NCBI GenBank assembly: GCA_951406725.2
Contig: OX597834.1
Location: 29,946,001 to 30,010,000 of the forward strand
From: Octopus vulgaris
Lineage: Eukaryota
Reading direction: 5' to 3'
DNA: 64,000 nt
The notes beneath the pieces are model-generated. The model had not been told where the DNA came from and did not search any database. It saw only the letters and a program-made list of their open reading frames with translations. The translations under genes and the position numbers were made by a program. Of the stretch, positions 1-64,000 are shown in pieces; the stretch's first letter is position 1; the number at the start of each line of letters is the position of its first letter.

Positions 1-464
1 TTTTTAACACCTCCATTATGTGTCGCACACTCTGGCTGGCTGTAGCTGAGAAAGGCAAGACTCAATGGAAAATTCCATGATGGAATGAAGGCATGTGTCA
101 GCATGCTGGAGGCGTCCATCATTGTTACACCTGTCCAGAAGTGTGTTGTGTCCTTAGCAGGACTTTAAGATAGCATCATGTCTTTAGAAATTCTTGCCAA
201 TCTCCAGTTCGACTGGAAACTGAACCTATCACTGGAACAATTATGACACACATAAATTAGTGTTTTTAATAAGCATAATGGATTAAATTCCAATATATTT
301 TTAACAACCAAAGACAAACAACACAAATGCAGTTATGCGAGTTTAAATGGGTTGTTTGATGAAAACAGTGGCCCTTATAGTAGTAAGTGAGAAGATAGAG
401 CATGTTGCGAAGTTAATGAAGAAACAGTAGTAAAGGTCGGTCATAATGTATTTTTCTGTTTCAG

Positions 465-532
465 TTCACTGACAGCCCTGTGATTGCTGTGTGCAGTGAC
501 AGTGGAGGGTCTGTGTTTGAACTGGAATTCAA
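465..532 (+). CDS. VPS8: VPS8 exon 1 (first in window): [22 protein letters not shown](K)
   Basis: tttcag| ... |gtaagt; 68 nt. Confidence 0.92.
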
Positions 533-2608
533 GTAAGTCACTTCTATTATTCATTTATTATCACTTTTACTTTATCCTTTATCTCTCATCATCATTGTTT
601 TGTTGTGTTTTCATGATGTTTGCATGTTTAAGATATTTTATTATATTTGCTTTTATTTAAGAAACACACAAAAGCCGTTTGATTCACTTCAACATCTCAA
701 GATGCAGCAGTGATTTTTGTCAGTGAACAGGTCGCAGTCTTAAAGCGACGAAAATATTTTGACAAATTAAACTTAAATGTTGAAGTGAATCGAGCGGCTT
801 TTGTGTGTTTCTTAAATGGCTTACAAACACCTTCCACGCTGCAATTGTTTTCGTTTCAGCACACGATCTCAGATCAAATCACTTGCTATGCAAGTACATC
901 TCCGTAATTGCTTTTATTTGTTTGTAATTTGAATATTGGCAAAGGTTTGCTACTCCAACACTCACACAAGACATTGGGCAAATGGCTTTCTAAGATAGTG
1001 TCGAATCAAAGTATTATGTGTGAAATTTGGGAGATGACAAAAGATAGCTGATGAAATTAAGTTACTTTCTAGTGTTTCAATCTGTTTTAGTTCTTATGCT
1101 TCTGTGCCTTCACCTTTCATTCTCACCCAAGATTGGTAACTCAGTAAAATGTGTGTGTGGAAAGTAAGTGAGTGTACATATATATGTGTGTGTGTTTCAA
1201 GTGAGGCACAAAGCAGCTGATGATGTGTTGCTAAGAGAAATAACAACTGCTCGTGATTTCCCTTGAAGCACAAATATAAGCCAACACAGAAACATACACA
1301 CATGCACACACACACACACACAAACATTCACCACACACACATATGCAAGAGGCGTTTTTCAGTTTTTCATCTACCAAATCCAACCACAAAGCTTTGATCA
1401 GCCCAGGGCTTTAGTAGAAGACAGTTACCATGCTGTGGGACTAAAGTTGAAACTACTTGGTTAAAAAGCAAACATCTTAGACACACCATCATGCTTTCTC
1501 CTATACATGTGTGTGTGTATGTGTATATATTTCTTAACTACCCACAAGGGGCTAAACATAGAGGGGACAAACAAGGACAGACAAAGGTATAAAGTCGATT
1601 ACATCGACCCCAGTGCATAACTGGTACTTAATTTATCGACCCCAAAAGGATGAAAGGCAAAGTCGACATCGGCGGAATTTGAACTCAGAACGTAAAGGCA
1701 GACGAAACACTGCTACGCATTTCGCCCGACATGCTAACGTTTCTGCCAGCTCGCCGTGTATGTGTATAGAGTAAGGGAGAGAGAGAGAGTTCTGGTAGCA
1801 TTCTGTCTAATGACATATAATGTAATAGGTACATACTGTTAGTGCTCAAGTTGATTTACCACCTCAAACTTCAGCTTGAACTGCAATCAAAACACAAAGC
1901 AGTTATGTTATAGATGCCTAGCAATGAAAGACTATCGGCTGTTTGTCAGCCTCCTCCCAACGATAGAACTGATTGCTACTAAAATCTTCTTCTAACGATC
2001 TTCCTCATTTTGTCTCTGAAAATGCAATAGACCTCTACTGTATGGTAAGTGTATCTTTGCTTGCAAGGAAATGCATGACATGCACACCTGTCCTTAAAAC
2101 ACCTGTAGGACACTATCTGCACACCTTTCCATTTCATACTTTTTTTCTTCTTTTTGATTCTGTTGTAACAACTCAGCAATTCCCTCTCTCTCTCTTTCGG
2201 AGAGGCACTGAGCAGCTATACGCACACGGCAGTAACTTCCACCTACCGAATTCAATCACAAAGCTCCGGTCGGCTCGAGGCTATAGTGGAAGACACCTAC
2301 CCAAAGTGCCACGCAGTGGGACTGAACCCGAAACCATGATGTTCAAATATGTATATACCATAATCTAAACTGATGCCACTTGTTTACCCTACTCTTTACT
2401 CTTTTACTTGTTTCGGTCATTTGACTGCGGCCATGCTGGAGCACTGCCTTTAATCGAGCAACTCCACCCCGGGACTTATTCTTTTGTAAGCCCAGTACTT
2501 ATTCTATCGGTCTCTTTTGCCGAACCGCTAAGTAACGGGGACATAAACACACCAGCATCGATTGTCAAGCAATGCTAGGGGGACAAACACAGACACACAA
2601 ACACATAT

Positions 2609-2639
<31 letters not shown>

Positions 2640-5342
2640 CATATATACGACAGGCTTCTTTCAGTTTCCGTCTACCAAATCCACTCACAAGGTTTTGGTT
2701 GGTCCGCGGCTATAGTAGAAGACACTTGCCCAAGGTGCCACACAGTGGGACTGAACCCGGAAACATGTGGTTGGTAAACAAGCTACTTACCAAACACACA
2801 CACACACAAATATAGTCATGTACGCATATATACACATATTCACATAACTATTATATATTCATCAGTTTTAATGTATCTTTTGTTTGGTTTGTTTCTATTT
2901 TTCTTCCTTCAGGAGGTTGATCGGGGTGAGGACCTGCGAATCGAAGTGCCTGTTTTCAGGAAGGTATGTTTAACTTCATCAGCATCATCATTGTCAACAT
3001 CATCACTCTACCTTCATAGTGAATATCCTACCACTTCTGCCTCTTCCTCTTCATTTTCATCATCATTCCTCTAATCAGATTCCAATCTGAAATCATGATT
3101 GGTGAATAGTTAAATATACGACATGTGTTGCTGTTATTAAACATTTTAAATTTGTGCAATCTTAACTTTGAATTTACTCTGCGTTTTGATCCGCTTCGCC
3201 TCCATTCATGTTGGATTAGATTTAAATCTGGGAAACTTTTATCTTTAAACTCAGAGTACAAACACAATGGAGTAGAATCCACTAAAGGTGCCTGACAAAA
3301 TAAATAACACCTCTCCTGTGTTTGTGCATATTTATATATGTATCGGCGAGCTGGCAGAAACGTTAGCGCGCCGGGCGAAATGCGTAGCTGTATTTCGTCT
3401 GCCGTTACATTCTGAGTTCAAATTCCGCTGAGGTCGACTTTGCCTTTCATCCTTTCGGGGTCGATAAATAAAGTACCAGTTATGCACCGGGGTTGATGTA
3501 ATTGACTTAATCCCTTTGTCTGTCCTTGTTTAGCAGCCCCTTGTGGGCAGTAAAGAAATATATATATATGTATGTATACCATCACATGTTTTTAATGTCC
3601 ACTTTTGCATGCTGGCATGGGTCAGACATGTTTTTCTATGTCTGGATGCCCTTCCTGTCTCCAACCTTTACCTATTTCCAAGTAAGGTAACAGTTCCCTA
3701 TGACCAGACATTTTTTCATGCAAGACTGGAAACAAATTACATCACTGGCAGAATCATCAGAGTGTTAGATAAAATGCCTTGTGGCAGTTCTTCCAGCTTT
3801 CTATATCCTGAGTTCAAATCCTGCCGAGGTCAATACTCACTTTCATCCTTTCGTAGTTGGTAAAATACATGTACCAGTCATATACAGGGGTCAATGTAAT
3901 CAATGAAACACCCTCCACTCAAAATTGCTGGCTTATAAAGAAAACTTAAGCCAGATTATGGATCATAGACTAGCATGAAACTTTTGGTGAAAGGTTTTAA
4001 TTCAAAACTTCAAGATTGTATCATAGAACTTAAGGTGGTGGGACTGTCTCAGACAGGTTGAATTAAATTTCCATGCCACCCCGCTCCCATTTCATTATGA
4101 ATCTGTATTTGTTATTCCAGCCGAGGAGAAGTGTGTGTCATAGAACCACTACACATGAATTATACCATACAGGACCATCCCATGCATGATGTTATGATTC
4201 TGGCCATGGCATCTTTGTCCAAGGTAAGACACAGGAACCACTTTCACCGATATTAATGATCACTTTTCTCTTTACAGTTAATCTACTCCATTCTGAAGCA
4301 ATTTAAACTTGTTGCCAAAAGCATGGTTTTATTTTTTCTCTAGGTCTAAGTAAATGTTTTATCTTTAATCCTTGAGTGTTCAAATTATTCTGTCGAATGT
4401 AATGCTTATTTATTCACATTGTTTTGAATTAATCATGCATTATCTCATAGCTTTGGGTTTCACAATGATGGGATTAAATCCTTAAAATCCTTTAAAATGT
4501 TTTAGCCCGAAGGCTGTGGCCATGTTGGGGCACCACCGCTCAACTATGCCCATACAACAGAAGGCACCACTGCCATCATTCAGTCTCCTAGGAAGAGTAG
4601 TCATATCTTCTTCAAATCATGTTTCCCCATCTTAAAGCAGACCATGTTAGATAATGTGGTCCTAAGTCTGATGACATAGAAGATATATCATATATGTGTG
4701 TGTGTAAGTGCAGGCGTTGCTGTGTGGCTTGTAAGTTTGTTCCCAACCTCTTGGTTTTAGGTTCAGTGTCACCATTGCATGGCATTTTGGGGCAAACATT
4801 TTCTACTTTAGCCTTGGGCTAACCAAAACCTTGTGAGTGGATTTGATAAACAATCTCCATGGTATAGTATCATCATCATCATTTTATGCTCATGTTCCAT
4901 GCTAGCATTTGTTGGACACCATCATCATCATCATTTACATTTAACATCCATATATATATATCATCATTGTTTAATGTCCGTTTTCCGTGCTAGCACGGGT
5001 TGGACGGTTCGACCAGGGTCTGGGAAGCCAGGAGGCTGCACCAAGCTCCAGTCTGATCTGGCAGTGTTTATACAGCTGGATGCCCTTCCTAACGGCAACC
5101 ACTCCGTGAGTGTAGTGGGTGCTTTTTACGTGCCACCTGCACAGGTGCCAGGGGAGGCTGGCAGCGTCCACGACCGGTTGGTGCTTATGTGCCACCGACA
5201 CAGGTATCACAACTACAATTTCCATTTGGTATTTATTTTGATGTTGATGTACTTGACTCAATAGGTCTCTTCAAGCACAGCAGGTCACATGCCACCGGCA
5301 CAGAAGCCAGTCAAGATGGCGCTGGCATCAGCCATGTTCGGC

Positions 5343-5373
<31 letters not shown>

Positions 5374-6269
5374 ATATATAGTAGTAAATGAGTATCACTG
5401 TCATACAAGCAGTGTCATTTGTTTCCATTCTTTCCTGTTTCCAAGCAAGGTAATATTCCCCCATGTCCAACCATAGGGGAATATTACTTAGCTTAGAAAC
5501 AGGTTAGCGTTGGCAAAGGAAGGGCATCTGACTGTAGGAAATCTGCCTCAATAAATTCCATCTGACCTCTGCAAGCATAGAAAAATGGACATTAGAATGA
5601 TGATGATAATACTTACACACACACACACACTCACATATAATGTTTTAAACTTTAAATATATTTCAGTAAACAAAATTTCTAATCATGAAAATACTGGGTT
5701 TTTGTTTTGTTTTTTTCTTCCAGGTATTAATTGTTTACAGCTGAAGATAATGTTTTCCATTAAAGGTACCTACCAGTATTTTCTGTGAATTTATTTGAGA
5801 AATTTTTTCTACATTGGATTTTTTAATATGTATTTAAGAATATTTTATGAATTTCTTTTTATTTTTTTTTTTTTTTTTCTGATTCTACCTTTATTTGAAT
5901 TAGACTGATTTCAAAAAAAAAAAAATCAAGCATTAAAATTAGATTATTGAAGAATTAAGAGAATCTTTTACTTCAGAAAAATGTAAGTTATCACACAGAG
6001 GGACTGAACCCTGCACCATGTGGTTGGGAAGCAAACTTCTTACCACATAACCACATACTCTTACTCTTTACTCTTTTACTTGTTTCAGTCATTTGACTGC
6101 GGCCATGCTGGAGCACCACCTTTAGTCGAACAAATCGACCCCGGGACTTATTCTTTTTGTAAGCCCAGTACTTATTCTATCGGTCTCTTTTGCCGAACCG
6201 CTAAGTGACGGGGACGTAAACACACCAGCATCGGTTGTCAAGCAATGCTATGTAGACAAACACAAACGG

Positions 6270-6302
<33 letters not shown>

Positions 6303-8004
6303 CATATATACGACAGGCTTCTTTCAGTTTCCGTCTACCAAATCCACTCACAAGGCAGTGGTCGGCCCGGGGCTATAGCAGAAGACATTTGCCCAAGATG
6401 CCACGCAGTGGGACTGAACCCGGAACCATGTGGTTGGTTAGCAAGCTACTTACCACACAGCCACTCCTGCGCCTGTGAAATTTTTCTGTTGTTGTTTTTA
6501 TTTTTAATTCTAAGATTGTTTTCCTTTTTTTTTTTTTTTTCCTTGTTTGTACTTTCCAGGGTGATTCTTCCACTCTGCCACTTCTTGCCTGGCAGTTTGT
6601 CATCATCCAAATCTCTGAAAGTGACCGTGTCATCGATCCAGTGTTGGCATTCGCTCGAGATAGCACCATCTACTTCTACCAGGTAAAAGAATATCTACTT
6701 AAGACTCATCATTCCCTAGCAAGTAGATTCAAGACCACAGACGGTTCCGAGATGGTAAATCGACCTGTTTCACATTGATTGACAAAATAGAAGAGAGAGA
6801 TTTTTTTCTCTTTCCATTTTTTTTCTCTCTCTTCTACTGTCCCCACTCCTTGGAGAATGAACTTTTTGCCATCTGTTATTGCTGTTAGGAGCTATCGCTA
6901 GATCACACTAGCTAACAACAGCCTTCTCTCTTGAGCTTAAACACATGCCTCATAAACACATGTCCATGCACATGCTAACACACATCAAATGCATGTCTCA
7001 TAGACATATACACACACACACACACACACATGCAAACATGCACAGACAACTTCCCAAATTTTCTGTGCCCCATTACTCTTCTAGGAAACTCTGATCACTG
7101 TCGACCATGCATCTGCACACAGGGCAAGTGCAGGCCAGGGCAAATGCAGGCCAGGGCAAATGCAGGCCAGGGCAAGTGCAGGCCAGGGCAAGTGCAGGCC
7201 AGGGCAAGTGCAGGCCAGGGCAAGTGCAGGCCAGGGCAAGTGCAGGCCAGGGCAAGTGCAGGCCAGGGCAAGTGCAGGCCAGGGCAAGCGCAGGACAGGG
7301 CAAGTGCAGGCCAGGGCAAGTGCAGGCCAGGGCAAGCGCAGGCCAGGGCAAGCGCAAGCGCAGGCCAGGGCAAGTGCAGGCCAGGGCAAGTGCAGGCAAG
7401 CACAGGCCAGGGCAAGTGCAGGCAAGCACAGGCAAGGGCAAGCTTTTATTTTCTACGAAGACTAGCAGCTGCCCATTCTTGCAGGTTTCTTCTTTCTCCA
7501 TGTCACCGATATTTATCCAAAGGAAAGGCCACTGAATGTGCATTCCTCCAAAGAATCTCCAGAGGAACATTACATGACAGAACAAATACCACCATGCATT
7601 ATTATATCTGACAACCTTATGAACTGTGCCACTTCTTAAATATTTAATAATGGTCATATTAAAATTTATTGTCTATTCAAAACTGAAACCAAACGCTTTC
7701 TCATCTCCCGATACAGGAACTAAACTATACGATAACATTTCACAAGGTACAATAATCCATGAGATAACTAATAAATGAGATTAGATAACTGATAACAGTA
7801 TTATAGAATAATACATAAAAATAAGCAAAAACAAAAACAATTAGCTGTTAAATGAGATAGTCAACTGCTTTGGCTGACCCAGCACATCGTTATCTATCTA
7901 ATCACTCAATTATTACTAACGACGTCTCTTGCTTCCTCACTCTCTCTGTCTTTGTTTTTCTCTAAACCTTTCTCTTACAATCTCTTTCCTTCACTCACTC
8001 TCTG

Positions 8005-8072
<68 letters not shown>

Positions 8073-9262
8073 TTTCTATTCTTCTTGGTTAAAATGCCTC
8101 CGTCTTCTAGTTGCTTTGCAAACTCAAACTCGCCCATTCTCAAACCATTTGAAACTTAGTCTGGGCAATACAGCATGGCTCATCTTTTCCTTTCTATCAC
8201 TTACTTATTAACAATCTATTAAAATTATTACATTTGTATTATTATTATTATTATTAATAGTAGTATTAGTACTACTACTGCTGCTGTCTCCACTAACTTT
8301 TAAAAAGGGTCTCAGTCAGAAATTTCTAACCACATGTTTACAGTTGTTCGATCAACTAAAATAACAGCTCATTGAATTAGTGTGCAAGCGCCTGAGTATA
8401 CCAATATAACCCTCACCAAAACATTTCCGAGAATTTGTCCTATACATCCATGATTGTTATCAGTCTTTTAGTTAGGCCTTGCTCCATACGTTCGAAGTAA
8501 AATGAAGCTTTCTTTTCAAAAGTCCCAAATTTAATCTGGTGGTTGAGAAAAAAGTAATTGGGAATGTCTCTCATGTATTATACATGGATGCCAGGCAAAT
8601 ATGTCTTGTGTATCACATGTGATGTACAGGAGAAGCAAAGGATTAACATTATCCTCAGGCTGAATCAGAATGATACAGTGTGTGTGTGGCATGGCTGGAC
8701 TTTTGAGTCACTCATAAAACTCAATAAACTTCCATTCAGTTTCCGTCTGATTTCACTCCCAAGGTTTAGATTGACCTGGGGCTACAGCAAAAGAAACTTG
8801 CCTAAGATGCCATGCAGTTAAATTGAACCTGAGACCCTGTGATTGAGAAGCAAACTTCTTAATAATTCTGCCACTCTTTGCAGAATGGTTAAGAATTTGA
8901 TCACGCAACAAATAAAACGCATGGTTAAAAATTCTGGTCTGGACCCAAGATTGTTACAGATGTTGTATTTCTATTGTTACGGTGGATTAATTAACACTAG
9001 TTTGATACTTGATTAATTGATACTAAATTAACTAATACAATCATATACTTTCTGTTGTATAATTATTATGAGAAAGGCATATTTTATGTTTTAAATTCTA
9101 GATTGAATTTAATATTTTAAAGAAAGTTTATTCCTTGGATAAGCTGCCAAGCAATATGAATTTTATGATAAATAATAAATATATATTTTGACATTTAAAA
9201 TTTTATTTTTACATTTTACATTTTTAATCTTTCATAGCTACATATGTACATGTATATATGTG

Positions 9263-9304
<42 letters not shown>

Positions 9305-9473
9305 GGATGCATGCATTTATGTGTTTGTATATATGTGTATAAAAAAATTTCTTAAGAAAATACATATTCAAATAAGTAAACAATAATATCATGAATAGCT
9401 AAAGCGAAACCGGTTGGTATTTTCAAAAATTATATTAAAACTATGTAAAGTGTGTATTTTCCTTTTTTAATTT

Positions 9474-9520
<47 letters not shown>

Positions 9521-10612
9521 TATATATATATGCATGTATGTATATGTATATATGTGTATGTATATATATATATATATATATGTATCCTATTTGCACCAGG
9601 TAACAATATTGCAGATACCAAGTATTTGTATAATGCTATTGTCACGTAGACTATTAAGAACTATTACAGGTAACTTTTTACTCATTATATGTCATCAACA
9701 AATTACAGGTAAATTGCATCAGTAACCTATAATCCAACTATTTCAGGTGATATGCAATAATGCCCAAGATATCCGCTGTTCAGGTTTGCAGAAAATGGAA
9801 CTACCTTACAAACTTCTTTCAATAACTGTGAGTAAAATAATTTCTCTTATCCTTGAATTTTAGTACTGGATGGCCTTTTACTTTGTTTTTTAAGCATTAC
9901 AGCTGTCGGAAGGGGATCTGAAAGCCACGGGAAAGACTGAGCATGGTGGTTAGTACAGGGCTCCGTATACAGTATGATATTAGCTGAAAGGAGTTGTTGA
10001 CTGTTGTAGTAGTACTAGTAGTAGTAGTAGTAATAGAAATTGTAGAAAGCAGGATACATCATGATGATGGGCTAACTGGGTGATGTTTGATAGGTTATTC
10101 ATGAGTAACAATCAGCCTGAATTTTCTAAATGATTCTGTTCATCTTTATCATGCTTGCTTGTAAAATATGTAAGGGATAGCAGCAGGATGAGTATCCTGC
10201 TGTAAAACAATGTAAACATCTCAGCATAATTTCTTCTGCACTGAAATTAATGCTTTATGGAGAAGATTGTGAAACCGCTGTAATCCAAAGGATTAGTTAA
10301 ATAGATATATATTTAGTATCATACCTCCTAACTTTTAAGGTCATACTTGTCATGAAATAATTTCATTCTAGGTTTCATCTGCATAAGCACTCCACATTAC
10401 ACTTCTCTCTATAAGATTACTATGTGGACTGTTAGCCAAGCCCGTAAGAGGTGCTTTCTGAGATAGCTGCACAATTCTCTGAATCCACATCTTATGTATA
10501 TGTATGCATGCATATATATATATATATGTATGTGTGTTGTTAGCCAAGCCCGTAAGAGGTGCTTTCTGAGATAGCTGCACAATTCTCTGAATCCACATCT
10601 TATGTATATGTA

Positions 10613-10663
<51 letters not shown>

Positions 10664-13600
10664 ATATATGTGTGTGTGTATATATATGTGTGTGTATATA
10701 TATGTGTGTGTATATATATGTGTGTGTATATATATGTGTGTGTGTATATATATGTGTGTATATATATGTGTGTGTATATATATATGTGTGTGTGTATATA
10801 TGTGTGTGTGTATATATATGTGTGTGTATATATATGTGTGTGTATATATATATGTGTGTGTATATATATGTGTGTGTGTATATATATGTGTGTGTATATA
10901 TATATGTGTGTGTATATATATATGTGTGTGTATATATATGTCTGTGTATATATATGTGTGTGTATATATATATGTGTGTGTGTGTGTGTGCATTTGTATG
11001 TATGCATGATTATTTTTGTTCTAAATATTTCCTCTTCTTGTTCAAATCATTCACTTTGCCAGTGGATGAACCCAAGGACGCTAGTTACATTGGACACTAC
11101 AGAAAAGATTCATGTTATAGATGTGAAGTCCGAAGAAGAGTTAGAAGTAAGTTCATTGCTGTGGCTTTTTTCTTCTTCACCCCTTTCCTTTCCTTAATCC
11201 CCATACAATTTAGTGCAAACCCTTTTCTGTTTATTAATGGAACTTTTTTCCAGTTGCAAATTGTATTTTCCAAGAAAGTATCATGGACATGGCTCTTCCT
11301 TGTTGAACTATGAAAAAATTAGAGTGCTCAGAGCGAGCCCCACCGGCTTGCCTACGAAAAGCATGGAATAATGGTAAAAGATCCTTCTGCAGGACTGTCT
11401 TAAGCACTGTCACAATCACAGGCCTTGAGCTTCATGCAGTTTCTGCAGCATAGGCGCAGGAGTGGCTGTGTGGTAAGTAACTTGCTTACGAATCACATGG
11501 TTCCGGGTTCAGTCCTACTGTGTGGCACCTTGGGTAAGTGTCTTCTACTATAGCCTCGAGCCGACCAAAGCCTTGTGAGTGGATCTGGTAGACAGAAACT
11601 GGAATAAGCCCGTCGTATATATGTGTTTGTGTGTCTGTGTTTGTCCCCCCCAACATCGCTTGACAACCGATGCTGGTGTGTATACATCCCCGTAACTTAG
11701 CGGTTCGGCAAAAAGAGACCGATAAAATAAGTACCAGGCTTACAAAGAATAAGTCCTGGGGTCGATTTGATCGACTAAAGGCGGTGCTCCAGCATGGCCA
11801 CAGTCACATGACTGAAACAAGTAAAAGCGTAAAGAGTAAAGAGAGCATATAAAGGACTGAGAAGACAACACTAGACCCCTTCGCTGAGCAAGATGCTGGT
11901 CTGTCGCAGGGTTAAACGTCCCAAGCTGTTGCACAATGACTCATTTACACCTGAATGGGCTACAGCAATATGAAATGAATTGTTTTGCTCAAGAACACAA
12001 TGGACCACCTGTTCTTGGAATTGAAACCATGATCTTATAGACAGGAGTGAAACACCTTAACCACTAAGCAATATCCCTACCATCCTTTAACTAAGCTATG
12101 TAAAAAAAAACAAAAAAACTATGGCCCCTGTGCCAGTGGCACGTAAAAAGCACCATCCAATCGTGGCCGTTTGCCAGCCTCGTCTGGCACGTAAAAAGCA
12201 CCATCTATACTCACGGAGTGGTTGGCGTTAGGAAGGGCATCCAGCCGTAGAAACATTGCCAGATCAGACTGGGCCTGGTGCAGCCTTCTGGCTTCCCAGA
12301 CCCCAGTTGAACCGTCCAACCCATGCGAGCATGGAAAGCAGACGCTAAACGATGATGATGACGATGATTTAAATAGAATAAAATGTAGACTAACCAAACT
12401 TGCTGTTTGTTTTTTTCTTCAGATCGTTGACATTGCTGATGTCCAACTGGTTTATGGATCTAGTCACTTCAAGTCTTTAGCAACAGGAGGAAACGTCAGT
12501 GAAGCTCTGGTAAATATAACAGGGGCTCTTTTATTTATTATTGTTGTTATTTCTATTACTACGATATTTACTGTGGAATATGTCAGCCATGTTTTCAATC
12601 ACACTGAGCAGGTCCTGTTTGAAATTGTTTTCACCCATTTGGTGCCATTTTTTGTGTAGAAATTTTGTTGTAATTTGTTACCAGGGGTGGACTGAGCTGT
12701 CGGTCAATTGGGCACTGACCAAAGGCTCGGAGCTCTGAGGGGCCCACACTCTACATGTTAACTCTACTAAAACACACATTCGAAGGGGCCCAGTAAACAG
12801 TTATGCCCAAGGGCCCTTAATACTCTCAGTTCGTTCCTGTTTGTTACTAAGACTACCAGAAATCTTTTGCTGGTGTTCTTTGATTGTTTTTTCACATAAG
12901 CTGCAATATAGCCTTGGTGATTGAGTTGACTAGGATGTGTGGGGTTCCTTGGTTGACCCTGGGTGGAACTTCCTGCTTTAAGGAATTTTATTGCTTGATT
13001 TTTTTTTGTTGTTAATTATTATTGTTTTTTTGTATACATGAATTTTTGTGCTAAGCCCCACTTGTTCCTTGTGTTGTTTTGTCTCTTTTTTTATATATTT
13101 GGCCCTTGTGGCCAATAAAAAAAATATCATTTATCATCATCAAGCTGTTAGAATCATAAACACACCAGACAAAATGCTTAGTAGCATTTTGTCCACCTTT
13201 TCATATAATTGAATTCAAATTCCATCAGGATTGACTTTGCCTTTCATCCTTTTGGGATCGATAAAATAAGTAGCAGTCGAGCACTGGGGCTGATGTAATC
13301 GACTTACCCCCCCCCCCCACCTCTGAAATTACTGGCCTTGTGCCAAACTTGAAAATCATTACCGTTATTATTAATTGGTTATTATTTATCATCATCATCA
13401 TTATCATTATTATTATTATTGTTATTATTTTGACTCAGGTTTTATCAGAACTCCAGGAGTCTCGCGTGAGTAGCAGGCTTGCATCCTGCAGCCTATCATA
13501 CCATGCTTTCAGTTCTTTACAATTATCTAATACTTTCCTGATGATTCTGGCAGTGCCATGGAAGCAAAAATATTTCAATAGCTCTACTGGGCATTCTTTT

Positions 13601-16600
13601 ACCATTTTCCTCTCATTACCCTCTGGTATTGTCCCCAAGGTCCCAACAATAATTGGATTTATCTTCACTTTTTCCTTTTCCCACACTCAAGCTATCTTGT
13701 ATTAAAGAAGCTTGGGTGTGTCTATTCTTTTTTTTTTTTTTTTTTTGCATTCCTTCTTAACTATTTGTGGGTCAAAAACTTATTATTATTATAATTATCT
13801 AAGGTGGTGAACTGGTAGAATCGTTACCATGCCTGGCAAAATGCTTAGCAGCATTTTCTCTGTCCTTACGTTCTGAGTTCAAATCCCACTGAGGTCGACT
13901 TTATCTTTTCGGGGTCAATAAAATAAGTACCAGTTGTGTACTGGGGTTGATATAACGACTAACCCACTTCCCTAAAATAGCTGGCTTTGTGCCAAAATTT
14001 GAAACCCTTGTCTACTAGAGAGTATTGTAGAAGAGACACAAGCACAATTTAACCACAGAGAAACGCACTTTTTCTTGGATCATTTTCATGTGAAAACACA
14101 TTTTTTTTCCATGGAAAATTATATATCATTTGAAAGTTCAAGATCTGAACTTTCTTCTCATATAGCTTTCATAAAAATCCAACATTTACATATCATGCCA
14201 GGGTCCCTCAATCACCCTGGTATTTCCAACCACTCACAAAGCCTGCCTCCACCCCACTTTTTCTTTTGACTGCTGAACTGTAGCTTAGAAAACAACATAT
14301 TTTCTTCAAGAGCTTTATATCATAAGAAAGCAAAATTTCTCACGAATTCAATACAGCCATTGCTGAATCTGGCCACAATATGGCGAAAAAGCACAAAACC
14401 AAAGAAGGTGCTATACTGACTCTAACAATCTCACTGATGTGTTGTAGTGTGGTGAGGGGTCATACGGAACATGAAGGCTTCAAATATTGAATTTGAGCCA
14501 AAATTTCAAGAAATGGATAAACATTTATTTCTACAAAAGAATGCTCTAAATTGAGCTACATAAGTCTTCCTGATCCCAAAATTTGCTTGAAATTGTTGTA
14601 CTGAGAATGTTGTCTTAGTCCCTCTTGCCATTTTAATGTGTGGAAAGCAACATCCGAATTTTACACACCAGGTATTCTTCTACCTGTAAATTTTGTTTTA
14701 CTTAGGGTTAGGTCAAATTTTGCTCATAAAAATTACATTAACCCTTTCGTTACTATATTTCTGACCAAAATACACCCCTTATGTGTTTCAATTAATTTCT
14801 AACGTAATCATAAATTTAGTCTGGTTTCATTAAACAACTATAACTTTTTTATTTATCAATATATTAATCTGATTTTTGGAAGATAATTTAATGAAATGTT
14901 CTCAACCAATTCTATACTATAATTTTTGTCACAAAGTGACTCTAATTGCAGGTAGATACAGGTAAATTCAACAAAATATAAAATTATTAAAATTTTGTTC
15001 AAACATCGCTATAGAAAATGAGTTATTAGCTAATATTCAATTGGGTATACAACAAAATTTTACGATAGAATTTGTTATTCTGGATAACTTTCTGATACCC
15101 ATAATAATATTTATGGCAAAATAGTCTTAATTTCATTTAAGGTTGTGGGAAACCACTAACTATCCTTTCTTTCGCTTTGTTTACATTTAGCGTAACGGTT
15201 CGTTTCCGCCGTAATGATTTCAAATAGGCTCATTCGAAAAAGTAAAAAGAAATAGTCTAAGGCTTTACTCTTCTGGGAAAGTCTGTGGCTTGGTCCAGTT
15301 TCTTCAGAAAAATCAACGAAAGAAACAGTTTTTAAATTTTCACTCCATTCAGGTGCCAATTCATTTTCTTTATCGCTGTCGGAGCTCTCGGATTCACTGT
15401 TTTCACTTTCGGAAAATGAAACATCAGATTCATTATCAAATACCACGTGCTTTTTTTTTCAGTCATAGAGTTAGATTTATGAAGGTCTTCAGTAGAAAAT
15501 CCTTCGAATTCTGACTCGCTGCTTGATATAATGAAATTTGTATCCATTTTTTGTCAGAATTACAAATTTTGAAAACACAATAGGAACAAATTTCGGAAAA
15601 AAATCTCCCAAAATTCACAGAATTAAAATTACACTTCGATTTTTGTACAAAACTGTAGTTGAACTCTTTTCACGAATGTACTAAAGAGATTTGCTCTGAT
15701 ATTCTCATTTAAATATGAATAGGTAAATTCAGGCGGCTTGGTCACATTAACCAAAATTTTTTTCGGGCGGTTTGGTAACGAAAGGGTTAAGCAATGAATA
15801 TTATTTTATAGAATAAAAAAGTCCAATGTGATGGGTTTTTTTTTTTATTTCTGATTTTGAATACAGTTGGATAATTTGTGGTAGGGTTTTCAATTTCACT
15901 TTGGGTTTTTTTCCTCTTTCTCTTACTAACATATTTGCTATAAGTTACAAGCATTTTTAATGCTTTTAGTTTATGCTTTTAATGCTTAAAGTAAGAAATT
16001 AGTTTTCACATTTTGTTTGTTTCCTAATCTCGGTCTACATGAAAATAACTAGTAAACTTTCAAAAAATTTTTCTCCTATCATTTCCAAGGCTGTGGGTGA
16101 AAAAAAAAAAAAAAAAGAAAAATCCCCATCAAAATAGAGAAAATTCAACTTATGTAGGTGTTTTTTTTTATTTCTGACCCTAACCCTGAAATTTCACCAT
16201 TTATAGCCATTTTTAATAGGCCATTAAAATTTTATTGCAATGGTGTCATGTCCTAAAATCTCAGGATTTATTTAGTTATATACCTACTGCAAATGTGCCA
16301 AAACTCAAATGCCTGTGGCTTGTGCTTTTGTACCAGCAATGTCTGAGAACACCACAAAATTGGCAGTCTGTTGCATGTAACAAAATAGACTCTACATAAA
16401 TATTTAAAATTTGCCGAAAATGTTTCATTTTCAAGAGCCTGAAAAAAAAAATTAGGCAACTGCTTTCCCATGGACATTATTAATTTGTGTTATTTGAAGA
16501 TGATTATCACCTCAGTTTCAAAGATATGGCATCATAAATCTGGCTAATTATTCATTGAGGTCAATTAGGCAAGGTTTCCAACCTATTCACTGACCATTCA

Positions 16601-16804
16601 GATTGTCGTATTTTTTACTAAAATATCTAAATTTCACAAATGAGCTATCAAAATGTTTCTTTTTCGATGCTCTCCAAGAAAAAGTACAGAGGAAATTACA
16701 TTTAAATATTTCCAAAAGTGATACCTGTTATTCTTTAAAAAAAAAAAAAAAGCCAAGTAAAATACTTAACAACATATTCAGGCCTTGTGCCCATAGTTGA
16801 AAGG

Positions 16805-16855
<51 letters not shown>

Positions 16856-18522
16856 TGAAAGGTGGCAAGCTGGCAGAATTGTTAACATGTCAGACAAAAT
16901 GCTTAGTAACATTTCTTCTGACTGATTACATTCTGAGTTCAAATTTTGGCAAGGTTGACTTTGCCTTTCATTCTTTCTGGACTGATAAAATAAGTACCAG
17001 TTGGGTACTGGGGGATGATGTATTCCACTAGCTTCTTCTTTCAAAATTTCATGCCTTCTCCCTATTATAGAAAGAATTATTATTATTATTATTATTATAA
17101 TGCTCAGGTTCATTCTTATTCCTGATTGGATTTATGTGGGTAGCGGGTTACTACCTGTAACCTTAGGTGTCCACAAGATTTCAATAGTCTTTCAAGTGCT
17201 TAGGACTCTCCTTATAATCTTTCCTGTCCCTAAGAGGCAAACTTTCAGTAGAAGCTCTGCAGGACATTCTATTCCAATCTTCTTCAACCGTGTCTCTATA
17301 TCTTTCCTCACAATTCTCAATCCACCAATTATTTCAGGCACAACTTTTACATTTTTCATGCTCCAAGTTCTTGCAATTTCAAATTTTAAGGGGATTATAT
17401 TATTAAAGATCCACTGATAAGGGTTTTGGTTGGCCTGCATATAATACTAGCCACTTTGCCAAGGTGCTGTGCAATAGGATTGAACTTGAAACCACTTGTT
17501 TAGAAAGTGAAATTCTCAACCATTTCATGATGCTGTACCTACAGATCTTTCTCTACAATCACTAAGTAAAAAAGAGAAAACAAGTAGAAAGAATTATGTT
17601 TTATCACCACCATCATCATCACCAGCACAGTCTCCTCTCTGCAAATTGAACTTATATATAATATTTTATGTATATATATATATATATATATAACTAAAAA
17701 TAAGGGTGTCTGAGAGACACCACCATGCCGAAATAGCAGTCAAATCCTGACTTTAAAAACCACGTTAAATGTTCATATCGCACCATGAGATAAGACAGAG
17801 GGACAAAATAGACTAGCAAAAAATATTACTGAATTTTTTGCTAATATTTCTTGCTAGTCTATTTTGTCCCTCTGTTTTATCTCATGGTGCGATATGAACA
17901 TTTAACGTGGTTTTTAGAGTCAGGGATTTGACTGCTATTTCGGCATGGTGGTGTCTCTCAGACACCCTTATTTTTAGTTGTAAAAAATTATTACCTTTCT
18001 ATGGTATTTTTCCCATGCTAGCCACTTGATTACATCAATATTTAAATATCGATATTATCCTTATTTATAAATATATATATATAATATTTTATGTATATAT
18101 ATATATATATCTTTTATTCTTTTACTTGTTTCAGTCATTAGACAAGCAGTGCCCCATGCTGGGACACTGCCTTGAAGAATTTCTAGTCGAATAAATCAAC
18201 CCCAGTACTAAATTTTTTTCAAGCCTGGTACTTATTCTATTGGCCTCTATTGCCAAACTGCTAAGTTATGGCGATGTAGATAAACCAATATAGGTTGACA
18301 AGCAGTGGTGGGAGACAAACACAGTCAAACACAGTCACGCACACATAGATATACATATACATATAGGATGGGCTTCTTTCAGTTTCCATCTCTGAGATCC
18401 ACTCACAAGACTTTGGTCAGCCCAAGACTATAGTAGAAGACACTTGCTCAAGGTGCCACACAGTGGGACTGAACCCAGAACCATGTGGTTGGGAAGCAGG
18501 CTTCTTACCACACAGTCAGGCC

Positions 18523-18558
<36 letters not shown>

Positions 18559-19175
18559 TGTGTGTACATATGTATATATAATACTTGAAATTTAAAAGAA
18601 TTTATTCTAATAATCATTGTGCATACATTTCAGTAATGCTTTTGTAATTAATAACTATTGGTTTTTTGGGGGTATTTTTTCAGCAATTTCACAACTTACC
18701 TTGTTTCCATATTGAGTCTAAGTTACAGTTAACTGTTTACATCTTAAACCATTTTCATATATCTTCTCAATGAAATCTACTTTATATATATACACACATA
18801 TATAGATAGATACATACATACACACACACACAGAATGATATAAATAAATACACATATATATAATACACTCACATACACACACACAAAGTGGCTAAATGAA
18901 AAACTTCTTTCTTCTCCTTTTATTCATATCAGGCATTTGCTGGTGAACAAGCGTGTTATCAGTCTGTGGTCAGCCATGGTGGTCAGCTGTTTCTACTAGG
19001 AACTGAATCTGTTACAGTCTTTTCTGTGAGGTCATGGATGGAGGTACGTATTCTATCTCTGTATGACCCTCTCTTATGTTCCTATTTTTCAGGAAATTAT
19101 TTTGAAATGTATGCCTCTTCTAACCAATATATAAACATGATCTCTATAAACCTTTATATACATACATACATAAAT

Positions 19176-19207
<32 letters not shown>

Positions 19208-21766
19208 TCATATATATATATAATAATTTTGCTATTAGGATTCTGATATATTCTTTAGTCTTGTAAAACAAATCTTCTGTGTTTTTACATTTTATTTCTT
19301 TTCTTGGCATATAAAAAAGCATCCACTACACTCTCAGAGTGGTTGTCGTTAGGAAGGGCATCCAGCTGTAGAAACTCTGCCAAATCAAGATTGGAGCCTG
19401 GTGCAGCCATCTGGTTCGCCAGCCCTCAGTCAAAATCGTCCAACCCATGCTAGCATGGAAAGCGGACGTTAAACGATGATGATGATATATATCCTAATAG
19501 CAAAAGTATTATACAATATTATACAAAATAATAACCAACATGATAACCGGTTTTGCTATCGCTTTTCAAATTTTGAATTTTGGGTGAACTCATCCAAAAC
19601 TCAAAACTTGAAGAGTGATAGCAATCCACACACTTCTTCCATTGGTGTTGCAATGCTTGGATCCCATTGCTGAAGAAGTTTTCAACCTGTTGGTCTAAAA
19701 ATGTCATTAATAGCAGATTTGACCTCATCATCAATGCAATACTGATTTGCAGCCAAATGCTTTTTCATGGACAGGGGACAGTTGATAATCAAATGGGGCC
19801 ACATCAGGAGAATGGGGAACATGATCAACCAGGTCAAAGCCACAGTCATGCACAGCAGCCGTTGACACCAAGGGCTTGTCTGCTGGAGCATTATCCTAAT
19901 GAAACAAGACCCCTTTCCTAACTCAGGATGAGTTTTGAGTTCATTAGTGTGAGCCTGATAAACAAAATGAGGCATAAGGGATGTATTCTCATGGAAAGTG
20001 GGTTTATATAAATAATGGTGGGCAACAGTCATCTTTATATATAAAACTGAAGTTGTGTGTGTGAGAGTTTGTCTCCTCCGATTTAGATTCCTAACTACTC
20101 CCACATTTTGCGGTGCAGTTTAACCAAAAGCGGGTATCTTATAGTCGTGATTCATATCAAGCCCTTCTGGGTATTGGTGCGCATCTACGATGAGTCTACG
20201 ATTTAAAAAAAAATTTACCATCATTTGTTCGTTTTTTTAATGCATTTTTTGCTTGGTTTATATAAGGGAAGTAACTCTCTAAAAATGCTTATATAGTTAT
20301 TTCCCTTACACACCCGAGCAACGCCAGGCAATACTGCTAGTTGGACATATAATTATTTAGAGCTATATATAATCTTACCTACGTCTGAATCCAGTCTTGC
20401 CTAAAACCCTCACATAAGGCTTACGTTTGAGAACATCATTTGAAAATAGTCAATGTTTTGTTGTGTTTTCTTCTTACAGAGAATTGAGGTCCTTGTGAAA
20501 CAGAACAAATACAGAAGTGCCCTTGCATTGGCTCTGTCCTTCTATGAAGGAAAGGCTAAAGCTGTTGTTGGATTGGTCGGTTCTTCTAGAAAACGAAAAG
20601 GCATTGTGAAAGATTTAGTACGTGTTTTTTTATTATTTTTTTTCCCTGTTTTCATATTGTCAACATGCTGTTATTGTATGACCCTAGATCAGCCCTGATC
20701 CAGCAGATATAGGACCAAACATACCCCACCACCAATCATCATGTCTTGTCGTATACATCAGGAGCTAAGTTTCTTTGTCGTTCAATGAATACCTGTTTCC
20801 TTCTGCATGGATTTTGATGGGAAATTATTTTAACCCTTTAGCATTGGAACCAACCATATCCAGCCCAAATATTCTACCTGTTTTAACCCTTTAGTGTTCG
20901 CACTATTCTGCCAAAATTAATGCTTTTCCATCCACATTGTTTTGAACTAATCATGCATTATCTTGTAGCTATGAGATTTTGATGAGGTAGCTGTTAATTT
21001 TTAAAACAACATTGTAGGGTTGGTGTGAGAGACCAGATCTGGCCAGTTTGAACATAAAACAGGCAGAATACTTTTGGCCAGATATGGCTGGTTTAAATGC
21101 TAAAGGGTTAAGTTCAAACTGATCAGATATGGCCTCTCACACCTATCCTACAATGCCAGTCTAATGATAAGCAATCACATCATCAAAGATAATGCAGGAT
21201 TCATTGAAAACCATGTGGATGAATAAGCATCACGTTTGACGGAGTAGTCTGAATGCTAAAAGGATGAGGAAGAATTTTATGACTGGCTGCTCCTTTTGAC
21301 CCTTACTGGTTTTTGAGTAAAGGATTTCTTTTTATTGCATCGGTCCTTGAAGATGCAGGGCAAGTGGAAATATAGTCAACATCAGTGTTGCTTCAGTCAA
21401 GAAGCGACAAGCGTTGAATGTAGGCGCAGGAGTGGCTGTGTGGTAAGTAGCTTGCTTACCAGCCACATGGTTCCGGGTTCAGTCCCACTGCGTGGCATCT
21501 TGGGCATGTGTCTCTGCTATAGCCCCGGGCCATGCCCCAGCATGGCCACAGTCTAATGACTGAAGCAAGTAAAAGATAATAGGTAAAAGTAATGCAGTGA
21601 GTGAAGCAGCTTTGGAAAACTTTACAAACATTCCCATGACTAATAGTTGAACACCCATTAGGGATCAATGCTCCCACCACCATCACAACACAGGATTCTT
21701 AACGCTGTCGTAAAACTGTTGAGTGTGTAGCTGTAATGACTCCCTGGGTGCGTGTGTGTGTGTATG

Positions 21767-21797
<31 letters not shown>

Positions 21798-24700
21798 TTA
21801 GTCCCCACCTCCTCCAGCATCTAAAGTAGAATAACTTAAATATGTACGAGTTATTTCCCCCTTATAATTTTTCACTCAATCTCTGTAAAACGTGACTTCA
21901 GAATTGTAAAGGGACGTAATTCAATACTGCAAGATATTTTATCTTGCCCCACCGTTTCAACAATCAATCAATAATAATAATAGTACTTTCTACTCTATGC
22001 AGAAGGCTTGAAATTAGTGGGAGGGACTTAGTCGATTACATCAGCCTCACCCTCGGTAGGATTTGAACTCAGAACGCAAAAACGGATGAAATACCACTAA
22101 GCACGGAAACTGAAAGAAGCTTTTTGAATGTGTGTGTGTGTACATACATGTATGTATGTATATGTTAGTGTTTGTGTCTCCTTGTCTGAACATCACATGA
22201 CAGCCGTGAAACAAGCTTCACCATCATGAAAGAAATACCCTTCATTTCCAGTCTCCCATGAAAACATGTCCATCCATGGAGAAATATTACCTTACTTGGA
22301 AACGGGTGGTTTCCTAGAAAATCTGCCTGTCTCTGTAGAGTTTGTCCATGGCTTCTCTACCCTTTGACAGGTTTTATTTCTAATCCTCCTGTGCCTCACC
22401 ATGCCCTCCTAACCTCATAAACTGGGTGGACTTAACTAGTTAAGTGTTGGACTCTCTACCCCTCACTCTAAACCCTAAAGTAAACCCAACCGTAATTTTA
22501 ACTCATTTTCTTATTCTTGTAGTGAAATTACATTTGTTTCATTTAATTTGAAAACTAGGAGGGCCTGGCTATGCGGTAAGAAATTTGCTTACCAACCACA
22601 TGGTTCTGGGTTCAGTCCCACTGCATGGCACCTTGGGCAAGTGTCTTCTACTATAGCCTCAGGCCAACCAAAGCCTTGTGAGTGGATTTGGTAGACTGAA
22701 ACTGTGTGTGTTTGTGTGTCCCACCACTGCTTGACAACTGGTGTTGGTGAATTTACATCGAGACTGATAGAATTAGTACCATGCTTAAAAACAAAATACA
22801 AGTCCTGCTGCCAATTCATTCAACTAAAATCCTTCACGGTTGTACCCCAGCATGGCCACAGTCTAATGACTAAAACAAGTGAAAGATAATAAAAGACATT
22901 TATTTCTAATCTTTTATACTTCAAAATGAAACAAGCAACAGGTTTTCTTCCTTCTTTCTTCTTTCTTTCTTTTTTCTTTCGTATTCAATTTGTTTCCTTT
23001 CCTTCTTCTTCTTCAGATGTTGAATCTGTTGTTTGAATTTGTGGATTTATCAATGACTCAGTTTTGTCCTGAAAAGGGGAAAATTGAAACTTTGGAAGAC
23101 TATTACCAGGTAAACCACTTTCAATTTAAACCTATTTTCCTTTTAAATCACCTCCAGGGACATCTTTCTATTCCTCTCTTTGCATTTTGAAACTGTTTTT
23201 CAAATTTGTTTCTTTTACTCTTCATGTACATATTTAACCCTTTCGTTACCAAACCGGCTGAAACTGGCTCTGGCTACAAATGTCTTGTTTTCATGAGTTT
23301 TGAATTAAAATCTTCCACCAAATCTTAGACACAATTTATGTTCCTAACACTAGCTGAATGATAACCAAGTTATTTTACTAAATTCTTTGTTATATTTAAA
23401 GTAATTCAAAGAAACACAGAGCATCTCAAAATAAATACGGTAACAAAAGGGTTAATGGGATTGTATCTTTGCTTTTCATCCCTCCAGGAGTCAATAAGAT
23501 GAAGTGTCAGTCACGCACTGTCACTGATGAAACCAACGAAACCCCTTCGTCAAAATTTCAGGCCTTGTGCCTAAATTTAAAAAATTTTATCATTATTATT
23601 AATAAAAGACATGTAATGCCATACTAACCATGTGTGTGGATATAACGGTTAGTAAAACATATTAAAATACTAACCATCATCATCATCGTTTAACGTCCGT
23701 TTTCCATGCTAGCATGGGTTGGACGGTTCAACCGGAATCTGGGAAGTCAGAAGGCTGCACCAGGCTCCAGTCTGATCTGGCAGTGTTTCTACAGCTGGAT
23801 GCCCTTCCTAACGCCAGCCACTCCGTGAGTGTAGTGGATGCTTTTTACGTGCCACCGGCACAGGTGCCAGGCAAGGCTGGCAACGGCCATGATCGGATTG
23901 GTGCTTTTTACATGCCACCGGCATGGAAGACAGTCAAGGCGGTGCTGGCATCAGCCATGTTCGGATGGTGCTTTTTACGTGCCACCGGCACAGGTGCCAG
24001 GCAAGGCTGGCAACGGCCATGATCGGATTGGTGCTTTTTACGTGCCACCGGCATGGAAGCCAGTCAAGGCAGCGCTGGCATCAGCCACGTTTGGATGGTG
24101 CTTTTTACGTGCCACCAGCACAGGGATCACAACTACAATTTCAGTAGATATAATAGTAGTACAAAGTAGATCAAAATACTGACCAGACATGTAGATATAA
24201 TAATGAGGAAAATGTATTCAAATAGGGGCCACATATGTAGCTGTAATGGTTAGTAAAATATGTTGACATACTAACCACATTTGTAGAAATAATAGTAGTA
24301 CAAAATACATTCAAATACTGCCCACATTTGTTTACCTTTTCTGTTAATGACAGGTTAATTCTTTCTGCTAATTATGTACTTAACTGACCATCACCTCCGC
24401 CACTACTATCTCCTCTACATGCTTCTTTATTCATATTTTTTACTTGTTCTACTCTTAATAACAATTTGCATGGACCGCCTCCACTAATACCTGGAATCTC
24501 CCTCTTCTCTTTCCCAGGGTATCGTTCCAGTGTGTGTAGACTATTGCCTATGCTTGGAATGTGTGTAAGTAAAATTCTTCTCCTGTAATTAAAAATTAAT
24601 TAACTACCTCATTAGACAATAGGACCTCTATACTTCTCTCAACCATCTAGAAATAACCACTAAGTCTCCCTCAAATCCCAACCTACTTTGTTAAGAAAAA

Positions 24701-27700
24701 AACAGTACATATTAGTGTAGTCCTAGGTAGACTGTGACAGTATCTAGATATGCTGATGATGTTTACTGCAATGACCCATAAATTACGGTTTCTTCTACCT
24801 TTTCTGGACCATCTTCATGGACTTTTCTCCCATTTTCAATGAGTTATAAAGCAATTTCTATTATTAGGTGCTGGTATGATTGTGTGGTCAAGAACTTTGT
24901 TTCAGAACTGCATGGTTAGGAGTTCAATCCCAGGATGGATACTGTCTGTCGGTTTCCCATACACTGTGTGTGTGTTTGTGTATTCGAGTGTGTTTGTGTG
25001 AGTTTGTATTTCTCTTTGTCTTCATGTGTTTTTGCCGCCGACTGTAAACAACAGGCTCATTCAAACAGTGTTGTTTATTCCCAGTTTTCCACATAAAACA
25101 CCTCTGGGTTGTCTGTTGTTCAATGGACTGAGATATTGTTAGCTCTCTGGGGAAACAAGTGCAGGTTTGACCACAGCGGGAGGGAGGGGGTCATCCATTT
25201 GTAGCAGAAACTCTACCTCATTGTACTCTCGCAGGTACGGAAACTTAGACATTTAAATAATGACAACAATTGATTTCTTTTTATCTAATTACAGAAAAGA
25301 AAGGACATGAAACAAATTTATTTTTGTTTATCAAAAAGAAAAAAAAAATTTTAAATGATTGTTTTAATTTCAGTGATATTTTATTTGGTCGAATTTACGA
25401 TCGTTTCGGAATGGATGTAATTGCAAAAGACACGTTCTTAGAGTGCCTGGAACCATACATTCTTGATGACAAACTCAGTTCCATCCCACCGACCGTTATG
25501 AAGGATTTCGTTGAGCATTACGAAGGCAAAGGGATGCTGGAGAGTGTGGAAGCGTGCATCGTCCACCTTGAAGTGACCACGTTGGATATACACCACGTAA
25601 GTAATTTCAATGGAGAGCATGGCCAGATTATTGATGTTATTGTTATATGATGCTACAATCTGTCTGTACCGTTCTTCCTCTTGCAGTTCGTGTATGTCAG
25701 TTGGAACCATGGTAAAAATGATTTATATAATACTTACTTACTTGTACTTGTGGTGACATTCACCCTGGGTGGGTTGAGTCGGCTTCTTCTACTACCCTTG
25801 AGGCATCTCGAACCATGGCAGTGGAAGAAGTTTCATGGGAATATGTGGATTTCACAAGCGGTCCCCAACAATCCCGCATGTAGAGATATCCTGTTTGCCG
25901 CAGATTGTCCGCAGACGCAGGGACAGAACGACCAAGGAGCCGCCAGTTGCCGAAACAGACACTCCGAGGATTTTCACCAGAGCCCCGTCTGCTGGGTTGT
26001 GGCCCTAATACCACTCGGTGTCAGACCAATCCGCCTTGGGTGGCCCTACCGAAGTTCCCGACGGCATAGCTCTGACACTACCCGTTGCCGGCGTCCCCAC
26101 CACGGTGAGGAGGGGAACCATGCTAAATGTTGCTACAATTTGTTTGTAAGCTTCCTCATCTTCCAAGGGGTGCAGGTGTGGGTGTGTGATTAAGTTTTCT
26201 TACTGACCACATGGTTTCAGGTTCAGTCCCATTGCATGGCACTTTGAATAAGTGCTTCTTCTTCTCTCACTCTGGACCAACCAAAGTCCTTGTGGGTGAA
26301 TTTGGTAGAAGGAAACTAAACAAATCCCATCATATGTGTGTGTTTATGTTTGATCTCTCTTTGGTCTAACATTGTGTTGATAGTCGTAAAAGAACATACC
26401 TGTTATGCAAGCAGTGTCCTTCATTTATGACATTTCCATGTAAAAATGCCTGGCCGTTGGGAAATATTACTTTGCTTGGAAACAGATGAGGGTTGGGGAC
26501 AGGAAGGGCATCCAGTAGTGGAAACTCTGCCTCAGTAAATTCTGTCCCCCGCCACATGCAGGCCTCAAGAATTGGACATTAAAATGATTATGATGATGAT
26601 GATTCCAGACTGTCCATGATTTGTATAATGCCAGAATCTATGTTTTGGAACCATAGGAAATGGCTATAACAACATATACTCTTACTCTTTTACTTGTTTC
26701 AGTCAGTTGACTGCGGCCATGCTGGAGCACCGCCTTTAGTCGAGCAACTCGACCCCGGGACTTATTCTTACACAGCCACTCCTATTTGTAATATTCTTCT
26801 TCTTCCTCTTCTAGATTGTCCATCTCTGTTGGAACCATGGTTTATACGATGCCATAATTTATGTCTACAACAAGGGAATGAATGATTACACCACCCCACT
26901 TGAAGAATTATTGATTTTACTGGAAGCAGCTATTAACACTGGTAAACAACTGACTGGTGAGTGAATTGATCCAACTTTTCCATGGAAAAAACCAGCCTCA
27001 CTCACACCTCAGATATATTTCTTATCTTCTGTCGTCAGATGATCAAATCAAACTTGGAAATAAACTTCTTGTCTATATCAGGTAAGTAACAGTTTTATAA
27101 TCGTTCGTTGCCAGCATCGCCTGGCCCCGTGCCGGTGACACGTAAAAGCACCATCCGTTCGTGGCCGTTGTGCCAGCTCTGTCTGGCACCTGTGCAGGTG
27201 GCACGTAAAAACACCCACTACACTCGCAGAGTGGTTGGCGTAGGAAGGGCATCCAGCCGTAGAAACACTGCCAAATCTGACTGGGCCTGATGAAGCCTTC
27301 CGGCTTCACACCCCGTTACAGATGATCAAATCAAACTTGGAAATAAACTTCTTGTCTATATCAGGTAAGTAATAGCTTTATAATCCTCACCACTGGACGG
27401 ACCAAAAATAGATTAGAGACATTTGCAGTGAGGTTGTAGGAAGAGAGGACTGTGTATTTAAAGTGTTTGCTAAGCAATCTCATGGTTCCATGATTACAAA
27501 TCATGTAAGAATGTCTCATTAATACCTCTGATCATCATCATTGCCGTTTAACGTCCGTTTTCCATGCTAGCATGGGTTAGATGGTTTGACTGTGGGCTGG
27601 CAAACCAGATGGCTGCACCAAGCTCCAGTCTTGATCTGGCAGAGTTTCTACAGCTGGATGCCCTTCCTAACGCCAACGACTCCAAGAGTGTAGTGGGTGT

Positions 27701-28616
27701 TTTACGTACCACCGGCACGGAGGCCAGTCAGCCAGTACTGGCAATGACCTCGCTCAAATTTTTACACATGGGCCAGTCAGACAGTACTGGCAACGACCTC
27801 GCTCAAATTTTTTGGGCCAGTCAGGTGGTACTGGCAATGACCTCACTCGAATTTTTTTACACATGCCAACGGCACAGGTGCCAGTAATGCGATGCTAGTA
27901 ACAATCTCTGAAATTTAGAAATATATAAAAAAAATTTTTTCTTTAACCCACTTTTTACCATATTTTTTTTCTTCTTTGAAATACTCTGTTTTATTTTAAT
28001 TCATTAAAAAAAATAACAAAGAATTTTGAAAAATTCCTTTGTCATCATTCGGCTGGTATTTGAAAGATCAATGAACAAGAAATTTTGATGGAAAGTTACA
28101 ATTTAGATCTCTTTAAAAGGGGAAGTTTGTACCAAAAGAGTTAGTAATCCTACAGTTGATATGCCAAGTGGATAGCAGACAGAAATAGTATTGCTCAGTT
28201 TGAGGGTTCAAATCTGAGAAGACACACCTGATTGCAAAGGACTGAATACTAGATTATTTGAGATTATATCTGTTGGATAACCTGGGAATAAGTGACAAAT
28301 CACTTGGAAATAGATACTAGGGAAATCCAGGAAAATTTGTTTATAGGAACTAGATCAGTCTGGGAATTTAAAATGTGATGAACTAATGTCATAGCCAGGA
28401 TGAAGTTTTGTCACCGATCCACTTCATGCTGTAACAAGAAACAGGCTAAAGAAGACTTTGCTTGATTGCTTAACACACTAGAAAAAACAGCCAAATTATT
28501 TACAAACATCATTGTATCATCTTAAAAAATGGAAGGTCACCCAGAATAGTGTAATCTGAAATATATGTGTGCATGTGAATGAATGTGTGTATATGTATAT
28601 GTATGTATATATATAT

Positions 28617-28671
<55 letters not shown>

Positions 28672-28685
28672 AAATAATATATATA

Positions 28686-28725
<40 letters not shown>

Positions 28726-31700
28726 CTGTAAGAAATTAAATAAATGCCAGATTAGACTGGAGCTTCATTGCTTGCAGCTGTTTCTGGCTATCCCAGAATG
28801 CGCTCCTAGTCGAGTGCGTGTGATGGCCCATGCTAGCAGGTGATATACAAGCACTCAACAATGATGCATTGATGATTATATATTATAGCAGAAACAGCTG
28901 TAAGCTAATGAAGTTGATTCCATAATTCCTTGTTCCATTGGCATTTATCTGTTGTCTTATTACCTTTGTATCAACCAACACATTTTTATGATAGCAGGTC
29001 TATATAGAGCTCCAACACTAGATTATTGAATAAATGCCTAAGGGAAATATTAATATATGTAGGCGCAGGAGTGGCTGTGTGGTAATTAGCTTGTTTACCT
29101 ATAAGAAGCACATGCACTCCGGGTTAGTCCCACTGAGTGGCACCTTGGGCAAGTGGCTTCATCAAAGGTGATAGCCTCGGGCCACCAAAGCCTTGTGAGT
29201 GCATTTTCTTAGAGCAGAAACTGAAAGAAGCCCGTCGTATATATGAAGTATGATTCCATATATTGTGTGTGTGTGTGTGTGCGCGTGTATGTTTGTGTGT
29301 CTGTGTTTGTTAGCTTGCTTGACAACCGATGCTGGTGTGTATACTGTCAACCAACCACGTACTTTTCTGAAGTCCCGGGGTGTGTCGATTATAGGCGGAG
29401 CTCCAACACCAGATTATTGATATCACTACACCTAAACGAAATATTAATATATGTGTGTGTGTGTAAAACTGGGTTGATCATGTGTAGGACATCTTTCATC
29501 TCAAGTTTCCTTAGATTACTCACCCAAGCTTACACAACAGTAACAATCAAAACTGTCTCAAAAAATACCTCAAAAGTGCCTTTGGTCTCAGTAGATAGAT
29601 TAAGAAAGTGACCAAAATATATTTCATTTTATTTAGATACTTTTTTTCATATTTTTCCTCTTTTTTCTCAAATTCCTTTTAGCTATTGTTTAGCTGGTCG
29701 TGGTTATCCACTCGGAGATATTCCAGAAGAATTTATCCCAGAAGTCAAAGAACAGGTAAAGACATCTTATTTAACACACACACAGAGAAAAAAAAGAAAT
29801 ATTTTGTTAAACACACAGTCATACACAAACAAACCAAAGTTTGATCAGAAGTTTGGTCAAACAAAGGGACATTTAGCTCAGATAAATAACAAAAATCTGT
29901 CTATTTGCGTCTCTCTCTCTCTGTATATATATATATAGAGAGAGAGATATTAAAATTAGCAACAGGACACCATCCGAGCATGACCGTTGCCAGAGCGGCT
30001 ATCTGGCCTCTGTGCCAGTGGCACGTTAAAGACACCATTCAAGCGTGATCGTTGCCAGCATCACCTTACTGGCACCTGTGCTGGTGGCATGTGTAAAAGA
30101 TTCAAGCAAGTCGTGACTGGCCCCGTGCCAGTGACGCGTAAAACACCCACTACACTCTCGGAGTGGTTGGCGTTAGGAAGGGCATCCAGCCATAGGAACC
30201 ATGCCAAATCAGACTGGAACCTGGTGCAGCGCTCCGACTTAGCAGTTCCAGTCTAGCTGTCCAACCCCCCATGCCAGCATGGAAAGCAGACATTAAATGA
30301 TGATAACGACAATGGTGAAACACACACACACATCCTCATCATTCAATGTCCATTCTCCGTGCTTTGAGTCGGACACACATCTATAAATATTAAATTGAAT
30401 TAGAAAAACATGAAGAAGACCACTTTCACAATTGTCTTCCTTTTATAATTTATGTTTTTAGGTCTTCAAATGTGTCAGCTGTTTGCACCGGACCAAGTCA
30501 AAAGAAAGTAGGTTCTCTTTCACTTTCTATCTTACATGTATATATCTGTTTCTGTTTCTCACTATATGTGTGTGTTTATGTGGATGGATGGATGGTTGGT
30601 TGGTTGGTTATCCTCATTATTGTTTTAACATGCAAATTTTTTTACAGTATGACGGAAAGGTTACAAAAATCTTTGTTTGATCTGAAGGGTTTGCAAACAG
30701 ATGCTAGATGTGTTTAAAGCATGAAAGAAGGGTTTCAAAAAATTATTTGATCCAAAGGGAGTTGTAAATTGAATACTGGATATCTTTATTGTACATAAGA
30801 AGTGTCAGGAAAAAAAAATTTCTCTGATCTGAAGGGATCATGAATAGAATTACAGTATGAAGTAAGGGCCACAAAAACATATATTTGATCTAAAGGGGTC
30901 ATGGATGGAACACAAGATATCTTCATAGCTCAAGGAAAATCTCATGAAAAAATTATTTGATTGAGAGGGGTCATTAATGTAATACTAAATGTCTTTACAG
31001 CATGAGTGAAGGGCCATGAAAATATTTATTTGATCTGAAGGGCTCATGAATAAAATGCCAAATGTCTCTTACTGCATGTGGAAAAGATGGTGAAAGAGTT
31101 TCTTTGATCCAAAGGGCTTTCTACCGGAAAGAATGTCAGAAGCTCTGATTGATAAACAACTTGATTTGCTGTTTTAGGGGGACTTGTTTTGTTTTGTTTT
31201 CCAGTGTTGTTGTTGTTGCTATTTTTGTCTAAGTTGGTTACTATGTCAAGGAGTGGTCAACTTCAAGAGCAGGAAACCAACAAAAATAATTGCATGGGAA
31301 CTCGGAAATTCTTTAATTAAGAGGTGTGTGCAGTGATTGCCGAGGTTGGAGAGAGTAAAAGACAATAAGTGGCCAGTGTGGTGTTGAATGCGGTTCATTT
31401 GAGCTGCACGAAATAAACAAGCAAAAACTTCCTCTCCAACCACTTGAGGACATCCTGAATTTTGCTGACACAATAAACACCCAATCAAATCTAACCCAAT
31501 GTCTTTTTGTCTGACAAAGTTTGTGGTAGGGAACAGGGTGAGAGGATAAGTTTGTAAATAGCTATGTGAATGTAATAATAATAATAATAATAATAATAAT
31601 GATAATAATAATGGTTTCATATTTTAGCAGAAGGCTTGCAATTGCAGAGGTGGAGGGTATGTCAATTACATCTACCACGATGCTTAACTGGTATTTATTT

Positions 31701-33627
31701 TATCAACCCCAAATGGGTGAAAGACAAAGTCAACCTCAGCAGGGTTTGAACTCAGAATGTGAAGACAATTGAAATGCCCCTAAGCATTTTGTCTGAGATT
31801 CCAACAGTTCTACCAGCTCACCACATTGATGATGTTGATGATGATGATAATAATAATAATAATCATCATCATCATCATCATCGTTTAGCGTCCGCTTTCC
31901 ATGCTCGCATGGGTTGGACGGTTCAACTGGGGTCTGGGGAGCCAAAAGGCTGCACCAGGCTCCAGTCTGATCTGGCAATGTTTCTACGACTGGATGCCCT
32001 TCCTAATGCCAACCACTCCATGAGTGTAGTGGGTGCTTTTTACGTGCCACCGGCACAGGTGCCAGACGAGGCTGGCAAACGGCCACGATCGGATATAATA
32101 ATAATAAATTACTATTATTATTATTAGTTTCCAATTTAGGAACAAGACCAGTATTTTGATGAGGAAGGGTTTAGTCCAGACCCTCAAGCCCATTACTTGA
32201 CCAGGGTAAATAGATTTATCAACCTCAAAAAGATCTAAGGCATAGTTGGCCTTCATCCGTATGTGTCTTTATATATATACATGTGTGTGTGTGTGTTTAT
32301 TCAGATGATGTAAATGTTTTATGTAAACTTGTGTGTATGTCTTTAGATGATATAAAATGTAAATATTTTATGCAAATATAAGGTGTACCCAATGTAAGCT
32401 ATGGATGCATAAGAGGTGCAGTGACATCAAAAGAAGGTTAACCGGGAAGATGGCTTTTGTGTGCAGCAGATGCACAGGGGCAATAAACACCACAGATGCT
32501 CAGAAAACTGATTCCATCACATGCCAAGGGGAGAAATTAGAAGTAGTGAATAGCTTCTGCTACCTAGGTGACCAAGTCTGTAGTTGGGGTGGATGCTCGG
32601 AGAGCATTGCCACTAGAATAAGAATAGCCTGGGCAAAGTTCAGCAAGCTCCTACCTCTGCTGGTGACAAAGGGCCTCTCGCTCAGAGTGAAAGGTAGACT
32701 GTATGGTGCATGTGTGTGAACTGGCATACTACATGGCAGTGAAACATGGACCATGACTGCTGAAGACATGCGTAGGCTTGAAAGAAATGAAGCTAGTACG
32801 ATTTGTTGGATGTGTAAGCACCCTGAGAGAAATGTTGGACATAAGAAGCATCAGACATGGTGTGCAAGAGAGACGACTATGCTGGTATGGTCGTGTGCTG
32901 CCTATGGATGAGGAGAGCTGTGTGAAGTGTCACTCCCTAACAGTGGAAGGAACCCGTGGAAGAGGGAGATTCAGGAAGATATGGGATGGGTGGTGAAGCA
33001 TGACCTTTGAACGTTGGACCTCACAGAGGCAATGACAAAAGACTGAGACCTCTGGAGATATGTTGTGATTGAAAAGACCCAACAAGGAAACTGTGATCAC
33101 AGCCATAGCATAACCAGCCCATTCAAAAAGTACTTTTGAATCCTCAGGCAAGATTCTGTGCTTGAGGAGACCTATTGAGTCAAGTAAAATCAAAATCAAA
33201 TCACAATCAAATAGAAATTGTAGTTGTGGCTGTTACCAGTGCTGGTGGTACTTGATAAGCACCATTCATTCATGTGTGGGTCATTGCCAGAGCTGCCTGA
33301 CTGGCTCCCCATGCTGGTAGCATGTAAAAAGCACCATCCGAACATGGTCGATGCCAGCGCCCCCTCTCTGACTGGCTTCTGTGCCAGTGGCACATAAAAA
33401 GCACCATCCAATCATGGCCAATGCCAGTGCCGTCTGACTGGTTCCCATGCCAGTGGCATGTAAAATGCACCCACTACACTATCGGAGTGGTTGGTGCTAT
33501 AAAGGGCATTCAGCCGTAGAAACATTGCCAGACCAGATTGGAACCTGGTGCAGCCTTCTGGCTTGCCAGTCTCCAGTCAAACCGTCCAACCCATGCGAGC
33601 ATGGAAAACTGATGTTAAATGATGATG

Positions 33628-33667
<40 letters not shown>

Positions 33668-35707
33668 TGTGAATGTGTGTATACACACAGACACACACAC
33701 ATGTATATAAAGTGGTTATTCAAATGTGAATGAATTGCTTCTCTTTCCAGATGAACCAGCTTATCCTCACCTGAGAACTCTTCTTCAGTTTGATACAATA
33801 GAATTCCTCAATGTCTTGGCATTGGTAAGTCTGTGTGTGTATGTGTGTGTCTATATAATTCTTGCTTCACCATATGATTTACCGTATTCTCTCTTCTCTG
33901 CACAATGCTAACAATGTCTACTTTTGATTTATGGAACTTCACTTCCTTCTTTTCTTCTCTGTTTCTCTAACTCAGGCTTTCGAAGAACCGGAATTCAATA
34001 CAGATGAAGGGTAAGAACCGTTTACTATTAAAACATCTGAATCATTTCTGTTTTTCCATTTTGTCTTTACAAAATTCTTGGTGGGAAGAGGGAGGCCCTG
34101 AGATAGAATTGGGTAACAGTTGGAAGGGTGTCATCTTTTATGAGCTTCTTCCCACAATTCCGATGTGTACTGTGACCAGTTGGATAAATTAAATGCAGTG
34201 ATCCACCAGATATATCCAGCACTTGCTAATCATAAGTTGTCTTTCATGACACTGCTAGACTGCACACTTCTTTACAGACATGGCAGATGTTACTGGGGAT
34301 TAGCTGGGAAGTTTTGCCATGCTTTCCATATTTAGCCAACCTTCTGCCTTCAGATTTCCATCTGGACAGACGTTCAACTCTGAAAAGGATGTTCAAAATT
34401 CATCTGGAACAGTTTTTTATCAGTAAAAACAGAAACTTTTTTAAGCAGGGAATAATGGATCTGCTTATGAGTTGGCAGAAGGTACTGAAACTGAACAGTA
34501 ATTATACTATTAATTGAATAAATCACTTGTCTTATTTTCCCTTAAAAAGGCAAACAAACTTTATGGCCAACCCAATACACAGACATACACACAGTGTAGT
34601 AATGAAATTTAAAGGAAAGTTTTGACTGCTATTTCAAGCAAGTCAAGAAACCTCTACACCAGTGAGAAATCTCTCATTCATTGCCTCAATGTTGTCGTCT
34701 GATAGAGACTCTGGAATATTTTTGTTGCAGGATCCAGAAACGCCAGAGAGTGATTGACATCCTATTACAGGTGATGGTTGAAAGTGTTGGATTCAATGTG
34801 AGTAACAGAGCCTTCATTGTCATTCATTATTATTGTTAGTAATTTAGTTTCTACATCTGTTTACCTATATACCTCTTTCTCTCTCTCTCTTTTGATATAT
34901 GTGTGTGTGTGCACACACACACACACACATATATATAGGTGCAGGAGTGGCTGTGTGGTAAGTAGCTTGCTAACCAACCACATGGTTCCGGGTTCAGTCC
35001 CACTGCGTGGCATCTTGGGCAAGTGTCTTCTGCTATAGCCCCGGGCCGACCAATGCCTTGTGAGTGGATTTGGTGGGCGGAAGCTGGGGGAGGCCTGTCG
35101 TATATATGTATATATATATAAGTGTGTGTATATGTCTGTGTGTCTGTGTTTGTCCCCCTAGCATTGCTTGACAACCGATGCTGGTGTGTTTACGTCCCCG
35201 TCACTTAGCGGTTCGGCAAAACAGACTGATAGAATAAGTACTGGGCTTACAAAGAATAAGTCCCGGGGTCGATTTGCTTGACTAAAGGCGGTGCACCAGC
35301 ATGGCCGCAGTCAAATGACTGAAACAAGTAAAAGAGTAAAAAGAGTAATATATATATATATAAGTATTATATTTTTTAAATGCCTACAACCTTAGTATGT
35401 TGACATCTATAGGCAATGAAAATTAGATTTACTTTTGACCATAGGCTGAAACAGATGTAAGAAGTAATTTTTAGGATTTCGTTAATTTATACTGTGACTT
35501 TTAAAATCTGTATTTTTATTATTATCTTATCTAAATTGAAGGTAAATTTTAATAAAAATGGGTGTATCGAAAATTAAAAAACAAAAAAATAATAAATCAA
35601 ACCGGTTTTCATAGCAAAGCAATTTTTTAAGATTTGGAAGGGGAAAAGAAATTTTTTTAAAATTGAGGCCTTATTATAATTTTTCCTCTACTATATATAT
35701 CTATATA

Positions 35708-35779
<72 letters not shown>

Positions 35780-38700
35780 ATACCTATCTACCTGTCTGTC
35801 CATCCCTTCAATCCCATTTGCTTATTCATTCATCAATTAGTCATTTGTCTGTGTGTCTGGCCATCTGGCCCCTTTAGTAACCCTTTTCATACCAACTCAT
35901 CTAAAACTGCTCCTAGTTCTGTGATGCGAATGTCTTGCCTCTGAGTGATCTAAATCAAAACCTTCCATTAAAATCCTTTATGAATTTATGTTCCAAACCT
36001 TCAGATTGATAACAACAAACTTATTTTGTTAAATTCTTCGTTACTTTCAAAATTAATTGAAACAAAGGCAGTGTATGCCAGAAATAGGGTAACAAAAGGG
36101 TTAAAGTAATCTGGCAGAAATGTTAGCATGCCGGGCGAAATGCTTTGCGGTATTTCGTCTGCTGTTACGTTCTGAGTTTAAATTCCACCGAGGTCGACTT
36201 TACCTTTCATCCTTTCGGACTCGATAAATTAAGTACCAGTTATGCACTGGGGTCGATGTAATCGACTTAATCCGTGTGCCTGTCCTTGTTTGTCCCCTCT
36301 GTGTTTAGCCCCTTGTGGGTAGTAAAGAAATAGGTAATAAAAGAGTTAATTCATTTTGTATTTTTCCATTCATTATCTGTCTCCCACCACCCACCCATCC
36401 ATCCAAACCCCCACCCATTCGTTCATGCTTTCATTCATTCATCCTTTTCTTCTTTCGTTTATTCATTGCAGCCCAGTCAAATTGGAACGCTGTTCACATT
36501 CCTCGCACGACAGATGGCAAGACACGAAAACACCATCCTGGTGAACCGTGTCCTATTTGAGCAAGTACTAGAGTTCCTGTCGAACCCAGACGAGGCGACA
36601 CGTCATGAAGAGAGACAGCAGGCCATGATGGAGTTATTAATGGTTGGCGGCTTGAGCATATTTAGCGACCAACGTCTTTTACAACTTGCTGAAAATGCCA
36701 AATTGTAAGTTGTTTGCTCTACAACAACAAAACGAAAAATATTTCCTTGAATTTCAGAGTTGTTTGTTATTGTTGGTGGTGCTTGGTGGTGCTGGTGGTG
36801 GTGGTGACTAGCTTCCTCCCACAAGAATTTCTCACCACCACCACTTTTTATTAGCTTGAAGGGCATATATGAGAAGTACAATAATAGTAATAACAATTCT
36901 ATCACATTTTAGCACAAGGCTAGCAATGTTAAGGGATGGGGAGTGTCGATTACATTACCCCCTTCCCCCCAGTAGTTTAGTGAACCATTCTTTATTGGAA
37001 TTCCCACAAGGACAAAAGACAAAGTTGACTTTGGTAGGATTTGAACCTAAATGGCACAGAATCTTCTGCCCAATGCTCTTACTGATTCTGTCGATTCAGT
37101 AGTAATTGCATTATCAGAGAGCCAGAAATTTGGGGGAAGCGAATAGCTGTGTGAGGGATGTATGTATGTATATATATATATATGTGTGTGTGCATATATG
37201 AGTACAGTATGTTATATTTCATGTTGTTTACTGTCCTGCACTCATATATGCATATATATATATATATATGAATGTGGGGTTCACAGAGGCAATGACAGGA
37301 GACCAAGACCTTTGGAAATATACTGATTGAGTATACCTAGCAACTAAAGTGAGATCACAGCCACAGCCGATACCAGTGTTTGACGTCTGGCCCATTTAAA
37401 AGTACCCTTGATGCATCAGGCGATATGATATGCTTGAGAAGACCTGTTGAGTCAAGTAAAGTCAAAATCGTAGCTTTGGCCAGTGCCCCCTGACTGGCTC
37501 CTGTGCTGGTGGCCCATATAAAGCAGTATCCAAATGTGATCGGTGCCAAGACCACCTGACTGGCTCCTGTGCCAGTGGCGCATAAATAGCACCCATTACC
37601 TTCTCAGAGTGGTTGGCATTAAGAAAGGCATCCAGCTGTAGAAACATTGGCAGATCAGATTGGAGCCTGGTCCAGCCACTGGCTTTCTAGACTTCAGTCA
37701 AGCCATCCGACCCATGCCAGCATGGAAAACGGACGTTAAACACTGATGATGATGATGTATATATATATGTATACATATATATATATGTGTGTGTGCATAT
37801 TTATATACATGTATACATAGAATGTACTTATATTTATTTATATGGATGTATATTTATATTCACATATGTATGTGTATATGTCTATAAACACACACACACA
37901 CATTAAGGATTAGAGAGAAGAGAGTTGTTGCCACATTATGTTTGCATTAAGTTCTCCTCCCTTCCTCCTCACCGCATTAACACATAAATGAACCATTATT
38001 TGTAGCTTTTTACTTATCAAACATCTGCAAATATTGCATTTCATGTCTATTTACTAAACATGTGCCTACTCTAGTTTTTATTTTGTATTTTATTTTTTCA
38101 TGCTTAATGAAAATCTTACCATTAACGATTTAAAAAAATTTTTCTTTTTCTTTTCAATTCCAGTTACCGAGTTTGTGAGTTTGTCTATGAGAAGAACCAC
38201 CATTACGACAAAATTCTTGTTTGTCACTTAAAAGACTACACCAGGCGGGTAAGAGATGAAACCTGGATTGCTACTAAAAATATCTGGCATTTTTTAGCTG
38301 TAAATGATTGCTTTATTTTAGGGCAACAGTAGGACTTTCTCTGAAATTTCCTGTTGAATACAGGAACTTGTAGTCTCTTAGGTTATCTTTTCAACTTCAT
38401 TTTCCTTTTTGTGTTGAAACCTCAATAATACTTAATCAAAAGAAGGAGAGTATCAGTGATTCCCTACAACACCACTGACTGTGTGTAATAGTGCAGGGGA
38501 TGTGTGGAGGAACCCCCAACACAACAGTTCCTGCAATGACATAACATATTTTTATATTAAATTATCTTCTTCCAGGAGATTTAGTCCAAATGCTTGTGGC
38601 AGAGTGGACTCTACTCCTTTGACACCAACCTGCCTGAAGCCACCCCTGGTTCTGTGATGGAAATCTCTTGCTTTAAAACAATTTGAATTTAAAATCTGCC

Positions 38701-41700
38701 ATCAAAATATTGCAGACTGCATTATTCAATATGTTTCTCCTTTCTCAAGATGATAAATTAAATTTGTGGGAGATTTGGCTAGATACCAATATTAAGGAGC
38801 TGATTGTATACAGTACATTACAATTCTTCAGAAAAAGGTAAAAAAAGGGGGACAGACGGTAGCAATTAGTCAAAGAAAGGCAGAAATTGCAGTCAATAAT
38901 TCTGAACTTCAAAACTATTCCTGAAAATCATGGGTGTTGCACTGTTTTTTGATTTTATGAATGACTTTGTGCCAAATTCTTACATTTGTGTTTCAGTAAT
39001 TTAACTTTTTTTTTCACTTCACTTTGTTTATTTTTACCATTTTCTCTTCCTCAGCATATGGTATTTCCTTATATTAACCGCATCCTTCATGGAGATGGCT
39101 ATAGTGCTGCTGAGAAGGAGTCTGTTAAAGTTGCTGCTCTTGAGAACTTAATTGTAAGCTTGTTTATTTTCTTTTTTCCTTCTTTCATATTTTTTAAATC
39201 CAGTTCTTCTAAATTATTATTTACATTTCTTAATATTTTTTAGAGAGAATTTGTTTATTAATCTTTAGAAAAAATTGTGAGTTAAATTTGGTGAATAAAA
39301 ACTGTGCTGAGGTCAACTGAGTATAAATATTATATATACATAAAGAGAAAACGAGAGACCACAGCCTTTGTATGACAAGATCCTCCAAGTAGGCAGTTGA
39401 TATGATTTCAGAAGTTACAGGTTGGATGTTGGTTGGAGACTGTGTGTGTTTTTGTGCTTGTAGGATGTGATGTTAAGTGGTGTTGTCTGAACAGGAGTAA
39501 CTGACCTTGTCATTGTGGGGATTGAAAAGTTTATATCTGTGAGTTCTAGATAAATACTTTTTAATTAGTTTCAAGAAGCTTCTAGATATGTTAGTGGAAA
39601 CTTCTAAGATGTATGGGGGATTGAACCAGATTATTTTTCTCCCTCTGACTCTCTTTGGTCTCAGGAGTGAAAGTAGAGGGGTCCTCTATATAAAAGTGAT
39701 GATGATGATGCTTTCTTTTCCAGGATTTAGTGAACATAGACTGTAAGAAAGCAGCCAAAGTAGTCATCTTCAGTTTGTCTTGTAATCTCAGTGATGTGGT
39801 GGAACAACTGAGGAACAAACCAAGAATACTCTATGATTTTTTACAAGGAGTACTTTCATACAAGTGAGTATTTAGTTTCCCATCATTTTTTCTAACCATG
39901 GTAAAGTAGCTCAGATATTGTGGTGTGTATATATTTGTGATGGTTATTGTAGTACATAATGTGACAGTTACTTAGGTGTGTGTATAATGTTATAATAATA
40001 CAGTGTGTATATGTGGTAGCAATTGCAATGTGTTTATAATGTAAATATAATTGTAGTGTGTATATAATGTGACAGATAATGCCACTTAGCTAGAGCTGGC
40101 CTGGGGGATAAATAACAACTACTATTACTACTACTACTACTGATAATAATAATAATAATAATAATCCTTTCTACTAAAGGCATCAAGCTTAAAATTTTGA
40201 AGGAGGAGACTAGTTGATCACATCAGCCCCAGTGCGTAACTGGTACTTATTTCATCAGTCCCAAGAGGACAAAAGGCACAATCAGCCTTGATGGAATATG
40301 ACTTCAGAATGTAAAGATGGATAAAATGCTACTAAACATTTTGCCCAGCCTGATAATGGTTCTGCCTGTTCACCGTTCTATCAATAATAATGATAATCCT
40401 TTCTACTAAAGGCACAAGGCCTGAAATTTTAGGGGAGGGGAGAAATCGATCACACTGACCCCAGGGATTCACTGCTACTTAATTTATTGATTCCAAAAGG
40501 ATGAAAGGCAAAGTCAACCTTGGCAGAATTTGAACTCAAAACATAAAGATGGGTGGAATGCCGTTAAGCATTTTACCTGGCTTGCTAATGAGACTGCCAG
40601 CTCACCACCTTAATAATAATAATGATAATGACAACGACGACGATGTTAAACAGTCATTTGTCCAAATTTGTCCAAATGCATTTTTGTCAATATTTAATTT
40701 TTGCCTGCAATAGCCAGTCCTTTTGGTCAAACTATCATATCTCCAGCTTCTTCAGATGCCAAGATAACAAAAATTCTCTAAGTGTACTAGAATGGTTTAG
40801 CATTTTTCAAAAGTGTAGTAAGTCCCACATATGACAGTTTTGCAAAAAATATTTCCGACTGAAAATATCCTACATGCATGGAGTTACGATGTTATGCACC
40901 CAGCAAAGTATTATTGTTAGGCAGAAACTGTTGCTAATGTAAAAAGAAACAGAATGGTGAAACTATTTTTTTCATTTGCTGAAAAAGCAACGTTTTGGAC
41001 TTAGGACACTTTTGCATAATAGCAACAACTTAATGATTTCTCTCTTGTCTGACTGTTCCAGGGAATCGGTTGGTAACCATGTCAACCCAGACAAGCAAGT
41101 CACCATAGAACCAATCATCTATGAACTCTACATCGACCTCCAGTGCCAGTTCCATACCAGTAATGTGTACAACTTCATCAAGAACGTCGATGGATACCGG
41201 CTAGAGGAAACTCTCAAGGTTGGTCAGTTTGAATGTCCTCAAACTGTTTTGGTCTTCTTTTTCTGTTTTAACATGCTCCATTGTCAATCATTGGCTGTAT
41301 CTCAGCCATAATTATCATTATCATCGTTGTCATAAACTTCAGTATCATCATCATCATAATTATCATTGTCACTATCAGCTTCATGATCATCATCCGCACC
41401 ACCACTGCACTCATCATCATCGACTGACCCCCTAGTAGAATGGTCAGTGTCTTAGACCAAATGCCCTGCAGTGCATATTCTGACTCTCTATGTTCTGTGT
41501 TCAAATCACACTAAGATCAGCTTGGCTCTCAATTTTGTCTTTTACCCCTTCTAGGGGTTTCATAAAGTAATGTACTTTGTGTGTGGTTTCAATCAATTAC
41601 TCCCACCTTAAAAAAACACCAAACTCCAGTGTCTGTGATGCCAGAAATCCTTGTCATTGCTGGTCCAGCATCCTTTGTTCACATGTTATAATTCCGTTCA

Positions 41701-44700
41701 TATCTTGGATGCATTACAAGAATCAGCCCAAGAACTTAATGGTACTTTGTTCTAACCACCACCCCCATCCAAAAAAGATGAAAGGTAAAGTCGACCTGCA
41801 GAGGAATTGAACCCAGAACATAAAGAGTCATGACTAAACATTGCAAGGCATTTTGTGTAAAGTTCTTACAATTCTGCACTCCATCGTCTGCTGTTGTTTC
41901 TGTTGTTATTGTTGCTGTTATCTCTTCACCAGATCATAAACAAATATGACATACCCTGTGCTTCTGCCCACATCTTGGAGAAAATGGGAGATATCCTTGG
42001 AGCATTCAACATAATGTTAGCAGTAAGTATTGGCAATTTTTTTTTTTTTTCTTCATTCTTGCAGTAACCCTATTGATATGAACAAGCATTAGCTTTGAGG
42101 TACAATGGCTTAGTGGTTAGGATGTTGCACTCATTATCGTGAGATTTTGGTTTCAGTTCTTGGACTGGGCAGTGTGTTGTGTTTTTGAGCAAAACACTTC
42201 ATTTCACATTGCCCCAGTCCACTCAATTGGCAAAAATGAGTAATTCTGTGACAGACTGTCGCATCCAAGAGGAAATATATACACCACAGAATCCAAGAAA
42301 CTGGCCTTATGAGCCCATGGCATGGGAAGGACCTTTGCTCTTTTATTATATATATATATATATATGTCATCAGCATCACTCAGGATCATCACAGATTTTG
42401 CATAAGACACATGCCTGCTCAAAGAATTTCATATTTTTTTACTTTATTTCTAGCAGCAAATGGCTTCTTTTTTTGTTTTGTATCTAGTACTATGTCTTTC
42501 TCCATCTCTAAGTTAAGGGTAAAAATAAAGCAACCCTGCAAAACACGACTGTACTTTACACACAGACGCACAGAATAACAGCAATCAAATAACGACAGCA
42601 GAGGGCACAACAAACATCAGTGATCTGACTGTCGACTGTTCTCCTGACAAGAGACACCAGTTAGTTCTTTACACCTGCCAGGCTCGTTTGTATAAGCATG
42701 AGTTGCTGGATAATTTTTTGTTCCTTTAAGAATATTGTAGAACGAAAACTTTTCATAGACTGGAATTTAAATCCCAATCTGTGTGTTCGTGTATAGCAGA
42801 ATTCCTTGTTTCCCATTGGACTTAAGGCCACCCTCTTCTTGTTTGGTGTGGAAGATTTCAGAGCATGATCAAAGTGAAGTTACCACCATATTCCTAAGCA
42901 AATGAATCCCTTTGCTTTACAGTGTCATCCCTAATTCTTCTCCCTCATTTTTTTTATAACAGACTTTGAATAAAAAGGTCCACACATTTACGGATGCAAT
43001 TCTTTCAAAGAAACCAACCAAAGCAGGTTTGTTTAAAAAGTTTTTTATAATAAATCAATGCCAAATCTACAGTTTGTGTGTGTGTGTGTATGTTCTATCG
43101 ACAGGCATCATCATTGTTTAACATCCGTCTTCCATACTGGCATGATGTATACATACATATGTATGTGTGTGTGTGTGTGTCTGCATATATATATATATAT
43201 ATACATATTCTGTTGTGTCTGGGGAGAGTCATTCTCTTTTAGTGCCTTATAATTTAACACACTCACCAGTAAAATTTCCTTCTTTATTTTTCTAAAATTT
43301 TCGTTGCGTCTTGCAACTTTTTCCATAATTTTGACTCTTTCCATTATTCACACTGCATTCCTTTTTGTTGGTTTGTGTGCATATACATGTATATATGCAT
43401 GTAGTGTGTGTGCGTATATGTATGTATGTGTGAACATTTGTATGTATGTATTCTGTATATTCATGCATTTGCGTGTCCGTGTGTGTGTGCCTGTCTCCTT
43501 GTGTGTGTGTTTGTATGAGTTTTTTTGCAATTATGTCCTGTGTTTGTATGTATGGATGTGTATCCATACATACAAACACAGTACGTAGGGGTTTTGATGA
43601 TGACAATGATGATGATGATGCGGTGGAGGAGGCTGATTGCTATCATAGTAAAGATGATGAGGATGATGGTAATGATTGTGACAATGCTGCTGCTGATGAT
43701 GATTTGTGTTCTCTGTTCCATCAATTCTAGAGGCAGTTATTCAGCTCCAAGAAGTTCAAGCCAGTCTGTTAGTGGTGATCCAACTTTGCCAAAGAAACTC
43801 TGGGAAAATGGATGAAGGGAGTCGAGAGGTGAGTCCATCGCTTAAATGATTTTGCTGCCATATTTCTGTTGAAATACACTGACTTTGTTTCAATCAATTT
43901 GGAAACTAATGAGATATTTAATAAAATCATTCATTATTAAGCTAGTTTGGGAAATACAAATTAACATGAAATGTTGATGGGAGGTTTTAAAGCAAGGAAT
44001 TTGAATCGTAAAACTAAGGGGCAGTTTCTGACGGGTTTCTGTCAAAAAGGTTAAGAAAGACTTTGCTCTGTAATTTAAAGAATTCTTTAACATTTTTTGC
44101 TACCATTTTTCTGTTGGAATATTCAGCTTTTGTTCCAATTGATTTCGAATAAGGTATGCAGTAAAATAACTGTCATTATTAAGCTAATTTTTGGAATGTT
44201 GATCAAAAGTTTTAATTTAGATCGCTTTAAGGAAGTTTCTATCATAGCAGGAAGCAGGGGTGGTCATGAGCAGGTTGGTCTCAAAAGGGTTAAACTTCTG
44301 AAAATATTGATAGGAAAAACATTTTGAATATTGTGTTGGCAACATTTTCTGAAATTCTGGTTTTTATTGAAATAGGCCATGTGGTTCCCGTTGTTAGAAT
44401 CTATGATGGCCCCTCAGAGAAAACTTAAAGACTTGGATGACCGAGAAATAATTACAGGTGAGTTGAATTGCTTAAATTCCTTGAAATCTCTGCGGGAAGC
44501 TTACCAAATTGTTAGCTGTGTGGGCAAAAACAAAAGGATCAGTAAATATCCCAAAATAATGGCTGCTTTTATGTTTCTTCTTTAACAGACATTCAGGAGT
44601 TGACTCACCATATTCTCAACAGTATGATGGGATACATAGCTTTGCCTTCTATTTTACAGAAGATTATGCAGGTCAGTGAAGCTTCATGCTAGTTTCCTTT

Positions 44701-46430
44701 TCATTTGATTTTCCCTTTGTGCTTGTATATTTGAATTTGTGTGTGTATACAATGGCTTTGAGGAAGCTATAGGATGTTGCTCAAATGCTGAGCTCTGAGT
44801 GCTCTGCTTCTTATAGCAGAAACAGCTGTCAGCTAATGGAGGCGACTATATGGCTCTTGTTGAGGCGGCGAGCTGGCAGAACCATTAGCACGCTGGGCAA
44901 AATGCGTAGCCATATTTCGTCTGCCGTTACGTTCTGAGTTCAAATTCCGCCGAGGTATACTTTGCCTTTCATCCTTTCGGGTTCGATAAATTAAGTACCA
45001 GTTACGCACTGGGGTCGATGTAATCGACTTAATCCCTTTGTCTGTCCTTGTTTGACCCCTCTATGTTTAGCCCCTTGTGGGTAATAAAGAAACATATATG
45101 GCTCCTGTTCTTTTGTCATTTATTAATTAATATTACACCCTGTACTCTCCTGCTGTACTACAACTGAAACAAATTAAGAATTTTAAATATTAAAGATACT
45201 CCTGTTATGTGCAAGTGTATGAGTCTATAAATAAATAGCAACAGATGCATAATGTGTCAGTTTACTTCAGCTGTTTCCAACGAATTTCTAACTGATTGAA
45301 ATAATTCTTCATTTCTGCCTGTACCTCACTACCCATCTATGCATTCATCTGTCTAGGTTGCATTTTAACTTTGACCCAAAGTTAGTGTATCCTAGACTAC
45401 ATCTACCGAGTCCTTCTCTTAAAAAAAGCCCGAGTAAATGGTAACTTGAAGACATTACTATTATTTCTAGCAGGTTAAGTGCCTGTGTAGAGACTCCCCT
45501 TTCTCAGTCGGTGAAGACGTTTTTGGTTTTGTTTCTTTCCTCTTTGTTGTCCTTCTTAACTTGTGTAGTCTTTCTTATAAAAATGACTCAAAGTGTTTGA
45601 TGTTATTTCTGATTCTTTAAGGACCCAGCATACAACACTGGCAAGTTTGGTGAAGTGAAAGAATTAATCTTGGGAATGTTAGAAACATACAATTATGAAG
45701 AGGTGAGTTCATCTTTTTTCCTTCCTCCTCCACTTCTTTCTTTTTCCCCTTCTTCTTTTATCTTCTTTCTTCTTCCTCTTTTCTTTTTTCCCCCTTTTCT
45801 TGTTTCTTCCTCTTCTCTTCCTCCTTGATGAAGAGAGAGAGAGAGGACACATGCTAGTCTGAACTAGCGCCCTTCATGCATCAGGTGATGTGTGTGTGTT
45901 TCTAAAAAAAAAAAAAAAAAGCAATAACTGCCCTATATATATATACATTGTGTCCCCTCCTTCTTTTCTGACAGACATTGATGAAAACCTGCAAGAACCT
46001 GTTGCATCATGATCTCCACCTGCACCTGAGGCGTCTGAGGTCCGAGGCTGTGAAGGGCTTCATGCCCTGCACCGAACACTGCAGCCTGTGCAACAAGACA
46101 CTGTCCCATGCTGCCGATGCCGACCTCCTACTTATATTCAGGTGAGTCACGCAAATAGAAAGACGGGCCATGCAGGTCTTTCAGTCTCAATTATGGCTGT
46201 TTTGTATCAAGCCTTCTGTTCGTATTACACCATGTAGGGCTCTCTCCCTATATGTATAGGTATGTATACGTTTGTATATATGCATATATATATATATATG
46301 CATATATATATGTATATATATGCATATATATATATATGTATATATGCATATATATGTATATATATGTATATATGCATATATATGTATATATATGTATATA
46401 TGTATATATGCATATATATGTATATATATG

Positions 46431-46472
<42 letters not shown>

Positions 46473-46781
46473 TGTATATATGCATATATATGTATATATG
46501 CATATATATGTATATATATGTATATATGCATATATATGTATATATATATATATGCATATATATATATGCATATATATGTATATATATATATATGTGCATA
46601 TATATATATGCATATATATATATATATATGCATATATATATATATATGTATATATGCATATATATATATATATGTATATATGCATATATATGTATATATG
46701 CATATATATGTATATATGCATATATATGTATATATGCATATATATATATATATGCATATATATATATATATATATATATGC

Positions 46782-46831
<50 letters not shown>

Positions 46832-49410
46832 TTAGAGATAAAACCACTATTATGCAACTCAAATAGTGATAGACATAAACCAATACATAAATAACCAATA
46901 TATATATATAATTAAAAAAATTTTTTTTTTTAAATGTATAACTTATAACTAGATCTCTAAGTATAAAATGAATGATAAATATATAATATAATATGTAAAT
47001 GTATATATTTATTTATTTGCATTTTTGTATTATGTGTTTTATTGTGTTCTGTTTTCTGTCGTTCAAGATGTGGCCATAGTTACCACACGAGCTGCCTGCG
47101 TGGAATTGGTTCGTTACACGTAATTGATGGTGAAGATTATTGGAGCTGTTATTTATGCAGCAACTCAAAGAAAAAAGGTCGTACTCAGAGTACACGTTTC
47201 CACAGAGCCTCAACTTTGAGCTCAGTTGCTGCTCATTCTAGTCAAGGTGGGGCCCTGGCAACACAGTCCAAAGAGGTAAATAGCAACCCTTAACATTTAG
47301 CCATTTTTCTTTCTTTTAAATTTTCAGTTTTTAATTAAATATGATTTAATTTCTGGTGTGTACAATTAAAACAGTATTCTTTATATTCCTTACATTTGTC
47401 AGCAAAAAATACATTTTATAAATACATAAAAAAATTATGCATATATTAAAATTTCTTTACATTTAATAAAACTGAAAACAATTAGGACTGTTTGTAAGTT
47501 TTAGAAAAAATATATAAGGAATTGGTTAATTTAAATTACATATGATACACAGATGGCTATTATAATTTAATGTATTCACACTTTTTATAGGCCAAATTAC
47601 TGGTGTATTTATCCCGAGATAACATGTCTCATTGAATTACTGTGCTAAAAACAACAAATATCAGAGATGAAAATTCATGGAAGAAGCAGCAGCCAGTAAG
47701 AGCACCAGATGCATTCCAAGCTTGAGCATGTGGCTGGTTGTGAGTGTGCAACACTGGAAAACTCCAAAATAGCCTGAAAATGCATTTGGCTCCCTCACTG
47801 GCTGCTGGGAGAAATTTTCATCTCAGAACAAACACTGTAGTAATTGCACCAATCACTATTGGTATTACATCCACTCTCTTTGTTGCCCACAACAACCTGT
47901 GTATTTCCCCCTTCAATCCATCATAGTTGTTCACTTTGCCTTCTTCTTTCTCTTTGATCTTGTTGTCTCCAAGACATGCTATTGGCGATTATCTGATGGT
48001 CACACTGAATCACTGCATTCCACAGGATTTTGCAATCTTCTTTCTCCTTTTCAGATTTGGTCATTCCACATCTTTGATCTTTCTAGACCTTAATTTCCAC
48101 AGAGCTCCCACTTGATCACTCTCGCTACACTGTCATGTCATCTTTTGTATTTACATTTCATGTCATCATCATCATCATTGTTTAACATCCGTTTTCCATG
48201 CTAGCATGGGTTGGACGATTCGATCAGGGTCTGGGAAGCCAGGAGGCTGCACCAGGCTCCAGTCTGATCTGGTAGAGTTTCTACAGCTGGACGCCCTTCC
48301 TAACGCCAACCACTTCAGGAGTGTAGTGGGTGCTTTTTACGTGCCATGATCGGTTGGTGCTTCTTACATGCCATCAGTATGGAAGCCAGTCAAGGCAACG
48401 CTGGCATCGGCCACGTTCGGATAGTGCTTTTTACGTGCTACCGTCACAGGTATCATCATCATCATCGTTTAGCGTCCGCTTTCCATGCTAGCATGGGTTG
48501 GACAGTGCAACTGGGGTCTGGGAAGCCAGAAGGCTGCACCAGGCCCAGTCTGATCTGGCAATGTTTCTACGGCTTGATGCCCTTCCTAACGCCAACCACT
48601 CCATGAGTGTAGTGGGTGCTTTTTACGTGCCACCAGCACAGGTGCCAGACGAGGCTGGCAAACGGCCACAATTGGATGGTGCTTTTTAAGTGCCCACAAC
48701 TACAATTTCCATTTGATTTTTATTTTGATGTTGATGTACTTGACTCATTAAGTCTCCTCAACTATATCCAAACAAAAGCTTATGTCATTATTTATATTCA
48801 CATTGTTATTATTGTTGTTGTTGTTGTTATTATTGCTGCTATTTTTCTCCAGGAATATATTGACCCTCAGCATGCTGAAGCCTTTGAAAATTTACGGAAA
48901 TCCATGAAAACCCCTTCAAGGGTAAGTCTTGTTCTGGCCTCTCATATTTCAGTTAACAATTACAGAACATACAAAATAGGGGTCATGCTGGTGGACAGGG
49001 CGATACAGATTGGAGCAGAGGGAGGTAACAAGAGGGAGTGTAATGCTATAGAGTTAGCAGGTGGTAGGGGCTACTGGGGTGGGGATATAAAACCTCAGAT
49101 AGCAAAGATTAAGTGCATTTGAGACTCACTGCATGTCTCACTACATGGACCCACAATGCTATGGATCAGGGAATCTTGTTTGAGAAGAGCTACATATCTT
49201 TTCTCTTAGCCTGAGACTGTGGCCATGCTGGGGCACTGCTTTGTAGGGTTTAGTTAAACAAATAGACCCCAGGACTTATTCTTTTAAGCTTGCTTTCCTC
49301 GTTTCAATATGCTGTGTAATTATAGTGAAAAATATTGTGTGGTTAGACGATCCAAGGTCTTCTTTCAGCATCTCGGCATAGAAAATTTTTTTCTGTTGCC
49401 CTTATTTATT

Positions 49411-49442
<32 letters not shown>

Positions 49443-52400
49443 TGAAGGGCTTCTTTCAGTTTTGGTCTCCAAAATCCACTTACAAGACTTTGGTTGGAAT
49501 GACAGCTGGTCTTTTCTTAAGAATTTTTTTTAAAATTTTTCTGGAGATGATAGAAAAAAGAAATGATAAAAAGTTTTACTTTCATCTTAATCAGTTTTGA
49601 ACCTTGGCCAGGATGTCTTACAGTTCCTTGTCTGTGCACAACCTTAACCACTAGCCTACTGGGTCCTCTTTTAAGGCATCTGTCAAAAATAAGATGAATA
49701 ATGAAAATAGGTTTAAACATCCTATTTTAAAATTGATTTCAGATGCTGCATTGATGGTTGTGTGGGTAAATTCCCTGTAAGTAATCATGATAGATGGGTA
49801 GAGGTTTCAACTTGTCCTATAAATATGCTTGTTTAGCAATTTTTTAAAAAATTTTATAGACATAAAAAAAAAAAAGGAAAAGACATACAATTTTCATTTC
49901 CACTCTGCCCCAGTATTGAACCATGGACAGAATCTTCCATCTAAGCTGTTGTTCTGCCTCACCATGCCATTAAACCACTAATTTACAGGGTCCCCCACTT
50001 CTAGGTTCAGTGAAAAATTAGATTTTTAAATCTGTCACAGCATCAGATCATTAATGAGAATAGATTCAAATATCCCACTCTTAAGCTTGTCTTTGTTGCT
50101 GCTGAAATGGCCCCCATGGATAAAGGTGTTGATAATCAACATCAATAACATTGTAAGATGTTAGAGGTTTCAATCTCTACTTAGAACTACTGTTAAGGTG
50201 GGGTTTTTTTAAAACTCTTGTTGATCAAACAAAAAAAAAAATAGAATTTAGATGAAAAATCTTACTCACACCCTGGTCTGTCTTGAGCCCAATACCAGAT
50301 TATGCAGGATGTCTTATCACACTGTTTATTCATCTGTGCCCTTAGTCACAAGTCCAATAGGTATCCCATTAATTTCTGTAGAATATGAGATAATTAAATC
50401 TACCACAGCATCAAATCAAAATGAAAATAGATTTAAATATCTCATTTTTAAGCTGCTTTATAAGCTGTTGGTTTGATGGCCTAATGGGTAAAAGTGTTGG
50501 TAATTTAATTAGTAATCTTGTATGAAGATAGAGGTTTCAATCTCTATCCACAACTATTGTCAAGGGTTTTTTTTTTTTTTTTAATGTCCTTGAAAAAAAA
50601 AAAAATCTTACTGACATCCTGAGCTGTCTTGAACCCAGGACATGATTGTTCAGAATCTCCCTTCACACTGTTCATCTACATACACACCTTTACTCATGAG
50701 TCTATCGGGTCCCCCCCATTAATTGCTGTCACAAATGAGATACTTAAATCTATAATAGCGTCCGATCAATAATAAAAATAGATTTAATTACTTCATTTTT
50801 AGGCTTGAAGTAGGAGTTGCTTCTGTGGCTTTGTGGGCATTGACCTTGGTAAGGTATAATCTAGTATTTAGTATGAGGGTTTCAATCCCTTCTTGAAATT
50901 ATGAAGCGTTATATATTTTATCTTTATCTGTCATTAGACTGGCCATGCTGTGGCAACATGAATTTTTATTGAATGAATTGACACCTGCACTTCTTTTTTA
51001 AACCTGGTTCTTATTCCATCAGTCTCTTTTTCCAAACCACTACATTATGAGGATGCAAACACACCAATGCTGGTTGACAAACGGATTGGGACACACACAC
51101 ATATATATATACATCTTTCTATTCTTTCTATCAGCTCCTTCACAGTTCCTGACCTTTCTCTTCACTTCACTCTGTCCCTTTCATTTTTTTTTTCTTGCCT
51201 CCTCCTTAATTCTTCTATCCCTTTGCCTCTACCTCTCTGTTCCAGCTTTTTGTCACCATTATGTTAATAGAGATATTTTACCAATAAAGAAGTTGGTGCT
51301 TAAACCCCTGATTTGGGATGAAGTGTAAACACTTCTGCTGATTCTCACTGATACCAGATCAGTCGGCATTGTGGGGCTGGGAGTGGGGGAGGGGTAGGAT
51401 GTTGATTGGCAGACATCAAACCCCAAAACCCTAGTGATTGAATGGTTAGGATCCTCTTCACAGAAGAGTTAACAGTAAAATAATAATGGCAGACAGACTA
51501 AATCCAAGAACTTCATAATCTAAAGAGATTCTAATAATGGCAGCAGCTGAGGGTCATTCTGAATGGGACTAAGACCATCCTTAATTAATTATCTATGGTT
51601 ACCAATTAACAGTGACTATTGTGATAAAAAGGAAGCTGATGAGATAGAAAATGTTATATACATTGGATATTATTGAATCAAAGAATAAAATATATTGGTC
51701 AGAACCAACAAATTGAAAGGTAATTCTTCTTAGACCAGTGGTTGCCAAACGATTTTTGGCCATGCCCCACTGAATCATTTCTAAAAACCTGATACCCCTT
51801 GTGATATTTAATTTTTGTTATTCAAAATATGCTTAATGTTTTACAATATTACTCGGAAACAAAATTTTTAAAAAATAGTGAAAAATTACCACCACTAAAT
51901 CAAAAAAATTATCTTATTTCTCCACTTTAGAGACATCAGATCTTATGAACAGATGAAAATGACCTGATGTCTCTAAAGTGTCAAAACTTTGATAAAATGT
52001 AAAAAACAAAAAAACACCCAACAGCAACAACAAAAGAAATAAAATATTAAAATGACAAAGATTCACATGCTTGCATAGCTGATTAGTTTCTTTCCAGAAG
52101 GGATGTAAAGATTTTTATATATTTTAAAAAAGAGTATATATATATTTTTTTTTTTTGCATCTAGTTTCAGCTCACGAGCTGTGGCCATGCTGGGGCACCG
52201 CCATTTATATATATATATATATATATTATATTACATTTCGGGTTCAGTCCCACTGCGTGGCACTTTGGGTAGGTGTCTTTCACTATAGCCCCGAGCCGAC
52301 CGGAGCTTTGTGATTGAATTCGGTAGGTGGAAGTTACTGCCATGTGTGTATATAGCTGCTCAGTGCCTCTCCGAAAGAGAGAGAGAGAGAGGGATTACAA

Positions 52401-52790
52401 TAGACATTTTTTTTCTGTTTCTGTCTACCAAACCCATTCACAAAGTGTTTGATTGAGCCTGAGGCTATAGAGGACTCACTTGTGCAAATGCCATACTGTG
52501 GGATTGAGCCTGAAACCAGGTGGTTTGGAAAGAAACTAATCAGCTATGCAAGCATGTGAATCTTTGTCATTTTAATATTTTATTTCTTTTGTTGTTGCTG
52601 TTGGGTGTTTTTTTGTTTTTTACATTTCATCTTATTTTCTTTTTTCTTTTGTTGTTTCCAGTTGGCCATTTTGACAGAACTCTCAAAGAATCCCACTTCT
52701 CAAACAGCCATGAAACGAACAAGCAGCATTCTGAAAAACGAAAATTTCAACCTTCGTCTTGCCCCACCGAGGTCCGAGATTTACTTCTAG
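465..52790 (+). CDS. VPS8: VPS8 (vacuolar protein sorting 8, CORVET subunit), 5'-partial spliced gene, 35 coding exons in window
   Basis: Spliced translation follows recalled metazoan VPS8 collinearly: [58 protein letters not shown]2 [34 protein letters not shown]. Splice phases are consistent at every junction; exon 4 is internally disrupted. Confidence 0.97.
659..908 (+). mobile_element. Short partly foldback element (Penelope-pLTR-like), same family as 56907-57252
   Basis: High similarity to 56907-57252; inverted arms aagaaacacacaaaagccg/cggcttttgtgtgtttctt. Confidence 0.6.
716..766 (+). ncRNA. Minimal hammerhead-ribozyme-like fold, G3-C8 variant
   Basis: Stem I TTTGTCA/TGACAAA; core GTGAACA; stem II GTCGC/GCGAC; GAA; palindromic AATATT; H17=U. 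Confidence 0.55.
1531..1755 (-). mobile_element. tRNA-derived SINE family B (Meta-domain-like centre)
   Basis: Reverse complement of the copies at 3344, 36110 and 44863; gtcgactttgcctttcatcctttcggggtcgataaa core. Confidence 0.8.
2391..2790 (-). mobile_element. tRNA-derived SINE family A (~400 bp, internal TA/TG microsatellite)
   Basis: Reverse complement of 11452-11843. Confidence 0.85.
2913..2963 (+). CDS. VPS8: VPS8 exon 2: [16 protein letters not shown](S)
   Basis: ttcag| ... |gtatgt; 51 nt, phase 2-2. Confidence 0.92.
3344..3560 (+). mobile_element. tRNA-derived SINE family B
   Basis: ggcgagctggcagaaacgttag (A box), gagttcaaattcc (B box); many decayed copies, e.g. near 13800, 16860, 40200-40610. 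Confidence 0.85.
4121..4223 (+). CDS. VPS8: VPS8 exon 3: [34 protein letters not shown]
   Basis: ttccag| ... |gtaaga; 103 nt. Confidence 0.93.
4962..5340 (-). mobile_element. RTE 3'-UTR fragment; further copies at ~12123-12368(+), 19320-19485(+), 23676-24142(-), 27533-27900(-), 29965-30310(+), 31862-32092(-), 37275-37757(+), 48163-48760(-, two)
   Basis: Shared ggcgttaggaagggcatccagc...ccaacccatgctagcatggaaa...(gat)n, matching the 3' end of the LINE at 32380. Confidence 0.82.
5724..5765 (+). CDS. VPS8: VPS8 exon 4, disrupted as assembled (VLIV..QLKIMF..FPLK across two frames)
   Basis: ttccag|GTATTAATTGTT ... TTTCCATTAAAG|gtacc. In-frame TGA and TAA; the middle reads QLKIMF in another frame. 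Occupies the position of the expected ILVIGLKPSLKV-type segment. Confidence 0.65.
6056..6473 (-). mobile_element. tRNA-derived SINE family A, full length
   Basis: Head aggcgcaggagtggctgtgtggtaag...ggttcagtccc; tail (gtaaaaga)n. Confidence 0.88.
6560..6682 (+). CDS. VPS8: VPS8 exon 5: [17 protein letters not shown]...[14 protein letters not shown]
   Basis: ttccag| ... |gtaaaa; 123 nt. Confidence 0.93.
7120..7443. repeat. GC-rich 16-bp minisatellite (CAGGGCAAGTGCAGGC), about 20 copies
   Basis: Tandem units seen directly. Confidence 0.95.
9385..9421 (+). ncRNA. Minimal hammerhead-ribozyme-like fold, A3-U8 variant
   Basis: Stem I AATATC/GGTATT; core ATGAATA; stem II GCTAAAGC; GAA; palindromic ACCGGT; H17=U. 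Confidence 0.45.
9747..9827 (+). CDS. VPS8: VPS8 exon 6: [27 protein letters not shown]
   Basis: tttcag| ... |gtgagt; 81 nt, phase 0-0. Confidence 0.85.
10617..10990. repeat. Compound (TA)n(TG)n microsatellite
   Basis: Seen directly. Confidence 0.95.
11063..11146 (+). CDS. VPS8: VPS8 exon 7: [28 protein letters not shown]
   Basis: gccag| ... |gtaagt; 84 nt. Confidence 0.94.
11452..11843 (+). mobile_element. tRNA-derived SINE family A, full length
   Basis: A-box and B-box head; tail gtaaaagcgtaaagagtaaagag. Confidence 0.88.
12423..12509 (+). CDS. VPS8: VPS8 exon 8: [29 protein letters not shown]
   Basis: ttcag| ... |gtaaat; 87 nt; hallmark VPS8 motif. Confidence 0.96.
12682..12839. mobile_element. 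hAT-type MITE
   Basis: 8-bp TSD TTTGTTAC on both sides; imperfect TIR CAGGGGTGGACTGAG/CTCAGTTCGTTCCTG. Confidence 0.8.
13430..13700 (-). mobile_element. R4/Dong-like non-LTR 3' fragment (restriction-like endonuclease end)
   Basis: [19 protein letters not shown]; 3' end abuts (TAA)n. Confidence 0.6.
14742..15786 (-). mobile_element. Internally deleted piggyBac transposon with frameshifted transposase N-terminus
   Basis: TTAA TSDs (14738-41, 15787-90); TIR CCCTTTCGTTAC; acidic N-terminus then [17 protein letters not shown] (PGBD4-like) at 15547-15156. Confidence 0.9.
17100..17410 (-). mobile_element. R4/Dong-like non-LTR 3' fragment
   Basis: [33 protein letters not shown]; 3' end abuts (TAA)n. 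Confidence 0.68.
17692..17979. repeat. Near-perfect inverted repeat (arms about 137 bp), followed by a ~90 bp unique tail
   Basis: aactaaaaataagggtgtctgagagacacc... mirrored by ...ggtgtctctcagacacccttatttttagtt. Confidence 0.95.
18111..18522 (-). mobile_element. SINE family A, diverged
   Basis: Similarity to family A over its full length. Confidence 0.75.
18933..19043 (+). CDS. VPS8: VPS8 exon 9: [37 protein letters not shown]
   Basis: atcag| ... |gtacgt; 111 nt. Confidence 0.95.
19600..19930 (-). mobile_element. mariner transposase remnant
   Basis: [39 protein letters not shown]. Confidence 0.8.
20032..20340 (+). mobile_element. Non-autonomous Helitron
   Basis: A|TC 5' end; subterminal hairpin cccgagcaacgccagg; CTAG|T 3' end; no TSD. 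Confidence 0.8.
20480..20617 (+). CDS. VPS8: VPS8 exon 10: RIEVLVKQ...[13 protein letters not shown]...IVKDL
   Basis: ttacag| ... |gtacgt; 138 nt. Confidence 0.95.
20834..21263. mobile_element. TTAA MITE with a nested inverted copy of the same family (20887-21107)
   Basis: TIR CCCTTTAG; the inner element has its own TTAA TSDs; another copy at 55080-55280. Confidence 0.82.
22559..22890 (+). mobile_element. SINE family A, diverged
   Basis: Family A head and tail. Confidence 0.7.
23017..23109 (+). CDS. VPS8: VPS8 exon 11: [31 protein letters not shown]
   Basis: cttcag| ... |gtaaac; 93 nt. Confidence 0.93.
23238..23451. mobile_element. piggyBac-derived MITE (another copy at 35881-36100; decayed copies at ~27945-28130 and 43860-44290)
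   Basis: TTAA|CCCTTTCGTTACC...GGTAACAAAAGGG|TTAA. Confidence 0.85.
24518..24564 (+). CDS. VPS8: VPS8 exon 12: [15 protein letters not shown](V)
   Basis: cccag| ... |gtaagt; 47 nt. Confidence 0.9.
25374..25596 (+). CDS. VPS8: VPS8 exon 13: [11 protein letters not shown]...[14 protein letters not shown]...TLDIHH
   Basis: tttcag| ... |gtaagt; 223 nt; Vps8 central domain. Confidence 0.96.
25732..26120 (-). mobile_element. Short bipartite (internally deleted) RTE-derived retroposon
   Basis: Minus strand starts with a BovB/RTE-like 5' motif (gagctatgccg..agggccacccaaggcgga) and ends with a stop codon plus a caagtacaagtaagtaagta tail; GC-rich. Confidence 0.55.
26815..26956 (+). CDS. VPS8: VPS8 exon 14: [32 protein letters not shown]...GKQLT
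   Basis: ttctag| ... |gtgagt; 142 nt. Confidence 0.96.
27039..27081 (+). CDS. VPS8: VPS8 exon 15a: [14 protein letters not shown](S)
   Basis: cgtcag| ... |gtaagt; 43 nt, phase 1-2. Confidence 0.9.
27102..27318 (+). mobile_element. RTE 3'-UTR fragment between the duplicated VPS8 exons
   Basis: gcacgtaaaagcacc repeats and taggaagggcatccagccgtagaaac. Confidence 0.8.
27322..27364 (+). CDS. VPS8: VPS8 exon 15b: identical duplicate of exon 15a
   Basis: ttacag|identical 43 nt|gtaagt; usage unknown. Confidence 0.55.
29060..29345 (+). mobile_element. SINE family A, 3'-truncated, indel-rich
   Basis: Family A head with many small indels. Confidence 0.7.
29683..29755 (+). CDS. VPS8: VPS8 exon 16: [24 protein letters not shown]
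   Basis: ttttag| ... |gtaaa; 73 nt. Confidence 0.95.
30462..30507 (+). CDS. VPS8: VPS8 exon 17: [15 protein letters not shown](N)
   Basis: ttttag| ... |gtaggt; 46 nt; phases fit both neighbours. Confidence 0.85.
30660..31120. repeat. Degenerate ~72-bp minisatellite, 7 units
   Basis: TTTGATCTGAAGGG-like anchor at 30676, 30746, 30823, 30884, 30956, 31029, 31103. Confidence 0.8.
32380..33630 (+). mobile_element. 5'-truncated, degenerate RTE-clade LINE (RT C-terminus plus 3' UTR, (ATG)n tail)
   Basis: Translations [47 protein letters not shown]; ends ggaaaactgatgttaaatgatgatgat. Confidence 0.88.
33751..33824 (+). CDS. VPS8: VPS8 exon 18: [24 protein letters not shown]
   Basis: ttccag| ... |gtaagt; 74 nt. 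Confidence 0.95.
33976..34010 (+). CDS. VPS8: VPS8 exon 19: [11 protein letters not shown](G)
   Basis: ctcag| ... |gtaaga; 35 nt. Confidence 0.88.
34120..34577 (+). mobile_element. mariner transposase 3' remnant with TIR end
   Basis: [36 protein letters not shown]; ends ccaacccaata. Confidence 0.8.
34731..34797 (+). CDS. VPS8: VPS8 exon 20: [22 protein letters not shown]
   Basis: ttgcag| ... |gtgagt; 67 nt. Confidence 0.93.
34937..35346 (+). mobile_element. SINE family A, full length
   Basis: Near-identical to the reverse complement of 6056-6473. Confidence 0.88.
36110..36332 (+). mobile_element. tRNA-derived SINE family B
   Basis: Near-identical to 3344-3560. Confidence 0.85.
36472..36704 (+). 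CDS. VPS8: VPS8 exon 21: [18 protein letters not shown]...LLQLAENAK(F)
   Basis: ttgcag| ... |gtaagt; 233 nt. Confidence 0.96.
38164..38248 (+). CDS. VPS8: VPS8 exon 22: [28 protein letters not shown]
   Basis: ttccag| ... |gtaaga; 85 nt. Confidence 0.93.
39055..39153 (+). CDS. VPS8: VPS8 exon 23: [33 protein letters not shown]
   Basis: cctcag| ... |gtaagc; 99 nt. Confidence 0.92.
39724..39863 (+). CDS. VPS8: VPS8 exon 24: [14 protein letters not shown]...[11 protein letters not shown](K)
   Basis: ttccag| ... |gtgagt; 140 nt. Confidence 0.9.
41062..41218 (+). CDS. VPS8: VPS8 exon 25: ESVGNH...[10 protein letters not shown]...GYRLEETLK
   Basis: ttccag| ... |gttggt; 157 nt. Confidence 0.93.
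41933..42022 (+). CDS. VPS8: VPS8 exon 26: [30 protein letters not shown]
   Basis: accag| ... |gtaagt; 90 nt. Confidence 0.93.
42963..43026 (+). CDS. VPS8: VPS8 exon 27: [21 protein letters not shown](E)
   Basis: taacag| ... |gtttgt; 64 nt; phases fit both neighbours. Confidence 0.8.
43731..43828 (+). CDS. VPS8: VPS8 exon 28: [32 protein letters not shown]
   Basis: ttctag| ... |gtgagt; 98 nt; LCQRNS motif. Confidence 0.92.
44376..44457 (+). CDS. VPS8: VPS8 exon 29: [27 protein letters not shown](D)
   Basis: aatag| ... |gtgagt; 82 nt. Confidence 0.94.
44589..44671 (+). CDS. VPS8: VPS8 exon 30: [27 protein letters not shown]
   Basis: taacag| ... |gtcagt; 83 nt. Confidence 0.94.
44863..45093 (+). 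mobile_element. tRNA-derived SINE family B
   Basis: Near-identical to 3344-3560. Confidence 0.85.
45622..45702 (+). CDS. VPS8: VPS8 exon 31: [27 protein letters not shown]
   Basis: tttaag| ... |gtgagt; 81 nt. Confidence 0.94.
45975..46141 (+). CDS. VPS8: VPS8 exon 32: [15 protein letters not shown]...HCSLCNK...LLIF(R), start of RING-H2
   Basis: gacag| ... |gtgagt; 167 nt. Confidence 0.94.
46274..46822. repeat. Compound TA/TATG/TGCA microsatellite
   Basis: Seen directly. Confidence 0.95.
47068..47275 (+). CDS. VPS8: VPS8 exon 33: [10 protein letters not shown]...WSCYLCSN...QSKE, RING-H2
   Basis: ttcaag| ... |gtaaat; 208 nt. Confidence 0.93.
47700..48100 (-). mobile_element. R4/Dong-like endonuclease-domain remnant
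   Basis: Minus strand [40 protein letters not shown]. Confidence 0.55.
48853..48921 (+). CDS. VPS8: VPS8 exon 34: [23 protein letters not shown]
   Basis: ctccag| ... |gtaagt; 69 nt. Confidence 0.92.
49700..50900 (+). repeat. Degenerate ~360-bp tandem repeat, about 3.3 units
   Basis: agaggtttcaa-like anchor near 49800, 50163, 50530, 50876; other shared blocks at the same period. Confidence 0.7.
52662..52790 (+). CDS. VPS8: VPS8 terminal exon 35: [10 protein letters not shown]...[16 protein letters not shown]
   Basis: ttccag|; TAG at 52788-52790; matches the VPS8 C-terminus. Confidence 0.94.
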   Translation: MAILTELSKNPTSQTAMKRTSSILKNENFNLRLAPPRSEIYF

Positions 52791-52830
52791 AAAAGCAAAA
52801 ACAAGAAAATATTATAATAATAATAATAAT

Positions 52831-52836
52831 AATAAA
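52831..52836 (+). terminator. Candidate polyadenylation signal
   Basis: AATAAA about 40 nt after the stop; further AATAAA copies near 52978 and 53005. Confidence 0.35.
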
Positions 52837-55800
52837 AAAAATGAACTGTAATATAACTTTCGTATTGTAACATACAGCTATCTGCAAAGCATCAAACACC
52901 TCACACACACATTCACTTACATAGACATACTAACACACACACACATATTAAGAAACAAAAAGAAACTAAATAAGAACAAATAAATGATACCAAAAATTTT
53001 TTTTAAATAAACTCAACATTTATAGATTGATTGGGGGTGGGAGGCAGTGTTGCAGTTGAATACATCGAATCCAGTATATTACTGGTATTTTAATTTTATC
53101 AACTGCAGAACTATTAGAGTTCACCCCTATCAAAGAGATGAAACTAAATGTTGCACAGCATTTTGTCCGATGCTCTACCGATTCTACAAACCCACCACAA
53201 AAACATTTGTATATTTTTCATAGTGAAACATGGACACATGAATGGCAGTGGAACTAAGGCGTTTGCTTTGCAACTGTGTAGTTCTGGGGTCAGTCCCACT
53301 GCATGACACCATAGGAGTATGCCTCAAGTCTTCTACTATACGGTCAGGTTGACGATTGCCTTGGGATTAAAATTTCATAAATGGAAACTGTGCTGAAGCT
53401 CATCATATATATATATATATATATGTATGTGTGTACATATATATATATATATATGTATGTGTGTATATATATATATATAGTAGCAGCATTATTTAATGTT
53501 CCTGTTCCATGCTGGCATGGCCATGGAGTGGGGGAGGGATTGACAGTTTAACATGATTTGATGGGCCCAAGTACTGCACTGTATTCTAGTGTCTGCTTAA
53601 GCAGATTTTCCACAGTTGGATGCCCTTCCTAATGCTAACCCCTTGACAGCATGTAGTGGGTGCTTGTTAATGTGCTCCCAGCACTAGTGAGGCTGCCATG
53701 AAGCTTACAAGGCTATGAAGCCTGAAAGACAACTTTATGTTAGGAGATAGGGGCCAAAGGATTGGTAAAAGTGAGTACATGTGTGTGCAAAGCTGTAAAA
53801 TCAGTGCATGGAACAAAATGTAATTTGTTGTATTGATTGGCATGAAGCTATGTCGCTTTATGCCAAAAGGTTAAATTTAACCATTCAATATTGACCAATA
53901 AGTCATGGGTTGGACGGTTCCCAGCCCCCAGTCAAACCGTCCAACCCATGCTAGCATGGAAAGCAGACGTTAAATGCAGATGATGATGATGATGAAGTCA
54001 TTATCAGAGACTAATTCTGGAAGGTTGTGTTCTAGAAATGGCTGTAGTCTAATGACTGCCTCCACTAAAAGAATGCCTGCACAAAAACCACACACACACA
54101 CACACATGCAAATGCATAGACATTACATAAAAAAAACAACCCAACAACAAACCAAAAACAATGTGGCTTCTTTGATGGTAAAACAGAAGCTGTTTCGACC
54201 TGTGATAAAAAGAAAAAATAATTTTATAAATGAATTAATTATTGCTTCGTTAGTTATCCTGTCTCATTCATTGGTCCTCATTGCAGGTGTGTGTGTGTGT
54301 GTATTGATGATGATGATGATGGCTAAATGTAATAAGATAATGAAGTACCTGCTCTCTCTCTCTCTCTCTCTCTCTCTCATTGGCTCATTAGTTAATTCAA
54401 ATCTACTGCTGTTGTTTCATGGCATTTTATTACCATTTTTTGGGGGGACAGTTTGAACATAGATAAAACAAGCTGAATATTTGGGCAGGATGGGGCCAGT
54501 TTAAATGTTAAATGGTTAATGGCATCAATCTCACAGATCTAAGAAGGTCCTGCACAATAGCCATGACCATTGCCTCTCCTTCCAAGCCCATCCAGCAAAG
54601 AAAAAAAGGATAAAATCAAAAATTTATTCTGTTTGGAAACTTGAAACAGCTCAGCTGAGTGATTTAACACTGAAGTAGACTAGCTTCATATCCAGGGGTG
54701 GAAAGATTTATTTATCCTAAATGGATTACCATTAGGCACCAATCAGTCATGTCAGCAGGTACCGAATGGCTATATTAAGTGAAGTGATAGATTACAACTA
54801 CCTCTACCATCTCACCAAAGGACTGGTCAGTGCAGTGCATCAATTTGACAAGCTTCTGCACATTTTCCATCTACATAAGGTTTTCCTCAAGACAAGGAAT
54901 GCTTTGTCCAAAACCTATAATGGTAAACAATATCTGCTTAATATGACTCATTGTGGATTTGAACCTAGAACCAATGGTTTTGTGAAACAAGCTTCTTAAC
55001 CATTTGGCCGCGCATTCTTCACCTCTGCTCAGCTGACAAACAAGTTTTTTTCCCTCCCACTCCTAAAGGGTTAAATTAACCCTTTAGCATTATTTTATTT
55101 AACCCTCTAACATTTATGCTCAAACTAACCAGAGATGGCCTCTCACACCTACCCTACAATGTCATTCTAAAAAATTAAACAATCACATCATTGAAATCTG
55201 AAAGCTACAAGATATTGCATGATTCATTCAAAACCATGTGAATAAATAAACGCTTGACAGAGTTATTGAGTGTGAAAGGGTTAAAGACAAGAATTTGATT
55301 TCGTAAATAGCAACATAATTTCAATGATATGAAATGAAGTAACTGCATATGAAAAAGTTCAAGTTGTTTTTCTTTTAAAACATCCATCTAAGATACTGTT
55401 TTAATTAGCTTCACGATGCTCACTACATTAATTATGCTAATTACATTTACTTTATTATTTTTCCATGCAGATGGCGCCTCTGAGTAATCTCCCTCAGTGA
55501 ATAAATTATTTTTTCTTTTCTTTTTTAACTATGCTAATTTTTCATGCTTAATTAAGTACATTTAAATAATTACTTACTCAATGATTCGCTTGTTATTGGA
55601 TATGTATAGGAAAGTTGTATGCTTTGCTTGTCGCAGTTAAAATGCCTTGACAGCAGTGGTGGAGGTGATGGTGGTGGCAGTGATGGTGGTGTAATTCACT
55701 TTGAGGGTGGCTGAATAACTTCAGCTCAAATTTACTTGGGATTTGAAACTTCCTGGAGGGGAAGGAAAGGAACATTTGTCCGTGAGGAACTTAACTGCAT

Positions 55801-56906
55801 CCCAGACAAGTTTGGTAGAGTAATTAAATTGACATCCTGTTTGGAATACGGTTCCACAGCAAAAATGGTCGCTGCTCCACTGGAACCATCTTTCCTCTGA
55901 CAAGACACTCTACACGGTTCCGTCTGAGAATAGACACCCTTCTCACCAGATTCAAATTTTAGAGAAAGCCAGAAATTCCAAGGGAAATAGCAAGTTCATT
56001 ACATCCACAATCCCAGTATGCAGCTGGTATTTTGTTATTGGCCCTAAAAGACTGAAAGGCAAAGTCCACCTTGGTGGAATTTGTACCCAGGGCATTAATG
56101 CTGAAGAAATGTTGCTAAGCATCTCATCTGACTCATTAACGATTCTGCTGCCTTAACGATTATGATTCTTTCTACTGGAGGTACAGGGTTTGAAGTTTGC
56201 GAGGAGGCTAGTTGACTTCACTGACCCCCAGTGTTTCACTGGTACTTTATTGTATCCCCAAAAGGATAGAAGGCAAAGCTGACCTTGGTGGAATTTGAAC
56301 CTGGAACACAAAGAGCTGGGAGAAATGCCATCTTACCTGGCTCTCAGTGACTCTACCACTTCACCGCAGTATCTCTGGGTCAAGTTATGAAACTTTTACA
56401 TAGTCACATCTTTGCCTGATCATGCTTGATCAGAACTTACATCATAAGAGGGGGGATGGGCAAGGAAGGAGTGGAAAGACTATTCTGCAGTTGAATTAAT
56501 TATTGTAATTATTGAACAGAAACGACAAAGTTTCTGAAGCTTAATAATGTAAATACGAAGTAATTAAAAAAGGTTAAACCCGTCTCAGAATAAAGAATAA
56601 AAGTTTCTGATTGTAGTCTTCTTGCTGTTATTGTTTTCTGTTTTTTTTTGCTTTTTTATGTTGTATTTTGGTAAATAGAAACTGAAAGAAGCCCTTGCTG
56701 GGCATGGGTTGGACAATTTGATGTGGTCCAGCAAGCAGCAGGGCTTACATCTGGCTTCAGTAACATGTCGAAGCTGACACTGGAGTTTAAAGTGTCCTGC
56801 AACTTGATGGTGCCTGGCAAATTGTCCAACCCATGCCAGCATGGAAAATGGACATTGAATGATGATTCACTTTCTCTCATATATATATATATCTATATAT
56901 ATATAT

Positions 56907-57252
56907 AACAATCGCAGCGTGGAAGTTGTTTATAAGCCATTTAAGAAACACACAAAAACTGTTAGATTCACTTCAACATTTAAATTTAATTTGTCAAAAT
57001 ATTTTCGTCGCTTTCAGACCACAACCTGTTCACTGACAAAACTCCGTGCTGCATCTCAGAGTTTTGTCAGTGAACAGGTTGTGGTCTCAAGGCGATGAAA
57101 ATATTTTGACAAATTAAATGTAAATGTTGAAGTGAATCGAACAGTTTTTGTGTGTTTCTTAAATGGCTTACAAACACCTTCCATGCTGCAATTGTTTTTT
57201 TCCAGCACACTATCTCAAATCAGGTCACTTGCTATGCAAGTACATCTCTGTA
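56907..57252. mobile_element. Foldback element (arms 56907-57044 and 57059-57196, plus tail) in (TA)n
   Basis: Inverted arms seen directly; homologous to 659-908. Confidence 0.85.
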
Positions 57253-58645
57253 ATATATATATATATATATATACATATATATCACTGTCATACAAGTGGT
57301 GTTAATTGTTTGCAATCTTATCCAGATTAGGGGAAAACGTTACCCCTTGCTTGGAGACAATTAAGGCTTGGCAGTAGAAACAGCATCAGGCCATAAAAAC
57401 ATTAAAAATCTACTGCAACAAATGTTGTCTGACTCATGCAAACATGGAAAAGTAGACAATTGAAATAGTAATTACAATCATAATGACAGTGATGTTGATG
57501 ATGATGATGGTATAATTAACTGGTTCCAGTTGAACTGATCAATGGAAAAGCCTGCTTGCGAAATTAATGTTTAAGCAGCTGAGTATTCCACAGACACACA
57601 TACCCTTAATGTACAGCATAACACTGTACATTAAGTGTGACAAGACTGGCCCCTTTGAATTACAGGTACAACTCACTTCTGCCAACTGATTGGACTGGAG
57701 TAACATGAAATGAAGTATCTTGCTCAAGGACATAACATACTATTATGAATTGCACGCATGGTCTTGTGAGGATGAACCAAATACCACTCACCACTAAGCC
57801 ACACGTCTTCACTATGATGAATAGAGTCAGAGAGAGAGGAGGGGGGGGTCACTGAAAATGGTGATCCGTTGATTGAAACTAATTGGTGTGACTAATTAAT
57901 AACTTCTATGTCATGGGTCTTCTTGATTAGAGTTGGTTTGGGCCTAAGCAGTTACAACAAGAGCCATGTTATGAAACAACCAAATACGGTTGTCACTCAA
58001 CCTGCTCTATCTAAAATGCATATAAATAAACCTCATGTGACACTCTGCTTTCTTAGAAAAATGAAAAATATTGCATAATGTAGTCTGTTGGTATTTGAGA
58101 TGGTCAACGATAGAATACTATTGATAATAGATCTTCTCAGTCAAGGATGATTTACTGGGTAAATAATAATAATCCAAAAAACAAAAACAAAAAAAAGATA
58201 AGAGCTGGTTTCAAAAGGCAGACACAAACAAATACTAACTAAAACTGTGTTTAGTAAGACGGTAACATTTGACAGCCACAGAGGCTGAAACTTATCAAGC
58301 TACATTAGGTAGCTTGTCTCATACACAATACACAAATAAGATAATCCTTGACAAGTATCTAAGATTGATGACAGAATATAGCTTTTAAAAAACATAGAAC
58401 ACCATTCAGTAGCAAGCACCAAGTGATAAATTGCGATAAATTTTCATTAAGCATGCAAAAACAAGAGAGAAAAAGAACCAGTTACAATGGTGACTGACCT
58501 TTGTTGATACAGAACTTAAAAGAAACTGTAAGACACTGGTTGTGTGTGTGTGTTTGCATTAATGTTTAAAGGTGCTGGCAATGCCTAAGTGAAATATATT
58601 TACATATATATATACATATATATATATATATATTGTGGCACACCA

Positions 58646-59005
58646 TCAGTTATGACAAGGGTTCCAGTTGATCCGATCAACGGAACAGCCAGCTCGTGAA
58701 ATTACTGTGCAATTGGCTGAGCACTCCACAGACACGTCTACCCTTAATATAGTTCTCAGCGTGACACAGAATGTGACCAGGCTGGCCCTTTGAAATACAG
58801 GTACAACAGAAACGGAAAGAAAGAGTGAGAGAAAGTTGTGGTGAAAGAGTACAGTAGGGGTCACCACCATCCTCTGCCGGAGCTTTGTGGAGCTTTAGGT
58901 GTTTTCGTTCAATAAACATTCATGACGCCTGGTCTGGGAATCAAAACCGCGATCCTACAACCACAAGTCTGCTGCCCTAACTACTGGTCCACTGTGCCGC
59001 CGCCA
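58646..59005 (-). mobile_element. tRNA-derived SINE family C (related copies at 57520-57810 and 8340-8410)
   Basis: Minus-strand tRNA-like head; shared ggttccagttgatccgatcaacggaacagc segment. Confidence 0.65.
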
Positions 59006-59163
59006 CCACACACACACACACATATATATGTATGTATATATCAGACAATTTAATATAAAACTGAAGGAATATTCAAGTCTTTAGAAGAACACATATTTAT
59101 GATCACACACACACACTATTCTACAGAATGACAAAGGAAAAACAATTAAGAAATGAAATTCAT

Positions 59164-59246
59164 AAGCTTACAGCTGTTTCTGCTATTAAATGCAATGCAC
59201 TCATAGTTGAGGTCTTGAGTGTCACCCTATATTCTCATCAGAGCTT
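59164..59246 (-). ncRNA. Hammerhead-like fold with canonical CUGAUGA core and long stem II region
   Basis: Minus strand AAGCT-CTGATGA-(about 54 nt)-GAA-ACAGCTGT-A-AGCTT. Confidence 0.4.
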
Positions 59247-59361
59247 CAAACATGATCATTTATTCTTTCGTCATCCCAATTTCTTATCATCACTCTGTAC
59301 TCATCTAACACTTTGTTTCTGAAGCATCTGAATACTGAGTTCTAACACCAAGTTATTAGTG

Positions 59362-59392
<31 letters not shown>

Positions 59393-59394
59393 GC

Positions 59395-59602
59395 AGACGT
59401 CGCTAAAGTGACAAAGGGCACAAAGTGACACCAGCATTGTAAAAAAAAAAAAAGAGTCAAAATGACTCAACCACAAAACCGCTATCTCAGTAAATTGACA
59501 ACAAAGACAAAAAGAGTGCTTTTGTGACTAATGAGTCGTTTTGACTTCTATTTCTAGCAATGCTGGAGCTACTTTGTACCCTCTGTCACTTTAGTGACGT
59601 CT
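59395..59602. mobile_element. MITE-like element with long imperfect TIRs
   Basis: agacgtcgctaaagtgacaaaggg.../...ccctctgtcactttagtgacgtct, plus an inner inverted repeat gtcaaaatgactca/tgagtcgttttgac. Confidence 0.7.
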
Positions 59603-59643
59603 ATAAATTTGCCTTTAGGTTTTTAAATTGGTAATATACCACC

Positions 59644-59687
<44 letters not shown>

Positions 59688-59692
<5 letters not shown>

Positions 59693-59882
59693 ATCCAAAC
59701 ATGAAAACACAACAACGCGAGGACGTGGAACAAGTATAGTATTATTGGACGATCAGGAAAGAAGGAGGGTTTAACGTTTCGAGCGGAGCTCTTCGTCGGA
59801 AACATAGGAGAAGGAAAGATCCAAAGAAGGGAAGACGGAGGAAAAAAAAATCGCCAACGGTACACACGCGGTCACATTTTGA
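59688..59882 (-). mobile_element. Penelope-like pLTR fragment inserted in (TA)n
   Basis: CpG-rich ~195 bp unit flanked by (TA)n on both sides; contains the minimal hammerhead. Confidence 0.55.
59769..59803 (-). ncRNA. Minimal Penelope-type hammerhead ribozyme (U4C variant)
   Basis: Minus strand GTTT-CCGACGA-A-GAGC-TCC-GCTC-GAA-ACGT-T-AAAC. Confidence 0.6.
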
Positions 59883-61132
59883 ATATATATATATATATAC
59901 ACACACATATATGTATGCATGTATATATGCATGCATATATGTATGTATTACATATATATGCATGTACGTATGTATGTGTGTATGCATTTATTTATGTATA
60001 TACGCATGTGTTATATATGTATGTATGTATGTATGTACGTATGTATGTGGGGATGTTTGGATGGATGGCCGTGTGCTTCAGAAGCTAGTCTCAAGCCAAT
60101 CAAAGCCTTTTGTGAGTAGATTTGGAAGAAGGAAACTGAAGGAAGCCCATCATATATGTGTGTGTGTGTGTGTGTGCCTTCATAGTTGTGCTTGTCCCTC
60201 CACCACCACTTGACAACCCGTGTTAGTTTGTTGATGTCTCCACAACATGACAGTTCCGCAAAAGGGTCCAACAGGGTAAGCACAAGGCTTTAAAATTAGT
60301 ATATAAGCCTTGTGGGGGGGGGGGTGATTTGTTCAATTAAACCCTTTGAGTTGGTGCCCCAGCATGGTCGCAGTCCAATGACTGAAACATGTAAAGGATA
60401 AAAGCGAAACATGCACACATGTATCTGCATGTGCATGTGTGGTTGTATGCATCATCATCATCATCATCTTGTTTCCACGTCTGGATACCCTCTCTGATGC
60501 CATATGTGCGTGTATTTGTGTGTGTGTTCGTATGTGCACAAATATATGCGGGTGGGTGTGGGAGTAGGTATGCATGGATGGGTATGTACATATATGTGTA
60601 TAGGGAGAATTGCGTGGGTGGATACACACACACACATGTATACAGCATGCTTATAGTACAGACAAGTGATATGTATATATATATATATATATATTCATAT
60701 ACACTCACAACACATATACACATTACATACATATATACATACATACATACAAAGAGAATGGTATGTACACACACACACTTATATTTGTACAAATGGAGAA
60801 CAGCTTTACTCTGAGGCACAATTAATTAAAACCACAACTTAGCCTGGTTTATGTTCCAGATTTTTAATATTTAATATTTCCTGATTAATTCTCTTCTTTC
60901 TCTTCTTCTCCTGGCTGTTGTTCTTGCTCTTGCTCTTGTACTGTTGCTCACAAACTCATATCTTTAATCTTTTACTAGTTTCGCTCATTGGTCTGTGGCC
61001 ATGCTGGGGCACTGCATTGCAGGGTTTTAACTGAATGAACCAACTCCAGCACTCATGCTGAACTGCTAAGTTACAGGGATGTAAACAAACCAACACTGGT
61101 TGTCAAGGTGTGGCATGGGGACAAACACAAAC

Positions 61133-61950
61133 ATCATCATCATCATCATCGTTAAATGTCTGCTTTCCATGCTGACATGGATTGGACAGTTTGACTGAGG
61201 GCCGGCGAGCCAGAAGGCTGCACCAGGCTCCAATCCAATCTGGCAATGTTTCTACAGCTGGATGCCCTTCCTATCGCCAACCACTCCGAAAGTGTAGTGG
61301 GTGCTTTTTATGTGCCACCAGCACGAGGGCCAGTCAAGTGGTACAGGCATCGGCCACACTTGAATGGTGCTTTTTATATACCACCAGCATAGGAGCCAGT
61401 CAGGCAGTACTGGCAATGACCATGCTCAAATGGTGCTTTTTACGTGCCACCGGTACGGGACCAGTTAGGTGGCACTGTTCATCTACCACACTTGAATGGT
61501 GTTTTTTACGTGTTACTGGCACAGGTGCCAATCAAGCGGTACTATCATTGGCTACAACGATGACTTCACTTGCCTCAACAGGTCTTCACAAGCACAGTTT
61601 ATTGCCCAATGACTGAAGGCTACTCTTAAATGGGCAGATGATACTGCACTGGCATAGGTCATGGATCACGGTCTCACTTGGCTTCCAGAGTCTTCTCCAG
61701 TACAGCATATCTCCAAAGGTCTCGGTCACTTGTCATCACCTCGGTGAGGCCCAACATTCGATGGTCATGCTTCACCACCTCATCACAGGCCTTCCTGGGT
61801 CTACCTCTTCCACAGGTTCCCTCAACTGCTTGGGTGTGACACTTTTTCACACAGCTGTCATCATCCATATGTAACACATGACCATACAAGTGCAGTCATC
61901 TCTTTTGCACACTATGTCTGATGCTTCTTATGTCCAACTTTTCTCCCAGG
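61133..61950 (-). mobile_element. 5'-truncated RTE LINE, same family as 32380-33630
   Basis: YGHVLHMDDDSCVKKC..VEGTCGRGRPRK plus the same 3' UTR and (CAT)n. Confidence 0.88.
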
Positions 61951-62179
61951 TAGGGTGTTTGAAGAAAAGGCTTTGTGGCATTTGTTCCAGATGTTTATGT
62001 TCTGAGTTCAAATTCCACCAAGATCATCTTTGTTGTAAATCCTTCCAGGGTAGATGAGATATGCAGTCAAATACTGGTGCTGGCGGCACTGACGAGGGCT
62101 CTCCCCTAAACATTTTCTGTCCTGGTACCTCAGAAATTATAAGTGTGGTATGTTGTTACATATGATCCAAACTGTTATA

Positions 62180-62492
62180 AGACACAGAAACAGGGACATT
62201 AATGAAAACTCTAGCAAGAACTGGACCTGTTAAGAATGAAGAAGTGCTAATTAGCAAGTACAAAACGATTAATGCTCTCTCCTAATTAAGACAAGCAGGA
62301 AGCTGATGTACTTTGAAGGCTACTACAGGAAGGAAAGATAAATGGCAAACACTTTGAGAGGAAGACCCAAAACAAACTAGTTTGACTGATCTATCTTATG
62401 GTGAATGTGTAAGAATGGCAGAGAAAAGAACTGAACGGAGATCCCTGATATTCAACCAGCTGAGGGCAGATGGCATGTAGTAGCAGTAGTAG

Positions 62493-62526
<34 letters not shown>

Positions 62527-62910
62527 GATATACACACACACATATATGATGAGGTTCTGAGCTTCTTCCAGTTTCATAAGAAACACACACAATTCCTTTC
62601 ATAAAATACTGATTGGTGGTTCAGGGGCTTAGTAGAAAACACTTACTTTGCCCCAGGTGAAGTGCAGTCAGATTGAACCTGAATGCTTGTGGTTTGCAAG
62701 GCAAACTTTTTAACCTCACAGCCATGCCTGCTTCCATTTATTTGTTTGTAGCTTTCTATGCTAAAAGGAAGGACAAATGGTAAATGCCTTGAAAGGAAGA
62801 CTTAAGACAAACTGGCTTCCTTGCATCAAGAACTGGACTAAACTATCGTAGGGTGAGTGTGTAAGAATGGCATTCAACCTACAGAGAATAGAGAGCACCT
62901 AATAATGATG
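62180..62910 (+). mobile_element. Two decayed RTE C-terminal fragments (about 62180-62490 and 62760-62910)
   Basis: EGKINGK..RGRPK..LSYGECVRMA-like remnants, similar to each other. Confidence 0.5.
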
Positions 62911-63388
62911 AAGCCTGGCGGATTACCAGAATCAGAGGAGAATGGACGAAATGCTTTGTACTATTGTTCTGGCTCATTACATTCTGAGATCAAATCCCAC
63001 AGAGGTCATTTTGCCTTTCAGCCATCTGGGGAGTCAATGAAATATAGTACAAGTCAAATGCTGCTAGTCTATTTTATCAGTTGTATCAACTAACACCCCT
63101 TCCTTCAAAACTGCTGGTCACATGCAGGATTTTTTAAAATATATATATATATATCTACAGTGAATGGCTGTGGAGGTCCAGTAGAGTAGAACAGGAATCA
63201 AAGGGGCCCAAAAATTGGTTGAAAAACACTGGTTTACTGGATCAAGGTTGAGCTGGGGCTGAACTATAATAACTGTGTTTATGTCAGTCTGTGTCAGTGC
63301 AAGAACCAGATGTGAATTTATTTCAAAAACCTTAAGATTCATAGAACAACGTGGAAGACAAGCAGCTGCAAAAATACTTGTTGCAGGC

Positions 63389-63926
63389 ATATATATATAT
63401 ATACACATACATATATATATATATATATACATACATATATACACATACATATACATACATACACATACATACATACATACATATACATACATACATATAT
63501 TCATACATATATACATATACATACATACATATATTCATACATATATACATATACATACATATATATATATATGCATACATATATATATATATGCATACAT
63601 ATATATATATATGCATACATATATATATATACATACATATATATATACATACATATATATATATACATACATATATATATACATACATATATATATATAC
63701 ATACATATATATATATACATATATATATACATACATATATATATATACATACATATATATATACATACATATATATATACATACATATATATATATATAT
63801 ACATACATATATATGCATATATATACATACATATATATGCATATATATACATACATATATATACATATATATACATACATATATATACACATACATATAT
63901 ATATATACATATATATACATATATAC

Positions 63927-63963
<37 letters not shown>

Positions 63964-64000
63964 CACATACATATATATACACATACATATATACATATAT
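63389..64000. repeat. Compound TA/TACA microsatellite running off the window end
   Basis: Seen directly. Confidence 0.95.

Follow-up and report, generated by a model that had tools for sequence, protein, structure and literature searches.

A hammerhead-like motif whose core carries G3-C8 instead of the C3 and G8 of the consensus lies in an intron of VPS8 in Octopus vulgaris. Its position raises the question of what it belongs to, whether its exchanged tertiary pair is an accident of one copy, and whether it does anything for the gene that surrounds it. We analysed it within a stretch of 64,000 nucleotides (the window), with copies counted genome-wide (genome size 2.8 Gb). The motif has the following parts.

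716-766, plus strand: type I minimal hammerhead motif, recognised by its letters, folding and a descriptor
716-722/760-766, plus strand: stem I, 7 bp
723-729, plus strand: core GTGAACA (G3 = 723, C8 = 728, A9 = 729)
731-735/745-749, plus strand: stem II, 5 bp
750-752, plus strand: GAA
753-758, plus strand: palindromic helix III, AATATT
759, plus strand: U17, with the predicted cut between 759 and 760

The stems, core, GAA, palindrome and U17 read exactly as the original prediction described them. Its hammerhead architecture was right, and the one base that it left out is G730, an extra unpaired base between A9 and G10.1. The three-way junction is complete, with stems I and II, U4 G5 A6, A9, G12 A13 A14, A15.1-U16.1 and H17 all in place. 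The extra base at 9/10.1 (G730) is accompanied by a G10.1-C11.1 pair (G731-C749) and the palindromic helix III. The literal C3 and G8 of the CUGAnGA consensus are replaced by G3 and C8, which make a Watson-Crick 3-8 pair. A descriptor permitting any Watson-Crick 3-8 pair found exactly three sites in the 64-kb window, namely 716-766 and both arms of the homologous element at 56907-57252. At the strictest of three thresholds it found no site in any of 100 dinucleotide-preserving shuffles of the window, and at the two looser ones 3/100 and 8/100 shuffles had a match. The folding stability of the motif is modest (z -2.2; 6 of 200 shuffles were equally stable). For 640-930 Rfam gave 5 matches, none of them to a hammerhead family, and the same is true of the 150 matches listed, out of 240, for the whole window. 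Rfam miRNA matches in the window were rejected, as they reflect the foldback hairpin.

The host gene lies on the plus strand of the window. Two of its exons define the intron.

465-532, plus strand: VPS8 coding exon upstream of the insertion (Pfam PF23410 positions 119-140, and splice sites)
2913-2963, plus strand: next predicted VPS8 exon, which would fill Pfam positions 141-158

Among 21 candidate exons scanned against Pfam, five match the VPS8 beta-propeller (465-532 and four later ones) and two match the central TPR region. The exon at 465-532 matches Beta-prop_VPS8 (PF23410) with an E-value of 4.5e-6, which, for a piece of 22 amino acids, is below the whole-protein cut-off. A PDB match of the same 22-residue exon, to a single repeat protein, was discarded as spurious. 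With this exon upstream and the next predicted exon at 2913-2963, the motif is located in the VPS8 intron 533-2912. Both are on the plus strand, and the motif is therefore sense to the VPS8 pre-mRNA, as had been predicted.

The motif is nevertheless not a feature of VPS8, since it belongs to an insertion of a Penelope-like retrotransposon (PLE) with the following anatomy.

647-658, plus strand: left target-site duplication, 12 bp, identical to 908-919, with a 4-base overlap with the start of the inverted arm
655-699, minus strand: inverted truncated PLE arm, of which 655-695 is the reverse complement of about 777-817
700-909, plus strand: direct PLE arm, comprising the 3' part of the pseudo-LTR (pLTR) and the start of the ORF
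816-909, plus strand: first 31 codons of the PLE reverse transcriptase (RT)/GIY-YIG ORF, in a frame that continues into the ORF of the tandem copy L120 from 5334
852-909, plus strand: optional 'tail' of about 58 nt, bounded by the two 3' ends at which insertions preferentially stop
908-919, plus strand: right target-site duplication

Thus, 655-909 is a 5'-truncated, partly inverted PLE insertion with a 12-bp target duplication. Its division into an inverted arm (655-699) and a direct arm (700-909) follows from the anatomy of longer copies and of the tandem L120. Copies share a fixed 3' end at about 907 and vary in 5' truncation and inversion point; position 700 is the common 5' end of the short ones. 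A search of the genome with 33 bases of the element gives 7,388 exact matches. In long copies, a microsatellite-rich spacer and then a GIY-YIG domain are met on walking upstream of the motif (24.9 bits in L084; cut-off 22.6). A 1,025-residue open frame in L117 contains a YVDD RT motif, a CX3CX2C linker (also present in L083 and L118) and a GIY-YIG domain of 25.4 bits, above the Pfam cut-off of 22.6. The Pfam RT domain gave no match for L117 or for L121, a locus of a sister family, and the RT of L117 is assigned from its YVDD motif and a weak similarity to an RVT_1-bearing PLE protein of 781 amino acids (E 6e-9). L120 is a partial tandem with two same-strand motifs, at 5242 and 9503, in which the motif is followed by the ATG and then the ORF. 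In a rough string test, 42 of 80 loci have an inverted arm. An RT followed by a C-terminal GIY-YIG in a single ORF, a CX2-5CxxC linker, tandems, inverted arms and a tail are all found, as in EN+ PLEs. The element thus has the anatomy of an EN+ PLE of the Neptune/Nematis type. The original prediction had recognised the swap as a trait of a repeat family, but missed that this family is a PLE with a known pLTR hammerhead.

Other identities were considered for the repeat. A MITE or foldback DNA transposon was rejected, as there are no fixed terminal inverted repeats and the inversion points differ between copies. Retrozymes are non-coding tandem repeats of 150-400 nt beginning at the cut site. The copies found here derive by truncation from a coding element, and their starts precede the cut by about 60 nt, so a non-LTR retrozyme was rejected as well. 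One short tandem, L030, was seen among the copies. A GIY-YIG match 4 kb from a motif in L081 belongs to another PLE family and is a coincidence. Seven near-identical foldback copies (L152, L185, L186, L188, L189, L209 and L223) have a common junction, indicating that a single insertion was multiplied as such, perhaps as part of another repeat. Assembled contigs of four runs, labelled as four organisms, contain the element, with the G3-C8 core in consensus lines with loose ends; they are uninformative on ends, strand and level. The window also contains other dispersed SINE-like repeat families (4942-5164, 23661-23883, 31856-32078, 48153-48375 and 61124-61346; 1592-1755; 3351-3570; 2591-2801) and a 16-bp tandem array at 7072-7458.

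The window holds a second insertion of the element, from an older subfamily.

56907-57252: second insertion, in a (TA)n tract, with an inverted arm at 56907-57056 and a direct arm at 57059-57252
56990-57040, minus strand: hammerhead motif of the inverted arm
57063-57113, plus strand: hammerhead motif of the direct arm

Both arms have the GTGAACA core that had been reported for them. On the other hand, the G-U wobbles in stem II of this copy, formerly taken as a sign of selection, arise where the C of a CpG has become T. Over 189 arms, 28 C>T and 14 G>A changes were counted at the CpGs of stem II, as against 25 and 26 outside the motif (Fisher p 0.10). On this sequence pattern, the wobbles of the second copy are read as CpG decay. 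The whole of 56907-57252 folds as one long hairpin that sequesters both motifs, with a stem I probability of 0. Its transcript, if made, would be a near-perfect 150-bp RNA hairpin and a likely substrate for A-to-I editing.

The G3-C8 swap is fixed across the PLE family. A core-context pattern has 9,122 matches in the genome (control, 5), and the first 100 in genome order comprise 91 G3-C8 and no C3-G8. For the old subfamily, the first 100 of 428 matches comprise 79 G3-C8, 5 G3.G8 and again no C3-G8. These counts bear out the claim that the swap is a family trait and no single-copy mutation. In 20 ORF-centred stretches the descriptor found 17 motifs, 16 of them G3-C8, and with two further rows the list has 19, of which 18 are G3-C8 and one is G3.G8. 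A C3-G8 pattern in the 9-nt-loop context, outside which the 8-nt-loop subfamily falls, has no match in the genome. With a G3/C8 core, no C3-G8 in the first 100 matches of either list and no Rfam hammerhead match for 640-930, 716-766 is a variant and not a member of the consensus.

Conservation of the stems relative to the flanks across genomic copies had been proposed as a check on the motif. The comparison shows even decay, at 1.2% in the core without C8, 1.6% in the stems and 1.2% in the flank. Comparing stems with flanks across copies is the wrong level, however, and constraint is visible between subfamilies and families. In 189 arms, the common subfamily changes fall in 7 of the 9 loop II positions and at one non-CpG stem position, where they give a U-G wobble. 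U4 G5 A6, GAAA and U16.1 stay while loop II varies between subfamilies.

About 275 arms have a mismatched G3.G8. Some insertions carry it in both arms, indicating that mismatched templates got copied. We rejected G3.G8 as the fossil intermediate of a path from C3-G8 to G3-C8, as the 275 matches are scattered on old and young backgrounds. No site convincingly marks off a G3.G8 lineage, the G3.G8 matches are no more divergent, and in the old subfamily G3-C8 (79/100) outnumbers G3.G8 (5/100). C8 is changed in 12 of the 189 arms, while other non-CpG C positions are changed at 1.1% (p 2e-6). Hypermutability of C8 was not upheld, as the lists in genome order change positions 8 and 3 equally (3 vs 4 in the family A rows of the core-context list; 13 vs 11 in the old-subfamily list). 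A random double change at positions 3 and 8 gives a Watson-Crick pair one time in three, so that a single swap is weak evidence for selection on the pair.

Three relatives of the element were found by protein and not by motif. They have C3-G8 (L121), C3-G8 (the metagenome locus L315) and U3-A8 (the 781-residue family), indicating that the swap keeps the 3-8 tertiary pair. L121 represents a sister PLE with a protein of 1,312 amino acids, 54% identical, in a very young family with many open frames. Its hammerhead has C3-G8 and a C in place of A9. The metagenome relative L315 is 48% identical, and its motif (1676-1722) has the canonical core, the extra base as a C, the palindrome ATTAAT and A at position 17. 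The 781-residue family is young, with an upstream frame of 359-378 amino acids, and its U3-A8 hammerhead has the palindrome ACATGT and lacks the extra base. These hammerheads are located as follows.

L121, 8385-8432, plus strand: hammerhead of the 1,312-residue sister family, the same in L122 and L123
L042, 2661-2711; L038, 746-796; L082, 5559-5606: hammerheads of the 781-residue family

An older, CpG-decayed PLE family (L225-L254) has stems close to those of our motif, and the first 100 of its 138 matches are 85 U3.G8 and 15 C3-G8. We rejected the U3.G8 matches as an ancestral subfamily, as most belong to this separate older family. Four families were found without any selection on the core, and each has a Watson-Crick pair at 3 and 8. 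An alignment of 14 rows has 3-8 paired in 14/14 with four pair types, although it is partly circular (five rows come from a pattern demanding Y3 and G8) and its rows are related. As a whole structure it beats 500/500 shuffles and all slid controls in paired cells, with three U3-A8 rows one column off in stem II. Judged from these sequences, C3-G8 is likely ancestral and G3-C8 derived. The C9 of the 1,312-residue sister, an active element, and the mostly U3.G8 older family suggest that the constraint on catalysis may be loose.

The ends of the copies are a genomic test of which RNA serves as template. The census starts from the piece with 7,388 matches, which lies downstream of the motif, and covers the first 100 of them, all on one contig; these yielded 93 distinct arms, the remaining matches being identical in context and collapsed, or not recovered. 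The 5' ends cluster at a point that precedes the predicted cut by about 60 nt. They lie at about 696-706 in 45 of 93 arms (40 of 88 after collapsing near-identical composite copies), and three arms reach further upstream. No arm of the 93 starts at 760. Among 45 arms truncated further downstream, five begin in 755-765 where 5.2 are expected, so that there is no excess at the cut. Ends upstream of the cut, and none in excess at it, indicate that the copied RNA was mostly uncut. The 3' ends are at 837-852 in 46 of 93 arms, and the other 47 run on to 888 or beyond.

Eight of 12 arms starting at 700 are preceded by a G, apparently untemplated, where long copies have C (p 6e-4). Without two arms in which an inverted arm can explain the G, the count is six of 10 (p 0.006). 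A reverse-transcribed cap would leave such a G, as is known from work on L1. Just upstream of the common 5' end are a branch-like ACTAAC, a pyrimidine tract and CAG (L012, 1455-1510; L026, L027 and L084), an arrangement that recalls the pLTR intron of Drosophila Penelope, and the start and a splice site may coincide. Because 700-702 resembles a 3' splice site, the transcription start at 700 is a reading that we infer. The alternative is a spliced first exon upstream of 700; against it, arms starting at 700 share no upstream bases besides the single G.

We think it fairly probable that 716-766 is the pLTR hammerhead of a high-copy PLE, brought into the VPS8 intron by a truncated insertion, with a G3-C8 pair that is family-wide, and that it would cleave after U759 weakly, as a dimer or with the protein of the element. 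A ribozyme that is dead would explain the lack of ends at the cut just as well as one that is gated. The motif might be a hammerhead descendant that is catalytically dead, its stems kept for protein binding, promoter function or priming, with G3-C8 reached by drift and paired by chance. The C9 or U3.G8 of sister families and the copying of G3.G8 templates agree with such a scaffold, as does an anole PLE whose hammerhead is dispensable for insertion in vitro and at whose cut, as reported, no reads begin or end (PMC11167929). We consider it rather unlikely, given that subfamilies differ in loop II but agree in U4 G5 A6, GAAA and U16.1, that the 3-8 pair is Watson-Crick in four of four families found without core selection, and that, according to a structure cited in PMC9901934, this pair forms only in the active fold. 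A productive role in copying, proposed for PLEs in PMC4209133, is harder to reconcile with the ends. Two tandem hammerheads would pair via helix III and excise a circularising RNA that templates full-length copies, the short copies coming from uncut RNA. Partial tandems with two same-strand motifs do exist, as in L120, and the junction of a circle would restore the motif and leave no mark in DNA. A linear cut RNA, however, should give copies starting at 760, of which there are none, and the AATATT duplex has a predicted energy of -0.2 kcal/mol, which is very weak. We regard this model as improbable.

The marks of a domesticated intronic hammerhead, of the kind named HH9 and HH10, are a single copy, a conserved locus and a stable helix III. 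The present motif has thousands of copies and an unstable helix III. That it was co-opted to cut VPS8 pre-mRNA and regulate the gene is, of all the explanations, the one to which we give least credence, and we hold it to be very improbable. Its sense orientation, its intact core and folding in intron context (stem I probability 0.6-0.8, stem II 0.99) would permit such a role. On the other hand, it is one of thousands of young insertions with its target duplication intact, and closing helix III of the monomer in intron context is predicted to cost 5.4 kcal/mol. Just one further motif of the window lies on this strand, at a distance of 56 kb and locked within a hairpin, and single minimal PLE hammerheads reportedly gave no cleavage in PMC4209133. 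The VPS8 role implied by the original prediction is without support, and the lone copy in the intron is predicted to be silent and likely does nothing for the host gene. The consequence for VPS8 is little.

Under the preferred reading, that of a weakly cleaving hammerhead of the PLE itself, the element RNA would be transcribed from 700, with the cut following after about 60 nt and the ATG after 116 nt. Reverse transcription would be primed inside the first ORF codons, at two sites (about 850 and 907). Copying would usually run to the capped 5' end of uncut RNA, giving the many copies of 150-210 nt. A cut at 759/760 would decap the mRNA or, in the 3' repeat, remove the priming sites, so that the ribozyme, with cleavage after 759 that is weak and gated by a dimer or a protein, would most likely be a gated brake or a late processing step, and no maker of the copied ends. 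A stronger proposal is possible but tentative, namely that this is the first natural G3-C8 hammerhead. With the PLE protein it would be active and serve as a brake by feedback, taking the cap or the priming sites off the element RNA, with the result that only uncut capped RNA is copied. If so, evolution would have settled, in a retrotransposon that was amplifying, on the very exchange once engineered in the laboratory to demonstrate the active fold, and PLE families with G-C, C-G, U-A and U.G at 3-8 would coexist in one genome.

Lünse, Weinberg and Breaker (2017) are said to describe small PLE hammerhead variants that cleave as dimers, by title the same motif class, and they may list G3-C8. 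The literature searched, which stops short of that paper and of supplementary file 1 of PMC4209133, contains no natural G3-C8 hammerhead, only engineered swaps (PMC3884650, PMC8495972, PMC11167929 and PMC9901934, for the parts covered). Hammerheads in PLE repeats were already known, and what may be new is the family-wide natural swap. Ribozyme searches fix C3-G8 or add U3-A8, and like Rfam they thus overlook a family of about 9,000 matching motifs. The same oversight may affect other PLEs that are said to lack a hammerhead. A swap fixed in nature, with C-G and U-A in relatives, points on evolutionary grounds to a continuing need of PLE hammerheads for the catalytic fold, a need put in question when the motif proved dispensable in vitro.

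The octopus motif closely resembles the PLE minimal hammerheads of Cervera and de la Peña (2014, PMC4209133), whose marks are an extra base between 9 and 10.1, G10.1-C11.1 and a palindromic helix III. It shares with them the type I topology, these three marks with a short helix III, a place in the pLTR of an RT-GIY-YIG element, and an occurrence mostly as solitary truncated copies and opposite-strand pairs. It differs in its G3-C8 core and its longer stem I (7 bp). The 56 motifs of their Fig. S3 comprise 53 C3-G8, 2 U3-A8, 1 U3.G8 and no G3-C8, and a U3-A8 variant is reported. A single motif did not cleave in that work, and dimers cleaved at a low level.

In the anole Poseidon element PAc (Frangieh et al. 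2024, PMC11167929), cleavage is lost with either C3G or G8C and partly regained with both. A mutational scan found the G3-C8 swap to be the only rescuing double change in its region (PMC9901934). In PAc, cleavage depends on the PLE protein, and insertion is possible in vitro without cleavage. In both elements the motif stands where the pLTR meets the ORF, insertions end at two sites within the first codons and so delimit a tail, and there is no sign of cut RNA as template. The PAc pair is C3-G8, with G3-C8 engineered only, whereas the octopus G3-C8 is natural. The ATG is inside the motif in PAc but 50 nt downstream of the motif in octopus, the tails differ (about 58 nt in octopus), and the octopus element has a zinc-finger-like linker, which Poseidon, as described there, lacks.

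Natural core variants were reported by Perreault et al. (2011, PMC3088659), with covariation at the 3-8 tertiary pair as in the families compared here and with U3-A8 as the only such variant in the part covered. In its anatomy, the element is most like the Neptune/Nematis EN+ PLEs (PMC8557442), with which it shares the C-terminal GIY-YIG, a CX2-5CxxC linker, partial tandems, an inverted 5'-truncated arm, a one-sided tail and (TA)n targets.

What the first reader, a model, noticed from the sequence alone, without database searches (positions are those of the whole stretch)
27036..27385. Whole VPS8 exon duplicated as a ~66-bp direct repeat flanking a retroposon fragment
CAG + 43-nt exon + GTAAGTAA..TTTATAATC occurs at 27036-27101 and 27319-27384, around an RTE 3'-UTR fragment. 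The exonic parts are identical and the intronic parts differ at two positions (aacagtttt vs aatagcttt), which argues somewhat against a pure assembly echo. Both copies have AG/GT sites, and including both would frameshift (43 nt). Splicing must therefore pick one copy or yield NMD substrates. It may be a nascent mutually exclusive exon pair created by an unusually long target-site duplication (inference).
Basis: partly seen in the sequence, partly recalled or inferred. Interest (0 to 1): 0.7.

Follow-up and report, generated by a model that had tools for sequence, protein, structure and literature searches.

The report
Doubled octopus exon, likely assembly merge
A small exon of the octopus VPS8 gene appears twice around a piece of a jumping gene in this assembly, but four other octopus samples each show it once, so the doubling is likely a merge of two gene versions during genome assembly rather than a new splicing switch.

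Summary
The repeat is in the assembly: 67 nt, 65/67 identical, each copy holding the 43-nt VPS8 exon with AG/GT, around a 216-nt 3'-UTR piece of a young LINE. Contigs from four runs of four studies each cross the exon once. Two (organism A) show an empty site with the right-hand intron bases; two (organisms B, C) show exon plus element, apparently with the left-hand bases. The window is one allele's left half joined to the other's right half. The second copy fills almost exactly the space of the element's missing 3' end (75 nt; median 73), and the stretch carries extra small deletions. Most likely a merge of inserted and empty haplotypes (about 0.58). A real allele is not excluded (about 0.4): 163-, 70- and 30-nt flanking repeats occur at other retroposons of this genome. 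Even if real, it is not a balanced mutually exclusive pair: the second acceptor scores poorly and double inclusion gives an immediate stop. Reads of the assembled animal were not seen. The scan noted target-site copies of single splice sites in other genomes, not of a whole exon.

The parts
26815..26956 (+). Upstream VPS8 exon (IVHLCWNHG...GKQLT)
   Evidence: 100% identity to Octopus VPS8; boundaries
27036..27102 (+). Left repeat copy: CAG + exon copy 1 (27039-27081) + GTAAGT + intron bases with C27090, T27093; 10 nt of the acceptor found in other animals are missing just before it
   Evidence: table 4 (10 letters put in behind 27035 in X4, X6) and table 8
27039..27081 (+). 43-nt VPS8 exon, copy 1; acceptor 8.9 bits (12.9 with the 10 nt)
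27103..27318 (+). 3'-UTR fragment of a young RTE-type LINE, truncated at both ends; stops about 39 nt before the (ATG)n tail; 1 substitution, 2 inner and 2 junction deletions against 39 relatives
27316..27385 (+). Right repeat copy: 3-nt microhomology shared with the element (27316-27318), CAG, exon copy 2 (27322-27364), intron bases with T27373, C27376; matches the empty allele
   Evidence: table 8 (X1 record 2 with 0 other letters over 27316-27461; X2 record 12)
27322..27364 (+). 43-nt VPS8 exon, copy 2; acceptor built from element sequence, 1.4 bits
27386..27529 (+). Unique intron stretch; follows the exon directly in X1 and X2; no cover in X4 and X6
   Evidence: tables 2, 8
27530..27906 (-). 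Older copy of the same LINE 3' UTR in opposite orientation, forming an inverted pair with the insert (81% over 139 nt; 83% over 203 nt for an intact young copy)
29683..29755 (+). Downstream VPS8 exon (YCLAGRGYP...VKEQ)

Best explanation
The doubled exon is likely an assembly merge of two alleles of one VPS8 intron, one with an ordinary young LINE insertion just after the exon and one without. Shown: other animals carry a single exon, followed either by the element or by the unique intron stretch. Inferred: the assembled animal was heterozygous, and during consensus or polishing the empty allele's exon and flanks overwrote the element's 3' end and tail, switching at a 3-nt microhomology. Inferred: the underlying insertion had a short duplication (about 6 nt starting ATA, the commonest start behind this family's tail), and the gene makes normal VPS8 from one exon.
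For: (1) table 8: in 4 of 4 runs laid (4 studies) one contig crosses the exon unbroken. X1 and X2: upstream, 6 extra letters, then 27316 onward with no element. X4 and X6: upstream, exon, then 30-32 nt into the element. The copies share 24 31-mers, and Logan keeps every 31-mer once (10.1101/2024.07.30.605881, passages), so two copies should break these contigs unless branches were pruned. Single-copy-depth contigs of 78-129 nt in or beside repeats were kept in the same runs (table 8), so pruning was mild. (2) The right copy matches X1 with 0 differences; the left copy differs from X4/X6 at no listed place inside the repeat (3 of 4 differences lie upstream, the fourth is not shown). (3) From 27310 to the unique stretch is 75 nt; from the same point to the tail end in 39 intact young copies the median is 73 (range 48-94). 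(4) 3' truncation is rare in young copies: 0 of 39, 1 of 43. (5) Deletion excess: 1 substitution with 2 inner and 2 junction deletions, against 8 deletions per 132 substitutions in 24 other copies (P 0.045 for 2, 0.0004 for 4). The 10-nt acceptor loss is absent from X4 and X6 (shown) and, by contig coordinates, from X1 and X2. (6) 57 of 100 tails are followed by ATA (many in simple repeats, some loci counted twice), and the left junction ends with such a word. (7) False heterotype duplications, including of exons, are a known error class (PMC9516828, passages).
Against: No read or contig known to be from the assembled animal was seen, so neither junction is shown absent from it. Long flanking repeats occur at other retroposons here: 163 nt at L050 (intact tail, about 94% identical, a second element nested in one copy, hence real), 70 nt at L174, 30 nt at L007. 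X4 and X6 have no cover at 27379-27501, which an ordinary insertion does not explain without a further deletion or dropout. Graph pruning could in principle collapse a real duplication into either path; the clean split by organism would then be a 1-in-8 coincidence. There is no gap at the locus. One other copy (L137) has 3 deletions, and the deletion at 27206 is shared by 2 of 39 relatives. No organism-A run showed the inserted allele. I did not reproduce the overwrite by simulation, and the assembly method is unknown to me.
Confidence: 0.58

Rival explanations
1. A real allele: the LINE RNA was primed internally at the 3-nt microhomology at a widely staggered break, leaving a 3'-truncated copy with a target-site duplication of about 70 nt that copied the whole exon. 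The second copy would be a mostly silent pseudo-exon, with occasional double inclusion removed by nonsense-mediated decay.
For: Direct repeats abut both ends of the insert. The 163-nt duplication at L050 proves that this LINE family can make very long ones: 1 of 57 intact copies in 1.064 Mb. L174 shows a 70-nt repeat with a truncated end and microhomology. Internal priming gives tail-less inserts with target duplications (PMC5402677, passages). A later deletion of copy 2 plus the unique stretch would explain the missing cover in X4 and X6.
Against: It needs three rare things together: 3' truncation (1 of 82 young copies), a repeat of 40 nt or more (0 of 82) and the length match. Both differences would have to arise in 21 intronic nt of the left copy while the 208-nt insert took 1 substitution. 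No run laid shows two copies.
Confidence: 0.22
2. A real but private rearrangement: in a heterozygote, repair or template switching joined the inserted allele (inside the element) to the empty allele (at the acceptor) through the 3-nt microhomology, perhaps provoked by the hairpin that the insert forms with the inverted copy about 150 nt away.
For: It explains why each copy carries the bases of a different allele, the 3' truncation and the microhomology. An intact insert would pair with the inverted copy at 83% over 203 nt. Instability of close inverted repeats is established (recalled; PMC3215922 seen in a search listing only).
Against: It gives no reason for the length match or for the inner deletions, and it predicts the same sequence as the far simpler assembly merge.
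Confidence: 0.16
3. A functional nascent mutually exclusive exon pair or poison-exon switch that regulates VPS8.
For: Both copies have AG and GTAAGT; double inclusion or skipping gives an early stop.
Against: The copies encode the same peptide, so a choice changes nothing. The copy-2 acceptor scores below 32 of 34 other acceptors of this gene. The 240-nt spacing gives no steric exclusion (threshold recalled as under about 70 nt). There is one copy in organisms A, B and C, and all five Octopus proteins inspected have the peptide once.
Confidence: 0.04

Closest known systems
Heterotype false duplication in genome assemblies (PMC9516828; 12 passages read)
   Same: Both alleles of a heterozygous stretch placed in one haploid sequence, giving false exon copies; here each copy matches a different allele.
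   Different: Here only 67-70 nt, with no gap, and it replaces the end of a heterozygous insertion; haploid-level read depth could not be measured.
Retroposon insertions whose target-site duplication falls in or at NF1 exons (PMC3219598; 12 passages read)
   Same: Insertion beside a splice site with duplicated target bases and effects on splicing.
   Different: Those duplications are 6-17 bp with an intact tail; none in the passages seen copies a whole exon.
RTE-clade LINE insertions (PMC6007223, 12 passages; PMC1291365, 9 passages; octopus RTE-2_OV and polymorphic O. bimaculoides RTE insertions, PMC9115989, 12 passages)
   Same: Microsatellite-type 3' tail, heavy 5' truncation, insertion polymorphism between individual octopuses.
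   Different: Usual duplications are 7-15 bp; this copy has no tail and a 67-70-nt repeat. Identity with RTE-2_OV was not tested.
Internal-priming insertions (described in PMC5402677; 12 passages read)
   Same: Tail-less insert flanked by a target duplication, at staggered breaks.
   Different: The case described there lacks only the poly-A tail; a 70-nt duplication was not seen in those passages; the original study was not held.

Membership tests
Mutually exclusive exon pair | Two copies present in the genome of real animals and kept in relatives | tested here: not met
   4 of 4 runs laid show one copy; the assembled animal was not seen
Mutually exclusive exon pair | Both copies have usable splice sites | tested here: inconclusive
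   Donors identical; acceptor 8.9 against 1.4 bits on a matrix from 34 acceptors of this gene, range 0.4-17.4
Mutually exclusive exon pair | Steric or structural exclusion of joint inclusion | tested here: not met
   240-nt intron between copies; RNA-structure exclusion not tested; only decay of the frameshifted product would remain
Mutually exclusive exon pair | Each copy used in transcripts | not testable with these tools
   Exonic letters identical, so spliced reads cannot tell the copies apart
Classical target-primed LINE insertion with target-site duplication | Intact 3' end with tail | tested here: not met
   Insert stops about 39 nt before the tail that 39 of 39 relatives keep
Classical target-primed LINE insertion with target-site duplication | Direct repeats abutting both ends; single copy at the empty site | tested here: met
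   empty site in X1, X2. A haplotype merge meets this too
Classical target-primed LINE insertion with target-site duplication | Duplication length within the family's range | tested here: inconclusive
   Mostly under 10 nt or simple repeat; 30 nt once and 163 nt once; none of 40 nt or more in 82 young copies
Heterotype false duplication | The two copies correspond to two alleles | tested here: met
   Right copy = X1/X2 allele; left copy plus element = X4/X6 allele (one X4/X6 difference not displayed)
Heterotype false duplication | Haploid-level depth and discordant reads in the assembled animal | not testable with these tools
   Only contigs were listed, none tied to the assembled animal
Heterotype false duplication | Assembly gap between copies (common, not required) | tested here: not met
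   No N in the window
RTE-clade LINE (parent of the insert) | Endonuclease plus reverse transcriptase frame upstream of this 3' UTR, microsatellite tail | tested here: met
   L043: PF14529 and PF00078 above cut-off; (ATG)n tails
RTE-clade LINE (parent of the insert) | Placement in the RTE clade on a reverse-transcriptase tree | not tested

The most novel reading that the evidence does not exclude
Octopus RTE-type LINEs and SINEs sometimes make target-site duplications of 70-160 nt, long enough to copy a whole small coding exon with both splice sites; this locus is a real allele caught at that step, and such insertions are an unrecognised source of tandem exon copies in cephalopods.
Probability: 0.22. 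Interest if true: 0.5.

Novelty: not a real feature. Interest (0 to 1): 0.2.

Why it matters
If it is a merge, it is a warning: small gap-free exon duplications beside young, heterozygous insertions in this assembly can look like long target-site duplications, and sequence differences between the copies do not prove them real. If it is real, it would be a snapshot of a retroposon copying a complete exon in one step, a route to tandem exons that ten literature searches (listings only unless cited) did not show. The side result, a clearly old 163-nt duplication at another copy of the family, stands in either case.

Tried and rejected
No RNA holder was listed with certainty, so nothing is said about expression. 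The lack of cover at 27379-27501 in X4 and X6 is a hole in filtered contigs; it is told as unexplained, not as absence. Small extra depth in bins 27051-27091 and 27338-27378 of all four runs was considered as a sign of a second copy and set aside: it falls on either copy at random and does not reach either junction (table 2). A haplotig or paralogue holding the exon elsewhere in G000: none. Long duplications as the family norm: rejected. L032 and L033 (insertions in tandem arrays), L009 and L067 (element tandems), and L262 and L209 (old repeats at 87% and 80% that do not reach the element's 5' end) were dropped as long-duplication cases. The first scan used too narrow a range and missed both the focal repeat and L050; searches corrected this. 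One search used an upstream exon end 3 nt too long; corrected. In one search, 18 of 90 loci were left out as repeats of loci already held or as the query's own locus. The recalled claim that C. elegans RTE-1 makes duplications of about 200 bp was not found in print here and is not used. Earlier scan notes near the locus or on look-alike stretches: none.

Full report
Observation. The window holds a 67-nt direct repeat at 27036-27102 and 27319-27385, 65/67 identical, with both differences in the intron part. Each copy is CAG, a 43-nt exon and GTAAGT. Spliced once between exons 26815-26956 and 29683-29755 it gives ...[25 protein letters not shown]..., as in Octopus sinensis and O. vulgaris VPS8; O. 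bimaculoides differs by one residue. Spliced twice it reads ...VYIR-stop, and skipping also gives an early stop. The exon matches no other place in G000.

The insert. 27103-27318 matches the best-scoring genomic copies at 97-98%. A long copy (L043) carries endonuclease and reverse-transcriptase frames upstream of the same sequence, so the insert is the 3' UTR of a young LINE; the RTE label was not tested by a tree. All 39 close relatives, chosen without regard to what follows 27310, go on for about 50 nt and end in an (ATG)n tail; the window copy stops early and joins the acceptor through 3 shared bases at 27316-27318. Among 43 further young copies 1 is 3'-truncated, without a flanking repeat.

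Other animals. Contigs of four public runs from four studies were laid on 26600-27800 (4 of the 24 runs listed). In X1 and X2 (organism A) one contig runs from upstream to 27036, has 6 further letters, and continues from 27316 to 27461 or 27560: one exon, no element, right-hand intron bases. In X4 (organism B) and X6 (organism C) one contig runs from 26783 through the exon and 30-32 nt into the element, with 10 letters after 27035 that the window lacks. Three of its four substitutions lie upstream and the fourth is not displayed, so at least one and probably both left-hand bases are shared. The 6 letters in X1 and X2 are not printed; their number is what the 10-nt stretch predicts. The window is therefore the left half of the B/C-type allele followed by the right half of the A-type empty allele.

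Can contigs hide a duplication? The copies share 24 31-mers, and the branches private to the locus are 43, 38 and 202 k-mers long. Logan contigs hold each 31-mer once and come from a simplified graph (10.1101/2024.07.30.605881, passages), so an unbroken contig needs two branches pruned. The same output keeps contigs of 78-129 nt at single-copy depth inside or beside high-copy repeats (table 8), which argues that pruning was mild, and the path taken sorts by organism (1 in 8 by chance). This is good but not final evidence. X4 and X6 have no cover at 27379-27501, which neither reading explains without a deletion or a dropout. None of the runs is shown to be the assembled animal, and no organism-A run shows the inserted allele.

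Signs of a consensus error. From 27310 to the unique intron stretch is 75 nt; in 39 intact copies the same point lies a median 73 nt (48-94) from the tail end. The second exon copy thus sits where the 3' end, the tail and a short duplication should be. The insert differs from its relatives by 1 substitution, 2 inner single-base deletions and, by eye, 2 more deletions at the junction, against 8 deletions per 132 substitutions in 24 other copies from unselected DNA (P 0.045 for two, 0.0004 for four). One of those copies has 3 deletions. Deletion bias is typical of a weakly supported long-read consensus (recalled). Behind the tail, 57 of 100 matches go on with ATA (many in simple repeats, some loci counted twice), and the left junction ends in such a word, so an ordinary insertion with a duplication of about 6 nt fits the site. 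False duplications of heterozygous stretches, including exons, are well documented (PMC9516828, passages). I did not simulate the overwrite.

Evidence for a real long duplication. RTE duplications are usually 7-15 bp (PMC6007223, passages), and most copies here have short or simple-repeat ones. But L050 holds a copy of this family with an intact tail between 163-nt repeats, about 94% alike, with another element nested in one repeat; this can hardly be a merge. It is 1 of 57 evaluable intact copies in 1.064 Mb. L007 has a 30-nt duplication. L174 has a SINE cut at its 5' end at a short microhomology between 70-nt repeats at 98.6%, whereas 11 of 11 relatives are full length or nearly so with 9-14-nt duplications and none of 29 more has a long abutting repeat. 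L174 may be real or the same artefact mirrored; the shared length of about 70 nt is suspicious but rests on two cases. Internal priming can give tail-less inserts with duplications (PMC5402677, passages). RTE insertions are polymorphic between individual octopuses (PMC9115989, passages), which suits both readings.

If real, what would splicing do? On a matrix from 34 other acceptors of this gene (leave-one-out range 0.4-17.4 bits), copy 1 scores 8.9, copy 2 scores 1.4 and the intact acceptor 12.9 (small training set, a few boundaries auto-picked). The intron between the copies is 240 nt. Copy 1 would likely dominate and copy 2 would be a pseudo-exon, with rare double inclusion likely removed by decay. 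Since both encode the same peptide, choice between them has no effect on the protein.

Verdict. Assembly merge 0.58, real long duplication by internal priming 0.22, real inter-allelic rearrangement 0.16, functional switch 0.04. Ten literature searches listed no case of a whole exon copied by a target-site duplication; the nearest read, NF1 insertions, have 6-17-bp duplications (PMC3219598, passages). No supplements were read; insertion tables in those papers could hold longer cases. Earlier scan notes describe duplications of single splice sites in other genomes (unchecked leads).

Noticed in passing
L050:1402-2561 (G000:C21:29777402-29778561): LINE 3' fragment of the same family on the minus strand, tail intact, between 163-nt direct repeats about 94% alike; a second element of about 370 nt is nested in one repeat. 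A clearly old, very long target-site duplication.
   Followed up: partly
L174:5330-5757 (G000:C24:31125330-31125757): SINE cut at its 5' end at a short microhomology, between 70-nt direct repeats at 98.6%; relatives are full length with 9-14-nt duplications. Mirror image of the focal case; real or the same artefact.
   Followed up: partly
L007 (G000:C22, near 13228900-13229250): Young copy of the LINE 3' end with a 30-nt target-site duplication (1 difference), inserted into another repeat.
   Followed up: partly
window 25672-25722: 76% like the acceptor and start of the VPS8 exon at 26815 (reads FVYVSWNHG against IVHLCWNHG): possibly an older, decayed partial exon copy.
   Followed up: no
window 10430-10635: 98-nt direct repeat at offset 108, 98% identical, running into a (TA)n tract; a small tandem duplication or an assembly echo.
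   Followed up: no
window 26677-26782: A short repeat present in the window is skipped by the contigs of X4 and X6 (organisms B, C): another insertion polymorphism 250 nt upstream.
   Followed up: partly
L103:5241-5474; L063:2795-3142; L070:4888-5701: Further unique direct repeats of 47-55 nt around short inserted pieces (in L103 the end of a repeated element), 91-100% identical.
   Followed up: no
L043:2408-2460: The parent LINE's frame has a PHD-like cysteine cluster behind the reverse-transcriptase domain (PF00628, below cut-off), and this copy is frameshifted here.
   Followed up: no
window 7119-7416: 16-nt G+C-rich tandem array of about 18 units in a VPS8 intron.
   Followed up: no
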